A stretch of 64,000 nucleotides of DNA from Rubripirellula sp. (GTDB taxonomy: Bacteria > Planctomycetota > Planctomycetia > Pirellulales > Pirellulaceae): positions 1,632,001-1,696,000 of the forward strand of contig OZ244207.1 of NCBI GenBank assembly GCA_965216875.1, given 5' to 3'. Positions 1 to 64,000 of the stretch are shown here, in pieces. Below the pieces are notes generated by a model, which had not been told where the DNA came from, did no database searches, and saw only the letters and a list, made by a program, of their open reading frames with translations. The translations under genes and the position numbers were made by a program. Every line of letters begins with the position of its first letter. Within the stretch, counting starts at the first letter, position 1.

Positions 1-1527
1 TTCGTGGCGTAGACGCATTCGATTGAATGGGCTTTTGAGGTGAATCAGATTCACGAGCATCGGAGTCTTTTCGCGGGTGTCGGATGGCAGGAAATAGAAA
101 CCCGCTGGGATGCCGCTTGCCTCTCCAACTGGATCGGGAGAGATCCAGTGGCGCTTGTAATTCCCTTTCACGGTTGCTCCGAGATTGGGTCCGGCGTAGA
201 TGAAGACGTAGTCGCGACGACTATGGGTGTCGCCGTTGAAAAGCAACGAGGTTTGGTCGATGCCATCGATCACACAATCGCGCGGAATCGTTTTGGAGGC
301 CTGGCCAAGTCGTGCAAAGGTGGTGAAGAGATCGACTTCATGAATGATGTCGCCGACAATTTGTCCGGGCTCGATTGTTCCTGGCCACCAAGCTTGGGAA
401 GGGACACGAACGCCGCCTTCAAGAAAGTCACCTTTTCCGCCACGGAAGATTGTTTCGGTGAAACCGCATCCCGGAGGCGGGTTGTGGGCCATCGGTCCAT
501 TGTCGGCATTGCAAACAAGCAACGTGTTCTCGGCGATGCCCAGTTCACGAAGCTTTGCCATCACCTTGCCAACAAACGGGTCGACGTTGCCTTGCAGGCC
601 GTCCTGTAGAAGGCTGCGTCCCTGTGAGATCTTTTCGGGGCTTGGTAGGAACGAAGCCATGTTTGGCCAGTTGGCAACGAAGAAAGGTTTGCCTGCTTTC
701 GCGTTTCGTTCGATGAAGTCAAGCGTCCGCCGCTGTGCCTCGGCGTCCATCTTCAGGTAGGTGTCGTGACTGTTGTCGCCCCATTGTCGCGCTGCGCCGC
801 CCTTGGTTCCTTCCAATGCCAGGACCCAGCCCTTGGTGATAAAGGTGTCATCAAGTTTGTAGGGATCCTCGGGAAGCATGTCTTCATGCAAGCCGATGGT
901 GGCGTTGGCGGCTTCGCCCTTCTTGGACCACAGCGAGAGGATTTGGTTGTAGCCGGTAAAAAAGGCTTCATCGAAGCCTTGGTTGTGGGCATAGCTTTCC
1001 TCGATATCGCCGAGGTGCCATTTGCCATGGAAGGCAGTCGCGTAGCCAGCTTCAGAAAGAACTTCGGCAATGGTGACTTCGGATTTTCGAAGTCCATGCG
1101 ATTCGCGAAGCATCCCGATGTTGTACATGCTGTTACGGACCGGATGACGGCCGGTCATGCAAGCGGCGCGGCTCGGCGTGCAGCCGACTTCGGTATAGAA
1201 GCGCGTGAAGAGGATGCCTTCACTCGCCATCGCATTGAGGTTGGGCGTTTCGAACCCGCGTACTTTTTGGATTGCTGGGATGCCGACATCGCCATAGGCC
1301 GTGTCGTCCCACATGATGTGGACGATGTTCGGGGGGGCGCCGTACTTTTCCCGCAATTCCGCCAGACGCTGGTCGAGGGCTTTGTCCTCGGCGTCCCAAC
1401 GCTGCCCATTTTGGGCCTCGAGGACGTAGTATTCGGCATCATGAACGATCGGGTCGGCGGCACCGACCGGAAAGGCTGCTGCAGTCACAGCAGCCAACAA
1501 CGCAAGTGTGATTAGTGGACGTGACAA
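1..1527 (-). CDS. Secreted arylsulfatase-family sulfatase (3' end runs off the window)
   Basis: Not in the ORF track because it has no stop in the window. Manual translation from TTG at 1527, after an AGGGAG RBS, gives LSRPLITLALLAAVTAAAFPVGAA (signal peptide), PNIVHIMWDD and the sulfatase signature GCTPSRAACMTGR. Confidence 0.9.
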   Translation of the reverse strand, partial: MSRPLITLALLAAVTAAAFPVGAADPIVHDAEYYVLEAQNGQRWDAEDKALDQRLAELREKYGAPPNIVHIMWDDTAYGDVGIPAIQKVRGFETPNLNAMASEGILFTRFYTEVGCTPSRAACMTGRHPVRNSMYNIGMLRESHGLRKSEVTIAEVLSEAGYATAFHGKWHLGDIEESYAHNQGFDEAFFTGYNQILSLWSKKGEAANATIGLHEDMLPEDPYKLDDTFITKGWVLALEGTKGGAARQWGDNSHDTYLKMDAEAQRRTLDFIERNAKAGKPFFVANWPNMASFLPSPEKISQGRSLLQDGLQGNVDPFVGKVMAKLRELGIAENTLLVCNADNGPMAHNPPPGCGFTETIFRGGKGDFLEGGVRVPSQAWWPGTIEPGQIVGDIIHEVDLFTTFARLGQASKTIPRDCVIDGIDQTSLLFNGDTHSRRDYVFIYAGPNLGATVKGNYKRHWISPDPVGEASGIPAGFYFLPSDTREKTPMLVNLIHLKSPFNRMRLRHE

Positions 1528-1866
1528 GATGATTCTCCCTCGTGCGTTTGTTTGCGAGTCGCGAGTGATTGAGCATCCAGCGTGGGCATTGTTCCGCCAA
1601 CGCTGTCTCGGTTCGACCGCGTGCCCCCAGGATAGGCCGTCGGCAAGCGATTGCCACCGCAGACTAGTCGACATTGTTACAGCTTCTTGAAAACGAAGCC
1701 GTAGGCAGAATTGCGGAAAACTGACCGTCGATCGAACATCGGTGGGAACTCAACCGCGGGAAAAGTATACTCATTCCACGCTCAGACGTTCGAAACGCAC
1801 CAGCGGGGTGCCGTCCAAGCTGAGCGGGTATTCGACATCTCATGATTTTTGTTATTTGGGTTCAGG

Positions 1867-4800
1867 ATGAAGCGGAATCGGAGTCGCGGTCGACGGCGAG
1901 GACTAGCAGTTGAATCGCTCGAACGACGTGAGTTGCTTGCGGCACGCATCAGTGAAGTAATGGTTGATCCGCTGTTCGGTGACAATGACAGGGAGCAATA
2001 CATCGAGCTGCGCGGTGAACCTCATCAGACGCTCAATGACGGAACGTATTTGGTTGTCGTCAGTGAACGGTCGCCTTCCCCCGGAAAGATTCATGGGATT
2101 TTCGATCTTAGCGGACAGGCCTTTGGTAGTAATGGCTACCTCGTCTTGCTGCAGATGGATCATCCCTACGACATCGCCGAGGGAGCCAACGCGCTGGTTT
2201 CTGAGGAGGTTGGCTTCGGCGGACTGCCGGGAGACATTTATTCCGATAGCCATTCGTTGTCAGAACGAATTGACTTCATCATCGGTGCCAATACCTACAT
2301 GCTGATTCAATCAGATGTTGCGCCGATTTTGGAGCAGAATATTGACGGCGACGAGGACGGCCAAATCGATGCCAATGTTTTGGCAGATTGGACCATCCAT
2401 GATTCCATTTCTTTGCATCCGTTTGTCGGTCGTGGCCCTCACGCCTATGGTCAGATCGTGTTTGCGGAAATCGGCACTGGGCCGGGCGACATTGCCGTCG
2501 GCGAAGGGGTCGAGTTGATTCACACCGAAGGCTTTGGCTACGCCGGTCGAGTCGGTGAATCATTTGGAAGCAGCAGTGAAGAATGGATTGCCAGTACCGC
2601 GCAGAACGAGAATCTGCACACCGAACTGCCACCGAAATGGGCGCTGGCGGACAATCTGTTTGGCGAACCAAGCCAATATCCTTATGCCGGTCGAGACCTG
2701 GACCATGTCGGCGAAGCCAATTTTGTTGGTGGCGTCCGAGGCACGGTTACGGATCAATCAGGTGCCGTCGTTGAAAACGCGAAAGTGTTTGCCGATGTTG
2801 ACGGCAACGGCATCCACAATTCGATCACGCATTATGTTGATGCCGATGGATTAATCGATCCACTCGATCCATTGCGTGACGAGAAAGAATACCCGCTGAT
2901 CAATGCCTTCCCTGGAGTGACGGTTACGAACTTTGCGCTTGATTCGTTTCCAGCGCATGCGGTGACGGGTGAAAAGGAAAGTGACTTCCCCAATACCCTT
3001 GAGAACCGCATTTTTGCCAAGGGAGGCATTGATTGGTTCAGCAACGGGGGCGTCTTGCGTTTTGATTTCTATCGCCCGGTCAGCGCCGTTTCGATTGTTG
3101 CTATTGGTAACGACAACCCACTTTCGAAAGTCTACGGAAAGCTGGAAGCCTACGACGCAGAAGGTGAACTCATTGACGAAGACCTGAGCGGTCTGCTCGT
3201 TGACAGCGACCGTCAAAGAATCTCAGTCGCCAGCGGTCAAGACAACATTGCCTACGTCTTCGCGTATGCGGATGAGAATCATGAAGACGGCGGGCCGTTT
3301 GGACGCTTCGACGACATGGCGTTCACGCAACTCGAACCATCGGCGTTTACCGACGAGGAGGGATACTATGAGATTCGCCATCTTTTCCCTGAAACCTACG
3401 AAGTCCAGGTGGAATCAGGGTTCTTGGTAAGTCCTGTGCGAACCGCTGAAGTGACGCGGTACGAGAATTATGAATTCGACTTCGGCCTCGCACCTAACAA
3501 GTCGCCGATTGCCTCGCCGGCCAACTACACCGTCAGTGAAAACCCATCGGGGCGCGTTGTGGTTGGGAGCGTGATTGCGTCGGATCCCGACGGGCACGAG
3601 CTCTCTTATTCGATCAGTGGCGCCGAAAGTGGGCTCTTCCGAATCGACTCGGAAACCGGTTGGATGACCACCGAGTCGGACGCTGATCTCAATTTTGAGG
3701 AAAAGTCATCCTATTCATTTACGGCAACGGTGACGGACGAACTGGGTGCGTTTGTCAACGTGGATGTCAACATCACCGTTGGGGATCTGAACGAAGTACC
3801 ACAGGCCTTCAGTGACACCTTTAGCATTCTCGAGACGGCTGAGGTCGCTTCGGAGGTTGGTACTGTCGACGCAATGGACCCCGACAATAACCAGCAACTC
3901 ACCTACACGATTGTTGGCGGAAGCGGGCAGGGTAACTTCCATCTGAACTCATCGACCGGTGAGATCACCGTGCTGCGTCCCCTTTCGGTGATCGACGACG
4001 TGACGCAAACGTTGCTTGTCCGTGTTCGCGACAACGGGACGCCTTCGTTGACGACAACGACCAACATCAACATCATCGTGGGCGATGTGAACCAGCCGCC
4101 GCTGATGCCCTCACGGACCTTCAACGTGCCTGAGTCGCAGACGGGCTTTTCGTTTGTTGGTGCCATTGCGGCAAGTGATCCGGACGTGGGTCAGACGATA
4201 ACGTACGCGCAAGAGAACGCTCAAACGAGCCTCTTTGAAGTTGACGCATCCAACGGCAACGTCTTTTTGAAAGCCGGCGTGGACCTCGATTTCGAGTCAA
4301 CCAAACAGTACACGATTCGCGTCACGGCGACCGACAATGGTGATCCGGCACGGTCGACCACGACGGAACACACCATTAACGTCTCTGACATCAACGAGGC
4401 ACCTGAGCTTGGCGAAGCAACGTTGACATTGTCTGAGGACGCCCAACAGGGTGATGAAGTTGGCATCGTCCCCGCGGGCGACCCCGATACGGAAGCTGAT
4501 CAATCGTTGTCGTTCGAGATCGTCGGTGGCTCGGGTTCGGGCATCTTCGAGATTGAGGAAACAACGGGACTCGTCAAGGTTGCGGATTCCAGTCAGCTCG
4601 ATTTTGAGACCACCGAGAGCTACACAATCGACGTCACCGTGACCGACGACGGTGTTCCTTCTCGCTCAGACAGCAACCGGTTCACCATTTCGATTGAAAA
4701 TGTCAACGAACCGCCCAATCTGGTCACTCAGGAAATCAGCGTCCCTGAAGATAGTTCCGGCGAGATTGCTCAGCTTGTGGTGAGCGATCCCGAGCCAGGT

Positions 4801-5616
4801 CAGACGCATACCTATGAGCTCATTGGTGGAACTGCCGACGACATTGTCAGCGTGTCGCCGTCCGGTATTGTGACTTTGTTGCAGCCGCTCGATTTCGAAA
4901 CGACGTCGTCCTACGCGATGGAGATTCGGGTCACCGACAACGGGGACCCGTCCGCTTCGACAACCACCACGATTCCTCTGAATGTGGCCGATGTTGACGA
5001 AGCACCGGAGTTTGTATCGGAGTGGACACCGCCCAACGCGATGACGGGCGAGATGTTCGAATTTGGACTCGGGGAGGAGCCGGTTGATGATCAAGACGGC
5101 GACGACTGGGTGATCGAAGCGTCGATCGCGGGTGAGAATCTTCCCGATTGGTTGACGTTCGACGAGGCGAGCTGGACATTCACGGGGATACCATCGTCGT
5201 TCTTTGCAGGCACCTTCACGGTCACGCTCACCGCGTTCGATCCAGACACGCCCGACAATTCGACGTCGATCACGCTCAGCTGGATCGTTGATGTCAGCGA
5301 GAATCCGCTGCACAACTCTGTCAATCCACACGACGTCAATAACGACAACCGGATCAGCGCAGGCGATGCACTGCGGATCATCAACGCCCTGAACTTCGAG
5401 GAACTTGCAGGTGAGATCGATCAAACGATCCGCAATCTGCAATTCTACGACGTCACCGGCGACAACAAGGTTACCGCGCGCGATGCGCTCGTCGTGATCA
5501 ACCGGATGGCCCAGCTTCCACCGGTCGGCGAGCAAGTGTTGCTCGACACGCCTGTCGATGAAGAACGCAACGATGCAGCGTTGATTGATCTATTAGCAGA
5601 GTCGACGCTGTTTTAG
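1867..5616 (+). CDS. Large planctomycete extracellular protein with cadherin repeats, an Ig-like domain and a C-terminal dockerin-like domain
   Basis: N-terminal RRRGLAVESLERRELLA motif; repeated DPD / DFE / DxNEAP cadherin motifs; C-terminal DVNNDNRISAGDAL...DVTGDNKVTARDAL dockerin duplication. Start chosen at ATG 1867. Confidence 0.88.
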   Translation: MKRNRSRGRRRGLAVESLERRELLAARISEVMVDPLFGDNDREQYIELRGEPHQTLNDGTYLVVVSERSPSPGKIHGIFDLSGQAFGSNGYLVLLQMDHPYDIAEGANALVSEEVGFGGLPGDIYSDSHSLSERIDFIIGANTYMLIQSDVAPILEQNIDGDEDGQIDANVLADWTIHDSISLHPFVGRGPHAYGQIVFAEIGTGPGDIAVGEGVELIHTEGFGYAGRVGESFGSSSEEWIASTAQNENLHTELPPKWALADNLFGEPSQYPYAGRDLDHVGEANFVGGVRGTVTDQSGAVVENAKVFADVDGNGIHNSITHYVDADGLIDPLDPLRDEKEYPLINAFPGVTVTNFALDSFPAHAVTGEKESDFPNTLENRIFAKGGIDWFSNGGVLRFDFYRPVSAVSIVAIGNDNPLSKVYGKLEAYDAEGELIDEDLSGLLVDSDRQRISVASGQDNIAYVFAYADENHEDGGPFGRFDDMAFTQLEPSAFTDEEGYYEIRHLFPETYEVQVESGFLVSPVRTAEVTRYENYEFDFGLAPNKSPIASPANYTVSENPSGRVVVGSVIASDPDGHELSYSISGAESGLFRIDSETGWMTTESDADLNFEEKSSYSFTATVTDELGAFVNVDVNITVGDLNEVPQAFSDTFSILETAEVASEVGTVDAMDPDNNQQLTYTIVGGSGQGNFHLNSSTGEITVLRPLSVIDDVTQTLLVRVRDNGTPSLTTTTNINIIVGDVNQPPLMPSRTFNVPESQTGFSFVGAIAASDPDVGQTITYAQENAQTSLFEVDASNGNVFLKAGVDLDFESTKQYTIRVTATDNGDPARSTTTEHTINVSDINEAPELGEATLTLSEDAQQGDEVGIVPAGDPDTEADQSLSFEIVGGSGSGIFEIEETTGLVKVADSSQLDFETTESYTIDVTVTDDGVPSRSDSNRFTISIENVNEPPNLVTQEISVPEDSSGEIAQLVVSDPEPGQTHTYELIGGTADDIVSVSPSGIVTLLQPLDFETTSSYAMEIRVTDNGDPSASTTTTIPLNVADVDEAPEFVSEWTPPNAMTGEMFEFGLGEEPVDDQDGDDWVIEASIAGENLPDWLTFDEASWTFTGIPSSFFAGTFTVTLTAFDPDTPDNSTSITLSWIVDVSENPLHNSVNPHDVNNDNRISAGDALRIINALNFEELAGEIDQTIRNLQFYDVTGDNKVTARDALVVINRMAQLPPVGEQVLLDTPVDEERNDAALIDLLAESTLF

Positions 5617-5635
5617 GGGCAAACCACACACGGCG

Positions 5636-6520
5636 CTAATCCTGTGGGAACACGCGATAGGGCCACCAGGCACCACGTTTGAAACGCAGGATGGCGACCA
5701 GCCGTCCTGACGCATTGATTGCCCCCGCTTCTTCTCCGGTGATCCCTGCCTCTTCTCCGGAAATGTTGGGGCATTCGATCGGGCGCCCGTTTCCTAGCAG
5801 CTCTTCTTGCTGCGCATCGACGCTCACCTGGGGAAGATCTGCCACCGCGAACTGCGCTGGCAAGATTTTGTCTGAGAACTGGTTCGCCTTGAGTTGCTCA
5901 AACTCAACCGCGTCCTCGATCTTGAACGGGCCGATCGCGGTCCGTTTCAAATAGGACATCACGGACTTGGTGCCGACGGCTTCGGCGAGGTCCATGCCGA
6001 GAGTCCGGACATAGGTGCCTGAACCACAAACGATATCGAGATCGACTTCGGGATATTCGTATCGCGTGACGCTCATCGAGTGCACGACCACTGTCCGTTT
6101 AGGCATTTCGACCTGCTGGCCGGCCCGTACGCGTTTGTAGGCGCGGCGTCCGTCGACTTTCACTGCCGAATGTGCAGGGGGAGTCTGTTCGATTTCACCA
6201 ACAAATCTGGTAGCCGCGTTTTGAAGTTGCTCGAGCGTCGGTTCAGGGTCGTCTTCGTGGAAGACGACTTCGTCCTCAAGGTCACCTGAAACCGTTGATT
6301 GCGCTAACCGGAATGTCGCTTGGTAGTGCTTGGCTTGATTTTGGACATAGGGCACGAGTCGTACGGCGCGACCAACACCGACAACAAGAACACCTTCGGC
6401 CAACGGGTCGAGCGTTCCCGCGTGACCTGCTTTTGCCGGTCGCACGCGGTTTTGAACGACGTTCACGATGTCACGCGAGGTGACTCCGGACGGTTTGTTA
6501 CAGCAGAGGAATCCAAACAT
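5636..6520 (-). CDS. truB: tRNA pseudouridine(55) synthase
   Basis: NKPSGVTSRD, GHAGTLDPLAEGVL, PPAHSAVKVDGRRAY and CGSGTYVRTL motifs. Confidence 0.96.
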   Translation of the reverse strand: MFGFLCCNKPSGVTSRDIVNVVQNRVRPAKAGHAGTLDPLAEGVLVVGVGRAVRLVPYVQNQAKHYQATFRLAQSTVSGDLEDEVVFHEDDPEPTLEQLQNAATRFVGEIEQTPPAHSAVKVDGRRAYKRVRAGQQVEMPKRTVVVHSMSVTRYEYPEVDLDIVCGSGTYVRTLGMDLAEAVGTKSVMSYLKRTAIGPFKIEDAVEFEQLKANQFSDKILPAQFAVADLPQVSVDAQQEELLGNGRPIECPNISGEEAGITGEEAGAINASGRLVAILRFKRGAWWPYRVFPQD

Positions 6521-6770
6521 GCTTTGCAAACGGGCGACGCAAATCGGATGCGCGCTGGGTCAGGGAATCGAAATGGAAACGACGCAACTTGCCACCGTCG
6601 ATGGTTTTGAGCAAGTCCCCAGGGTTGGGTTCCCCAGGATGAGGCAACCAACGAGTGGCGAGCATAGCGGTCGCTTCAGGCGTGCGGTTTCGCAAGAGCC
6701 GGAATCGGGGTAGCTTAGCGATCGACGATGAAAGACTCCACGAACGACTCACAGGAACGCAGGTTTTTCG

Positions 6771-7319
6771 ATGAACTCGGCGGAATCTGAAGACGAAAAG
6801 GTGCTGTTGCAAGGAGCACGTTTCAATGTGCACCAAATCAATCTCACTGGTTCAGACGGCAAATCCTATCCACGTGAGGTTGTGCGGCACCCTGGCGCCG
6901 TTGTCCTGCTGCCGCTGATAGATACCGATACGGTGGTTTTGATTAAGAACACGCGCAAAACCGTTGACGAGACGCTGCTTGAATTGCCGGCCGGTACGCG
7001 TGAAGAGGGCGAGCCTGCTGAGGCGACCGCGGCTCGTGAGCTGATCGAGGAAACGGGTTACAAAGCGGGGCATCTCAAGAAACTTCACGAGTTCTATTCT
7101 GCGCCGGGCATCTGCGACGAACTGATGCATTTTTATGTTGCGACCCACTTGGAACTTGGCGATCACGCGCGTGAAGCGACCGAGCAGATCGTCAACCACG
7201 TTGCGACCCGAGATGAAGTGGTCGAAATGATCGCCAACGGAGAAATTCGTGACGCGAAGACGCTGGTTGGCCTCTACGCATTCTTGTATTCTCCAGCAAT
7301 CACGACTCCGGCACGGTAG
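6771..7319 (+). CDS. NUDIX hydrolase (ADP-ribose pyrophosphatase-like)
   Basis: Nudix box LELPAGTREEGEPAEATAARELIEETGY; HPGAV; DAKT. Confidence 0.92.
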   Translation: MNSAESEDEKVLLQGARFNVHQINLTGSDGKSYPREVVRHPGAVVLLPLIDTDTVVLIKNTRKTVDETLLELPAGTREEGEPAEATAARELIEETGYKAGHLKKLHEFYSAPGICDELMHFYVATHLELGDHAREATEQIVNHVATRDEVVEMIANGEIRDAKTLVGLYAFLYSPAITTPAR

Positions 7320-7370
7320 CAGCAGCCGGGCTTTTGGAGGTTAGCGGACCCAAGAAAAGCAAGACGACCG

Positions 7371-8033
7371 ATGCAAGAACCTCTATCGAGACGATGTTTG
7401 GCAGAGTTCATCAGCACCTTCATTTTGGTGTTGATCGGCTGCGGCGCAATGGCCGTCGATTTTCGGACCGGATTGTTGACACATGTCGGTGTGGCAACAG
7501 TGTGGGGGCTTGTCGTGATGGTCATGATCTACACGGTCGGCGATCTGAGCGGAGCCCACATGAACCCCGCCGTCTCCATCGCGATGGTTGTCCTTCGGCG
7601 GATGAAGGCTGTTGATGCGGGGGCCTACATTGTCGCGCAGTGTGCCGGTGCGCTCGCCGGTGCGGCCGCCATCCGTGCTGTGTTGGGTGTCGATGAAATG
7701 TTGCTTGGATCGACCAACACAAAGCTTGAGCTGCCTGTCGGCATGATGGTCGAAATGATGATGACGGCAATTCTGTTGTTTGTCGTCATCGGTGTTTCGA
7801 CCGGTGCAAAAGAAGAAGGCGTGACGGCGGGGCTGGCCGTCGGTGCCACGATCGCCATGGAGGCGTTTGTAGCGGGGCCATTGACCAAAGCGTCGATGAA
7901 TCCAGCCCGTAGTCTCGGACCCGCCGTCGTCGCGGGGGATGTCAGTCAACTTTGGATCTACATCGTTGGTCCGATTTTGGGCGGGATCATCGGAGCCCTC
8001 ATCCACACCGCCCTGCGTCCAAAGACGGACTAA
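7371..8033 (+). CDS. MIP family aquaporin/aquaglyceroporin
   Basis: AEF at the N-terminus, SGAHMNPAVS and SMNPARSLGPA (two NPA motifs), hydrophobic helices. Confidence 0.95.
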   Translation: MQEPLSRRCLAEFISTFILVLIGCGAMAVDFRTGLLTHVGVATVWGLVVMVMIYTVGDLSGAHMNPAVSIAMVVLRRMKAVDAGAYIVAQCAGALAGAAAIRAVLGVDEMLLGSTNTKLELPVGMMVEMMMTAILLFVVIGVSTGAKEEGVTAGLAVGATIAMEAFVAGPLTKASMNPARSLGPAVVAGDVSQLWIYIVGPILGGIIGALIHTALRPKTD

Positions 8034-8050
8034 TCCGTAAGACGAGCTAC

Positions 8051-8920
8051 GTCGGGGTGTGTGCTCGCACGGACCACAGCGCCAGTTTTCGTGAGCCGAA
8101 CGCGCTAGCGGCGTCAGGCCTTCGACCTTCGTAGCTACGCTCGCCAGAGCGTGGGGTGATGGGGAGTTGCATTGACATTGCGGGCCACCTTCTGGCGGAG
8201 GTGGCTACGGCTGGGACGGGACGCGGAGCGTCCGAGAGTTCGTTACCACGCGGAGCGTGGTAACGAGGTTGGTAGGGTGTGTGCTTGCACGCACCACACC
8301 GCCAATTTTCGTGAGCCGAACGTGCTAGCGGCGTCGGGCCTTCCACCTCCGTAGCTACGCTCGCCAGCGTGGCGTGATGGGGAGTTACCTGACATTGCGG
8401 ACCACCTTCTGGCGAAGGTAGCTACGTCTGGGACGGGACGCGGAGCGTCCGAGTGTTCGTTACCACGCGGAGCGTGGTAACGAGGTTGGTAGGGTGTGTG
8501 CTTGCACGGACCTTTCGTGAGCCGAACGCGCTAGCGGCGTCGGGCCTTCCACCTTCGTAGCTACGCTCGCCAGAGTGTGGGGTGATGGGGAGCCGCTTGA
8601 CATTGCGGACCACCTTCTGGCGAAGGTAGTTACGTCTGGGAAGGGACGCGGAGCGTCCGAGAGTTCGTTACCACGCGGAGCGTGGTAACGAGGTCGGTAG
8701 GGTGTGTGATTGCACGGACCACACCGCCAGTTTTCGTGAGCCGAACGCGCTAGCGGCGTCGGGCCTTCCACCTCCGTAGCTACGCTCGCCAGAGCGTGGG
8801 GGGATGGGGAGTTGCATTGACATTGCGGACCACCTTCAGGTGAAGGTAGCTACGTCTGGGAAGGGACACGGAGCGCTCGAGAGTTCGTTACCACGCGTAG
8901 CGTGGTAACGAGGTCGGTAG
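8051..8920. repeat. Four tandem composite REP/BIME-like units of about 208-220 bp
   Basis: Units start near 8052, 8272, 8489 and 8697. Each has variants of GTAGGGTGTGTGCTTGCACG, GTGAGCCGAACGCGCTAGCG, GTAGCTACGCTCGCCAGAGCGTGG plus inverted CCACCTTCTGGCGAAGGTAGCTAC, GGACGCGGAGCGTCC and TCGTTACCACGCGGAGCGTGGTAACGA. Confidence 0.93.
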
Positions 8921-9163
8921 TGGTATTTCGCGAACCGCGATCGCGTGAGCGACCAGGCCTTGCACTCAATTACACGAAATGCGAACGCGTCAGGCGGAGC
9001 ATGACCTATAAAGAGGTCTGGTTGTAGCGGTATCAAGGCTTGCGCCTGTCGTGAGGTGAAACGGACTTCGATTTGATTGGGCATGTTTCATGGGTCGATC
9101 AAAAAAGACGAGCTGCATTCTCGTTTTGCTGCAGCGACCTCCCAATCAACCCGAAGCACGCCC

Positions 9164-12022
9164 ATGTCGAGCGACACCGTCGAGGAAGATGTGCAAGAGC
9201 GCACGCCAAATCTGGCGCGCGACGTCTCTGCGATCGCTCTTGCTGCGCTCACGCTGTTTCTCACGATCGCGGTGGTCACGCGGAGTGCTGCAGATCCGAT
9301 CGCCGAGCCGCTTTGGCCGCTGAGCAGTTTGTATAGCCCGGACGTTGTGACTTTTCCGGCCAACGATTCGATCACCAATGCCTGTGGTTATTGGGGCGCG
9401 TTGATCAGTTCGGCGATGTTTGATGGTCTCGGCATTGCCACCGCACTGGTGATCGCGGCTCTGGGCGGGTGTGCGGTCGCGCTGCTCTTTCGAGGCGAGA
9501 TTCAGGCCCCTGTCTTGCGTTCGCTTGGTGGAACGGTCCTCGTGGTCGCAGTGGCGACGGCCGCTGGGCTGACGCAGATTCCGATTGAAGGGATGCCCGT
9601 CGTCGGCAACGGCGGGTACCTCGGTTCGATGACTTCGGGTTGGCTGCTCGAACATTTTGCGCCGGCAGGTGCGTGGATTCTGACGCTTAGCGTGTTGGCG
9701 GTCGGCCTTTTGATGACCACCGACTACGCACTTCTGTACGCCGGACGCGCGATTGTCGCCGGCGGCGCCAATGCGTCCAAACGGGGCATGGCCAAGGCCA
9801 AGGGGGCGCTACCAGCACGACGACGTCGCGAGCCATTTACCGACCTTGAGCAACCGATCACGATCGATGGCGACCAAGAAGGCGAGGACGCAGACGAGGT
9901 TGACGGCGACGACGAAGAGGAAGCGGTTGAAAGCGAACCAATGATCAAGGTCCGCCAACCACGACGTCCAAAGTCCGAGGAAGAGCTCTCGGACGAAGGT
10001 GACGAGGCTGCACTCGAGGAGGAGGAAGAATACGACGCCGAAGCGGAATACGACGAAGACGTCGAGGACTTTGAAGAAGACGAGGACGAACCGTCAGTTG
10101 TTCGCGAACTGGAAGTCGACGAAGAGCAGGTCACGCTCCGCAAAGACGCCGGCCATGAAGTGCGTCAACCTCGCGTCAAAGCACCACGCCAAAAGGCTAA
10201 GCCTGATCCTCGCGATGAACTCTATGACAACGTGCGCGAGGCGGCACCGGCTGGTAGCGAAGACTATCAACTTCCAAGTATCGAGTTATTAACCCCAAGC
10301 GATGACATCTGCTATGAGGAACAGCTGAGTGAGGTTCGTCGCAAGGCTCACATTTTGGAAGAGACGTTCAAGAATTTTGGTTTCAACATTCGCGTCGTTG
10401 AAATTGAAACAGGCCCTGTGATCGCACAGTACGAAGTCGAGCTCGAAGCCGGCTTGCGTCTGAGTAAGATCACGGGCTTGGCCGATGACCTTGCGATCGC
10501 GCTGCGCGTGCCAAGTGTTCGGATCGTCGCACCGATTCCGGGAAAGAATACCGTTGGGATCGAAGTTCCAAACGAAACACGCCAAGTTGTTCGGCTGCGC
10601 GATGTGATCGAAGAGTCTGATACCAAGACTGCGAAGATGAACATTCCGGTCTTTCTGGGCAAGGACGTCTCGGGCAATCCGATGGTCGTCGACCTGGCCA
10701 AAATGCCTCACCTCTTGATCGCTGGTCGAACCGGTACCGGTAAGAGTGTTTGTTTGAACGCGATCATCACATCGGTATTGATGTGCTGCCGACCCGACGA
10801 AGTGCGGATGTTGATGATCGACCCCAAGATGGTCGAACTGAGTGGCTACGGTCGATTGCCTCACTTGATGCACCCAGTCATCACTGACATGAAGAAGGCC
10901 GAGGCGATCCTCGCGTGGGCTGTCGAAAAGATGGAAGAACGCTATTCGCTCTTGGCGAAAGTGGGCGTGCGGCACATCAACAGCTTCAACGACTTGGGTC
11001 GCGAGGAGATCCTTCGCCGGCTCGAAGTTGACGAAGAAGATGGACCTTCCGACGTTCCCGACAAGCTTCCCTTTATTGTCATCGTTGCCGACGAAATGGC
11101 TGACTTGATGATGACGGCCGGCAAAGACGTCGAGCAGCACATCATTCGATTGGCTCAAAAGAGTCGTGCGGTCGGGATTCACTTGATCCTTGCGACGCAG
11201 AAACCGACGGTCGATGTCATCACGGGCCTGATCAAGAGTAACCTTCCCGCGCGTTTGAGTTTTCAGGTCGCAAGTAAAACCGATAGTCGCGTCGTGCTCG
11301 ATGAAAATGGTGCCGACAAGTTGCTTGGCAATGGCGACATGCTCTTCCTCTGGCCGGGAACGAGCACGCTGATTCGCGGGCAGGGCACGTTCCTGTCGGA
11401 TGAAGAAATCGACACCGTGGTCGATCGCTGCAGCATCGGCGAGCAGAACTTTGTCGGCGAGCTGATGAACTTGAAAGTCACCGAGGAAGGTGAAGGTGGT
11501 GATGGCACCACGATGGAGCAGATCAAGAAACGCGATGAACTGTACGACAGTGCCATTGAGGTTGTGATTCGCGAAGGTCGTGGGTCCTGTTCATTGCTGC
11601 AACGGTGCCTCGGCATCGGTTACGGTCGCGCCGCGAAATTGATCGATTTCATGGCCGAGGATGGAATCGTCGGGCAATACAACGGCAGCAAGGCGCGCGA
11701 AGTGTTGATGACCATGGCCCAATGGCAAACGATGCAGGGGCTCGAAGTCGACGAGGAAGAAGAGGAGGGCGAGGAGGCTGTCGTCGACGCGCCCGAACCG
11801 CCAGCTCCGCCGCCACCCAAGGCGAAGGCGCCCAAGCCAATCAAGGCGGCTGTAAAGGCAGCACCCGTTGTAGAGGAAGTGGTCGACGACGAAGAGGAGT
11901 ACGAAGAAGAAGAATACGAAGAGGAAGAGTACGAGGAAGAAGATCCGAACGCCGAGTACGAAGAGGAAGACTACGACGACGAGGAGTATGAAGACTACGA
12001 AGAGTACGAGGACGCAACGTAG
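9164..12022 (+). CDS. ftsK: DNA translocase FtsK/SpoIIIE
   Basis: N-terminal TM domain, PHLLIAGRTGTGKS Walker A, IDPKMVEL, IVIVADEMADLMM Walker B, RLAQKSRAVGIHLILATQKP, gamma domain GYGRAAKLID. Start uncertain (ORF is open from 9077). Confidence 0.97.
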   Translation: MSSDTVEEDVQERTPNLARDVSAIALAALTLFLTIAVVTRSAADPIAEPLWPLSSLYSPDVVTFPANDSITNACGYWGALISSAMFDGLGIATALVIAALGGCAVALLFRGEIQAPVLRSLGGTVLVVAVATAAGLTQIPIEGMPVVGNGGYLGSMTSGWLLEHFAPAGAWILTLSVLAVGLLMTTDYALLYAGRAIVAGGANASKRGMAKAKGALPARRRREPFTDLEQPITIDGDQEGEDADEVDGDDEEEAVESEPMIKVRQPRRPKSEEELSDEGDEAALEEEEEYDAEAEYDEDVEDFEEDEDEPSVVRELEVDEEQVTLRKDAGHEVRQPRVKAPRQKAKPDPRDELYDNVREAAPAGSEDYQLPSIELLTPSDDICYEEQLSEVRRKAHILEETFKNFGFNIRVVEIETGPVIAQYEVELEAGLRLSKITGLADDLAIALRVPSVRIVAPIPGKNTVGIEVPNETRQVVRLRDVIEESDTKTAKMNIPVFLGKDVSGNPMVVDLAKMPHLLIAGRTGTGKSVCLNAIITSVLMCCRPDEVRMLMIDPKMVELSGYGRLPHLMHPVITDMKKAEAILAWAVEKMEERYSLLAKVGVRHINSFNDLGREEILRRLEVDEEDGPSDVPDKLPFIVIVADEMADLMMTAGKDVEQHIIRLAQKSRAVGIHLILATQKPTVDVITGLIKSNLPARLSFQVASKTDSRVVLDENGADKLLGNGDMLFLWPGTSTLIRGQGTFLSDEEIDTVVDRCSIGEQNFVGELMNLKVTEEGEGGDGTTMEQIKKRDELYDSAIEVVIREGRGSCSLLQRCLGIGYGRAAKLIDFMAEDGIVGQYNGSKAREVLMTMAQWQTMQGLEVDEEEEEGEEAVVDAPEPPAPPPPKAKAPKPIKAAVKAAPVVEEVVDDEEEYEEEEYEEEEYEEEDPNAEYEEEDYDDEEYEDYEEYEDAT

Positions 12023-12133
12023 GCCAGATCAAAGAGCGACAGCGTAGGCCGGATCAAGGAGCGACAGCGTAGGCCAGATCAAAGAGCGACAGCGTAGGCC
12101 GGATCAAGGAGCGACAGCGACGCAGATCCGGCG
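12018..12133 (+). repeat. Four 25-bp tandem units (CGTAGGCCRGATCAARGAGCGACAG) derived from a GTAG-type REP
   Basis: Directly visible alternating A/B variants. The last copy continues into CGACGCAGATCCGGC, closing a hairpin with GCCGGATC. Confidence 0.9.
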
Positions 12134-12153
12134 TCTGAACACGTTGGCCTCAA

Positions 12154-12230
12154 CGTAGCTACCTTCGCCAGAAGGTGGGCGCTCTTGTGACCGGTCCTCA
12201 AACATCCACGCTCTGGCGAGCGTAGCTACG
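12154..12230. repeat. Inverted REP pair (REPIN-like), GTAGCTAC family
   Basis: CGTAGCTACCTTCGCCAGAAGGTGG ... CCACGCTCTGGCGAGCGTAGCTACG, between convergent genes. Confidence 0.9.
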
Positions 12231-12275
12231 GGTCCGGTCCTCGGTGCATTTTGAGTCCGCAGCTACGGCAATCGT

Positions 12276-13034
12276 CTACCGACCTTCTCTGAGGCGGTAG
12301 CCAAGAAAATTGTCGAGTTCCGGTTCGGCCTCGATCTTGGCGACGACCGATTCGATGTCGTATTCCACGCGACGGTATTCGACCGTTTGCTCGTTGTAAA
12401 TCACGTAGCAGCTTCGAGGATCGCCGTCTCGCGGCTGCCCGACGCTGCCGACATTGATCATCAGCTTTTGGCTGGCGTCTGAAACGTCGTAGCCGCTACC
12501 GGTGTCGACAGGCCGCACGAAACGCAGGTCCGGCGTGAAAACGCCCGGCACGTGGGTGTGGCCTTGGAAGCAGATGTGCGGCACCATTGAGAAGAGCTTT
12601 TCGATCTTCTTGCCGTTCTGGGTGTCTTCGGGAAAGACGTATTCGTTGGTAGGTCCGCGTGGCGACCCGTGCACGAACAGGACACTTCCTTCACGAGTCA
12701 TGCGTGGCAAGCTGCAGATAAACTCCATACGCTTTCGACTCGCCTCGGGACCGTCACGACCGCATTCGAGTTGTGATCGCGTCCAAAAGATCGCCTGCTC
12801 AGCAGCCACGTTGAATCCTTCTGGATCAAACAGGGCGCTGCTGTCGTGGTTGCCGAGGATGCAAAAATCGAATTCCATCACCTTGTCTAAACAAGCACAA
12901 GGGTCGGGACCGTAACCGATCACGTCGCCGAGGCAGACGATTCGGTCAACGGATTGCGCGGCAATGTCTGCCAACACCGCTTCGAGGGCGGTCAGGTTGC
13001 CGTGAATATCACTGATGATGGCGATGCGCGTCAC
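12276..13034 (-). CDS. Calcineurin-like metallophosphoesterase (YfcE/PP-like)
   Basis: SDIHGN, CLGDVIGYGP, GNHD, VHGSP, GHTH and NVGSVGQPRD motifs. Confidence 0.93.
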   Translation of the reverse strand: MTRIAIISDIHGNLTALEAVLADIAAQSVDRIVCLGDVIGYGPDPCACLDKVMEFDFCILGNHDSSALFDPEGFNVAAEQAIFWTRSQLECGRDGPEASRKRMEFICSLPRMTREGSVLFVHGSPRGPTNEYVFPEDTQNGKKIEKLFSMVPHICFQGHTHVPGVFTPDLRFVRPVDTGSGYDVSDASQKLMINVGSVGQPRDGDPRSCYVIYNEQTVEYRRVEYDIESVVAKIEAEPELDNFLGYRLREGR

Positions 13035-13064
13035 GCCGAAAGCCCGACGAAAGAAAGGGAACGA

Positions 13065-13823
13065 TTAGCGTCCGTGTTTTAGCCGATCGCCCAGCCCGTC
13101 CGAAAGGTCGGGGACGTCGTAAATCTTTTGAGCAGTCTTGTCACGGTCATAATCGACACGTCGATAGGTGATCGTCTTGGCATCCATATCCAAAACGACA
13201 TAGCAAGAACGATTGTCTTCATCGCGCGGTTGACCAACGCTACCGACGTTGACCAACACCTTCTCGCTGCCAAGCTGATAGAAGCTGTCACATTCTTCGG
13301 GCGACAGGAACTCGCAATCGGTCGTGAAGACACCTGGCAGGTGTGTGTGGCCCATGAAGCAATACTGCTGGACCTTGCCGAACAAGATTTCCATCTTGCG
13401 TTGATCGAACACGTACTCGGGGAAGACGTATTCGTTGGTGGGATCTCGCGGCGATCCATGCACAAACTTGAAGTCGCCCTCGTCGACGTAGCGTGGGAGT
13501 TCGCCCAAGAAGTCCCAGCGTTTGTTGACTTGGACGGGGGTTCCCGGTCCGTTGTCGAGTTGATCGCGAGTCCAGTAGATCGCTTGCAACGCCATCGGGT
13601 TGAAGCCATCCGGATCAAACAGAGCGGCCTGGTCGTGGTTGCCAAGGATGGTGACCCGGGCGTTCTTCATCACCTCATCCAGGCACTCGCACGGATTGGG
13701 GCCATAACCGATGATGTCGCCGAGGCAATAAATGTCGTCGACTTCTTGACTGCGAGCATCATCCAGCACTGCCAAAAGCGCCTCGAGGTTGCCATGGATG
13801 TCGCTGATCAACGCTCGCTTCAC
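13065..13823 (-). CDS. Calcineurin-like metallophosphoesterase (paralogue of the neighbouring gene)
   Basis: Same motif set. GTG start at 13823 chosen by alignment with the neighbouring paralogue. Confidence 0.93.
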   Translation of the reverse strand: MKRALISDIHGNLEALLAVLDDARSQEVDDIYCLGDIIGYGPNPCECLDEVMKNARVTILGNHDQAALFDPDGFNPMALQAIYWTRDQLDNGPGTPVQVNKRWDFLGELPRYVDEGDFKFVHGSPRDPTNEYVFPEYVFDQRKMEILFGKVQQYCFMGHTHLPGVFTTDCEFLSPEECDSFYQLGSEKVLVNVGSVGQPRDEDNRSCYVVLDMDAKTITYRRVDYDRDKTAQKIYDVPDLSDGLGDRLKHGR

Positions 13824-14014
13824 AGGAAGATTCCTAAATTGGACGGCCGCTAGACCGCAATCTTTTCGAGGGGAACAATATCGGATCACCTAGACCTGCA
13901 ACGGCGGAAGACCATACTTGTCCACCTGAGTGTTGCCCGGTTCACGCGTCCGTTGAGGTCGAATTGTAAGGGGAATCAAAAATTCACAGCAATCCCACGA
14001 AACCAGAAGATTCC

Positions 14015-14752
14015 GTGATCCAGCCTCCTGCCCTTACTCAGGATACAGTCCACCTGGCGTTGGAGACGACCGGACGGACTGGTTCTGTCGCACTTTTCAA
14101 GGGTGAGACGGTATTGCGTCAAGCCGTTTTGGACGGATCAACGCGCACCGCAGCCTCTTTGGGGCCGGAAATCGACCAAACCCTCAGGTGGTGCGGCGAT
14201 TCGGGGCACCAGCTTGCTTTCCTGAGCGTTGCCGATGGTCCAGGCTCGTTCACCGGACTACGAATCGGTGTGACGACGGCAAAGACTTTAAGTTATGCGC
14301 TCGGTTTGCCTTTGATTGGCGTCGATTCGCTCGCCGCAATCGCCGCAACCGCCCTCCAAAGTCGTCCCGAGCTGGGTTCGATCGAAGTTGTCACCAACGC
14401 CTACCGCGGTCAAGTTTTCTACGGCAGCTTCGAACGTGAAACACTTCTGCCCGCCGCCGGCGCCGACTCAATTCCCAGCGGTTGGACTGCCTACCCCGAA
14501 TCAGTACGGGTACTCGACAAGGACCAGTGGCAGGAAAAAAGGCAGGCGATCGATGGTGGCCCGATGGCCGGTGATGCTGCGCCGCTTGGCGATCTTGCCG
14601 ATCGTTTGATTGTTCGTGAGTGTGACGCGGTCGGCGTGGGGCTGCTCGGATGGCGAGCGGCCTGGGCTGGGCAGTGGGCCGACGCTTTCGAGATGGTCCC
14701 GCGATACCTCAAGCCAAGTGCTGCCGAAGAGAAGGCTGCCGAGAAAGCGTAG
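14015..14752 (+). CDS. tsaB: tRNA threonylcarbamoyladenosine biosynthesis protein TsaB
   Basis: LALETT, GPGSFTGLRIGVTTAKTL, C-terminal PRYLKPSAAE. Confidence 0.93.
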   Translation: MIQPPALTQDTVHLALETTGRTGSVALFKGETVLRQAVLDGSTRTAASLGPEIDQTLRWCGDSGHQLAFLSVADGPGSFTGLRIGVTTAKTLSYALGLPLIGVDSLAAIAATALQSRPELGSIEVVTNAYRGQVFYGSFERETLLPAAGADSIPSGWTAYPESVRVLDKDQWQEKRQAIDGGPMAGDAAPLGDLADRLIVRECDAVGVGLLGWRAAWAGQWADAFEMVPRYLKPSAAEEKAAEKA

Positions 14753-14875
14753 GCTCTGGCCAACGCGCCTCGACCGTAAGCGACTGTCGGTCGAGGCTGG
14801 CAGGAGTGGAGCACATGCAGAGCTGAGCGCTCTGGCTGGGTCAACGTGCCCCTGGAGAATCAAACCCGTCGTCGA

Positions 14876-15178
14876 TTAGGCCGCAGCCGCTTCGACAGGG
14901 GCTTGCATGGAAATCGAAACGCTTTCGCGCCGAATTCCGTCGCTTCCGTAGTAGATCAGCGTGTTCTTGGTGAAGTCGCAAATTGCGGTCAGTTTGACAC
15001 TACGAGGTCCGTGAACGCAAAAGTAGACGCCACAGGCTTTACCGCCGCGGATCACTTCTCGTTGTGTCATGGGGAATTGTTGAGGTTCGAGGTGGCCGAG
15101 TTCGCATAAGCGTTTTTCGACCTTGTGGCATAGGGTATGAAAATCGATTTTCCGTGGTGCCAAAGCGATCATAAGCAT
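14876..15178 (-). CDS. Hypothetical protein (about 100 aa)
   Basis: Coherent ORF with protein-like composition (CGVYFCVHGPRSVKLTAI). Start uncertain. Confidence 0.7.
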   Translation of the reverse strand: MLMIALAPRKIDFHTLCHKVEKRLCELGHLEPQQFPMTQREVIRGGKACGVYFCVHGPRSVKLTAICDFTKNTLIYYGSDGIRRESVSISMQAPVEAAAA

Positions 15179-15516
15179 CCGTGAAAAATACGCCAAAGCT
15201 GGGTCGCTGGGTCGCGCGCAGGGGTTGCCGCATGGACTGCAGGGGTGCAAGTCTCGTTCGGCCTAAAACATCAACCCATGGAAAGCGTTTGACTTGGAAA
15301 CAGGGGTTGGCAAATCAAGAATTTCAAGCGCCGACAACATCCTCTTGTCGCGCCGGCCAGGCAATTGCGGTTGCCCGGCTGTGTGGATATCGGAAACCTT
15401 GCCGCCGAAAATTAGTTCCCTAAAAAGTCTATAGTTCGCAAACTGACATTCTTGGCAAGGCGTACCGGTTTTGCGGCTTCGACTTACTGGGAAAGCAATT
15501 CCTAAAGTCCATCCAA

Positions 15517-15678
15517 GTAGGGTGTGTGCTCGCACGCACCAATTTGCAAGGAAGGCCCGCGCGTGCGAGCACGCGTTAAATACGAGAGCCTGTGGGTGCG
15601 AGCACGCGCAAAAAGAAGAGCCCATGCGTGCGAGCACGCGCCAATGGAAGAGCTGGTGCGTGCAAGCACGCACCCTAC
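15517..15678. repeat. Inverted REP pair of the GTAGGGTG(C/T)GTGC family with three internal degenerate cores
   Basis: GTAGGGTGTGTGCTCGCACGCACC ... GGTGCGTGCAAGCACGCACCCTAC, with internal GTGCGAGCACGCG three times. Confidence 0.88.
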
Positions 15679-15679
15679 G

Positions 15680-16384
15680 TTAGTGCTTGAGCAGCGGTTT
15701 GCGGTCGGCTTTGGTGATCCGCTCGAAGATGTCGGTCAGGATCGCTTGTTCAAGGGAAGCGTCCCGGCCGAGCGGGATCCAGCCGAGGGTTTGTGGTGAA
15801 TCCTTGGGGCCATCGTCACGGCGCAAGAGCGTGCCGTCGTGGCGCCGTGCCGAGCTGTATTCCGTCGCATATTGACTGCGATCGGTGTCCTCGAGATCTT
15901 TCTGAACGATCACCTCAACCGTATAGGCTGCGCCCATCGGTCGCACGGTCACGATCGCTCGGCGGCGAATCGATTGCAGGGTGCTTTGAAGCCGTTCAAA
16001 TCCCTTGGTGCTGTCTTTGCGCCAAGGTTCCGCCAGCGACGCACCGGGCAAGTAAACGGTTTCGATTCGGCCATCCAGTAGGATGCCGTCCGAATTCTGA
16101 ACCGGCTGCTCTTTGGCGATGCGAAAGTAATCGTCAACGGTGTCGACGACTTGAGACCAAACGAAGTCGTCGGGAAGCGGTGGTAGCTCAAGCGGGTTGG
16201 GAACGAAATGCTCGGGGGCGCGATTCTTGAGCCGGTAGCGTAATTGCCCGCAGCCCATCGTTCCCAGTAACGTCGACGACAAACAAACGGCCGTTGCAAA
16301 GAAGGCGCGGCGATTGGATCGTCGCTTGTTCATCTTTGAATCATCACCTTCTTTGGGATTCGGCATCATTGCAGACGTTCGCAT
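15680..16384 (-). CDS. Hypothetical probable lipoprotein
   Basis: Basic N-region plus hydrophobic stretch ending GTMGC; co-directional with the PPIase gene. The true start may be 16333. Confidence 0.75.
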   Translation of the reverse strand: MRTSAMMPNPKEGDDSKMNKRRSNRRAFFATAVCLSSTLLGTMGCGQLRYRLKNRAPEHFVPNPLELPPLPDDFVWSQVVDTVDDYFRIAKEQPVQNSDGILLDGRIETVYLPGASLAEPWRKDSTKGFERLQSTLQSIRRRAIVTVRPMGAAYTVEVIVQKDLEDTDRSQYATEYSSARRHDGTLLRRDDGPKDSPQTLGWIPLGRDASLEQAILTDIFERITKADRKPLLKH

Positions 16385-16410
16385 GGCCGCGGTTTGCGGG
16401 ACAACCGATC

Positions 16411-17568
16411 CTAGCGCAGGTTGCGACCTGGACCGGAGGCAATCTGTGGAAGCGGTTTTGCGTTAGGGACGTCTTTGGGATAGAGCGACCAAACTGGAAT
16501 GCGCTCACGCATCGTTTCCATCACTTCAGTGCGTGACTTCGCGATTTTGTCATTGCGAATCTTGGTTCGAATTTCGTCCTGGACTTGGCTGCGTGGTGTC
16601 AGGCCAGCTTCTTCGCGGTCGAGCACGCGGATGATGTGCAGTCCTTGTTCGTCTTCAATGATCTCGCTCATTGCGTTCAGTTCGATCGAAAAGATTTCGC
16701 GGTCCAAGACATCCGAGGCGAGTGCTCCTTGCTCGGTCCAATCGTGAAGACCACCTTGGCGTGCCATCGGTTCTTGGCTCTTCTCCCGTGCGACCGCTTG
16801 CATGTTGCCGCCGAAATAGGCTTCTCGTCCCATGTCTGCGATCAATCGTTGTGCTTCCTGGCGGTCCGGCACCTTGCTGAACAGAACACTAAGCTGTTCC
16901 CAACGAGCACGGGTTGGGTGCGAAAACTCATCAGGATTCGAAGCGTAGTATTCGACGATTTCTGCAATCGAAACACTCGGGTCTTGGTTCACTTTGCTGC
17001 GGATGTACAAGTGGCCGAGCATCGCATCAATGAACTCTCTTTGCCGTGCAGCCAGGGAGGTCCCCTTTTCGCGGAGCTTCTCATCGAGTTTCGACAAGGA
17101 CTCGGTTTCGTATTGTTTCTTTAGCTCGGGCACTTCGGATTCGAAGAACATCTGACGAGCACGCGATTGAAGGGTAGCGTCTGCTTCGGCGCGTTTGTCG
17201 GCGGCTGCCGTTCCCACTTGATCGAGCAGGAACGATTCACGAAGCATCTTGTTTTGAATCAGCTCGGCGAGCATACCCCGGGTCAGATTGAGCCGAGCGT
17301 AATGGAGTTGGTCTTCGGGGATCTTTTGCTTGGTTTTGGCCAAAACATCGGCGATCCTCGCTTCGACTTTCGGCGTCAGGTCGCCAAGCAAGATCGGTGT
17401 GCTGCCGACCACGGCAACCACAGCAGCCGGATCTTCCGGCAGAGCTTGAGCTTGGGCCTGGTCGACTTGGTTACGAGTCGGTACCTGGGCGTTGACCGCT
17501 GAGTGAAAGGTAATCAACGTCAGTGTGGTGACGGCAATCGTTGATAGACGGGACAGCATGCGTTGCAC
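16411..17568 (-). CDS. Periplasmic parvulin-type peptidyl-prolyl isomerase (SurA/PrsA-like)
   Basis: Signal peptide, VVAVVGSTPILLGDL SurA-N-like start, AREKSQEPMARQGGLHDW and SEIIEDEQGLHIIRV rotamase motifs. Confidence 0.85.
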   Translation of the reverse strand: MQRMLSRLSTIAVTTLTLITFHSAVNAQVPTRNQVDQAQAQALPEDPAAVVAVVGSTPILLGDLTPKVEARIADVLAKTKQKIPEDQLHYARLNLTRGMLAELIQNKMLRESFLLDQVGTAAADKRAEADATLQSRARQMFFESEVPELKKQYETESLSKLDEKLREKGTSLAARQREFIDAMLGHLYIRSKVNQDPSVSIAEIVEYYASNPDEFSHPTRARWEQLSVLFSKVPDRQEAQRLIADMGREAYFGGNMQAVAREKSQEPMARQGGLHDWTEQGALASDVLDREIFSIELNAMSEIIEDEQGLHIIRVLDREEAGLTPRSQVQDEIRTKIRNDKIAKSRTEVMETMRERIPVWSLYPKDVPNAKPLPQIASGPGRNLR

Positions 17569-17697
17569 AAAAAATCGAAGGAAGAATTGGCAATGGTTCT
17601 GTCGGCTTGTAGCTACCGCCAGTCCGGCAACACAAGGTCAAAATGCACACACTCTTCCCAGCAACCGACGAGTGAGCAGCCCGTTCGAATTAGGGGG

Positions 17698-17785
17698 GCG
17701 GGCCCGTGAGTCGAACGCGCTTGCGTCGGGCCCCTTTTATCGTTCATGGCTGGAAGTGGACCACCTTCTGGCGAAGATAGCTACG
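17698..17785. repeat. Composite REP cluster (GTGAG type plus GTAGCTAC type)
   Basis: CCGTGAGTCGAACGCGCTTGCGTCGGGCC and CCACCTTCTGGCGAAGATAGCTACG. Confidence 0.8.
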
Positions 17786-17802
17786 AACTGTTCGGAGTTC
17801 GA

Positions 17803-18180
17803 CTAGCCGAGCTTGCGCAGCGGGACGGTTGCGGCACTATCTGGCCGCGGCTGAGGCGATTCGAGATAGCTTGCGAGCGTTTCGGTTGCGGCGTTGGTGG
17901 ATTGGGCGTGCTGGGCAAACTGCCCGGCGCTGCCAAAGTAGGTGCCCACGCCGTGGAAAAGATCTGGATCACAACCAATCGTCTGTTCAACCAGGTCGAT
18001 TGCTTTCAAACGTTGCGTCTCCGACAACTCCACCGGTTCTTCGCTTCGGTCGGATAAGAAGTAGAAGCCTTCGATCTCGACTTGTTCGATCCAGCCGAAT
18101 CGATCTGCTAGCACCTGACCTGAGACCTCGCCCGAAACACCGTTGAGGAGGATTTCATCAATGAGGAAAGCGCGGCGCAC
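17803..18180 (-). CDS. Hypothetical protein
   Basis: 125-aa ORF downstream of and co-directional with the kinase gene; no motif recognised. Confidence 0.6.
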   Translation of the reverse strand: MRRAFLIDEILLNGVSGEVSGQVLADRFGWIEQVEIEGFYFLSDRSEEPVELSETQRLKAIDLVEQTIGCDPDLFHGVGTYFGSAGQFAQHAQSTNAATETLASYLESPQPRPDSAATVPLRKLG

Positions 18181-18267
18181 GAAGAACGACCCGAATGAGC
18201 AAGGGAAGGGTGGATGCCCAATGGAATGCTAGCATTGGCGATTCGGCGAAGCAACAAAAACCTGCCG

Positions 18268-19854
18268 CTAGAAGGGCTCTTCGTTGGTTTCAGGCGTTGC
18301 GTCGAGCACGACCCGAGTGCGCAGCAGTGTGTCGTGGATGCTCTGGCCGGACCGAAGGAGCAGGCTGATGACCTCGGCCGAGAGCAGTGCGATGACCGAC
18401 CATCGCACCGCCGCGCCGATGGAGTCGAGAAAGAGCCAAGCGAGCGGGCCATTGATGAGGAGCATTGCCCATGCCCAGCTGAACTGAAACGCCGACCTGG
18501 CGGCGAGGATTCGGCGTCGAGGCTTCAATCCGTGCGCGTCGACGATGACAACTTGAAGGAAGCGTTTGCCGGTCGTGCTTCCCCACTGTGCTTGAAGTAG
18601 GCCCAATCCCGCCAAGAAGGCGCTCGAAACGGCAAAGAAAAGCATCGATGAGAGCAGGCTGATTTGCAGGACGATGCCGTGTGCCTTGGGACCATCAGGA
18701 TAGATCGCTTGGTCGACCGAGTAGGCGGCAACTTCCAAAACGATGAGCACGATTCCGATGATCACCGTATCGAGAAGCCAGGCCATGCCGCGGACGACCG
18801 GGTTGGCCGTTGGCATGTTGACCGGTTGGACTTTGCGGAGATCAAACTCGAGATGTGCAAAACTTGGATAACGTTTCGACGGATCTTTTTCGAGTAAGTT
18901 GGCGAGGATCGTTTGCCAAGCCTCAGGCAACTCAGCTGGCCAACGTTCCGGGAACTCGACCGGTGCCTCGCGGTGGGCGCGAAGCCGCGTGGAAAGATCG
19001 CAACCTTCGTCGAGTGTGTAGGGCAAGCGATCAAACGTCATTTGAAACAGAGTGACCCCAAGTGCGTACATGTCGCCGCGGTGGTCAATCGACGCTCCAC
19101 GTGTTGCTTCCGGAGGCATGTAGTCGGGCGTGCCGGAGATTTTGGATGACGCTTCGGTGGCTGCCGAGTGGCGCCGCGCGAGACCGAAGTCCGAAAGCTT
19201 GCTGTTGCGATCGTCGACCAACAAAACGTTGCTCGGCTTGATGTCGCCATGCACGATGTCAAATTCGGCGGCGCATCGTAGAGCACGTGTGATTTGAACC
19301 GCAAAGCGAACGAGTTCAAGAAAGTCGAGTTTGCCGGAGTGCATTCGATCGGCAAGCGTCCCGCAACCGACCAGTTCCATCGCGAGGAAAGGCGTTTCGC
19401 GATCCGTTCCCACGTAGTAGACATGAACGACGTTGGGATGATTGACCCGGGCTTGAGCACGCGCTTCTTGGAACAGGCGATCCAGGTCGGCGTCAGCTTC
19501 ATCGGCGTTGCTGTGAATCACTTTCAATGCGACGTATCGCTGCAATGATTCGTCCAACGCGTGGTAGACGGCACCCATTCCGCCGTCGCCAATGCGGGAA
19601 AGGATGCGAAAGTGTTCGAGATTCTGCCCAATAAGTGGATCGTGGTCGGGGTGGGTGACCAGTCGTGCTGGGAGATGATCCGAGTCGATGCTGACCGTAT
19701 CGGCGCCGGCTGAATCGAGAACATGGGGATCGTATTGTCTTCCGCATTCGAGACACTGGATCGTCTCGTCGTGCACCTCGACGTTTGCGCCGCAAACACA
19801 GCGATAGATGGCGACAGGTTCGTCGCGCCGGTCATCTATTTCGCTGTGAGTCAT
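18268..19854 (-). CDS. Hanks-type Ser/Thr protein kinase with N-terminal Zn ribbon and C-terminal RDD-like membrane domain
   Basis: IGDGGMGAVY, VALK, HGDIKPSN, DFGLA, GTPDYMPPE; N-terminal CVCG...CLECG; C-terminal RGMAWLLD...TTGKRFL...HD typical of RDD. Confidence 0.93.
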   Translation of the reverse strand: MTHSEIDDRRDEPVAIYRCVCGANVEVHDETIQCLECGRQYDPHVLDSAGADTVSIDSDHLPARLVTHPDHDPLIGQNLEHFRILSRIGDGGMGAVYHALDESLQRYVALKVIHSNADEADADLDRLFQEARAQARVNHPNVVHVYYVGTDRETPFLAMELVGCGTLADRMHSGKLDFLELVRFAVQITRALRCAAEFDIVHGDIKPSNVLLVDDRNSKLSDFGLARRHSAATEASSKISGTPDYMPPEATRGASIDHRGDMYALGVTLFQMTFDRLPYTLDEGCDLSTRLRAHREAPVEFPERWPAELPEAWQTILANLLEKDPSKRYPSFAHLEFDLRKVQPVNMPTANPVVRGMAWLLDTVIIGIVLIVLEVAAYSVDQAIYPDGPKAHGIVLQISLLSSMLFFAVSSAFLAGLGLLQAQWGSTTGKRFLQVVIVDAHGLKPRRRILAARSAFQFSWAWAMLLINGPLAWLFLDSIGAAVRWSVIALLSAEVISLLLRSGQSIHDTLLRTRVVLDATPETNEEPF

Positions 19855-20170
19855 GCGGGAACGGTTTCTTGATCGTGCGTGTGATGCGCGGCTGTGCGTA
19901 GGCCGGAGTTTGTTGATCCCATAATCCTGGTGTGCGGCAAGACGAAGGCCGCCGGTTTTTGCGGCTCGTGCCGATCTTATTCCACGCCGAAACGAGCCAC
20001 CAAATCACCCCAAGGGTCCATCGAAATTGTAGCGTGCGATTCGGGGTAACGATCGTTCGACTTTTGCGACTGCAACCATTACAACCGGTATCATCCGGCG
20101 ATCGTGTCTGATGGCGGTGACGAATGGAGTGGCCGCGACGGTCATCACGGTCACAAGCGGAAGGCACCTC

Positions 20171-21100
20171 ATGAGTGAGATGAATTTGAAGTTGGGCGCC
20201 CTGCAATTTGATCTTCGCCAAACGAGCTTCCTTGTTGTCGTCGTTGCGGTGATCACGTTGGGTGGTTGTCATCGCGACGACCTCACTCCGATCGACACCA
20301 AACCAGTCGATCCAGTAACAGCTATCAACGCAGATTTTGCGATCACTTGGCCGCCTTCCGAACTCGATCTGCGTCTTGGGAAATCGACCAGCGGTTCGGC
20401 GGCAACGCAGGGCATTACGCCACTCCTTTATGGCAATGTCCGGCATGAGTTTCTCGAACCAGACTCCGTTGCCCTTTGGGTCGAGATTGTTCGTCCAGAT
20501 GACACGGCGTCCCGATTGCGGTGGAACAAGACCCTAGCGTTTCCCGAGTACGATTGGATGTCAAAGGTGCGGGTTTGGGATAGCGATCACGACTGGCTAT
20601 GGCCGAATCTGCCGTACCTGTTGACCGCACATGGCACCGAACGCGTTGATCGCTATGGAGGTGTCGATCCGGGCAAAGGAGTCGACAACGATTTTGCAGG
20701 TGTCGTCATTCGACCGCATGACTCTGACGTTGTCCCCGGAACTTGGCCGCTGCTTTCGACTCAGTGGCATGCCGATGGGTCGCTGACATCAAACGGGCAC
20801 ACGGACGACTTGACTGCGGTCGTTCATCGATCGCACTCGGATCGATTTGCGGTCAAGGTCACCGAAGCCGACCAAACGACGCGATTCGGTGTTTGGGTGA
20901 TCTATGCTGACTTCCTTGATGCTTCGCTCCCTCGCGAGTGGCCCGCTGAACCCGAGTACGACGGTGGGATTCTCGCTTACTGTGTCGTCAGCATCGAGGG
21001 TACCGAACTCTCCGTCTTGGCAACTGTGCCGCCCACAAGTACCGGTGTCGATTGGGAAGCTTGGCGGCTAAAGAAGCGATTGACTGTGTCGGGCGACTAG
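20171..21100 (+). CDS. Hypothetical lipoprotein
   Basis: Hydrophobic stretch ending LGGC; long open frame. Confidence 0.7.
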   Translation: MSEMNLKLGALQFDLRQTSFLVVVVAVITLGGCHRDDLTPIDTKPVDPVTAINADFAITWPPSELDLRLGKSTSGSAATQGITPLLYGNVRHEFLEPDSVALWVEIVRPDDTASRLRWNKTLAFPEYDWMSKVRVWDSDHDWLWPNLPYLLTAHGTERVDRYGGVDPGKGVDNDFAGVVIRPHDSDVVPGTWPLLSTQWHADGSLTSNGHTDDLTAVVHRSHSDRFAVKVTEADQTTRFGVWVIYADFLDASLPREWPAEPEYDGGILAYCVVSIEGTELSVLATVPPTSTGVDWEAWRLKKRLTVSGD

Positions 21101-21172
21101 GAGTCCGTAGCCGTATATACTTGGCGTTCGCGATGGGCAAAGGAAACCATCGCCGGATGCCTCGTAGGGCGG

Positions 21173-24100
21173 TTGTTTGAGTTGAGTGAGCGAGTCTTGA
21201 GCGTGCCTGTCATTCGGTTTCTATCCGCGGCTTCATACGCATTTCTCTGTGCGTTGTTGTTTGCCACCGGATGCGGCAAGTCCGAAAGCGACACGGCAAC
21301 GGGCAACTCTCGTCCGGCCCAATCGAGTGTCAGCGACACTCAAGGATCTTCGGGATTTGAATCGGAGGCCGCGCAGGATGAAACGCCGTCTCGTTCCGAT
21401 GCGTTGGTCAATCGAAGTCGCGAGGACTTAATCAAACGTTTTGCATCCTTAAAGGCGGCTGGCCAAGAGGAGGCCGCGGTCGAAGTGCTGAACGTGATGT
21501 TGGTTCAGGATCCCAAGGACCACGAAGCACTCTTTCAACTCGCCGGCCACTACGCTGATACGGAGCAAGTTGGTCAGGCAATTGAAATGCTTGCCGGAAT
21601 ACCGCGCGATGCACCCAAGGTGGGTGCTGCCGCCGGCCGTTTTGCCGTTACGCTCTTGCTTCGACAGCAGCGATATGACGAAGCAGAGGACCGTCTCAAC
21701 CAGCTGTTGGAAGACCAGGCGACTGCGTCCTTTGCAAGGCTCGAGCTTGCGACGCTCTTGAACCGCCAGGGGCGACGGCACGAAGCGAATCGCTTCGCGC
21801 GGCAAAACTGCCTCACCGGAAATCTGCCCCTGGAACAATTGCGTGGGCTGCTCTTCGAGTCGGACGCGGTCTATCCCCCGAAAACCAAGAGTTCGTCGGG
21901 AACCAAGGGTGCGCCGGGCGATCCCAAAGCGATCTATTCAATTGGACGTGGCGGAAAGGCGAGGTTTCTTTGGACGCATTCCTATTTTGAAGAGGCCGCT
22001 GAACAGTTGGAGGAGTCGGTCGCCGATGGAACGGCAGTCGATTCCCATGTGGCACTTTATGGTGCCGCGATCGCCGAATCGCAGCAGGACGACAAACTGG
22101 TTCGCTGGCTCGACACGACGAGCGAGAGCACGCAAGTGTTTCCTGAGTATTGGTCGGCGCTTGGTACTTACCTTTTGTCGCAAAGTGAATTCGAGCCTGC
22201 GGTGAGGTGTTTTGCCGAATCGATTTCACGTGATCCGACAGACCTGCGTTCGATGCGTCGGATGATCAAATCTCTGCGATCGGTCGGCGATGATGACGCC
22301 GCTGAAAAGTGGGATGCACGCTATCGAATGCTTGCGAAGACGCTCGACGCACGCCCGGTCGATTCTCTTGGCAACCCGACCGGTGTGACCAGCGTGGCGA
22401 CATTGTCCAAACAACTTTCTGCACTTGGACGCGACCTCGAAGCGTTGCATTGGGAAATTGTTCAGGTCATGCAATCAGGTTCAGCGTCGAGTGAATCGCG
22501 TGCCCGGCTCCAAGCGATGTCCCGCCGCGGCCAACAGATCGTGCAATCCGGTGCACCGTTTGGAACCAAAGAGGAGGTTCTTTGCGGTCTCGACCTCGAT
22601 CGATTCCCGTTGCCTGATCTTTCCGCCGTCTCGACTCAGCGTTCTCGTCTGCCCGCCGAAATCAAACTCGCCGATCCTACCGTAGCGGCAACGTTCTCAA
22701 ACGTGACCGAATCCATCGGTCTGCGTCACACGTTTCGTGTCAGCGACACGGCGCGAGAAATGGCATTTGCCATTTATGAAACGTTTGGTGGCGGTGTTGC
22801 CGCGATCGACTATGACCTGAATGGCTACCCCGACCTGTACTTTTGCCAAGGACACGCGAAGGGGCCTGACTTCAACGCTATGTCGTCGGACCAACTCTAT
22901 CGCAATCAATCTGCGATCGACAAACCAGCGATTGCCGACGTGACGGATTCGGCGCGCTTGACGGAGAACGCGTACACGTTGGGTGTGACCGCTGGGGATT
23001 GGAACCAAGATGGGTTTCCAGACTTGGTGGTCACGAATATCGGCCCGGACGTCTTGTTGATCAATCAAGGCGATGGAACGTTTCGACGCGAAGTTCTGAA
23101 CCCCAACGATTCGCGCCATCGCCTTAGCACTTCCGTCGCAATGGGCGATTTGAACGGCGATCGTCTGCCCGACCTTTTTTGTCTCGGCTATTTAGACGAC
23201 TCGTCGATATCCAAACGCCCTCCGCTAGATGCCCAGGGGCGACCGAAAGCAACGGTCAATCCTTTGTCATTTCGGCCGTCGCTTGATGGAGTGTATTGGA
23301 ACGATGGATCGGGTGGTTGGAAACGAGAGCAAGTTGGACGCGCGGGGGACGAGAGTACTGGATTGGGTGTTGTGCTCTGTGATTTGAATCCAACTCGCCC
23401 GGGCAATGAAGTCTTCGTTGCTAACGACGAACGCGCCGACCAGCTCTGGTCGTTTGCGTCCGACGAAGGCCGATGGAACGAGTATGCGCGGATCGTTGGT
23501 TGTGCTTTTGGAAGCCTCGGTTTCCCGGTGGGATCGATGGGTGTGGCCGCGGCCGACTTTGACCGCAACGGAACACTCGACTTGCACGTCACGACATTCT
23601 TTGGCGAACCGAGCTGTCACTTTCTTAGCACCGGCAGTCTTTATGTTGACAAAAACGTCCGCTTCGGACTCGATCGCGAAAGCTCGTCCTACTTGGGCTT
23701 CGGTGCTCAGGCGGTCGACTACGCCAATCGCGGAGCGTTGGACCTCGTGGTTCTCAATGGATTCGTCGAGGATTTGCAACACACGGGCCGTCCGTTCCGA
23801 CAACCGACTCAATTGCTGGCCAATCATGGAGCCAAATATCGGAGTGTTCCGGTGAATGATGACTCGGGGTATTGGAATGGAAATCATCTGGGACGCTCGC
23901 TTGCGAAACTCGACTTTGATCGCGATGGCAAGCAAGACTTGGTCGCAACCGACATGATCGAGCCGAGCGTCTTGTTGCTCAACGAAACCGAGTCGACGAA
24001 TCACTGGATCGGACTCGAGCTTGTCGGGACTGCCTCCGAGCGAGATGCGGTTGGTGCGAAAGTGACTATGAGAAGTGGTGAGCAGACGTGGACAAATTGG

Positions 24101-24292
24101 GTAACGGCTGGTGACGGCTATCTCTGCAAAAACGACCACGTGCTCCATTTTGGACTCGGCAAATCGACGTCGATCGACAGCATCGAAGTCGACTGGCCAA
24201 CGGGCGAGAATCAAACGGTCGTCAATCCCGTCGTTGATGTGGTGAACTTGGTCATCGAGGACGTGGCCGAGAGTTTTGTGGTTGGGCGATAA
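21173..24292 (+). CDS. Lipoprotein with TPRs, FG-GAP/VCBS propeller and ASPIC/UnbV domain (CRTAC1-like)
   Basis: Lipobox ATGC; helical TPR-like N-terminal half; repeated GD(W/L)NxDGxPDL; C-terminal AVGAKV...GDGYL...LHFGLG...WPTG. Confidence 0.9.
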   Translation: MFELSERVLSVPVIRFLSAASYAFLCALLFATGCGKSESDTATGNSRPAQSSVSDTQGSSGFESEAAQDETPSRSDALVNRSREDLIKRFASLKAAGQEEAAVEVLNVMLVQDPKDHEALFQLAGHYADTEQVGQAIEMLAGIPRDAPKVGAAAGRFAVTLLLRQQRYDEAEDRLNQLLEDQATASFARLELATLLNRQGRRHEANRFARQNCLTGNLPLEQLRGLLFESDAVYPPKTKSSSGTKGAPGDPKAIYSIGRGGKARFLWTHSYFEEAAEQLEESVADGTAVDSHVALYGAAIAESQQDDKLVRWLDTTSESTQVFPEYWSALGTYLLSQSEFEPAVRCFAESISRDPTDLRSMRRMIKSLRSVGDDDAAEKWDARYRMLAKTLDARPVDSLGNPTGVTSVATLSKQLSALGRDLEALHWEIVQVMQSGSASSESRARLQAMSRRGQQIVQSGAPFGTKEEVLCGLDLDRFPLPDLSAVSTQRSRLPAEIKLADPTVAATFSNVTESIGLRHTFRVSDTAREMAFAIYETFGGGVAAIDYDLNGYPDLYFCQGHAKGPDFNAMSSDQLYRNQSAIDKPAIADVTDSARLTENAYTLGVTAGDWNQDGFPDLVVTNIGPDVLLINQGDGTFRREVLNPNDSRHRLSTSVAMGDLNGDRLPDLFCLGYLDDSSISKRPPLDAQGRPKATVNPLSFRPSLDGVYWNDGSGGWKREQVGRAGDESTGLGVVLCDLNPTRPGNEVFVANDERADQLWSFASDEGRWNEYARIVGCAFGSLGFPVGSMGVAAADFDRNGTLDLHVTTFFGEPSCHFLSTGSLYVDKNVRFGLDRESSSYLGFGAQAVDYANRGALDLVVLNGFVEDLQHTGRPFRQPTQLLANHGAKYRSVPVNDDSGYWNGNHLGRSLAKLDFDRDGKQDLVATDMIEPSVLLLNETESTNHWIGLELVGTASERDAVGAKVTMRSGEQTWTNWVTAGDGYLCKNDHVLHFGLGKSTSIDSIEVDWPTGENQTVVNPVVDVVNLVIEDVAESFVVGR

Positions 24293-24295
24293 TTC

Positions 24296-24613
24296 GTAGT
24301 GGACGAGGCTACGAGTCCCAGCCGCAGTCGGGTACCGTCCCCAGTTGGCATGGCTCTCGTTCGAGGAACTCGTGGCCTCGTCCACTACGGGTGCGCTTGA
24401 TGGGGTAGCCACAAAAAACAGGAGAAGGCACATAAAGAAGAAAAGCGGCGAAGGTGGCAAGTGCTCGGAATTGTTGCGTGATGAATTGAACTCTCAGTAG
24501 CGAATTCACAGGCGTGCCTTTATGTGGCCTTTTGTGTTTTTCGTGGCCAGTCTCTTCGGCATCGGTTGTCAGGAGGTTGACCTGCGGAGGGACTCGTGGC
24601 CTCGTCCACTACG
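24296..24613. repeat. REP family GTAGTGGACGAGGC: one forward and two inverted copies
   Basis: GTAGTGGACGAGGCTACGAGTCCC at 24296; GG(A/G)ACTCGTGGCCTCGTCCACTAC at about 24365 and 24589. Confidence 0.88.
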
Positions 24614-24819
24614 GGGGAGATTCCCCACCGGCAGATGTGGCGATCCACCCGGCCGCGTAGCGCATTGGCAAACGCCAGATTTTTTGCCGAGAAGTTGGTC
24701 ATGACTTCGTGTCGCCAGCGTCACAGAGGGAGCTGTGCGAAAAACTATCCATGGCAGCCTTCTCAGCGACGAACTAGACTGAAGGCCTCGTCGTTTAACC
24801 CCACCTCAGGATCTTCTCG

Positions 24820-25488
24820 ATGTCGTCCGTGCGTTTCTTGGCCGTTGTTGCTCTGTTGGTCTCCGTCTGCACCGCTGCAGATGCTCAGGTTGTTTACACC
24901 GAAGTCGCCGATGGGGAACTTTCTGGTGACAGTACCACGCCGACCGATTTGGGGATTCTTCTGCCAGGATCCAATACGGTGACGGGGCAGGTGACTGCAA
25001 TTGGTGATGGTGGATTCAACGGGACTGCCGACGTCTTCACGTTTGAGATCGGCGCTGGTGAGCAACTTGACTCGATTGTGCTGGACAGTTTTTCGACCAC
25101 TTCGGGCTCGGCCGTCTTCATTGCACTCGACGATGGCCCAACGTTTGGTTTCACAGCTGAAGAGATCAACGATCAGTTCTTGCTACCCGACTTGACTCAA
25201 ATCATGGGTGGCACCATCGCGGGTACGGCAAACGTGGGAACTGACGTGCTGGACGACTTGCAAAACGCCGTCAATTTTGGAAACGGCAGTGCCTTCACAA
25301 CGCCGCTGACCACGGGGCAATACTCGTTTTACATCCAAGAAACGAGTCCTTCGTCGGACTACACCTTTGCATTTAACGTGTCGAGTGCCGCCGCCGTGCC
25401 GGAGCCGTCGACCTTTGCGGCTCTTGGTGTCATGGGGCTCGCTTTTGCATGGCGCCAGCGACGCCGCAAGAACGCACCCAAGGCGTGA
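24820..25488 (+). CDS. PEP-CTERM sorting-domain protein
   Basis: Signal peptide; C-terminal VPEPSTFAALGVMGLAFAWRQRRRK. Confidence 0.93.
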   Translation: MSSVRFLAVVALLVSVCTAADAQVVYTEVADGELSGDSTTPTDLGILLPGSNTVTGQVTAIGDGGFNGTADVFTFEIGAGEQLDSIVLDSFSTTSGSAVFIALDDGPTFGFTAEEINDQFLLPDLTQIMGGTIAGTANVGTDVLDDLQNAVNFGNGSAFTTPLTTGQYSFYIQETSPSSDYTFAFNVSSAAAVPEPSTFAALGVMGLAFAWRQRRRKNAPKA

Positions 25489-25507
25489 TGTTCTGATCAC
25501 ACGTTCG

Positions 25508-25659
25508 TAGTACCGGCTTTAGCCGGAATCTTCTCACAATCGGCCCTGAGCCGCACTCGCTAGCGTCGGCCCTTTTTCAACGTAGCTACGCTCGCCAGAG
25601 CGTGGTCAGGGTAGATCACCTTACTCGGCACAGTCCACCTTCTGGCGAAGGTAGCTACG
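25508..25659. repeat. Composite REP cluster between convergent genes
   Basis: GTAGTACCGGCTTTAGCCGG, CTGAGCCGCACTCGCTAGCGTCGG and an inverted GTAGCTAC pair. Confidence 0.85.
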
Positions 25660-27979
25660 GATGCGCACTCTCGTGAGCCGACGATTGTCCCTCTTTGTCT
25701 GGTCCCGGTGAGTAGTTCAGTAGTAGCGCGGGTAGGAACAGCAAGTCGGCGAAGAGCGCGCTGCCGATCGTGAGGATTCCCATCATTGCAAAGATGCGGT
25801 GGTCACGAGCGTCACTGATCAGAGCGGTCGCAAATCCAATGACCAGCACCACGGTGGTCATGATCAATGCCGTTCCCACACCCACAAAGGCTCGTCGAAT
25901 CGCTTCTCGTCGATCGCCAGTCAATTCAAGCTCTTCTTGAAACCGCGTTAGGAAGTGAATGGTGTCGTCGACCGCAATTCCCAAGCAGACGGTGAAGGCG
26001 CACACGGTGACGATCTCGAGGTATTGCCCCACGCTCCAGAGCAAGAAACCGGTTGCCGCGAGTGGAAACATGTTGGGGATGATCGAGATCAAACCAAGCC
26101 GGAGCGAACGATAGACAAACGTTAACACGACAAAGATGATCAAACTTGCAGTGCCAAGACTCTTGGCCAAGTCGACAACGATCTGATAGAGGTTCTCCCA
26201 GCGCCAAACCGCGTCGCCGCGAAGAGCCAGGGTGAAGTTCGGGTGTTCTTGCATGACCTCGCTAAGTCGCTCGTTCACGCGTTCAAAGACTGGGCCATAT
26301 TTCGCGATGCCAATGTCTTGCAAACGAAACTTGACTTCCGCCGTGTTCCATTCGGGTGTGTAATAGGCGCGTTTGAGCGGCGGCGGCAAGAGCTCAAGCA
26401 GCGACATCCGCGTCGAGGCGTCGCCTTCGCCGGGTAACGCATCAATCAGGCTGCAGATCGAGATGGGATGTCCGATCAACGGTTCTTGCCGAAGTGCAGC
26501 ATCGGCCTTCTGAACGACGGTGGCGATTTCACCATCGTCGGACGCTACTTTGTCATTCCATTCGACGTGAATGCGTGCGGTGTCCATGCCGCCCATGGCT
26601 CTATCAATGTGGGCCAGCGCTGATGCGGGTTCACTATTGGCCGGCAAACTACTCGTTCGGCGTTCGTCGGGACGAAGTTGGGCGGTGAAGATGGCGAGCA
26701 CGATCGTTGCTGCGATGGCAATCCAACCCATCGTGCGTGAATTCGCCAAAACAAAGTCGATCACGCCGGCGATTCGACTTAGGTTCTTATCCACGAGGTT
26801 GCGACCGTAGCCAGAGTGCACACGCCGACCCAAGAAACTGGAACAGGCCAAGGGGATGATGGTGATCACTGAAATGAAGGTCAGTAGGACGCCGATCACG
26901 CAGCAGTATCCGAATTCACGTACCACTTCGTGACGCGCCAGCACGAGTGACCCAAAACCGATGGCTGTGGTCAACGAGGTAAGCCAGCAGGCCAGCCCGA
27001 CTTCACGGATCGATTGTTTGGCGGCCGCGGCCGGTGCGAGCCCAGCGGCGCGATGCCGTCGGATTTGAACCATCATGTGCACGCCGTCTGTAAAGCCGAC
27101 CATGCAAAGCAGAACGGGAACGATGACCGTGTTGAACGGATTGTCGTTCAATCCCAGGAAATGAAGCATTCCCAGCGTCCAAAAAACACCGAACGCAGGT
27201 GCCATCGCAACGATCACGACCGACGACAATCCGCGAAACAGGATGAACGCGATGATCAGCGCAATCGAATACCCGATGGCTTGGTACTTAATCTCGTTCT
27301 CACGGTTGCTACGTGAACTGTTGATTTCGATCGGCACTTCACCCGTGACTTGGAACTCGATCTCGGCATTCGCAAACTCGCCGGCAGCCCCGGCCGCCGT
27401 ATCACGCAACAGGTCGGTGCAATCGAGGTCGTCGTTGACGTATAAGAAATCGATGTCGACCATCAACAACATCGTCTTCGCATCGGTCGACAAGAGTTGG
27501 CCGACGATCAAAGGGTGGGCAAGCGCTCGTTCCTTTGCCGCTTCGAATCTGGCGGGTGACGCATTGCGGCGAGGAAGGATTGGTTCGGGCAAACCGAAGA
27601 TGTTCATCATCGGGGCCATGTCCATCCACAACACGCTGGTCACGTGTGGAAGCGCTTCTAACTCTTCGACCACCGACCGCATGGCGTCGGCGCCGTCTGG
27701 CGTGAAGAAGTTCTCGCTTTGAGCAACCAAAATCGAATGGCCGCTGGCGACGCGAATCGGTTGAACGTTGGGCGGACGTTCCGGTTCAGCTTCTTCCGTG
27801 GTTGTGACTTCGGTTTGTGCCTCCGGTTCCTTTTCCTTTTCGGGAACGGGCTCGGGCAGGATCAAGTAGGGATCAATGTGCCCGACCGTCATGAGACCGG
27901 TGAAGATCACGAGCACGAAGGTTGTGATCCAGCGGTGATCGACAATCGCGTCGGCCAGCAATCCAAAACGTTGAAACAC
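25655..27979 (-). CDS. MMPL/RND-superfamily transporter
   Basis: Two repeats of TM plus periplasmic loop plus TM bundle; GFTDGVH and GIAVDDTIHFL motifs; TSLTTAIGFGSL. Confidence 0.9.
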   Translation of the reverse strand: MFQRFGLLADAIVDHRWITTFVLVIFTGLMTVGHIDPYLILPEPVPEKEKEPEAQTEVTTTEEAEPERPPNVQPIRVASGHSILVAQSENFFTPDGADAMRSVVEELEALPHVTSVLWMDMAPMMNIFGLPEPILPRRNASPARFEAAKERALAHPLIVGQLLSTDAKTMLLMVDIDFLYVNDDLDCTDLLRDTAAGAAGEFANAEIEFQVTGEVPIEINSSRSNRENEIKYQAIGYSIALIIAFILFRGLSSVVIVAMAPAFGVFWTLGMLHFLGLNDNPFNTVIVPVLLCMVGFTDGVHMMVQIRRHRAAGLAPAAAAKQSIREVGLACWLTSLTTAIGFGSLVLARHEVVREFGYCCVIGVLLTFISVITIIPLACSSFLGRRVHSGYGRNLVDKNLSRIAGVIDFVLANSRTMGWIAIAATIVLAIFTAQLRPDERRTSSLPANSEPASALAHIDRAMGGMDTARIHVEWNDKVASDDGEIATVVQKADAALRQEPLIGHPISICSLIDALPGEGDASTRMSLLELLPPPLKRAYYTPEWNTAEVKFRLQDIGIAKYGPVFERVNERLSEVMQEHPNFTLALRGDAVWRWENLYQIVVDLAKSLGTASLIIFVVLTFVYRSLRLGLISIIPNMFPLAATGFLLWSVGQYLEIVTVCAFTVCLGIAVDDTIHFLTRFQEELELTGDRREAIRRAFVGVGTALIMTTVVLVIGFATALISDARDHRIFAMMGILTIGSALFADLLFLPALLLNYSPGPDKEGQSSAHESAHP

Positions 27980-28056
27980 AAGATGTCCGTCGATCGAGGT
28001 GGGCTAGAGAAACGTCCCGCAGGAACAGAGGTTGAGCAGCGTATCGGCCGCTGCGG

Positions 28057-30084
28057 CTAGCGAGACTTGTGATAGCGGTTTTGAAGCCGCCAATGCTGCT
28101 CTTCAACCAACTCGTGGCGACTCACTTCACCGTCCCGATTGTGGTCGAGATAGCTGTAACGCTGGACAACACGAGGCAATTCGAGAGTCGTCACCCGTCC
28201 GTCACCGTTTTTGTCAAATCGTTTGATGTAGGCGTCTGCGAAGGCTTCCGCTTCGACGAGGAGTTCGAGGTCGATCCGGCGCATCTCTTCGACGGCTTCC
28301 TTGGACCGTTTGGCGTTTTCAATGGAGGCCGATTTTTGGCGTGGTTCAGCGACGGCTAGAAAGGCAACGGCCATTTCCTGCCACGTTTGGTCGCCCCAGG
28401 TCACATACTCGGTTGGGTCAGGGTTGGTCGGGTTGTCAGCCGAATTGTCGAACACGGCGGTAAAGTCGATTGCTTCGACGGAAGATAACTCCATCGGCTC
28501 GACGAATTGGTAGTTGTGTTGCCAGTTGAAATCGTACTGAGGGACGCTGAGGAGTTTTTGGTTCGTTCCGTCCTGCGAGCGAGCCGTCATTTCAAACGAT
28601 TTGCCGCGAACATGCATGTGGGGTGTGATCGACAACAGAAAACCGTCTTTGGGAAACCAGCCGACATCGGCCGAAACGCGATGAGCCTTGTCATGAGGCT
28701 CAATCTCAAACTCTTGCTCGATCCCTGCGATTGCAAACACCTCATGCGTGACGTTGGCGTCGTCCTCGAACAGCAGTCCGATCTTGGTGATGTCCGACTC
28801 GGGTTTTCCGGTCGGCGTGTAATGCATCTGGAAAACGAATTTCGAGCCTGCGCGAACGCGCGTAGCGAATCCCTCGGGAAGCGTCGGCTGACGTTGGCCT
28901 GGCACGTAGCCGGCAAGTAGACCGATGTCGCGAAAGTCGGACCCGTCGGGCGGCCGAACAAAGGTGATGCAATGATGGACGACCGCGCGGTTGCCGGGGA
29001 TGACTTCCGCTCCACGAATCCAAACGTCTTTTTTGAATTTGGGGTCAACGACAAAGTACTGGTATTCGACTGTGCCCGTCGCAGGAACATCAAAGGGCGT
29101 GTCGCTCATCTTGAGGACGAGATCAGGATCTCGCTCCAGCTGCCAGCCTTTGACGTATTGCTTTGCAGCGGGTAGATCTGCAGCGTCGCCGTAGGGCATC
29201 CCGGCATCGACCCAGGCAGTGAGTGTCCTTTTCTCGGTGTCGGTCATGTGACGGGTGTTTGCGAACTCGCCATGGTTCGGATCGGCGTGCCAGGGCGGCA
29301 TCCGCCCTTGTTCGATCACCTCGAGCGACATGTCGGCCCAACCGACAATTTCGTCGTACTCGTCCAAATGGAAGGGACCAATTTCGCCTTCACGGTGACA
29401 TTCGACACAGTGTTTTTGCAGAATCCGCGCGACCTGATTGCAGTAGGTGATGTCGTTACTGGCAGAGCCGACGCTTCTGGGCATTGCGATCAAACATCCG
29501 ACCGGTTCGGTTTGCCGGACTTCGATCTTCTTTCCGGCAAGCGACGCGTCGATTGCATCACGCAAGTGGTGAACGCTCGGCTTGGGGCGTGCCACGCCCG
29601 GAAGGTATTGGTCATCAATTCGGCCGCGGTAGACGACGGTGCCGGCGCGATCGAGCACGATCACTTCTGGCGTGCGCGTGGCACCAAGTGCTTTGGCAAT
29701 GGATCGGTCGTAGTCCTTGACGACCGGAAACTTCACTTGGTGCGCCTCGACGTAAGCACTCAGGTCGTCTTTCGAATCTTGCACGTTGCTGTTGACGCCA
29801 ACAAAACGCACTCCGTCCGAGGCATAGCGAGTCGCCATTTCCTGAAGTCGTGGGCCGTACAGTTTCGCGAGCGGGCATTCCGTACCGAGGATGCAGATGA
29901 CGTGCAGCTTAGTGCCCACTTCGCTAAGGAAGAGAGGGTGCGCGTTGCCATCGGCGTCGGTGAGTGAGACATCCAACGCAGCCGTTTCGATCGATGCGAT
30001 TTCGGCGGCGGCACATGGGTGAAGTCCCTGCGGCAAGACCGAAAGTGCGAGCAGCAGGACAATCAGCTTCAGTTTCATTTTCAA
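28057..30084 (-). CDS. Secreted redoxin + c-type heme + copper-monooxygenase-like + EF-hand multidomain protein
   Basis: GTECP...ATRTPE...YRGRIDD (AhpC/TSA), CVECH, VVHHC / QMHY / PHMH / EM, DKNGDGRV and DHNRDGEV EF-hand-like loops. Confidence 0.85.
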   Translation of the reverse strand: MKMKLKLIVLLLALSVLPQGLHPCAAAEIASIETAALDVSLTDADGNAHPLFLSEVGTKLHVICILGTECPLAKLYGPRLQEMATRYASDGVRFVGVNSNVQDSKDDLSAYVEAHQVKFPVVKDYDRSIAKALGATRTPEVIVLDRAGTVVYRGRIDDQYLPGVARPKPSVHHLRDAIDASLAGKKIEVRQTEPVGCLIAMPRSVGSASNDITYCNQVARILQKHCVECHREGEIGPFHLDEYDEIVGWADMSLEVIEQGRMPPWHADPNHGEFANTRHMTDTEKRTLTAWVDAGMPYGDAADLPAAKQYVKGWQLERDPDLVLKMSDTPFDVPATGTVEYQYFVVDPKFKKDVWIRGAEVIPGNRAVVHHCITFVRPPDGSDFRDIGLLAGYVPGQRQPTLPEGFATRVRAGSKFVFQMHYTPTGKPESDITKIGLLFEDDANVTHEVFAIAGIEQEFEIEPHDKAHRVSADVGWFPKDGFLLSITPHMHVRGKSFEMTARSQDGTNQKLLSVPQYDFNWQHNYQFVEPMELSSVEAIDFTAVFDNSADNPTNPDPTEYVTWGDQTWQEMAVAFLAVAEPRQKSASIENAKRSKEAVEEMRRIDLELLVEAEAFADAYIKRFDKNGDGRVTTLELPRVVQRYSYLDHNRDGEVSRHELVEEQHWRLQNRYHKSR

Positions 30085-30248
30085 AACATTGAAAAGGCAG
30101 TTGGGCGATCAGAATGCGTTTGGGGAACGCCGATCGGTCGTTTGCATATTGTCGCCGCAAATCATTCAGGGGACAATCGCGTTCTGTCATCCGCTTGGCC
30201 AAAGTTTTTCGTTGTAGTGGCATCGGATGCTCCGGGAGACCGTGAATC

Positions 30249-30998
30249 TTGAGTGACGCCAACCAGCTATTTGTTGCGGGCACACAAAAAGGTGGCACAT
30301 CGTCGCTTTTTCGTTGCTTGATCAGCCATCCGGAGATTTCGCCCGCGACTCGCCCGGGCACGGATCAACTTGTCAAAGAGATGCATTTTTTCGGCAAGCA
30401 TTGGGGCGAAGGGGTTGCGTGGTATCGCTCACACTACGGTGGCGACGGGGGTTTTCATCTCGATGCGACGCCCAACTATCTGTGCACGCCCAACGCACAC
30501 GGCCGCATGCACGGTCTTTTTCCAGACGCACGCATCATCCTCTCCCTGCGCAATCCTGTGGATCGCGCTTTCAGTCAATACAATCACTACATGCAAGATA
30601 TGCCTGAATCGCGCTCGTGGGATTGGCAATGCCCAGGCGATCGATTCATTGACAACCTCGAAGCGGAAATCGAGTCGCCGAAACCCAAGTGGTACGGCAT
30701 GTTGCAACGAGGCTTTTACATTGACCAGATCGAACACCTGACCGCCTACTATCGTCGCGACCAAATTCACGTCATGGTGCTCGAGCAGTGGGCGACAAGC
30801 GTCCCCGCGATGCTAGACGGCATTGCGAGTTTCTTGGACATTGATTCAGCGCCAATGCAACAATGCGTTTCGCACGTTCGCGATTACACGGTCATGCCGA
30901 TGGAGCGTGAGATCCGCGAACGGCTCGGCTCGATCTATCGCCCCTACAATCGGCGTCTGTTTGAATGGCTTGGTTGCGAGATCCCCGAGTGGCAGTAG
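30249..30998 (+). CDS. PAPS-dependent sulfotransferase
   Basis: GTQKGGTSSL (5'-PSB loop), KEMHFF, DATPNY, LRNPVDRAFSQY (3'-PB). Confidence 0.92.
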   Translation: MSDANQLFVAGTQKGGTSSLFRCLISHPEISPATRPGTDQLVKEMHFFGKHWGEGVAWYRSHYGGDGGFHLDATPNYLCTPNAHGRMHGLFPDARIILSLRNPVDRAFSQYNHYMQDMPESRSWDWQCPGDRFIDNLEAEIESPKPKWYGMLQRGFYIDQIEHLTAYYRRDQIHVMVLEQWATSVPAMLDGIASFLDIDSAPMQQCVSHVRDYTVMPMEREIRERLGSIYRPYNRRLFEWLGCEIPEWQ

Positions 30999-31005
30999 CT
31001 TGACC

Positions 31006-31503
31006 ATGCGATTGAAAATGAAGTCGTTCTCGATTCGCGCGCTTCTGGTGCTAACGCTATTGGTCGCGATCGTCCTCGCGTTCCCGGTCAAGAAAGCGAG
31101 GAAGCAAAAGCGCGGTCGGCAATGGGTCGCCGATCAACGCGGTCACGTCTACTTTGAATATGGACTTGACCACGCCACCGGCGACTATGCGATTCCCGTG
31201 ATCCCACAGTCCGTCGTGCGCTTGCTGGGGGTCGATCTATTCAACCCCGTGCGGACGGTTGTGTTTGATTGCGAAGAACTTGTCGAACTTGAACCGATCA
31301 CGGACATGCCGTCGCTGGAAACGGTCGTCATCAATATCGAGATGGCCGACTCGATTGATCTTTCGCCCCTGAAAGAGCTGCCTGAGCTAAAGGAATTGCA
31401 CTTGAGCGAATGGTCTCGTGCGTCGGCCGAACAAGTCGCTGAGTTGCGAGTCTGGATGCCGCAGGTCAAGATCATGTCGGATACCCATGGCGACGGTGGA
31501 TAG
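31006..31503 (+). CDS. Membrane-anchored short LRR-like hypothetical protein
   Basis: FSIRALLVLTLLVAIVLA N-terminus typical of planctomycete proteins; DLSPLKELPELKELHL. Confidence 0.72.
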   Translation: MRLKMKSFSIRALLVLTLLVAIVLAFPVKKARKQKRGRQWVADQRGHVYFEYGLDHATGDYAIPVIPQSVVRLLGVDLFNPVRTVVFDCEELVELEPITDMPSLETVVINIEMADSIDLSPLKELPELKELHLSEWSRASAEQVAELRVWMPQVKIMSDTHGDGG

Positions 31504-31562
31504 AGCTTTTCTTGCCGGCCGCGTTATCGATAAGCCCTGCGATCAGCGAGTGAGAAACTGTC

Positions 31563-32525
31563 GTGCGCCTATGCTTGGATCGAATTGAAGCCGCATCGAG
31601 AGAAATCTCGCCGCTCTTTTGTCAGACGCCACAATTTGAATGTGAGCCGCTGTCGAATGCCCTGGGGTGTTCGGTGACGTTGAAGGTCGAAACGATCAAT
31701 CCGATTCGATGTTTCAAGGGTCGCGGGACGGAAGTCGCCGTTTCTCGAGCAATTGGCCAAGGTGCCGATTCGGTGGTGTGCGCGAGTGCCGGGAATCTTG
31801 GACAAGCGGTTGCCTACAGTTCACGCCGCCTTCACATCCGATCAACCGTCGTTGCTTCTCGGTCCGCCGCCAGATTCAAACTTGACCGAATTACGAGTCT
31901 TGGAGCAACGCTTGAATTAGTCGATGGGGATATTGAACAGGCCAGGGATGTGGCACGCCGCATTTCGCAAGAAGAGGGAGCCTATTTGATCGAGGACAGC
32001 GAAAACATCGGCACTTGTGAAGGAGCAGCAACGATTGGGATGGAGCTTACCGAGGATGCGCGAAGCGGTGAGCTGGACCATGTGTTGGTTGCACTTGGGG
32101 GTGGCGCGATGGCCTCGGGGGTTGGCGTCGTTTTCAAAGACCGTTCGCCTGAGACGCAGGTTGTTTGCGTGCAGCCGACCGGCGCGCCGGCGATGACGCT
32201 GTCATGGCGAGCCAAAAAGGTCGTTCAGACCGATGAGATCAATACGATCGCAGATGGCGTGGCGGGGCGTTTTCCAATTCCTGAAGTGCTCGACGATCTG
32301 CTCGAGGTGGTTGATGACGCGTTGCTCGTTGACGAGTCGAGCATTGTCGAGGCGATGAGGCTGTTGTATCGGCACGCAGGCCTGGTGACCGAGCCGTCCG
32401 CCGCGCTCGGTGTCGCCGCTCTGCTCGAAAACCGCGATCGTTTCGAGGGTCGCCGCGTCGCATCCATCATCTGCGGCGCCAACGTTTGTCCCAAGCAATT
32501 CAGTCATTGGATCCAGCAGCCGTGA
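31563..32525 (+). CDS. PLP-dependent threonine/serine dehydratase family protein
   Basis: LKVETINPIRCFKGRG, ASAGNLGQ, LGGGAMASG, TIADG, EPSAA, CGAN. Confidence 0.9.
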   Translation: MRLCLDRIEAASREISPLFCQTPQFECEPLSNALGCSVTLKVETINPIRCFKGRGTEVAVSRAIGQGADSVVCASAGNLGQAVAYSSRRLHIRSTVVASRSAARFKLDRITSLGATLELVDGDIEQARDVARRISQEEGAYLIEDSENIGTCEGAATIGMELTEDARSGELDHVLVALGGGAMASGVGVVFKDRSPETQVVCVQPTGAPAMTLSWRAKKVVQTDEINTIADGVAGRFPIPEVLDDLLEVVDDALLVDESSIVEAMRLLYRHAGLVTEPSAALGVAALLENRDRFEGRRVASIICGANVCPKQFSHWIQQP

Positions 32526-32554
32526 GCCGAACGCGCTAGCGCGTTCGGCTCATG

Positions 32555-32953
32555 TCAGGGCCATTGAACGCCATCGCCATTGCTGACCAATAATTCAAAT
32601 CCGTCGAGGGATGGGTCGGATGCGTAATGATAGGTCCAGGCCGAGATGGGCTTGTCGCTGCCGAAGAGCAGCACGTCGATTTGAACGCGCAGGTAAAGGT
32701 CGGGCTGGCCAGGTTGGTTGGTGCCCTCGATTTCATCGAGTCGGTCGAGGACGCGAGTCATGTCGTCAGGGTCAAACATCCACAGTTCGCCGTGGACTTG
32801 ATCATCACCCGATGTCATCGCGGGATAGTCGGGGCGACCATAGAGTTGCCCTTGGGAGTGCGCGGGCTGGATCGAAAGTGGTCGCGCAGGCCAGAGCGAA
32901 GCGCGGCATTGACCTCGCTTGAGCGTTCCGTAAGCAAATACTGCGTTGGTCAT
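32555..32953 (-). CDS. Gamma-glutamylcyclotransferase (AIG2-like)
   Basis: VFAYGTLKRG, YPAM, VHGEL, LDEIEG. ATG start at 32953. Confidence 0.88.
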   Translation of the reverse strand: MTNAVFAYGTLKRGQCRASLWPARPLSIQPAHSQGQLYGRPDYPAMTSGDDQVHGELWMFDPDDMTRVLDRLDEIEGTNQPGQPDLYLRVQIDVLLFGSDKPISAWTYHYASDPSLDGFELLVSNGDGVQWP

Positions 32954-33084
32954 CGCAAACCGTCCCGACTCACCGGCTGAATTTGTCAGAATCGTTTCAT
33001 CGGGCTTCCCAATCGGGGAAGACTCCATCATTATCTCCTTTTCGCCAACTCTGCCTATCGGTTTTGCTCCCCGACCCTTCGCCA

Positions 33085-33750
33085 ATGTCACTTGATCCCG
33101 AATTCGTCGCGGCCCTTCAGCGTCACTCGATGGAAATCGACGAGCAAATTGCGCTTCGGCTTCAGGAGTATGCACAGCTGCTGTGGCAGTGGAACGAGAA
33201 ACTCAATTTAACGCGTCACACCACCTGGGACCTCTTTGTCGGTCGTGATTTGCGTGACTGCTTGCAGTTGGCACCGTTGCTCAAGGAAGGCGAAGAAGTA
33301 CTGGATTTGGGCAGCGGCAACGGCGTCCCTGGGATTCCACTTGCGATCCTACGCCCTGATTTCGACATGGCATTGGCTGAATCGGTGGCAAAACGAGCTG
33401 CTGCACTTGGCGAAATCGTTGCGGAGCTTGACCTGCCGGTGCCCGTTTACGGTGCTCGCGGCGAAGATTTGCTCGAAGATTTCCGGTTCTCTTCGGTCGT
33501 CAGCCGAGCGGTAGGAAGCATCTCGAAATTTTGCCGCTGGATCGAACCTCATTGGACCAATGTGGATCGTTTGCTGTTGATCAAAGGCCCAAAATGGGTC
33601 GAGGAACGGGGGGAAGCGAGGCACTTGGGTGTTTTGGCCAACCTGCAGGTGCGCAAAGTGGCTGCCTACTCGCTGGGAAGCGAAGACGACTCCGAGGGCG
33701 TGATTTTGCAAATCTGGCCCAAGGGTGTCGACGAATCACGGTTTAATTAG
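33085..33750 (+). CDS. rsmG: 16S rRNA m7G527 methyltransferase
   Basis: WNEKLNLT, LDLGSGNGVPGIPLAI, SRAV, IKG. Confidence 0.93.
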   Translation: MSLDPEFVAALQRHSMEIDEQIALRLQEYAQLLWQWNEKLNLTRHTTWDLFVGRDLRDCLQLAPLLKEGEEVLDLGSGNGVPGIPLAILRPDFDMALAESVAKRAAALGEIVAELDLPVPVYGARGEDLLEDFRFSSVVSRAVGSISKFCRWIEPHWTNVDRLLLIKGPKWVEERGEARHLGVLANLQVRKVAAYSLGSEDDSEGVILQIWPKGVDESRFN

Positions 33751-34026
33751 GCGAAATCGTGGTGTTAGGCCGCTCCAGACGCTTGATTCGTCTGGTCAGT
33801 TTCGGCCAGCCCTCTATACTCCACCTCAAATTTGGTGCCCCAATTGGGTCCCGGCAAGTGCCGACCCGACGCGCAGACAGATTTGAAACCGGATCGCTCC
33901 ACCCGCAACTAAGCGACGCCCCTCGTTTGGGCTGTCTGGAGCTGGTTTCGGTGAAATTGCTGGCTCTGAAAGCCGAACCCCAATGCGAACTGCAACCCAG
34001 ACGCATCAACACGATAAGACAGGAAG

Positions 34027-34938
34027 ATGTCGGACTACAGCCTTACCCACCTCAAGCAGCTTGAAGCGGAAAGCATCCATATCATCCGCGAAGTGGTCGC
34101 CGAGTTTCAAAAGCCTGTGATGCTCTATAGCGTCGGCAAAGACTCTGCCGTCCTTGTCCACCTGGCTCGCAAAGCGTTTTACCCAGCCAAGCCGCCATTC
34201 CCTTTGTTGCATGTCGACACGACTTGGAAGTTTCGCGAGATGATTGAGTTTCGCGACAACTACGCCAAGAACGAGCTTGGCCTCGACCTGCTTGTGCACA
34301 TCAACAAAGAGGGCCTCAAGCACGGGATCAAACCTTGGGAAGACAGCGAGCGTCACACCGAGTTGATGAAGACGGACTCGTTGAAGGCCGCGCTTGATCA
34401 TTACCAATTCGACGCCGCTTTTGGCGGTGCACGTCGCGACGAAGAGAAGAGTCGTGCGAAGGAGCGGGTTTTCAGTTTTCGCGACAAGTCGCATCGTTGG
34501 GACCCCAAGAACCAACGCCCCGAGCTTTGGAACATCTACAACGGCCGGGTCAACAAAGGCGAATCGATTCGCGTCTTTCCAATGAGCAATTGGACGGAAC
34601 TTGACGTTTGGCAATACATCCACCTGGAACAAATCCCAATCGTCCCTCTCTACTTGGCGGCACCGCGAAAAGTGGTCAACCGCGACGGCATTTTATTGAT
34701 GCTTGATGACGATCGGATGCCACTGCTTCCTGGTGAAAAAGAAGAAACACGCATGGTTCGCTTCCGAACGCTCGGTTGTTACCCGCTGTCGGGTGCCGTC
34801 GAAAGTGAAGCGACCACCCTTCCCGAAGTGATCCAAGAGATGTTGCTCGCCACGACGAGCGAACGCCAAGGCCGCATCATCGACCAAGACGAAGGTGGAG
34901 CCGGAATGGAAGCCAAGAAAGTACGCGGTTACTTCTAA
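34027..34938 (+). CDS. cysD: Sulfate adenylyltransferase subunit 2
   Basis: [43 protein letters not shown]. Confidence 0.98.
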
Positions 34939-35038
34939 GGGCTTCGGCATCCACCATCGATCGTTGCCACGTGAACCAAATCCGCGGCAATCTCACACAG
35001 CACCCGAATACTCCTAGCGTTTCGCAAACACACGTTCC

Positions 35039-36982
35039 ATGAGCCACAAGTCTGACCTGATCGCCACCGACATCGAGGCCTACCTCAAGCAACACGAGCA
35101 AAAGCAACTGTTGCGGTTCATCACGTGCGGTAGCGTTGATGATGGTAAGAGCACACTGATTGGCCGTTTGCTGTACGACAGCAAGATGATCTACGAAGAC
35201 GACATGAAGCGTCTTGAAGCGGATTCGAAGGTCGTAGGCACCACGGGCGGCAACTTTGACCCCGCGCTGTTGACCGACGGTCTGAAGGCCGAACGCGAAC
35301 AAGGCATCACGATTGATGTTGCGTATCGCTACTTCAGCACGGCGAAACGCAAGTTCATCATTGCGGACACGCCCGGGCATGAGCAATACACCCGCAACAT
35401 GGCGACCGGCGCCAGTTCGGCCGATTTGGCGGTGATCTTGATCGACGCCCGCCACGGTGTTTTGACGCAAACCAAACGCCACAGCTTCATCGTTTCGTTG
35501 CTTGGGATTCGTCACGTTGTTGTCGCCGTCAACAAAATGGACTTGGCCGATTTCGCCGAAGAACGTTTTGACGAGATTTGTGATGACTACCGTAAGTTCG
35601 CGGCGCGACTTGACCTGCCCGACTTGCACTTCATTCCGATCAGTGCACTCAATGGTGACAACGTCGTCGATCGCAGCGACAAGATGCCGTGGTACACCGG
35701 CAGCACGCTGATGAACTTCCTGGAAACGGTCTACATCGGTAGCGACCGAAACCTGCAAGACTTCCGCATGCCAGTTCAGTACGTGAACCGGCCCAACCTC
35801 GACTTCCGAGGATTCTGTGGCACGATCGCATCCGGCATCATTCGCCCCGGCGAAGAGATCATGGTGCTTCCGAGTCGTCAAACTTCCAAAGTCAAAGAGG
35901 TGGTAACCTTTGACGGTGCGCTTGAAGAAGCCTACGCGCCGCTTTCGGTGACACTGACGCTCGAAGATGAAATCGACGCCAGTCGCGGTGACATGATCGT
36001 TCGTTCGGGTAACGTCCCCAAGAGTCGCGATCAGATCGAAGCGATGCTCGTCTGGATGGATGGCGAGAAGATGGTGCCGGGCAAAACGTACCTGTTCAAA
36101 CACACGTCGCAGACCTTGCCGGGCACAATCGACACGCTCAAGTACCGCGTCGATGTGAACACGTTGCACCGAGCACCGGCTCCGCAACTCGAATTGAACG
36201 AAATCGGCCGAGTCAGCATCTCGTTGACCGGACCGTTGCATTTCGACGCCTATCGCCGCAACCGCAGCACGGGTGCGTTTATCGTTGTCGATCGCATCAC
36301 CAACGCGACGGTAGCATCGGGAATGATCCTGGACAAATCAGGAGACGGTTCGCCCAAGTCGGTTTGGGATGACGAAGTGGCGGCCGATTCAAGCAAAGAT
36401 CCAAACACCGTCGACACGGTCAGTGCTGATGATCGAGCGGCTCGTTTCGGGCAAAAGGCGGTGACGGTTCTGCTTACCGGTTTAACTGGCAGCGGCAAGT
36501 CGGCGATTGGACATGCGGTCGAGCGAAAGCTGTTCGATCAAGGTCGAGCCGTTTCGATGATCGATGGTGAACAGGTTCGCCGCGGACTCAGTCTCGACCT
36601 CGGCTACACCGCCGACGACCGCAGTGAAAACCTGCGCCGCAGTGCCCACTTGGCTGAAACGCTTAACAACGCTGGTCTGATCTGCATCGCTTCGTTTGTT
36701 GCACCGTCGGCGGACGTTCGCGGTAAAGTTGGCCAATTGCTCGGCGAAGAGCGTTTCTTGACCGTTCACGTTGCGACGCCGGTGGACGTTTGCCGCCAGC
36801 GTGATCAGAAAGGCCAATACGCAAAGGCAGACGCAGGTGAATTGCCAAACTTCCCTGGTGTGACAGCCGATTACGAAACGCCCGAGTCGCCCGATCTGGT
36901 TGTCGACGCGTCGGAAAAGTCAGTCGGCGAATGTGCTGACGCCGTGATCGCATTGCTACGAGACAAGGGCATGATCAAGTAG
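35039..36982 (+). CDS. cysNC: Bifunctional sulfate adenylyltransferase subunit 1 / APS kinase
   Basis: [35 protein letters not shown]-terminal [12 protein letters not shown]-kinase domain. Confidence 0.97.
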
Positions 36983-37216
36983 CGTAGCTACCTTCGCCAG
37001 AAGGTGGTGGCGTTTCTTTACGCGTTCTCTCAGCGTGAGTTGCCATGAGCCGTGAACGCGTAAGCGGCCGGGCTTACGTTCATGCGCGCGCTTGGCAAAG
37101 GCCCGAGGCCTTACGGCCAGCGGCTCACGGCAATGTGTCCGGAGAGGGTCTGTTTTGCAACGGTCATTCCCTCCCCGGGCTTTAGCGCCCGACCCTCCCG
37201 CAAGCGGGAGGGTGAT
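36983..37216. repeat. Composite REP cluster (three families)
   Basis: CGTAGCTACCTTCGCCAGAAGGTGG; TGAGCCG...CGGCTCACGG inverted pair; CCCTCCCGCAAGCGGGAGGG. Confidence 0.82.
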
Positions 37217-37323
37217 TGTTGGATCGTACGTTATGGGTGCGAGGCCAATTCGGCAGGTCCTGGTGGGATCGGATAGAGTATTGCAACTCCTTCCTTTCGC
37301 GTCCCACCACCACGGCTACCGTC

Positions 37324-38760
37324 ATGACCCGACGAATTCTCTGGGCGACTCTCTCGTTCATCCTTCTTGCTTTCCCGTGCTTTGGCGAGACGGCGTCGGC
37401 TCAAAAACCGAACGTCCTGTTCATCGCGATCGACGACTTGAATGATTGGGTCGGATGCTTGGGGCGACACCCGAATGCGAAGACTCCAAACATTGACCGT
37501 TTAGCAGCGCGCGGCGTGTTGTTTTCCAACGCTCATTGCCAGGCACCGATCTGTGGGCCGAGTCGCGCGAGCCTGTTCACGGGGTTGCTGCCGACAACTT
37601 CGGGAATCTACGCACAGATCTCCGACAGGCAGATTCCCAAGGCGAGCGCAGCGGCCTCGAAAGCAACGCTGTTGCCCAAATACTTCGAGCAAAATGGTTA
37701 CCAGACCTTTGCCTGCGGAAAACTCTTTCACAACGGCGACAAAGCGAAGGTGTTTCAAGATTACGGAGGGCACTCGAGCTTTGGGCCGAAACCCAAGAAA
37801 CGATTCAAATACGATCCCGCTTGGTTCCCGGAAAAGATTGGTGGCACGCAGACGGATTGGGGGGCGTTTCCCGAAACGGATGCCGAGATGCCTGATTTCA
37901 AGATCGCTGCCTATGGTGTCAAGCAACTCGAGGCAAAGCACGACAAGCCATTTTTCTTGGCGGTGGGTTTCATGAGGCCACACGTCCCTTGGTACGTGCC
38001 TCAAAAATGGTTCGACATGCATCCGGTGGAAAGCGTTGCGTTGCCCCCGTATCTGGCGAACGATTTCGATGACATCCCGGAGATGTCGGCCAAGGTCAAC
38101 GAGCTACCAGCGATGCCAAGTACCGAGTGGGCCAAGAAAACGGGAGAATGGAAAAACATGGTGCAGAGCTACCTTGCCTGCACCTCGTTTGTCGACGCAC
38201 AAGTCGGCAAAGTGCTCGACGCACTCGACGCGAGTCCGTACCGAGACAACACGATCGTGATGCTTTGGTCGGATCACGGCTATCACCTTGGCGAGAAGAA
38301 TCGATTCGCAAAGCAAGCACTGTGGGATCGCGCCAATCGCATCCCGCTGATCATCTCGGCTGCTGGAACGAAGCCTGGTGTCTGCAATCAGCCGGTCGGA
38401 CTCATCGATCTTTACCCGACGCTTGTTGATCTGTGCGATTTACCGGCAAACCCTTCGAATGACGGACATTCGATCGTTCCGCTGCTTGAGGATCCGAAAT
38501 CGAATTGGGAGCATCCGACGCTCACCAGTTACGGGCCGGACAATCATGCCGTGCAAACCGAACGCTACCGGTTCTATCAGTACGAGGATGGTTCGATGGA
38601 GCTGTACGATCACGAGCGTGATCCGAACGAATGGAAAAACCTCGCCGCATCAAAACCTGAAATCGTCAAGCAGCATCGCGCGATGTTGCCGATTCAGCCC
38701 GCCGAGTCAGCCAAAGAGAACAAATACCCGACCAATCAGTACTTTCTTGATCGGTTTTGA
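37324..38760 (+). CDS. Secreted sulfatase (iduronate-2-sulfatase/choline-sulfatase-like)
   Basis: Signal peptide, KPNVLFIAIDDLND, CGPSRASLFTG, RPHVP, WSDHGYHLGEK. Confidence 0.94.
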   Translation: MTRRILWATLSFILLAFPCFGETASAQKPNVLFIAIDDLNDWVGCLGRHPNAKTPNIDRLAARGVLFSNAHCQAPICGPSRASLFTGLLPTTSGIYAQISDRQIPKASAAASKATLLPKYFEQNGYQTFACGKLFHNGDKAKVFQDYGGHSSFGPKPKKRFKYDPAWFPEKIGGTQTDWGAFPETDAEMPDFKIAAYGVKQLEAKHDKPFFLAVGFMRPHVPWYVPQKWFDMHPVESVALPPYLANDFDDIPEMSAKVNELPAMPSTEWAKKTGEWKNMVQSYLACTSFVDAQVGKVLDALDASPYRDNTIVMLWSDHGYHLGEKNRFAKQALWDRANRIPLIISAAGTKPGVCNQPVGLIDLYPTLVDLCDLPANPSNDGHSIVPLLEDPKSNWEHPTLTSYGPDNHAVQTERYRFYQYEDGSMELYDHERDPNEWKNLAASKPEIVKQHRAMLPIQPAESAKENKYPTNQYFLDRF

Positions 38761-38809
38761 CTGGTGGTGTGGTCGACCGCGGCGATGCTCCGCAGCGTTC
38801 GGTACCACG

Positions 38810-39709
38810 TCAAACGGTCAACGGAGGTTGCTCACCTGAACCGTGCGGGTCCACAGGCGCGATGGGAGTCGGGGGCGCTGCGTCCGAGAATGGCCACGGC
38901 GGTGAGGGTGGTAAGACGTCGACATTGCCGAGTGCATGCATCGCTTGCCCGAAGCGGTGATTCGAAAATCGTAAGGTCGCTCGAACGTGCTCCCGTTCGA
39001 TGGGCATTGTTTCGCAGCCGAGAAGCTGGCATTGCTCGCCGATCAAGTCGCAATGTCGCTGGTAGATGATCGCGAGGTCTGCGTCGTCCCAATCAAAGTG
39101 CTCGCAGCAAAAGGAACCGGTGGCGTTCACTTCGTCGACATCTTTCTCCATGTTCTTTGCGATGTCATCGACACTGGTTTCGATCGCCAAACGATTGCTA
39201 AGTAGGGTCGTCAACGAATAGAACCGATCCCGATTGCAGTGGCCGACGCAGAGCACGCTCTGTCGATCAGGACTTAAGTACGCTTGCACTTCGATGAGGA
39301 GCGGTTCTGGCTTGAGTAGGAATGAGTTGACACTCTCGAAACCTAGCGACTCGGCTCGTTCGCCGACTTCATTCACACAGGCACGACCCGACTCATCCAT
39401 TTGGTTGAACGCAATGGTCTCCATCAGGGCAGGGCGGTGGACCCTCGAGAAACGCTTCCAAAACCTGCTTGATTGATACTCTTGCCAAACGGTCGCGATG
39501 AACAACAAGGGGACAAAGGGACCGATCAGCAGGAACGCGGCGCTGATTGCGCCCGCGTAGGCCACCGCCGCGAAGCGTTCTTTTTGTTTGGCCGTTTCCC
39601 AAAGATTCTCACGCCACTGATCGTCATCGCTGCACAGCACGACGGCCGCAGCAAGGCCAAGGTACGCGACGCCCAGGTAGACACAGATTGTGATCGCCAA
39701 CCAACTCAT
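38810..39709 (-). CDS. Hypothetical membrane protein
   Basis: Two N-terminal hydrophobic segments followed by a soluble domain. Confidence 0.7.
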   Translation of the reverse strand: MSWLAITICVYLGVAYLGLAAAVVLCSDDDQWRENLWETAKQKERFAAVAYAGAISAAFLLIGPFVPLLFIATVWQEYQSSRFWKRFSRVHRPALMETIAFNQMDESGRACVNEVGERAESLGFESVNSFLLKPEPLLIEVQAYLSPDRQSVLCVGHCNRDRFYSLTTLLSNRLAIETSVDDIAKNMEKDVDEVNATGSFCCEHFDWDDADLAIIYQRHCDLIGEQCQLLGCETMPIEREHVRATLRFSNHRFGQAMHALGNVDVLPPSPPWPFSDAAPPTPIAPVDPHGSGEQPPLTV

Positions 39710-39910
39710 GCCAAGCTCAAGTCGAGAGAACAATAGTTGCGTTTTTCCCGCCCTCGAAAGCAAGGTTACGTCGTCCCCGCCAGCGAATGGTCATCGCCGG
39801 TCAAATGGTTTGGCAAGCGACCAGTTGGGAACGGGTTGCAGCGGTAAGAGCGATTTTGAGTTGACGTTTGTCGATCCGAACTGTCCAAGGTTAACCGACG
39901 CTCCAACAAA

Positions 39911-40165
39911 CACCCTCCCGCATGCGGGAGGGTCGGACGCAAAGTCCGGGGAGGGAATCGCTTTTTGAAACAAGCCCTCTCCGGGCCTTAGAGCCCGACT
40001 CTCTCACGGGAGAGTGCTAATACGCGCATTTTCGAAGCCTATTGGAATCGCAATTGCAACCTGTGGCGCTCGCGTCGGGCCTTTCACCGTTCGTGTGTTG
40101 GCTGGGCATTGAGTAAACCGCATGTGGGATGAAGGGCCCGAGGCCTCACGGCCAACGGCTCACGG
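39911..40165. repeat. Composite REP cluster
   Basis: CACCCTCCCGCATGCGGGAGGGTCGG...GGGGAGGG, a degenerate inverted copy, and GGCCCGAGGCCTCACGGCCAACGGCTCACGG matching 37100-37130. Confidence 0.78.
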
Positions 40166-40194
40166 GCGCGGTGCAAAAGGCGGCATTTTGAAGA

Positions 40195-40518
40195 TCACAC
40201 CTGGACTTCGATTGTCCCATCCACGACGCGGATGGCTCTTGTCTTGACGTTGAATTGAGGCATGTCTTGGTCGACATACTTGCCCGTTTTGATGTCGAAG
40301 CCCCAGTGGTGAATACGGCATCGAACAACGCCATCACATACCTCGCCGTGTGCAAGCGATGCGCCGGCGTGCGGGCAGTCGTTGTCGAGTGCGAAGATTT
40401 CTCCGCCCAGCCGATAGAGGCCGATTCGAATGTCTCCGATCACGAACGTTTTCGATCCGCCTTCCTCGATCTCGGTCTCCCCACAAACCGGTAGGTATTG
40501 AAGCTCGCTTTCATTCAT
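40195..40518 (-). CDS. Rieske [2Fe-2S] ferredoxin (NirD-like)
   Basis: CPHAG and CRIHHW Rieske motifs. Confidence 0.92.
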   Translation of the reverse strand: MNESELQYLPVCGETEIEEGGSKTFVIGDIRIGLYRLGGEIFALDNDCPHAGASLAHGEVCDGVVRCRIHHWGFDIKTGKYVDQDMPQFNVKTRAIRVVDGTIEVQV

Positions 40519-40619
40519 CGCAAAATCACTTTCTCTTCGGCTCGTTGTTCGACCAACGAGCCGAGAATCGGATAGAATCCTGAAAGATCCAGTGGCATCA
40601 CCTTCATGGAATCACCGTC

Positions 40620-40871
40620 ATGTCATTCATGATCGAGCTTCATTTTAGTGAGCAGCATCGTACCGAGGCACTCGACTATTTCTGGAGTCATGGGGCCTGT
40701 CACTACGAGGGCAAGGTTTCGATCAAGGGGCTTTGGGTCGCATCAGGTGACCGAATTGCCTATGCACTTGTCAACGCAGACAATCGCGATGAGGTTGATC
40801 GCGCCTGTAGGCCACTGCGGGAATTTGGCGAAGTGTATGCTCGGCCCGTCGCCAGCTCGGATGAACTCTAA
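40620..40871 (+). CDS. Small hypothetical protein (DUF3303-like)
   Basis: 83 aa; size and W/PV pattern resemble DUF3303. Family call tentative. Confidence 0.6.
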   Translation: MSFMIELHFSEQHRTEALDYFWSHGACHYEGKVSIKGLWVASGDRIAYALVNADNRDEVDRACRPLREFGEVYARPVASSDEL

Positions 40872-40944
40872 ACGTGCGGACCGAACTCGGCGAATTCGGG
40901 TTCATTCACTTGTCGTTCGCACCTTTACGCACGGAGAACCTGTC

Positions 40945-41478
40945 ATGCATCGATTGACATTGTCTACGCTCATTCTTTTCGCCGGTACGTTAGTTGGCGG
41001 CGCCACGCTGGTGGCTCAAGATCCTGCAGCCCCATCATCAGGCACCCAAGCGCCCGACAACCAGAAGCCTGCTTCCGACGCTGCAGTGAAGGCGGAGCCC
41101 ACCGAGCGTGAGTCGAAGCTTGCTTCCTACTTGAGCGGGGCCAAGTTTGTGGGCAAATTCACGATCGACGGAAAAGAAGAGGCCGATCCGAAGACCGAAG
41201 AGTACACGATCAGCAAATGTGAAAAGCTTGCTGCCGAGGACATGTACCGTCTGACGGCGCGCATCAAGTATGGCGACGTCGACAGTGAAGTGCCGCTGGA
41301 CCTCAAGATCGTTTGGTCAGGCAGCACCCCCGTGATCACGCTCGACAACTTCTGGATCCCCGGAATGGGAACGTTTGGTGCTCGTGTTTTGATCCACTCG
41401 GACCGTTACGCGGGTACCTGGCAACATGATGCCGTCGGCGGTCACATGTACGGCAAGATCGTTGCTGAAAAGAAGTGA
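40945..41478 (+). CDS. Secreted hypothetical protein
   Basis: GGAGAA RBS, ATG 40945, signal peptide, beta-rich domain ending YAGTWQHDAVGGHMYGKI. Confidence 0.8.
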   Translation: MHRLTLSTLILFAGTLVGGATLVAQDPAAPSSGTQAPDNQKPASDAAVKAEPTERESKLASYLSGAKFVGKFTIDGKEEADPKTEEYTISKCEKLAAEDMYRLTARIKYGDVDSEVPLDLKIVWSGSTPVITLDNFWIPGMGTFGARVLIHSDRYAGTWQHDAVGGHMYGKIVAEKK

Positions 41479-41599
41479 GTTGTTGTGTGGCTTTGGGCCG
41501 GGAGATCTGCGGAAGAGTGCCCGGCCGCTTGCGCGATCACGGCTCAATTCTCTGGTCGCGTTCTGGCGGGACCACGAACGGGCTTGCTGAGTGCGCATG

Positions 41600-41637
41600 A
41601 AAAAACGCTCGGTGCCCCCCGGCTTCCGAGCGTTTTT
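41600..41637. terminator. Probable bidirectional intrinsic terminator
   Basis: AAAAACGCTCGG-loop-CCGAGCGTTTTT between convergent genes. Confidence 0.75.
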
Positions 41638-41743
41638 GCCTTTCCTCGTGTCCTGGTGCGGACCTGATCAAGTCGTCCTGCCGTCGCTAACAAACATCAC
41701 CGGCTCCCAGTAGCAGCTGGACGGGTTGATCAGTCGACACCGA

Positions 41744-44700
41744 CTAGTCGAAGGACGCGAGGAATTGGCGTTTCGAGAGGAAGGCGTTGAGTTCAACAAA
41801 GTTGAAGTCAGTCGCACTTGTCTCGGCAGCCAAGGCAATTTGTGAGAAGACATTGTCTGCGGCGGTGGCGGTTGCGCCAGTTCCGACCACTTCGGATCCG
41901 TTTCGGAATCCATTGGGCTGGGTTTGGGTCACTTCGTAGGTACCGCCAGCAAGGTTCTCGAACAGATAGTCACCGTTGGCATCGGTGGTCGTGTTGAGAC
42001 TGACGTTGTTTCCTTGCGAATCGGTGCCGGTCAAAGCAATCTGAACGCCCGCGATCGCCTCTTCCCCAGCGTCTTGAATCTCGTCGCCATCAAGGTCGAC
42101 AAAGACGCGACCGCCGAAGCTTGAGGTTCGAGGGTCAATCGTCACGGTTGTCGAGGAAGCGTCGCCGTTGCTGTCAGGGTCGTTCACATCGGACGAAACC
42201 GAGACATTGTTGACTTGTGCTCCACTGGTACCGGCATCAACGGTCGCGTTGATGACGATATCAAAGGTGCCGTCGTTGGCGAGGTCACCGGCATCGTAAG
42301 TCACGACACCGTTGGTCGCTGACAAGGCTTCGCCGTTGCGACCGGTACCGTTGAGGAACGTCAGTCCGGCGGGAAGCGTGTTGGTGACGGTAATGTTGGT
42401 TGCTGTCGATGGACCATCGTTGTCAACCGTGATGGTGTAAGTGATCGTCTGGCCGGGTTGAGCTTCGGTTGGCGCGACCTGGGTCGTTACCGAAAGGTTG
42501 GCCTGTGGCGTGACCGTGATTTCCTCATCGACCGAGTTGTTGGTCGCGTCGGTTTCACCAGCTGCGGTTAGATCGGGGACACTTGCGGTGTTGATCACAC
42601 TTCCATCGGCCGTGATATCGATGGTGAAGACGAGCGTTGCTGTCTCCGTAGCACCGCTGTCGATGGTGATCGCTGGGAAGGAAACGTCCGAGCCGCTCTG
42701 CGTTGCACTTTGACCGTTTAAAGTGCCGCTAACAAAGGTCAGGCCGGTTGGTACGGTGTCGCTTAGAACAACGCCGGTTGCCGTACTTGGGCCCGAATTG
42801 GTGACATCGATCGTGTAAGTGATCGTGTCGGTTGGCCCAGGGGTAAGGTTGTCGGCGAGCTTGGTCAAGCTGATGTCAAACTGAGGCGTCAGGGTGATTT
42901 GATCGCCTGTGCCATCGTCCGTGTTGTCCGACGGTTCAAGCTCCGTACCAGTCGAAGCGACCGACACAGGGTTAGAAATCGTGCCGGTTGCGTCTTCGTC
43001 AACGTCGACCGTTACGGTGAACACGCGTTGTTCGCCGATCGGCAGGGAGTTGTAATCAACGGTCACGGTACCGTTGGTAAAGTCCGTATCGTCGGAGCCT
43101 GGAGCCGAGATCACCGCACCTGTCAGGCCGGCTGGTAATGCGTTGGTGACGACCACGTCCGCCGCATCACTTGAACTATTCGGACCATGCGAAACGGTGA
43201 AGGTGTAGACCACTTGATCTTGCCCTGGCACGGCGGTCGTCGGGCTGACCGATTGAGTGATGATCAAGTCGACTTCGCGGAGCACAGCGACGTTTTCGGT
43301 GTCGACATCGTTGGTCGAGTCACTGTCGGTATCCGTCGTGGATACGGTCGCCGTGTTCGCAACTGTGCCGGTTGCGGACGGAGCGATCGAGACATCGAAT
43401 GAGAATGTTGCGTTTGCACCGGCGACCAGATCACCAATGTCAAAGGACAAGTCTTGGCCGTTTTCGGTCAGGACGGCGCCCGATGTGCCTGGATCGAAAC
43501 TGCCCGTGACCAGCGATAATTCGCTTACGAGCGTGTCGGTCACCGTGACGCCGCGTGCGTCACTCGGACCGTTGTTGGTCACCACGACCGTGTAAGTGAT
43601 GTCTTCACCCGCAACGGGGCTGCCCGTGACGGACTTGTCAATTTCCAGGTCGACGGTTCTCTGAACGGTGGTGTCGACGCTGCTGGAGTTGTTCGTTGCA
43701 TCGGGGTCCGTGTTCGGATTGGCCGAAACGGTTGCCGTATTGCTGAGTGGACTTGGAGCGTCGCTGTCGACAGCCACGATGATGGTAACGGTCGATGTGG
43801 CCTGGTTGGCAAGCGGCCCGATCACCGCGGTGATGTCGCCCGACAGGGAGTCGAAGGTCACCAGGTTCGCATTGCCATCGACGTCGCCACTGACGAAGGT
43901 CACGTTGGCTGGCAGCGGGTCGGTAACGGTCACACCCGTTGCTGCATCGGGACCATCGTTGGTAACGGTGATGGTGTAGGTGAGGTTGTCACCAGCGTTG
44001 ACCGGGTCGGTGACATCGGTCTTGGTGATGCTCAGGTCCGATTCGACGAGATCGAGCAGTTCACTTTCGGAGTTGTCGGCTGGGTTTTGGTCCACTTCCG
44101 TCGAGCTTGCCACGGCCGTGTTGTTGACGTCGGCGGTCAGATTGTTGGCAATGTCCAACAAAATCTGGAAGTTACCCGAGGTTCCTTCGGCGATCGTGCC
44201 CATCGAAACTTCGAGCGTCGTGCCGTTTTGGTTCGTCGTGAACGAGCCCGATTCATTGGCAAGTCCGGTGAAGGTCAAGCCGATTGGAATGTCGTACTCG
44301 AGCAGCACGCTCGTGGCGTCAAGCGGTCCATCGTTTTGAACAACAACGTCAAAGACCACGTTGCCGCCAGCGATCACGTCCGAACCTGCCACGTTCAGCG
44401 ACAGGGTGGTGACCAAGTCGACTTCGGGGAAGAAGCCAAAGTCGAGAGTGCTGTTGGTATTGGCATCGTCACCATCACTGGTGGGTTCACTGTTGGAAAC
44501 CAATGTGATCGTTCCGGTGACGACGTCGCCCGAAACAAGTGTGGTGCCGTTATCGTCATCATCGACATCGTCGTCGGGGTCACTTGCCGGGTCGTTACCT
44601 GTGCTATTTGCAAACCCGAACAACGTGGCGCCACTTTGGAATGCCGTGTTGGGTACGACGACTGCATAGTGTCCTGGATCAAGGCCAGGGAAACTGTAGA

Positions 44701-45970
44701 CGCCGCCAGCGCCGGTGGTGGTTGAAGTGAGCGGCACTTGGTTGTCGGGATCGACCGCGTCACCAGCGTTGGTCAGCTGGTAAAGGTCGAGCGGTATGCC
44801 GGTCACACCCGCTTCGGTTCCCTGGCGAATCCCATCATTTTGTCCGCCGCCGGTATCGGTGTCGATGAAGAGTTGTCCGCCAAGGGTGATCGGCAAGATG
44901 TTCGCGATGTCAGCTGTCACGATGTCAGGGCGACGCGATTCTGCGATCGAGATCACCACGTCGGTGTCTGAGGACAACGAAAGCGAAGCCTCGATCGCTC
45001 CCACGTCGTTGAAGTCAGCACCCGATCCGAGCGAGGTTGTGAAGCTCGAGAAAAGGACAAACGTTTCTTCGGTCGATGCCGCATTTTGCGGTACGGTCAC
45101 ACTGACGGTCGATGCGTTCGATGCATCGGTATAGACAGTGATGAAGAGTGTCTCGCCAGCCTGGTCGGCGCGAGTTTCGACGATCAAGCCAGCACCTGGG
45201 TCGAGCGTCGATCCTGGTGTGCCGCCAGCCAGGGAAACACCGCCCAAACCAGAAGCACTCAGCGTCGGAACACCGTCGTTCCCGTCATATTGGATAAGTG
45301 CTGTTCCTTCGGCGGTTCCAAGCGAACCAATCGAAAGCGTGTCGGCCGAGCTGTCGACGAAGACGGTCACTTGACCAATCGAGTTGGTGTTGGTGACCTG
45401 AATGTCACGGGCACCACCGATCGCCTCACTTGCACTAGCCGTATCGGAATTGGTCGGTGTGCCTGCATCGGCCGTCACCGTTTGTGACGTCAGTGAGTAG
45501 TCGTCGATCAGTGCCGTCTGGATCCCGTTGACCACCGTCACATCGACAGGAATCGCTGATGGCGTGTTGAGTTGAGGCACCGCTTGCTGTTCGATGAAGT
45601 ACCGACCCGCAGTCAGACCATCGAAGCGATAGTTGCCGTTAAGGTCGGTGATGTCGGTGCCAATCAGCAGGTCGTTGACGTCAAAGACGGTGTCGCCGTT
45701 GGTGTCTTCGAACAACTGAATCTGGATCCCTTGGGCGCCCGGTGTTCCCGGGGTCACCAAATCGCCTCCAGCGTCCACAAGGACGGGGGGATCACCGGCC
45801 GAGGAGCCGTCGCCTGCTTCGTCGATAAAGGCGACGCCTGCGATCGCTCCCAAGTCAGAAGCAAGCAGCTCGCGGCGTGTCAGCGATTCGACCAAGAGCC
45901 GACGTTGGCGGCGAGATGCAGCTTTTTTGGATGTGCGGTCGGCTCGGCGAATCAATCGTTGGAAGACCAT
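41744..45970 (-). CDS. Large planctomycete surface protein with SdrD-B-like and multiple DUF11 domains
   Basis: RRLLVESLTRRELLA N-terminal motif; repeated DLSITKT..GDNLTYTITVTNDGP..ATGVTVTDPLP; TTTDANGDYLFENL. Confidence 0.9.
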   Translation of the reverse strand: MVFQRLIRRADRTSKKAASRRQRRLLVESLTRRELLASDLGAIAGVAFIDEAGDGSSAGDPPVLVDAGGDLVTPGTPGAQGIQIQLFEDTNGDTVFDVNDLLIGTDITDLNGNYRFDGLTAGRYFIEQQAVPQLNTPSAIPVDVTVVNGIQTALIDDYSLTSQTVTADAGTPTNSDTASASEAIGGARDIQVTNTNSIGQVTVFVDSSADTLSIGSLGTAEGTALIQYDGNDGVPTLSASGLGGVSLAGGTPGSTLDPGAGLIVETRADQAGETLFITVYTDASNASTVSVTVPQNAASTEETFVLFSSFTTSLGSGADFNDVGAIEASLSLSSDTDVVISIAESRRPDIVTADIANILPITLGGQLFIDTDTGGGQNDGIRQGTEAGVTGIPLDLYQLTNAGDAVDPDNQVPLTSTTTGAGGVYSFPGLDPGHYAVVVPNTAFQSGATLFGFANSTGNDPASDPDDDVDDDDNGTTLVSGDVVTGTITLVSNSEPTSDGDDANTNSTLDFGFFPEVDLVTTLSLNVAGSDVIAGGNVVFDVVVQNDGPLDATSVLLEYDIPIGLTFTGLANESGSFTTNQNGTTLEVSMGTIAEGTSGNFQILLDIANNLTADVNNTAVASSTEVDQNPADNSESELLDLVESDLSITKTDVTDPVNAGDNLTYTITVTNDGPDAATGVTVTDPLPANVTFVSGDVDGNANLVTFDSLSGDITAVIGPLANQATSTVTIIVAVDSDAPSPLSNTATVSANPNTDPDATNNSSSVDTTVQRTVDLEIDKSVTGSPVAGEDITYTVVVTNNGPSDARGVTVTDTLVSELSLVTGSFDPGTSGAVLTENGQDLSFDIGDLVAGANATFSFDVSIAPSATGTVANTATVSTTDTDSDSTNDVDTENVAVLREVDLIITQSVSPTTAVPGQDQVVYTFTVSHGPNSSSDAADVVVTNALPAGLTGAVISAPGSDDTDFTNGTVTVDYNSLPIGEQRVFTVTVDVDEDATGTISNPVSVASTGTELEPSDNTDDGTGDQITLTPQFDISLTKLADNLTPGPTDTITYTIDVTNSGPSTATGVVLSDTVPTGLTFVSGTLNGQSATQSGSDVSFPAITIDSGATETATLVFTIDITADGSVINTASVPDLTAAGETDATNNSVDEEITVTPQANLSVTTQVAPTEAQPGQTITYTITVDNDGPSTATNITVTNTLPAGLTFLNGTGRNGEALSATNGVVTYDAGDLANDGTFDIVINATVDAGTSGAQVNNVSVSSDVNDPDSNGDASSTTVTIDPRTSSFGGRVFVDLDGDEIQDAGEEAIAGVQIALTGTDSQGNNVSLNTTTDANGDYLFENLAGGTYEVTQTQPNGFRNGSEVVGTGATATAADNVFSQIALAAETSATDFNFVELNAFLSKRQFLASFD

Positions 45971-46161
45971 CTTCGGTAGCTCTTCGTTGGTTCATTTGTT
46001 CCCTCGTGCCGCCATGTCAAGCTAGAGCGACCAGAGGAAAATTGAGGATGGGATGATTGTGGCCGTCAGCGAAGACGGCGCAACCCTGGTGGAAGTTATC
46101 GGTTTTTCAACCCCGGTAACTTGACCGCGGGTTGAAATCTGCACTGTCCTCAAATTGAGGA

Positions 46162-47763
46162 CTACCAGCGATACTCGCCACCGAAGTTGATCCCTTGGGC
46201 CCAGTAGTCGGTCGTGTCAAAGGTGAACCCCGGTCGGTTTGCTCCGCCATTTCCGTTTGGTGGAGGAAACAGGTTGGGATTCAAGTCACGATCGATTTGG
46301 AGTCCCGGTCGGACAACGTTCGACCAGTAAAGGAAGGTGTATCCGAGGGTCACTTTGAAGTGGTCTGTCAGCTGGTAGCCAGCCCCGAGTGTGAACTCGG
46401 GCACAACCGCGAACTCGTTTTGGCGGTAGACGCCAATGTTCGAGGATTGGGCCAGGAATCCGCCCTGCTGCGTCGTTGGAGGTGGGTTGGTCAGGTCGTT
46501 GATCGTGGTTTGACCAGCGATCGAGACCGATTGACGTGTATTTCCAATCCCGAGTCGCAACGTTGCGTCACAAGTCCAGAAACCGCGGGTCCGGCGATAT
46601 GACCATCCGACGTCAAAACCGTTGAATTGGTTCCGCACGTTAAATCGGTCGGTGATATCGAGGGTGCCTGGAAAGCGTGGATCGGTGCTGACCGTTTGCT
46701 CGTTCATGAAGATCCCTTCTTCGAGCTCAAGGTAGCGGTATCCGACCAGCAACTCAGTTCGACTACAGAAATGTTCTGGGCATCCGCAGAACAACCATTT
46801 GCTGCAGCCTTCGTTGCAGCATCGCAGGCGGCGGACGTGAAATGCGGCTCCTGAAAGGCGGCTTTCGACCGAAGCGACGACGCTTCCCGTGTCGGCACCT
46901 GGGTAGGAAATCAACCCCGAGTCCTCTTCGCCGGTCAGGATGTTGAAGAACGGACGAGCAAGAATCGGATCACCACTGCTGGTGGCGTTGAAGCCCGAGC
47001 GTTTGGTGCTGAATTCGAAAAGCTCTGCACCGACACCCCACGTATGATTGCTGTCCAACCAGACGCCGAACTTGAGTCGGCCGCCGTCGAGGTTCTTCTT
47101 CAGGATGTCGCCACCGCCAAACAGGATGCGTGTGTTGGGGTCGGTCAAAACACCTGCATCGTCACGTGGAACGGTTGGATCGACACTGGTTGTGATCAAT
47201 GGTGGCAGGGAAACGCCATCTTGCCACCAGCTAAGTAGTTCGAAGTTGAGCCATCCGTCTTGCGGCAAGCAGAGCGTTACGCATGGACGCCAAGCTCGTG
47301 GACTGCACAGCTCACCACACATGCTGCAGCCCTCGCCCGAGCATGAACCGCAAGCTGCCGAGAACATGTCGTCGCAGCCACCCGAGCAAACGGCTGAACC
47401 ACAGCCGCATTCGGACGACGGAAGCGCGTCACAGGCGACCGACGAATCGTGCAGCGGTGCAAGATCGACTTTGCCATCGAGCGATTCCGCGGTCACGGGC
47501 GGTGCGGGCGCGTCTGCGGCCGCATCGGCGACAGGTGTTGGTGCGGCAAGCGACTCAACCTCTTCGTGGTGATCGACACGACGAAGGCGGCCAGATTCCT
47601 TTGCCGACTCTTCCGAGCTGACAGGACGGACGGGACGCCATGCTGCACGAGCGCTGCTTTCGCTTTTGCGAATCGCTGCTCGTCGCAGTGATTGTGCCGA
47701 GGCGGGAAGTGCCAGGCACGCAAACAAGACTGTGAAACATAGGGAGTAACGGAAGGTACGCAC
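46162..47763 (-). CDS. BBP7-family outer-membrane beta-barrel protein
   Basis: Signal peptide, Cys-rich linker, alternating beta strands, C-terminal YWAQGINFGGEYRW. Start uncertain. Confidence 0.82.
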   Translation of the reverse strand: MRTFRYSLCFTVLFACLALPASAQSLRRAAIRKSESSARAAWRPVRPVSSEESAKESGRLRRVDHHEEVESLAAPTPVADAAADAPAPPVTAESLDGKVDLAPLHDSSVACDALPSSECGCGSAVCSGGCDDMFSAACGSCSGEGCSMCGELCSPRAWRPCVTLCLPQDGWLNFELLSWWQDGVSLPPLITTSVDPTVPRDDAGVLTDPNTRILFGGGDILKKNLDGGRLKFGVWLDSNHTWGVGAELFEFSTKRSGFNATSSGDPILARPFFNILTGEEDSGLISYPGADTGSVVASVESRLSGAAFHVRRLRCCNEGCSKWLFCGCPEHFCSRTELLVGYRYLELEEGIFMNEQTVSTDPRFPGTLDITDRFNVRNQFNGFDVGWSYRRTRGFWTCDATLRLGIGNTRQSVSIAGQTTINDLTNPPPTTQQGGFLAQSSNIGVYRQNEFAVVPEFTLGAGYQLTDHFKVTLGYTFLYWSNVVRPGLQIDRDLNPNLFPPPNGNGGANRPGFTFDTTDYWAQGINFGGEYRW

Positions 47764-48027
47764 TGGTTCACCAATGGATGATGGGATGTTGTGCCGAGCT
47801 GATGGCTCCGGCTCCATGCCGGACCTTGCTATCAACTCGTTGGTTACCCCCCCGGGTAAAGGACTCGGAATGCGTCCATCTCGGTCGCAGACCATCCTTT
47901 CAACAGCTGTATCGTCGAATTCGAGCTGGATCATCGATCCAATTTCGGAAAATTCGGAAAAATCCAAAAACTCGACCTAACCCGCAAACTTTGACACCCT
48001 GGCGGCCTCTGAGTCCAGGATTTGCGC

Positions 48028-48086
48028 GTAGCCACCTTCGCCAGAAGGTGGTTTGCAGCCGTTCGTCGTACCGCCTTCAGGCGGAA
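48028..48086. repeat. REP copies
   Basis: GTAGCCACCTTCGCCAGAAGGTGG and GTACCGCCTTCAGGCGG. Confidence 0.7.
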
Positions 48087-48194
48087 GTGGCGGATTCGAT
48101 GGTTGAGCCACCCCGCTGCCCAAAAACTTGACTCCTTCCAACCACCCCAAAAGAATGACAGGAAACCCGGTCCGGCTTTGATCCAGGGTCCAGC

Positions 48195-50036
48195 ATGATC
48201 GAGCCCAAACGTGCGCCCGTTCGGCCGCATATCACTTCGCCGCAAACCAACCAGCCCGTGTTGCTGGAGGACTACGTTGCCACTCGCATGCAATGTGGTG
48301 CCCCTTTCTATCTGCGGCTTTGCGGATCGAGCGGCTCGGGTAAACGAACAGCGCTTTGTCACCTCGCCGCATCCGAGCTCCCCTATCGACCGAAGTTGGT
48401 CGTCGGCAAAGAGCAGGTGAAGGGCGGGGCAGCGGGTGAATTTGATCAGCGTTTCGTGATCGAGGCCTCCAACGACATGCTGATCGGCGAATCGCTCAAG
48501 TCGGTGCGCCGCGGTGAAACAATCGTCTTGCGTCCGTGGAACATCGACGACCTGATCGAGTATTTGCTCTCAAACAACAGCAGTGAGGTTGGTCGCATCG
48601 TCGCCCAGTGCAAACGCCTCGACGTGATTGGCGAGACGATGGGGCGGCCAAGCGTCTGTCGTCTGGTGATGGACGAGCTGATGATCGACCGAACGCACCG
48701 GAGCCTTTCGGAGTGCATTCGCGGGGCGATTCGTCGCCAGTTCCCGAATCGAAAGAGGTACTTGAAAGCGATTCGAGCGTCGATCGCTGGTCGGCCGAGC
48801 CGCAGGTTGCCGCAGCATCTACAAGAATGCGTGAAGGTTCGTCGTGTCCAGCGGGCCCTTGCCGCTGACCTCGCTGTCGCTTGGATCAAGAATCAGGACT
48901 CGCATCGGACCGACGCCAGTCAGCTTGAGAGTTTCGAGTTGCTTGACGAAATCGTCGACTTGGCGTTCAACGACAGCGCACTTCAAGAGCGTCTGCAGGT
49001 CTATAGCGGAAAGCACATTGCGCTCGTCGCGAGTGTTCTTCATGCCCTCGACGGCGCTTGGCGTCCCGACACGGCGAAGGTCACGGACATCAAGGGTGGG
49101 CAATTCCGAGGCGCCATGTGGCCGAAGGTCGATTGGTCGGACATTGACGTTCGCAAAACCAACCTGTCCTACAGCAACCTTTCATCGGGCCAAGGCGAGG
49201 ACACTTCGTTCGCTGAGGCCGATTTGAGTGATGCGGAATTGGTCGATTGCAAGTTCAATAGGGTGAGTTTTCGCGAAGCGGATTTGCAGCATGCGAGTTT
49301 GCGGTATTCGAGTTTCGTCGCCTGCCGGTTCTTTAGTGCCCATCTGGAGGAAGCGAATTTCTCGGGGGCCAATTTGAACGATGTTTGTTTTCTTGGCTGC
49401 GACCTGAGCGATGCCAAATTTAGCGAAACGACGCTTCGCAAGGCATCGTTCCTTCAAGCGAGGTTAGATCGGATTGACTTCGAAAACAGCTGTGCCGTCG
49501 CCTGCACGTTCAATGCCCAGGACCTACACGCAGCCAACTGGTCCCATTCGGCGTGGTCCGAGACGCATTTCAAGGATTGTGATTTTGAATTTGCTCGCGT
49601 TGTCGGCGCGAGCTTTTTGCAGTGTGACTTTTACGGTTCAGACTTTACCAGCAGCGTGATGCGAGGCGTGAGTTTGGCAGGTTCGAACCTGTGTGCGTGC
49701 GGCTTGGCCGACGTTGATTGGCAGGGTGTCGATTTGCGAGACGCCGATTTGCGCGGCTGTGCGTTTCATCTTGGCTCCTCACGAAGTGGTCTGGTGGGGA
49801 GCCCTTATCCTGGGCATGGAAGCAAGACAGGGTTTTACACCAACGAATTTGACGACATTTGGCACCGCCCGCCCGAAGAGATTCGTCGGGCGAATCTCGT
49901 TGGCGCCGACCTGCGCGGTGCCGACGTGCGTCAAGCGGATTTCTATCTGGTCGATCTACGCGAAGCGGTCTATTCACTCGACCAAGAGCAGCACTTTCGC
50001 CGCTGCGACGCAATCCTATCCGACCGCCACGGTTGA
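48195..50036 (+). CDS. Pentapeptide-repeat protein with N-terminal P-loop-like region
   Basis: GSSGSGKRT near the N-terminus; long A(D/N)LxxA pentapeptide tract in the C-terminal half. Confidence 0.88.
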   Translation: MIEPKRAPVRPHITSPQTNQPVLLEDYVATRMQCGAPFYLRLCGSSGSGKRTALCHLAASELPYRPKLVVGKEQVKGGAAGEFDQRFVIEASNDMLIGESLKSVRRGETIVLRPWNIDDLIEYLLSNNSSEVGRIVAQCKRLDVIGETMGRPSVCRLVMDELMIDRTHRSLSECIRGAIRRQFPNRKRYLKAIRASIAGRPSRRLPQHLQECVKVRRVQRALAADLAVAWIKNQDSHRTDASQLESFELLDEIVDLAFNDSALQERLQVYSGKHIALVASVLHALDGAWRPDTAKVTDIKGGQFRGAMWPKVDWSDIDVRKTNLSYSNLSSGQGEDTSFAEADLSDAELVDCKFNRVSFREADLQHASLRYSSFVACRFFSAHLEEANFSGANLNDVCFLGCDLSDAKFSETTLRKASFLQARLDRIDFENSCAVACTFNAQDLHAANWSHSAWSETHFKDCDFEFARVVGASFLQCDFYGSDFTSSVMRGVSLAGSNLCACGLADVDWQGVDLRDADLRGCAFHLGSSRSGLVGSPYPGHGSKTGFYTNEFDDIWHRPPEEIRRANLVGADLRGADVRQADFYLVDLREAVYSLDQEQHFRRCDAILSDRHG

Positions 50037-50434
50037 GCCCTTCCGGTAGCTACGCTCGCCAGAGCGTGGGAGAGTGGTGAACGCCTGCCAACAGATACCA
50101 CCGTCTGGCGACGGTAGCTACATGACACTGCCACGTATGAGCTCTTCCGGTAGCTACGCTCGCCAGAGCGTGGGAGAGTGGTGAACGCCTGCCAGCATAT
50201 TCCACCGTCTGGCGACGGTAGCTACATGACACTGCCACGTATGAGCTCTTCCGGTAGCTACGCTCGCCAGAGCGTGGGAGAGTGGTGAACGCCTGCCAGC
50301 ACATTCCACCGTCTGGCGACGGTAGCTACATGACACTGCCACGTTTGAGCCCTTCCGGTAGCTACGCTCGCCAGAGCGTGGGAGAGTGGTGAACGCCTGC
50401 CAGCACATTCCACCGTCTGGCGACGGTAGCTACG
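50036..50434. repeat. About 3.8 tandem 104-bp REPIN-like units
   Basis: Units at 50041, 50145, 50249 and 50353: GGTAGCTACGCTCGCCAGAGCGTGG-spacer-CCACCGTCTGGCGACGGTAGCTAC-linker, nearly identical. Confidence 0.95.
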
Positions 50435-50532
50435 TGCGGGCTGAACGTTCCGAACCTGATTGGCTCGACTTGTGTCGCAACCCGACATCGGCGCACCATT
50501 GCGTTTCTTCTTTTTTTGCGATTGGTGCAACC

Positions 50533-51273
50533 ATGGGCACATCACACGGAAACTTTGTCAAATACCCCCGAACGCCGCACCTGTTTGGCGCGAGAGGGAC
50601 AGACGATGACAAACGCCTGGGCGAAAAACCGTCTCTCAAGCTAATCAGTGACGACTCGCTGATTGTTGAAGAGAAGATCGATGGTACGAATGTTGGCATT
50701 CACTTTGCCGACAATGGCGATCTCGTTTTGCAGTGTCGCGGACATCTGATCACCGAAGGCATGCACCCGCAGTACGATTTGTTCAAACAGTGGGCCAATG
50801 CGAAACGCTTCGATTTGGAACAGTGTCTTGAGAATAAATTCATTCTGTTTGGCGAATGGGTGTATGCGAAACACTCAATACGTTATCGAAAACTCTCTCA
50901 CTACTTTTTCGAGTTTGATATCTACAACAAAGAGTCCGAGTTGTTCCTGACGCTCGATGATCGGCTTGAACTACTCGAGGATACTGGCATCGAAACCGTT
51001 CCCATTGTGCATCGCGGCGCGATTGGTCGCGATGCACTGCAGTCACTGATCGGGCCGTCTCAGTTTTCAAGCGAGTTCGATAACCCCACGACCGGTCAAG
51101 TCGACCATCTGATGGAAGGGCTCTATGTGCGTACGGAATGCGACGGTTGCGTTTCGGCACGTGCCAAAATGGTACGACCCGAGTTTGTAGAAAAAGTCAA
51201 ACAAAGCAACCATTGGCAGCACGAGGCGATGGTTCCCAATGAACTCGCCGAGGGCGTGGATATCTGGACATGA
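50533..51273 (+). CDS. ATP-dependent RNA/DNA ligase-family nucleotidyltransferase
   Basis: KYPRTPHL, motif [17 protein letters not shown], IIIa FEFDIY, IV MEGLYVR, V AKMV; no OB domain. Confidence 0.9.
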
Positions 51274-52382
51274 ATTGGCAACAGCTAAGTCGATTGAGCC
51301 TTGACGGCGTCATTGATTGGTGCGAATCGCAAGATTGGTGCCAAGCGATGTCGTCGTGCGCTCAGGATACGGCTTGGCATGCCGAGGGGGACGTCTGGAC
51401 TCACACCAAGATGGTCTTTCGGCAGTTGAGTGAGCTTGAGGGCTGGAGGGAACTTCCTGAGACGCATCAGACGATCCTGACCTTTACAGCCCTCTTTCAC
51501 GATTCAGCCAAACCGGCGACGAGCCAGGTTGATCCGGAAACGGGCAAGATTCGATCACCCAACCACGCCGTCCGGGGTGAGCAGCTGGCACGGAACGAAT
51601 TGCGGCGTCTGGAATGTGACCTTTCCACGCGGGAGCAGATCGCGAAGCTGGTTCGTTTTCATGGTCGGCCCGTCTTTTTACAGGAGCGGAGTGAACCGTC
51701 TCATGAAGTTGCCCGGATGTCGTGTTACGTTTCGAATCGACTGCTGCATCTCTTTGCGCTGGCTGATCACCGCGGGCGCACCACCGCGTCTTCTGACCGC
51801 TCCGAAGAAAACCTGGCTTACTGGTTGCTGCTAGCCGAGGAGCTTGGCTGTGCAGATGATGTGTTTGCTTTTGCGAATGACCACGCGCGGTTCTCGTTTT
51901 TCCGCCAGCAAGAACCGAACCTGCACTACGCTCCGTATGCTGCGCGGTCTTGCCGCGTCACGATGATGGCAGGCGTTCCTGGGACGGGAAAAGACACTTA
52001 CCTGACCCGAAACCACGAGGACTTGCCGGTCGTTTCGCTTGACAACATTCGCCGCGAGATGAAAGTTGATCCGACCGACGAACAAGGTGCGGTGATTCAG
52101 ACCGCTCGTGAGCAGTGTCGCGAGTACCTACGCGGAAAGAGGTCGTTCGCGTTTAACGCGACGAACCTGTTGAAGGTGACCCGAGCGCGTTGGATTGACC
52201 TCTTCGCCGATTACGACGCCGAGATCGAGATCATCTATCTCGAGCCACCGCTGCATCGAATCCTGACACAAAACAAGAATCGGGATCACTCTGTGCCCGA
52301 GTCGGTGGTTCGCAAGATGTTAGGGCGGGTCGAGCCGCCAACGATTGCAGAAGCGCACCGAGTGAGATGGATCGCGCAATAA
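51270..52382 (+). CDS. HD-domain phosphoesterase fused to a P-loop polynucleotide kinase (HD-Pnk-like)
   Basis: [11 protein letters not shown]...LFHDSAKP...H...[27 protein letters not shown]...VPESVV. ATGA overlap with the ligase gene. Confidence 0.9.
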
Positions 52383-52417
52383 ACGGTCGGTTCGCGCCAA
52401 GTTGCCGACTGATTTCA

Positions 52418-52834
52418 TCAACCGGGAAACGCGCCCGTCGCAAACCGCACGAGCTGGATGACCCACGCGACACTTAGCGTCAGCATCCAGGCGTGTAACC
52501 AGCGTGACGAAAGGGCAATGCGTTTTTTTCGAAACGGCGAAACGATGATGGCGCCGACCGTTGCTAGAAGCAGCCCCAACATCGGCAAGGCCAACGGGTT
52601 CCAAGCCAACGAGGCTTGCCAGTCTCCCGCGGCCATTGCTGTGATCGCGCGCGTTCCCCCGGTCGTCGGGCAGGGCAAACCAGTGATCGACAACCACAAC
52701 GATGGCGCGAGCTGGTTCATCACGAGGTGCAACGCGTTCCATCCGGCGTAGACGACCAAGCACGCAGCGGCAGCGCATTTCAATGCGGATGTCTGCCGCT
52801 CGCTCGGTCGGTCGGAATGCGCTGTCGTGCTCAC
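52418..52834 (-). CDS. DUF2752 family membrane protein
   Basis: ITGLPCPTTGGTRA...GDWQASLAWNPL. Confidence 0.85.
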   Translation of the reverse strand: MSTTAHSDRPSERQTSALKCAAAACLVVYAGWNALHLVMNQLAPSLWLSITGLPCPTTGGTRAITAMAAGDWQASLAWNPLALPMLGLLLATVGAIIVSPFRKKRIALSSRWLHAWMLTLSVAWVIQLVRFATGAFPG

Positions 52835-52957
52835 GCTACAGTTCGCCTGAGGATGGTGGGCGTAGTGGAACAGGTTTTGCCCGTCGTTCCTGGGCGCCGA
52901 AACTGGGCGTCGATGTTCGATGGCCCAGTTGGGTCAAGGACGGGCTGGTTCAAATCC

Positions 52958-53095
52958 CTAGCTCTTCGGCGCGGCTTTCGTGGAATCAAGAACGAAAGGA
53001 AGCCAGCACAACGGCAGGCAAACGAAGATCAGAATGATGAAGACGATGACGCCCGATTGATTGAGTCCAAGAAAGACTTCTTCACCTTGTGGCAT
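52958..53095 (-). CDS. 45-aa single-TM microprotein (below the ORF-track cutoff)
   Basis: AGGAGA RBS followed by ATG; MPQGEEVFLGLNQSGVIVFIILIFVCLPLCWLPFVLDSTKAAPKS*. Confidence 0.75.
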   Translation of the reverse strand: MPQGEEVFLGLNQSGVIVFIILIFVCLPLCWLPFVLDSTKAAPKS

Positions 53096-53270
53096 GGGGA
53101 TTCTCCTGAAGAGTTGAAAGCGTTTGTCAGCCTAATAGGTCCTATTGTGCGCGAAATGGGGCGCGCAAATGTGCTCGCCGTGCATTTGGGTGGTAGGGAT
53201 CTCGCCATTGGTTGTGTTCATGCGTACAATCCCCGCTCGGTTTGTTAACACTTGATGAGGAATGGGAAAG

Positions 53271-53621
53271 ATGGCGAAAAAGATCGACTGGAGCTATCAC
53301 CGCAAGGGCTGAACGTCCTGCACTCGCGCGCAAGAGTTTCTTGCGCCCCGCAGCGTGTCCACCAAGGAAGAGGTGGATGCAAGAAAAGTTCGCATGGCAG
53401 GTGACGAGGCACTTGGGCTGCTCGAAGGGATGAGCAAACTCGTGGTTGCCAAAGGGAAAAAGGTTACCACGGTGAGTCTGAAAAAGGACCGCCCTGAGGA
53501 TGACGAGTTGATCAAAATGATGCTCGGCCCAACAGGCAACCTTCGCGCCCCTACAATGAAGGTCGGCAAAACCGTCCTGGTGGGTTTCAACGATGATCTC
53601 TACCAGGAAGTGTTTGGTTGA
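53271..53621 (+). CDS. ArsC/Spx-family thioredoxin-fold probable selenoprotein (UxxC)
   Basis: MAKKIDWSYHRKG-TGA-TSCTRAQEFL is in frame with the 53355 ORF. TGA at 53310-53312 occupies the first Cys position of CxxC. C-terminal GNLRAPT...LVGFN. Confidence 0.85.
53318..53353 (+). promoter_or_regulatory. Candidate bacterial SECIS hairpin
   Basis: GCGCAAGA-GTT-TCTTGCGC stem-loop beginning 16 nt after the UGA, with a possible lower CTGC/GCAG stem. Confidence 0.6.
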
Positions 53622-53866
53622 GCCCCATCTCTTAATATGTCGTCAGCTGCTCCCAAAGCTGACACGTGGATACAGCCTGTCTGGCTGGGCCGTCGACATT
53701 CGGACGCGTCGACTTTAGCCAATCCGCATCTATCTGAGCGAATTACTAGGTAGGCCTTGCAAAGGGTTAATACTTTCCTGGCACACTCCGACCACTGGAT
53801 TTCGGGTCGCGTGTGGCCGATGAGTAATTAACGCACAATCGTCATGTTCCCTACCCTTGGCACAGC

Positions 53867-54343
53867 TTGCGTGTTTTAAAGTCAGCAATAGCCGTGGGGC
53901 CCCACGCTCCGAAAACTAAGATGTCGACAAATACTACACGATCGCCCTCGTTTGCTCAGCCTGTCTTATCGGTTGAGAGTGAGCAGCAAATGAACATTCC
54001 AGCACAGCGCATTCCATGGCTGAATTATTGCGAGACGGTTCGTGGCTGTTATGGGGGCGATGCCGTCGACTTAGAGCGTCAAATTGCCGTTGCCTTGCAG
54101 CAACTGTCGCATCATTCCTGCACCGAAACCATCATGGAAGTAAGAGCGTTATTGCGAGTCCGTTTGGCTCTGGCATCCACGCTGCAGGAACGTGCGCGGT
54201 TACGTAAGTTGTATGGCAGCTATTTGATCTTGTGGCCGGAACTGATGGAGCCAGTTGACGGATGCGCGAGCTTGCTTGGTGACGTGACGAGTGAAGTGTC
54301 GGATCATGCCACGCGTTTGCTCAGCCCCCACGGGACTAACTAG
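53867..54343 (+). CDS. Hypothetical protein
   Basis: Open frame, helical Leu-rich; start could be 53921 or 53990; overlaps the convergent gene by 8 nt. Confidence 0.45.
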   Translation: MRVLKSAIAVGPHAPKTKMSTNTTRSPSFAQPVLSVESEQQMNIPAQRIPWLNYCETVRGCYGGDAVDLERQIAVALQQLSHHSCTETIMEVRALLRVRLALASTLQERARLRKLYGSYLILWPELMEPVDGCASLLGDVTSEVSDHATRLLSPHGTN

Positions 54344-57300
54344 ATTGGTTCGCTCGGCGATTCTCACCATATTTTTGAGCGAGTTCGTGCATTCGCCGGG
54401 CGCCCAAGCGAGTGGCGATGTCCCAGAGGTTTCTTGAGATTACGATCTCTTTGCTCAGGATCTCTCGTCTGCACATCGAAAGCGGAGACCGTACACGGTT
54501 GGCCAAAGGGTCAATTTGGAATTCGGACCAACGTCGTGTTCTCTTGCCTTTGAGTGTTGCGGAGAAAATGATACTTCCCTGAAAGCTCTTGCCATCCAGA
54601 TCACGAAACGTATGCACGCGACGGTTTTCGTGTGAATCCGGGATGATCGTTTCAAAATAGTGGGCAACGTGTTCACAAATCAGCAGCAACTCGTCAGTTG
54701 CCGCACCTGGATGGGGTGTCGCGCGCGCGGGTTCAACATTTTCAAAAGCTTGATTGATCAACGCGCTTTCCGGTCGCCTGTCGAGCAGGCGTGTCCGAGC
54801 ATGGAAGTCTACAAATACTGCGAAGGCGCGATCGACTTCGCTGTGATGCATGTCCTCAAATTTTGTCATTGCGTGCCGTGCAGCATGTTCGAATAAGTCC
54901 GAACAGTTATGATCGACAATTCTCTCCTGAAGAATGTAGTGACGTCGAAAATACTTTCTGAACCAGCGGTAGCAGTCTTTTTGCAGGTCTCCCAGGTCGC
55001 GTGTGTCCGTGGGGAAAACGTTCCCTAAAGCACGTTGCCGCACACTATCCCAAGAGCTTGCGTTGATGAGTTCGTCGTAGGGGACGTTGTGCATCACTTG
55101 TGACACGTAATAGGTCGCGATGAACACCGTAACATAGGTTTCGAGAGCAGCATAAAACAGGTCTCTTGGATGATTGCGATTGGCATAGGGACTGAGAGAC
55201 AGCTCTGCAAATGTGACACGCCAAAATAGTCTCCAGTCGCCCTTGAAAACGAACAAGAGCACCATGCATTGAACGAAAAGCTCTTCTTGGCGACTCCAAA
55301 GCGCGAGTTGTTGGCTGCGCGTTAGATCTGCGGCCGAGTTAGGGAGTCCGCGTGGTGTTCCGTAGCATTCCGACACCGTGTGAAAGCCTTCATGCAAGCA
55401 TTCCAGGTAGCCGAACCCGTTGAAGAGGGTAGAAAAGTCGAGGCGGACACGAGTCAAACTTGGATAGGGGGCATCCTCGGGGGTTCGCGGGCGTCGACGC
55501 ATTTGACTGCAGATCACGCTTCGCGAGAGCAGCGTTCGAGGATTTTCAGACAGCTCCAAAATGCCCCCAAGACGCGATCGAACGTAACGCTGATCCAATG
55601 CGCGAACGACGCCTATTGAACACTTTAGTGCCGAGTCGGCACAGCGAATGTACTTTGCACAATTGGTTTGCCAGCCATATCGCGAGGCGTCGCTTGAGGA
55701 ATGCGGATAGATCCGACTTCGAAGCGTTTGCCAGAACGCTGCGATATTGACTTGCAACTCTTCGACTATCAACTCTTCCGAGAAAGCGCTCCGTTGGTTG
55801 GGAGTTAGCTGGTCAACCCAGGCCATCAGGTCGACAGTGAGGATCTCGTAAAAGGTCGCCAGCCCGTCGTACATGTCGACCACTTGATGCGCGACGCTAT
55901 GATCAGAAATCAGCAACGCGTATTCTTCAAAAAACGAGATGATCGCGCGTCGCAACGTACGCGGTAGTTGTAGCTTCTTCAACGACAGAGAGAGTTTCGA
56001 CAGCTCGAAACCGGGGGAATCATCAGGCAGTGCGCGATCGTAGCTGAACAAACCTTGCCCAATCTCCCAATAGTATTTCAGCAACTCCGGAGAATCGCCG
56101 CCGGACGGTACTTGATGCTGGCCCAAGAGCGACTCGACGTACTCGCGTTGCGTCAAAGGGATTGGAACGGGCAAACTCAAGACGCTATTGAGCCCTAAGA
56201 CTCCCGTCTCACTGGCGCCATCCTGGATCGGATGACCATTCGGATAGAGTCCAAGCTGGCGATAGGCTGCGCTGCTCAGATGGATCAAACTCCGAGTCGG
56301 CATGAATGTTCGTTGGACATAAGAGCCGTGATCGCCCTCTCGTTCACCGTCACGCTCTCGTCGGCTACGTGGCCAAGTGAAGATCAAATCACGAGCACCA
56401 ACCGTGCAGACGGCATAGTCTTTGCCGGTATTGAGATTGATTAGATCCGGGCGATTGACTGCGTCGCTTTTGACTAACTGGTGATGGACTCGGTTGATTT
56501 CTTGGTAAGCGCCAGGCACAAGTGACACGTCAACGCGCGAGTCGACAACACCTTGCACTTCAGATTGATCCGCATCGGCAGTGAACACTTCTGGTGAAAC
56601 GCCCATGGTTGTATGCGTCGCGCTAAGCAATTGCGCATTACCGAGCTGAGAGATCGCTCCTGCTTGGCCTAGCTCGGAATCGTCGACGTACTTCTGGCCA
56701 AATGGCGACGCACGAATCATGTCGTCAAGCGGAAGGAATGGACGTAGGTCAGTCAATCGCAACTGGCGCAGGGCGAGCAGGACGGATGCAATAACCGAAT
56801 AATTGCGTCCGAAGAACACCATTGCGATGTCTGTGTCACCCTGGCCGTGCAGCAGAGCGATCTTATTCGAGTGGTTGACCGTGCTGGTCGCCGGTAACGC
56901 AACCGAGTCAAATTCCTTCTCTAATGCGATGAGCGTCTTTGCTGTCGAGACGGCAATCAGCTTCGTGATCGCTTCGGTCATTCGCTGCCCGCCTAGGTGT
57001 TCTGCGACTCCAGACAGGTTGATTTCAGCGACTGCAGCGAGCGGAAGTCCAGTTCGTGATAAGGAGGTTTCGTTGGCACCAGGACTGAACAAAGATCTGA
57101 AGTCGCAAAAGACCGACAGGCGGCCTAGTTCGGTTGATGTCAGAAGGTCTTTGAGGGATTCTCGTATGCTATCGACCCGAGGACAGAACCCGAGAATGTG
57201 CTTGTCGCAGTTTGCGTTGGCCTTAATCCCTATCGTTGTTGCCGCGTCGACTTCATCTACCAGACAAAGTCCGATTGCATCCGAGTTTCCAAAAACGGAA

Positions 57301-57560
57301 AAGTAGCAGGGGCGATAAAGATAGTCGTCAAAGCGAGTTTCGGCCTCTGTATATTCGATCCCGTGTTTCTTTTGCTCCGCGATGAACTGATCCTGGCGAT
57401 CGACCAGTGTTGCTCGGTACGCTGCGATCGACTCAGAAAATCGGCTTGGTCCGCTTCCAACAAAGGGATCGTACTTATTCGTCTTTCCCCTTAACCGCAC
57501 CGATGTTGCGTCACTGAACCACGTAATCAGTGCAGCGTAGTCCTCGTATTGAAGATTCAT
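54336..57560 (-). CDS. Large hypothetical protein with HExxH metallopeptidase-like motif
   Basis: 1074-aa uninterrupted ORF; LHEGFH followed by EELF. Confidence 0.8.
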   Translation of the reverse strand: MNLQYEDYAALITWFSDATSVRLRGKTNKYDPFVGSGPSRFSESIAAYRATLVDRQDQFIAEQKKHGIEYTEAETRFDDYLYRPCYFSVFGNSDAIGLCLVDEVDAATTIGIKANANCDKHILGFCPRVDSIRESLKDLLTSTELGRLSVFCDFRSLFSPGANETSLSRTGLPLAAVAEINLSGVAEHLGGQRMTEAITKLIAVSTAKTLIALEKEFDSVALPATSTVNHSNKIALLHGQGDTDIAMVFFGRNYSVIASVLLALRQLRLTDLRPFLPLDDMIRASPFGQKYVDDSELGQAGAISQLGNAQLLSATHTTMGVSPEVFTADADQSEVQGVVDSRVDVSLVPGAYQEINRVHHQLVKSDAVNRPDLINLNTGKDYAVCTVGARDLIFTWPRSRRERDGEREGDHGSYVQRTFMPTRSLIHLSSAAYRQLGLYPNGHPIQDGASETGVLGLNSVLSLPVPIPLTQREYVESLLGQHQVPSGGDSPELLKYYWEIGQGLFSYDRALPDDSPGFELSKLSLSLKKLQLPRTLRRAIISFFEEYALLISDHSVAHQVVDMYDGLATFYEILTVDLMAWVDQLTPNQRSAFSEELIVEELQVNIAAFWQTLRSRIYPHSSSDASRYGWQTNCAKYIRCADSALKCSIGVVRALDQRYVRSRLGGILELSENPRTLLSRSVICSQMRRRPRTPEDAPYPSLTRVRLDFSTLFNGFGYLECLHEGFHTVSECYGTPRGLPNSAADLTRSQQLALWSRQEELFVQCMVLLFVFKGDWRLFWRVTFAELSLSPYANRNHPRDLFYAALETYVTVFIATYYVSQVMHNVPYDELINASSWDSVRQRALGNVFPTDTRDLGDLQKDCYRWFRKYFRRHYILQERIVDHNCSDLFEHAARHAMTKFEDMHHSEVDRAFAVFVDFHARTRLLDRRPESALINQAFENVEPARATPHPGAATDELLLICEHVAHYFETIIPDSHENRRVHTFRDLDGKSFQGSIIFSATLKGKRTRRWSEFQIDPLANRVRSPLSMCRREILSKEIVISRNLWDIATRLGARRMHELAQKYGENRRANQSS

Positions 57561-57599
57561 TCAGGGCAGTCGCAAGTGAGGGTGATTGTGGGACGCGGA

Positions 57600-58130
57600 C
57601 TACGGATCCAAATCTTCACTATCAGAAAACTGAACGTCTTCAAATTCCTCTGGGTGTAGCCCAGGAATACCCTCCGAAATCACTCCACCAAGTGCGCCAA
57701 GCACAGGAACATCGCCAACGCTCGGAGTCACTGCGGTGGGGATGGGTGGCCAGCTTGACGGTGATGAAGTGTTCGCGAGCTCGGTATTGAATGCGGCGAC
57801 CGCCGAATCGAATTCAGAATCGCCCGACCTGACATCCTCATAGTCATCGAGCCAAACTTTCAGGTCTCGCGAAATCACTGCAGGCAGCTGGTGTTCATTC
57901 GCCATTACGGCAGAGGCGTAGGCAAATGCGACGTGGTCAGAGAGTTGGGCGTCGGCATAGGCAAGCTGGCGCAGTCGCCGAAGTGTTGCTAGCACAGCCA
58001 AGAGTGTGTTTGTCGTCAGGCCACCCCGAGCAAGCAACTTGTTCGCCGCTTTAATGACAGCATCAACTAGCGGCATGAGTTGGGGGGGCACCACGAGTGT
58101 TTCCTCAGACGAAAAGCTGGAGTATATCAT
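57600..58130 (-). CDS. Hypothetical protein (helical N-domain, acidic/Pro-rich tail)
   Basis: Overlaps the upstream gene by 26 nt and lies 39 nt from the downstream gene, consistent with an operon. Confidence 0.7.
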   Translation of the reverse strand: MIYSSFSSEETLVVPPQLMPLVDAVIKAANKLLARGGLTTNTLLAVLATLRRLRQLAYADAQLSDHVAFAYASAVMANEHQLPAVISRDLKVWLDDYEDVRSGDSEFDSAVAAFNTELANTSSPSSWPPIPTAVTPSVGDVPVLGALGGVISEGIPGLHPEEFEDVQFSDSEDLDP

Positions 58131-59280
58131 TTCGATCGCGTTTCATGTCCTTTAGACACTCTTCGTAGTTGTCGCTGTCATTGCATTTTTTGATTTGTTT
58201 TCCGTATTGTTGGATTTGACGCAAAAAACCGTCAAACGTAACACCGAGCTCCGTGATCAGCTTACACAGGTTTTTTACCTGAGTCTTGGTCGTCTTCTTA
58301 GGATTATCCGGTGTCGTCGCGACAAGCGTGGTCAGTTGTTTCACCGCATCCATGAACTTTTCCACAAGGATAGGCCCGGGCGGGATAGGCTCGGACCCAT
58401 CTGTAATGAGGCGCTCGATGATTTCCCATTTGCGCAGATTGGCGTCTTCAACGTCAAGATCGCCCAGCAACGCGGTGATTCGTGTGTCCCATTGGTTGAG
58501 CGCGTTTTTCAGGACAATGAAGGGTACGTCTGAATCCATCTGGGACTTGAGATACTGCGTGGCTGTGGTGTGGACGGAATTCAAGACACTTGCTAATTCA
58601 ACCATCAACGCCATGTCATTGATGACCGCCTGTTTGACCTCCAGTTTTTCCTTCATCACTTGAGCGACTTGGTCAAGTCCCAGGGTGTGGTTGGGGGCCA
58701 CCGTCTCAAAATTGCCCAAAAAGCCTTCTGAGACGCGGCGGATGGGAACAACGTCAACCCGTTGACCGTTTAGTTCACAAACCATCCCAACGACCGAATC
58801 GTTGCTGGCGTCGATGACGGGCGTGCCAACGACAAGGTCGCCATCGACAGCATCGAGCCTGAGAGAGAAAATCCCAGAACCGAATTGCGAGTCGATACCC
58901 ATCTCTGGCCGTTCTAGGACCCTGTTATGAAGCTTGCCATCACGCAGTACGTAGCAGTACAGATCGCCTTCTTCTGGAACGTTTGCAGTCTTGAGCTCGC
59001 TGATCGCTTGCGTTTCGCCATTGTCACCGATTCGGCGTAGCAAGCAGTAGTCGAGGCTGTTGTCGCGTGCTGCTACCCAGTCGACCAGCTCAAAACTTCC
59101 TAGGTCGCCGTTGTTGCCCCGCACCTGGAATTCGCCATAGGGAGGTTTGTCGGCGAGTTCACGTAGATGTCCAGCAACCGAGATCAGATGCGTGTCGTTG
59201 ACAAAAAAGCCGAGCGCCTGGACCGGATTGGCGTGGACGCTCTTTTCCTCGACAACGACCGGTGTGCCACAATTTCCCAT
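58105..59280 (-). CDS. Degenerate trypsin-like peptidase domain plus C-terminal helical domain
   Basis: GFFVNDTHLISVAGH, LDYCLLR and VVGTPVID...VVGMV mirror the trypsin-2 motifs, but the GxSG Ser is absent. Confidence 0.7.
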   Translation of the reverse strand: MGNCGTPVVVEEKSVHANPVQALGFFVNDTHLISVAGHLRELADKPPYGEFQVRGNNGDLGSFELVDWVAARDNSLDYCLLRRIGDNGETQAISELKTANVPEEGDLYCYVLRDGKLHNRVLERPEMGIDSQFGSGIFSLRLDAVDGDLVVGTPVIDASNDSVVGMVCELNGQRVDVVPIRRVSEGFLGNFETVAPNHTLGLDQVAQVMKEKLEVKQAVINDMALMVELASVLNSVHTTATQYLKSQMDSDVPFIVLKNALNQWDTRITALLGDLDVEDANLRKWEIIERLITDGSEPIPPGPILVEKFMDAVKQLTTLVATTPDNPKKTTKTQVKNLCKLITELGVTFDGFLRQIQQYGKQIKKCNDSDNYEECLKDMKRDRNDILQLFV

Positions 59281-59402
59281 TCGTCAGATGCCCGCAAATT
59301 TCAAGCGACTACTTCATGTTGTCACCCCGCATTGCACACAAAATCGCCGCGTCATTTGGGGGCTGCCAACAAGTTTACGCAATCACAAAAACGCCGCAAG
59401 CA

Positions 59403-60266
59403 TCATTGGCGATGACGAGAGGGAAGTAGGGCAACTTGGGCCTGAATCGCGCGGAGCTCCTCTTTATACATTCGTACACTCTCCAGGTCCGTCCGGATCG
59501 CTACGGCCAACTTCGCATAGGGCTCAAAGATGATTGGATCTCGGATTTGGCCCGCTTCCTCAGGTCCCAGTCGACGATGCACGTAATGTGCAATCGTGCG
59601 ATGCTTCTCGCTGGGCCGAAAATGCCGGCCTATTTCGTCCATTGGCGACCGATACGTATTGATGCATAACACCGTGATCGCCTGTGAAAGTTGGGGCCAG
59701 TTATCGAGTTCGATGCAATCTGCGGGGATCGGTGCGTTTCTTATGACATCTGCAAGTGCCCTTCGCTCCTCAAGTAGCCGCCAAGCTTTACTATCTTCGA
59801 AAGTAGCAGCGACTTGCTGGGGGCCGGCAACCTGTTCCAACAATCTGCTGATCATTTCATCTTCCTCGGCATCGCTCCCAAATAACTCGGTCGTCAATGA
59901 CTCAAAGTTTGCAATCGCCGCTTCAATGCGGCGATGATTCCAAACTAAGAAGTCAAGGCTTCGCTTGATAGAGTCAGCTGTGCGTTGTTTGCGCAGGAGG
60001 CCCTCGACCAGCCAGATGGCGGCGGCAAGTTGCAACAACGCGACGGCAGCACTTGGCGCGTAGGCCAGTAATGCATCGGTGGCCGTCATGCACGAATGGA
60101 TCACATCTGCAACGATCAATCCGAGGGCCACAAGCAGTAGCAGTGCGACCGTCCACAGCAGCCAAGGCTCGCGCACCCCATTGGACCAAGAAAGCCGCTT
60201 CGGTCGAGATTCTGGCTTGCCTGATTCTGTTTGAGTTGACACTGAACACCCGGTCTCTTTGGTCAT
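59403..60266 (-). CDS. Hypothetical membrane protein (2 N-terminal TM)
   Basis: Two hydrophobic segments followed by a helical soluble region. Confidence 0.7.
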   Translation of the reverse strand: MTKETGCSVSTQTESGKPESRPKRLSWSNGVREPWLLWTVALLLLVALGLIVADVIHSCMTATDALLAYAPSAAVALLQLAAAIWLVEGLLRKQRTADSIKRSLDFLVWNHRRIEAAIANFESLTTELFGSDAEEDEMISRLLEQVAGPQQVAATFEDSKAWRLLEERRALADVIRNAPIPADCIELDNWPQLSQAITVLCINTYRSPMDEIGRHFRPSEKHRTIAHYVHRRLGPEEAGQIRDPIIFEPYAKLAVAIRTDLESVRMYKEELRAIQAQVALLPSRHRQ

Positions 60267-60344
60267 TTGCGACCTTTGGAGCCAAAACTGAGCGCGCGAG
60301 AGGAGAAAATCGCTACTCTTTACGTTTTGGCAGTTGGCGGAGCC

Positions 60345-61070
60345 ATGATACCGGAATCAGGGTGCCACTACTCCCGGAGCTTGATGATTATGGATTCCCA
60401 ATCAACACGACGACGCCAGTTTGTCGCGGCCGAGAACCGCGTGCAAGCGATTCGCAAGTTCAAACAGAAGTATCCCGTCCTGAATGATCTCTACGATCCG
60501 GGCCCCAACCAAGACGGCAAAGCAGGCTGGGTCAACGCCATCAAGGATCAACACGAATCGGCCTATCGGTTGATCTTCTATCTTGACCGACTTCCGCTCG
60601 GCAAAGAGCATCAAGATCAGGAAGCCTACGAGATCATCTTTGGCCAAGTTGGCGAAACAGACCAGCCGAACTACCCTCGCGTTCTATTTACGACCACCGG
60701 CGCGGTGAACCTGGTTCCCGATTCCATCCCGGACACGCCTTTCCCGGTTGCTGTAAAAACGGACTCGCTCGAAATCGTTCCGGTGGCGTTTGACCGAGAT
60801 TACTTGACCGCACAGCTGATCAAGAGCGGCTACGCCTATGTGTGCCTCTACGATGGTGAAGCGGACGCATTGAGGATCCTTGATTTGGCGGACTACACCG
60901 AAGTGATGGTGGTCGACCATCGCCGCGAAGTTCAAGTGAGAACCGAAGAAGAGATGGTGGTGGGAGATGCAACCTTCATTCGGCCATTCTTCCTCAAGTA
61001 CCGGGTCAAAGAGATCGCGTCCGCCGATGATCCCAAACAGGCGGCGATCGAGTTTCTAAGCAAAATGTAG
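60345..61070 (+). CDS. Hypothetical protein
   Basis: Long open frame with protein-like composition. Start uncertain (60345 or 60390). Confidence 0.7.
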   Translation: MIPESGCHYSRSLMIMDSQSTRRRQFVAAENRVQAIRKFKQKYPVLNDLYDPGPNQDGKAGWVNAIKDQHESAYRLIFYLDRLPLGKEHQDQEAYEIIFGQVGETDQPNYPRVLFTTTGAVNLVPDSIPDTPFPVAVKTDSLEIVPVAFDRDYLTAQLIKSGYAYVCLYDGEADALRILDLADYTEVMVVDHRREVQVRTEEEMVVGDATFIRPFFLKYRVKEIASADDPKQAAIEFLSKM

Positions 61071-61118
61071 ATCGCTCGAGCAGCGTTTTGCGATGCTCAA
61101 CCGCGAGCGGTCTTTGGT

Positions 61119-62291
61119 TCAATCGGGGCTCGCTTCCTCGAGTTTCTGACGCAACATTGGCAGTTCCGAGGAATGGAATCGATCAATTGGCAGGCTGATC
61201 GTCCGGCCGCGCGGAGTTTGCAACACAAAGGTCTTTCTTGACTTGTTGATCCGCACCAGTCGTGCCTGCATCGACTTACCCGTCTTGAGACGCCAACTCG
61301 TTTTGTTTTGAAACGCAATGGCTTGATCGAGGCTATTGAGTGTTTGTGATCCCGGGGTCGTTTCGTTGCTGTTGGCGGCTGCGGAGGAATCGGCTGTTTC
61401 GCGATTCGACATTTCATCGTCGGAACTTGACCGGTAGTCGCTGTAGTAGTCGTCCGATCGGTCGTAGTTTTCCAAGAACCGCAGCGACTTCGGATCGTAG
61501 GGAGGCCGTGCGAGCGAATCGTAGTTGATGATTAATTCAGGTTGTTTGCCCGATAGCTCAAAGGCGAGTGCGAGCCCGGTATCGCCGTAGCGTTTGAAAT
61601 TGCGACCGTCGTAAGAAAGCCCCGTCAGTTTTCCTTTTTCGAGACTGAGTCCCCATCCGGTCCAAATGCCGGCGCCGAAGAGGCTAAGCTTCGAATCCTG
61701 GACGCCGATGCCAGTGAGCTTGACGGACAACCCTCCCGCTTTCGAGTCATACATGTAAAGCGCGAGGTTTCGTGACGGGAGTGATCCGGTAAACGAGGCG
61801 ATGTCATTGGCATGCCCAAACAGATCATTTTCTGCGTAGTAGACGAACGTCGAACCGGTCAGGTCATACTGGCTATCGAAACGAAACGTTTGCTTTGCGT
61901 TCGACCCAACCAGTTCAAAGTCGACTTCGACATCCACTTTGCCAAGCGACGCTTTGCACTGAACAAGATTGGGTGAGAGTTTGACCGGCTTTCCGAAGCC
62001 GTCTCGGTCACTGCGTGAGAGAACGTAGGTTGTTCCGCGTGAAATCAAGACGGGGTCGACCGACCAAGTCGTTTCCTCGAAACGGTGCTCATGATCGTGG
62101 TAGCGAAACAAGCCGCCGTAGGGAACGAGCCCATTCTCGCGAATGCCACCGTTGATCACGATGGTGGTGGTCGCGTTCTTCAGGCGGATACTTCCGGGCA
62201 GGTCGGTTCCTTGCCGCATCTTTGCTTGGCCAAAGGCGACCGACGTCAAACAACACACCATGATTGCTAACAAGCAGACTCGCGACATCAC
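61119..62291 (-). CDS. Secreted protein with C-terminal SHD1-like domain
   Basis: GGAGG RBS, signal peptide, C-terminal WRLKTGKSMQARLV...VLQTPRGRTISLPIDRFHSSE. Confidence 0.78.
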   Translation of the reverse strand: MMSRVCLLAIMVCCLTSVAFGQAKMRQGTDLPGSIRLKNATTTIVINGGIRENGLVPYGGLFRYHDHEHRFEETTWSVDPVLISRGTTYVLSRSDRDGFGKPVKLSPNLVQCKASLGKVDVEVDFELVGSNAKQTFRFDSQYDLTGSTFVYYAENDLFGHANDIASFTGSLPSRNLALYMYDSKAGGLSVKLTGIGVQDSKLSLFGAGIWTGWGLSLEKGKLTGLSYDGRNFKRYGDTGLALAFELSGKQPELIINYDSLARPPYDPKSLRFLENYDRSDDYYSDYRSSSDDEMSNRETADSSAAANSNETTPGSQTLNSLDQAIAFQNKTSWRLKTGKSMQARLVRINKSRKTFVLQTPRGRTISLPIDRFHSSELPMLRQKLEEASPD

Positions 62292-62497
62292 CGCGTCCTC
62301 CCTCCGTCAAATTGACTGAAACGCTAGACGCCATGTTAGCAACAACCTTCGGGGCGAGCGGGACGCAAAATTGCTAAACAACTCCGCTCACTTCCTTTTT
62401 GCCTTCGCTCCTACCCGAAGAAAACATCCGCCGAACACCACGAGTTTCAACAAGTCGCGGGATTAGGCGACAGATCGGCTCCAAGTCCCAGGTCTGC

Positions 62498-62695
62498 TCA
62501 ATCGACCGGCTCAGTCAGTCTTGCCTCCAGTTTGTTGTACTGCCCTTTGGACAGGAAAACTCTGTAGAGACCGTTGGTGAGGTGGACCTCAACCTTGGAC
62601 TTCTCTTCGATGCCCCAGCTCACGATTTGCCGTGAGTAGGGATCGATATCGATAAAGTAGTAGAGCTTGTCGGGGTTTGAGCGAGCCTTGGCCAT
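62498..62695 (-). CDS. Small hypothetical protein
   Basis: ATG 6 nt after the RND stop; 65-aa coherent ORF. Confidence 0.7.
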   Translation of the reverse strand: MAKARSNPDKLYYFIDIDPYSRQIVSWGIEEKSKVEVHLTNGLYRVFLSKGQYNKLEARLTEPVD

Positions 62696-62701
62696 GATCG
62701 C

Positions 62702-64000
62702 CTACGCCTCTGCGGGTTCGCCTTGGGGTTCTGGTTTGGCCGACTCGGCTAGGTTGATGCCGAGCAGTTCCACCATCACGCCAATCAAAGCCGGAAGGAC
62801 AAAGAGCGTCATCACCGTTCCAAGAGAAAGGCCGACGACAATCACCGTCGCCAAACCTTTGAACAATGGGCCTTGCCCGATCATCAGCGGCAACAGTCCA
62901 CCGACGGTCGTCAGGGTTGTCATCAAAATCGGCATCAACCGCATGTTGCCCGCTTCGGCCAAAGCGGAATAGAACGTTTCGCGATTCAGGCCGCTGTAGG
63001 ATTTTTCACCCTCTTTGGGCAGACCTTCACCCGAGGCGATCTTTTCGGAGATCAACCTTTGGGAGAAGTCGACCATCAAAATTGCTGCGCTGAGTGTGAT
63101 GCCAAAGAGAGCGAGGAAACCGAGCGTCTCCATGAATCCAAGTGGCAAGTCCATCATCCAAAGCCCGACCAAGCCACCCATCGCTGCGAGCGGAATCGTC
63201 AACAGGATCATCAACGGCTTGACGAATGAGTTGTATTGGATGATCAGGCAGAGAAAGATCAGTACACCGGTGATGGCGAGCGATGCACCATTTTGCCGCT
63301 CGCCTTTCCCCGACTCTTCGTCGACTCCGCCGAGTTCGAGACGATAGCCGGGCGGTAGCTCAGCTTTGATCTTTGCCATCTCGGCTTGAACGATTGGATG
63401 TCCCAGCACTTCGCTGGCTTCCAGTCCGCTCTCGGGTTGTGCGAGCACACGAATCGTGCGTTCACGTTGATACCTGGTGATTTTGACCGGCTTCTGTTTC
63501 CACTCTAATCGTGTCACGGCATCCAGCGGTACTTTGCCCGTGTAGCCTTGAACGTACGCATTCTGGATTTCGTCGAGCGTGCCACGTTGGTTAGGCGGTA
63601 AACGCAATTGAATCGGAACTTGATGGTCACCTTCGCGATAGGTCGTCAGGTGTTGCCCGGTGTAGTAGGCGTTGAGTGTGTTGGCGACCGTCTCGTTGGT
63701 CACACCGGCCATGTTCGCTTGGACGCCAAGTACGTCAACGTCCAATTGATTGCCGAGCTCTCCCCAACTGTCATGCACATCCCAAGCAACGCCACTGTCA
63801 AGCAACGCTTCCTTGAGTCGCTCCGAGAAATGACGCAGCACGCGCTCACTAGCCAATCGTGGCCCCAAGACGCGAATGTCGACCGGAGACATCACGGGCG
63901 TTCCCATCACAAGACGCTTGGGGACCACGCGCGCGCCAGCAACGGGAGGGACGTAGTCCTCGGAATCTGGATCGCCCACGCCCTTCATCGCGGCGACGCG
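62702..64000 (-). CDS. AcrB/AcrD/AcrF-family RND permease (5' part outside the window)
   Basis: ITRYQRER, QYNSFVKPLMILLTIPLA, RLMPILMTTLTTVGGLLPL. Confidence 0.93.
   Translation of the reverse strand, partial: RVAAMKGVGDPDSEDYVPPVAGARVVPKRLVMGTPVMSPVDIRVLGPRLASERVLRHFSERLKEALLDSGVAWDVHDSWGELGNQLDVDVLGVQANMAGVTNETVANTLNAYYTGQHLTTYREGDHQVPIQLRLPPNQRGTLDEIQNAYVQGYTGKVPLDAVTRLEWKQKPVKITRYQRERTIRVLAQPESGLEASEVLGHPIVQAEMAKIKAELPPGYRLELGGVDEESGKGERQNGASLAITGVLIFLCLIIQYNSFVKPLMILLTIPLAAMGGLVGLWMMDLPLGFMETLGFLALFGITLSAAILMVDFSQRLISEKIASGEGLPKEGEKSYSGLNRETFYSALAEAGNMRLMPILMTTLTTVGGLLPLMIGQGPLFKGLATVIVVGLSLGTVMTLFVLPALIGVMVELLGINLAESAKPEPQGEPAEA

Follow-up and report, generated by a model that had tools for sequence, protein, structure and literature searches.

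An ArsC-like gene with an in-frame UGA in a Rubripirellula genome: a predicted selenoprotein of family NF041106, and candidate distant SECIS hairpins in its relatives

The window analysed here, a stretch of 64,000 nucleotides from the genome of a Rubripirellula sp. (contig OZ244207.1), contains an ArsC-like gene on its forward strand (53271..53621, +) which is interrupted by an in-frame TGA at codon 14 (53310..53312). If this UGA is read as selenocysteine (Sec), the frame yields a product of 116 residues with the motif U14-T-S-C17 and ends at a terminal TGA (53619-53621). The fourth residue of the motif, Cys17 (TGC, 53319..53321), is the sole cysteine of the protein, is predicted to act as the resolving cysteine and is present in every one of the 97 homologs. 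The start codon ATG at 53271 is directly preceded by GGGAAAG (53264-53270) and has a Shine-Dalgarno-like GAGGA 9 nt before it (53257..53261); purine-rich stretches, as judged by eye, precede the homologous start codons as well. Because two in-frame stops lie just upstream of the ATG, a start of the frame much before it is impossible. All these elements stand where a previous sequence-only reading of the window had placed them, and the 88-aa ORF starting with GTG at 53355 (translation table 11) indeed contains no redox motif. The same reading had described a CxxC-type start and a C-terminal RP..GYN-like motif; the former is present as U-T-S-C, whereas the latter actually reads R-A-P...GFN, compared to R-R-P...GYN in Spx, with an Ala that is invariant in 97/97 homologs. 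Scans for promoters (one site vs. 0.5 by chance) and terminators (two vs. 1.1) were uninformative.

An ORF of 45 aa and a gene of the DUF2752 type are divergent from the gene. Convergent with it lies a 1074-aa ORF (54336-57560, −) for which Pfam gave nothing at E ≤ 1e-5. Further upstream, an RNA ligase gene is followed by an HD/AAA_33 (polynucleotide-kinase-like) gene (50386-52382, +), resembling an RNA repair pair, and three near-identical repeats of about 100–140 nt each precede the RNA ligase gene (approximately 50050-50545). Among the 98 homologous loci described below, each neighbour cluster recurs at 15 loci at most, and the gene neighbourhood gave no functional lead.

The host is represented by a complete genome of 8.26 Mb. 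Genes for SelA, SelB and SelD were detected over the curated cut-offs, and a tRNA-Sec with anticodon UCA is also present, which completes the set of selA, selB, selC and selD. The genes selB and selA stand side by side with selD, which is long (723 aa) and apparently a fusion (L154, G000:C1:323500-331500), and selC is located at a distance, at 7784436. TGA is not generally reassigned in this organism, because W7 of the ArsC-like gene is coded by TGG and 1310 of the 3457 long frames of the genome end in TGA. At least four other host genes contain a UGA at the position of a redox-active Cys. Three UGA genes similar to peroxiredoxins, redoxins or deiodinases are found at G000:C1 6090313-6090681 (−), 1772056-1772424 (+) and 4481535-4481927 (−), the last of them without a clear hairpin, either near or far. 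Another gene (L150:185-547 on G000:C1, TGA at 5006761, +) is predicted to encode a lipoprotein in which a heavy-metal-binding domain similar to CopZ/MerP is combined with the motif M-V-U-G-G-C; it has a G-loop hairpin 18 nt 3' of the TGA, passes no NCBIfam cut-off and is possibly an uncatalogued selenoprotein. The genome also contains two large tRNA gene arrays with about 48 genes in all (G000:C1 approximately 591000-608000 and 628000-632600), and tRNA gene clusters in planctomycetes are mentioned in PMC4807772. A tRNA with anticodon CUA called by ARAGORN ("Pyl", G000:C1 3282034-3282109) is probably false or degenerate.

An ArsC-like gene occurs in 21 of 61 related genomes, with TGA in 16 and TGC in five of them. 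After adding 80 further loci and removing three duplicates, we obtained 98 distinct homologous loci, whose codon at the Sec14 position is TGA in 81 cases and a Cys codon (TGC or TGT) in 16, while one locus (L051) is frameshifted; all counts out of 97 refer to this set without L051. Both TGA- and Cys-containing orthologues therefore exist, and most members do not carry TGC. The titled homolog records cover Planctomycetota, Myxococcota, Pseudomonadota and others. The region upstream of the TGA, which had been named as critical for the selenoprotein assignment, is well conserved, with a mean identity to the query of 76% over residues 5-13 compared to 48% over residues 15-116. Database entries of relatives are truncated in the manner predicted from the sequence: 102-aa proteins begin directly after the TGA site in the seven rows checked. 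That plain ORF callers truncate the ArsC-like UGA gene is the practical point here.

The selA gene was found over the cut-off in 16/16 TGA-containing relatives, in four of the five Cys-containing ones and in 43/61 genomes of the order overall, and tRNA-Sec was detected in 13 of the 16 TGA relatives, which are represented by draft assemblies. Of the 77 other loci, 50 were covered, and here selA passed the cut-off in 35/38 genomes with TGA vs. 2/11 with Cys; these counts are not independent because most of the Cys genomes (9 of the 11) form one clade. In the assembly with the frameshifted locus, selA is fragmented as well. When the columns coding for the hairpin were left out of the tree, the Cys forms required six changes (five to seven over the bootstrap, at least four forced), as far as a tree from few columns with an unsettled bootstrap allows counting; a first tree was the result of a quick search only. 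Since no Cys form keeps the near hairpin described below, the loss of the UGA and the loss of the hairpin would have coincided several times.

The reading of the DNA itself was compared with other sequence data. In a near strain sequenced in another study, 11 of 701 places differ, but the TGA and the hairpin are unaffected, and the contigs of a run that is possibly the source of this DNA show no difference. A sequencing error at the TGA thus appears excluded, as far as contigs can show.

Downstream of the TGA, we confirmed the perfect 8-bp hairpin that had been noticed before (53328..53346, +), whose arms GCGCAAGA (53328-53335) and TCTTGCGC (53339-53346) enclose the loop GTT (GUU, 53336-53338); the stem starts with the 16th base past the TGA, and the loop begins 23 nt past it. 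We compared this structure by a custom script with a bSECIS model taken from section 5 of PMC13188914, which demands a loop of 3–9 nt, a stem of 4–16 bp, a G at loop position 1 or 2, a spacing of 16–37 nt and an energy of at most −7.5 kcal/mol. The query hairpin falls within all of these limits (a 3-nt loop with G at its first position, an 8-bp stem, a spacing of 23 nt and −10.8 kcal/mol), and compared to synonymous-codon shuffles it yielded a p value of 0.015. Taken alone, it is only moderately unusual, as seen from folding z values (−1.85 for a 51-nt and −2.88 for an 80-nt stretch), and an equally good model hairpin occurs in 33 of the 1310 TGA-ended long frames of the host genome. A genome-wide scan for the motif plus a hairpin returned 92 candidates, almost all of them noise by eye, which indicates that a hairpin alone is not diagnostic. 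Rfam gave no matches in the window at E ≤ 1.

The comparison across the homologs was more informative. In 59 of the 81 TGA genes and in none of the 16 Cys genes, the best hairpin under the model is of the G-loop type, with the loop 22–23 nt past the codon. A single hairpin register for all 81 TGA genes was tried and rejected, as only 53.6% of the cells paired and sliding by +1 gave a better value (60.5%); the misfit was resolved by assuming two registers one base apart, with 29 genes each, and a third group. In the register of the query, 94.8% of the cells pair, four of seven pairs show two-sided changes and 0/500 shuffles equal this result (30 rows, including one borderline gene), compared to 29–64% of cells paired in slid controls; these pair counts are inflated and partly circular, because the hairpin classes were defined by pairing. 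The Leu codon within the 3' arm is CTT in 28/29 genes, compared to 19% of the Leu codons genome-wide and 0/16 Cys genes. Synonymous shuffles were beaten at p ≤ 0.05 by 25/81 TGA genes and 1/16 Cys genes, the low proportion among the former resulting from the peptide itself, which builds much of the stem. We regard conservation across homologs, and not the hairpin alone, as the decisive evidence that the structure is more than chance.

Based on the Sec machinery of the host, the TGA at 81 of 98 loci and a covarying hairpin that agrees with the SECIS model, the ArsC-like UGA gene almost certainly encodes a selenoprotein of 116 residues, as had been proposed from the sequence. Following established bacterial Sec decoding, SelB carrying Sec-tRNA would bind the G-loop hairpin and insert Sec at codon 14, and the terminal UGA would terminate translation.

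The third group consists of 22 of the 81 TGA genes, all from Planctomycetota, which have no near hairpin (loci L052, L056, L058-L062, L065-L067, L070, L081, L087, L091, L092, L094, L095, L097, L100, L105, L106 and L111), and 21 of them occur in genomes with selA. Instead, a G-loop hairpin is found 48–54 nt after the UGA in 22/22 of these genes vs. 1/16 Cys genes and 9/29 and 5/29 genes of the two near-hairpin classes; counting only distant hairpins at −2 kcal/mol or better leaves none in the Cys genes and five and three in the near classes. With a structure derived from the same rows, 91.5% of the cells of the distant hairpin pair and six of eight pairs show two-sided changes, compared to 20–61% paired cells in slid controls. 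Synonymous shuffles were beaten at p ≤ 0.05 by five and at p ≤ 0.2 by 15 of the 22 genes. Another hairpin folds between the UGA and the distant hairpin and would loop out the extra distance in these relatives. In the window's gene, a second predicted hairpin of 9 bp with the loop AAGGAAGA (53355..53380, +) lies at the site of the distant G-loop hairpin of the sister clade.

We extended the comparison to other UGA genes of the same lineage, using 40 of 57 listed TGA-containing AhpC/TSA matches from nine of ten distant-hairpin genomes. A near hairpin is present in 25 of these 40 genes, by which a lineage-wide long SECIS spacing was rejected. Of the other 15, 11 have a hairpin at 38–70 nt (six at 59–60 nt and five at 38–40 nt), compared to 3/25 of the genes with a near hairpin. 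The G-loop hairpins at 59–60 nt have stems of 8–10 bp and belong to peroxiredoxin-like (L164, L186, L189, L193) and thioredoxin-like genes (L168, L177), so the six cases represent two gene families and few independent events. In the coding background of the host genome, a hairpin at 48–62 nt occurs in 202 of 3457 windows. Taken together, a bacterial SECIS element may perhaps also work approximately 50–60 nt 3' of the UGA, outside the consensus range of 16–37 nt, a tentative proposal that concerns the relatives and not the window's gene. PMC13188914 states that the consensus does not hold for some SECIS elements of bacteria, without describing a distant geometry of this kind; a full-text literature search returned no title on long-distance bacterial SECIS elements, which, as a matter of titles alone, does not establish the geometry as unpublished. 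If the proposal is correct, an entire class of selenoprotein genes escapes SECIS-based searches, and predictors of bacterial selenoproteins as well as engineered Sec insertion could use a looser spacing rule. As a separate observation, 57 of the 150 listed AhpC/TSA-family matches from ten Planctomycetota genomes (G073, G074, G078, G079, G080, G087-G089, G091 and G092) contain one in-frame TGA, so that the selenoproteomes of these organisms would seem unusually large.

The family to which the protein belongs is already catalogued. The 116-aa protein matches NCBIfam model NF041106, "ArsC family (seleno)protein" (ArsC_rel_Se_1), with 143.5 bits (cut-off 85) over profile positions 1-107 of 107, and searching the genome with the model gave 135.9 bits with one TGA read through. 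The Pfam ArsC model (PF03960) scored 31.3 bits, with a cut-off of 24, and these profile matches, together with the fold matches presented below, support the link to the ArsC/Spx superfamily that the sequence-only reading had drawn. Planctomycete members are named "ArsC family (seleno)protein" at NCBI among the 120 of 1385 matches listed. A 2026 review (PMC13188914) lists NF041106 as "Arsenate reductase-like protein" with a UxxC motif, citing a paper of 2008 on the Global Ocean Sampling data, whose table (PMC2398784) contains "Arsenate reductase 2" (cd03032, UxxC, 42 sequences). From this citation and the shared motif, the two would appear to be the same family; "ArsC-like" selenoproteins were listed as early as 2006 (PMC1794560). 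The hidden novelty that the earlier reading had implied is thus not given, since a curated model exists, NCBI names the members and a UxxC family has been predicted since 2008. We are nearly certain that the window's gene is a genuine selenoprotein gene and a member of this known family; for the gene itself, there is little new beyond the fact that a catalogued selenoprotein family was called correctly. The selenoprotein table of PMC4807772 names no ArsC-like entry in the 12 of 14 supplements searched and has one entry labelled "hypothetical", and ArsC is not mentioned in the accessible part of bioRxiv 10.1101/2022.07.06.499078. Our literature search returned no biochemical data for any member of the NF041106 family, and PMC13188914 describes the functions of such selenoproteins as largely uncharacterized.

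To interpret the protein, we compared AlphaFold models based on the alignment of 97 rows (pLDDT 89.2) and on the 16 Cys homologs (pLDDT 91.7). Both show a thioredoxin fold with the redox motif at the start of helix 1 and an inserted lid, which contains a β-hairpin at residues 56-69 with strands 56-61 and 64-69 and the conserved A-K-G-K-K as its turn. This basic turn (A60-K-G-K-K-V65, 53448..53465, +) has Gly at position 62 in 97/97, Lys or Arg at position 61 in 97/97 and Lys at position 63 in 96/97 homologs. The loop before the conserved Pro of the thioredoxin fold (G86-P-T-G-N-L-R92-A93-P94, 53526..53552, +) contains G86, G89, R92, A93 and P94 as invariant residues (97/97). For the query model, YffB, Spx, NrdH-redoxin and glutaredoxins tie as fold matches (Z 6.7–7.7); over both models, and including glutathione transferases, the Z scores range from 6.7 to 8.8. 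TM-scores to Spx and YffB reach only about 0.5 to 0.55, suggesting that the lid differs from those of the two proteins. Glutaredoxin profile models remained far below their cut-offs with the query.

Because key motifs of both ArsC and Spx fail and the neighbours are not conserved, we favour a stand-alone oxidoreductase: the product is probably a selenol/thiol redoxin of the thioredoxin fold which is recycled by thioredoxin reductase and acts on an anionic substrate or partner. As the fold suggests, the selenolate of Sec14 would attack the oxidised substrate, Cys17 would resolve the intermediate to give a selenenyl-sulfide, and this would be re-reduced by the thioredoxin system; these chemical steps are taken over from what is generally known about proteins of this fold. 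An anionic substrate or partner is likely held by the invariant basic residues R11, K61, K63 and R92. Thioredoxin reductase is barely over the cut-off in the host (343.7 vs. 343.45), and glutathione synthetase (gshB) gave no match over the TIGR01380 cut-off in its genome.

An Spx-like transcription regulator with a selenium switch, in which oxidation of U14-C17 would enable binding to RNA polymerase and promoter DNA, is an unlikely alternative in view of several mismatches. Spx structures are among the best profile matches (E 3.6e-9), the model of the Cys homologs aligns with Spx at Z 8.8 (rmsd 2.8, 88 residues), with YffB (8.2) and glutathione transferase (8.0) within 1, and the redox motif contains T-S as in Spx, but the scores against the Spx family models are far below the cut-offs (TIGR01617, 25.3 vs. 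75.05; NF002459, 20.3 vs. 123), and both structure models have the β-hairpin 56-69 where Spx has helix 4. In Spx, R60, K62, R91 and K15 contact the DNA backbone, R92 reads a base, G52 contacts RNA polymerase's α-subunit C-terminal domain (α-CTD), and Tyr263 of this domain is needed (PMC8501982). The four backbone-contacting residues align with K61, K63, R92 and R19 of the query, whereas the base-reading R92 aligns with the invariant Ala93 (R-A-P-T vs. RPI). The query has a Gly at the position of G52, yet this is the case in only 24/97 homologs, and Tyr263 is present in 0/24 RpoA C-terminal domains, the host having Asn (one more locus gave no match). The gene stands alone and codes for a basic protein (net charge +5), as would suit a regulator. 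Predicting a complex from the natural alignment of Cys homologs and planctomycete RpoA C-terminal domains was uninformative (score 0.00, mark 0.32). Two additional α-CTD-like domains outside rpoA are encoded at G000:C1 3650676-3651182 and 4937114-4937329.

We also consider it doubtful that the protein is a Se-based reductase of arsenate or another oxyanion, in which a basic pocket would bind the oxyanion, Sec14 would attack and Cys17 would resolve. The Pfam ArsC score agrees with such a function, as do H10 (78/97 homologs), the invariant R11 and R92, the basic residue at position 61 and the putative arsenate reductases 3rdw and 3f0i among the fold matches, and the gene is the only PF03960 match in the host genome. 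However, Ala precedes the conserved Pro in 97/97 homologs, where classical ArsC would have Arg94. Mapped via Spx, the first two positions of the ArsC Arg triad (R60, R94 and R107) would correspond to Lys61 and Ala93 of the query. The catalytic motif HX3CX3R of ArsC (PMC3169414) also fails, since the query has Thr at position 18 and the eight residues most often seen there do not include Arg. No arsenic-resistance family was found among 110 flanking ORFs (six belonging to the window, and 104 of the 128 selected at 52 loci), a check that covered the nearest ORF of at least 100 aa on each side and included many ORFs without a Pfam match. The lack of a glutathione synthetase match over the TIGR01380 cut-off argues against this function as well, and the four genes of the LMW-phosphatase family in the host could include a separate arsenate reductase. 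The "arsenate reductase" label of the NF041106 family is thus probably wrong by the sequence evidence, and the protein is not a classical ArsC, nor does it belong to Spx proper.

That the TGA is a real stop, due to a nonsense mutation or a sequencing error, with the 88-aa downstream piece or nothing being made, is highly improbable: the seven 102-aa database proteins beginning behind the TGA site and the frequency of such hairpins (33/1310) would agree with it, but the same TGA is present in 81 loci from several phyla, the peptide upstream is strongly conserved and the near strain is identical at TGA and hairpin.

The preferred redoxin can finally be set beside the known systems. With the glutaredoxin-coupled ArsC of the E. 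coli type and the UxxS selenoproteins from the Sargasso Sea (TIGR00014), it has in common the PF03960 match and, in most members, a His four residues before the first Cys or Sec; these proteins are of the CxxS or UxxS type, whereas the window's protein is of the dithiol type (UxxC), does not contain HX3CX3R and has no ars genes among the neighbours checked. YffB (PDB 1rw1, 2kok) is the top wide fold match of the query model (Z 7.7, rmsd 4.9, 94 residues) and is presented in PMC3169414 as a protein of the ArsC fold without the Arg triad and a proposed thiol reductase. The YffB described there has one Cys and binds glutathione, in contrast to two redox residues in 97/97 members of the NF041106 family and a host in which gshB was not found over the cut-off. 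Spx and MgsR (B. subtilis Spx; PDB 6ghb, 1z3e, 7f75) share the C/U-T-S-C with which helix 1 begins, a thioredoxin fold into which a lid is inserted, the G-[FY]-N near the C-terminal end and several aligned basic residues; the window's protein differs from Spx by scores below the cut-offs, R-A-P instead of R-R-P-I, an unconserved equivalent of G52, a host RpoA without Tyr263 and a lid predicted as a β-hairpin. From the NF041106 family no difference was found, and the window's gene agrees with it in the full-length profile match and the UxxC motif.
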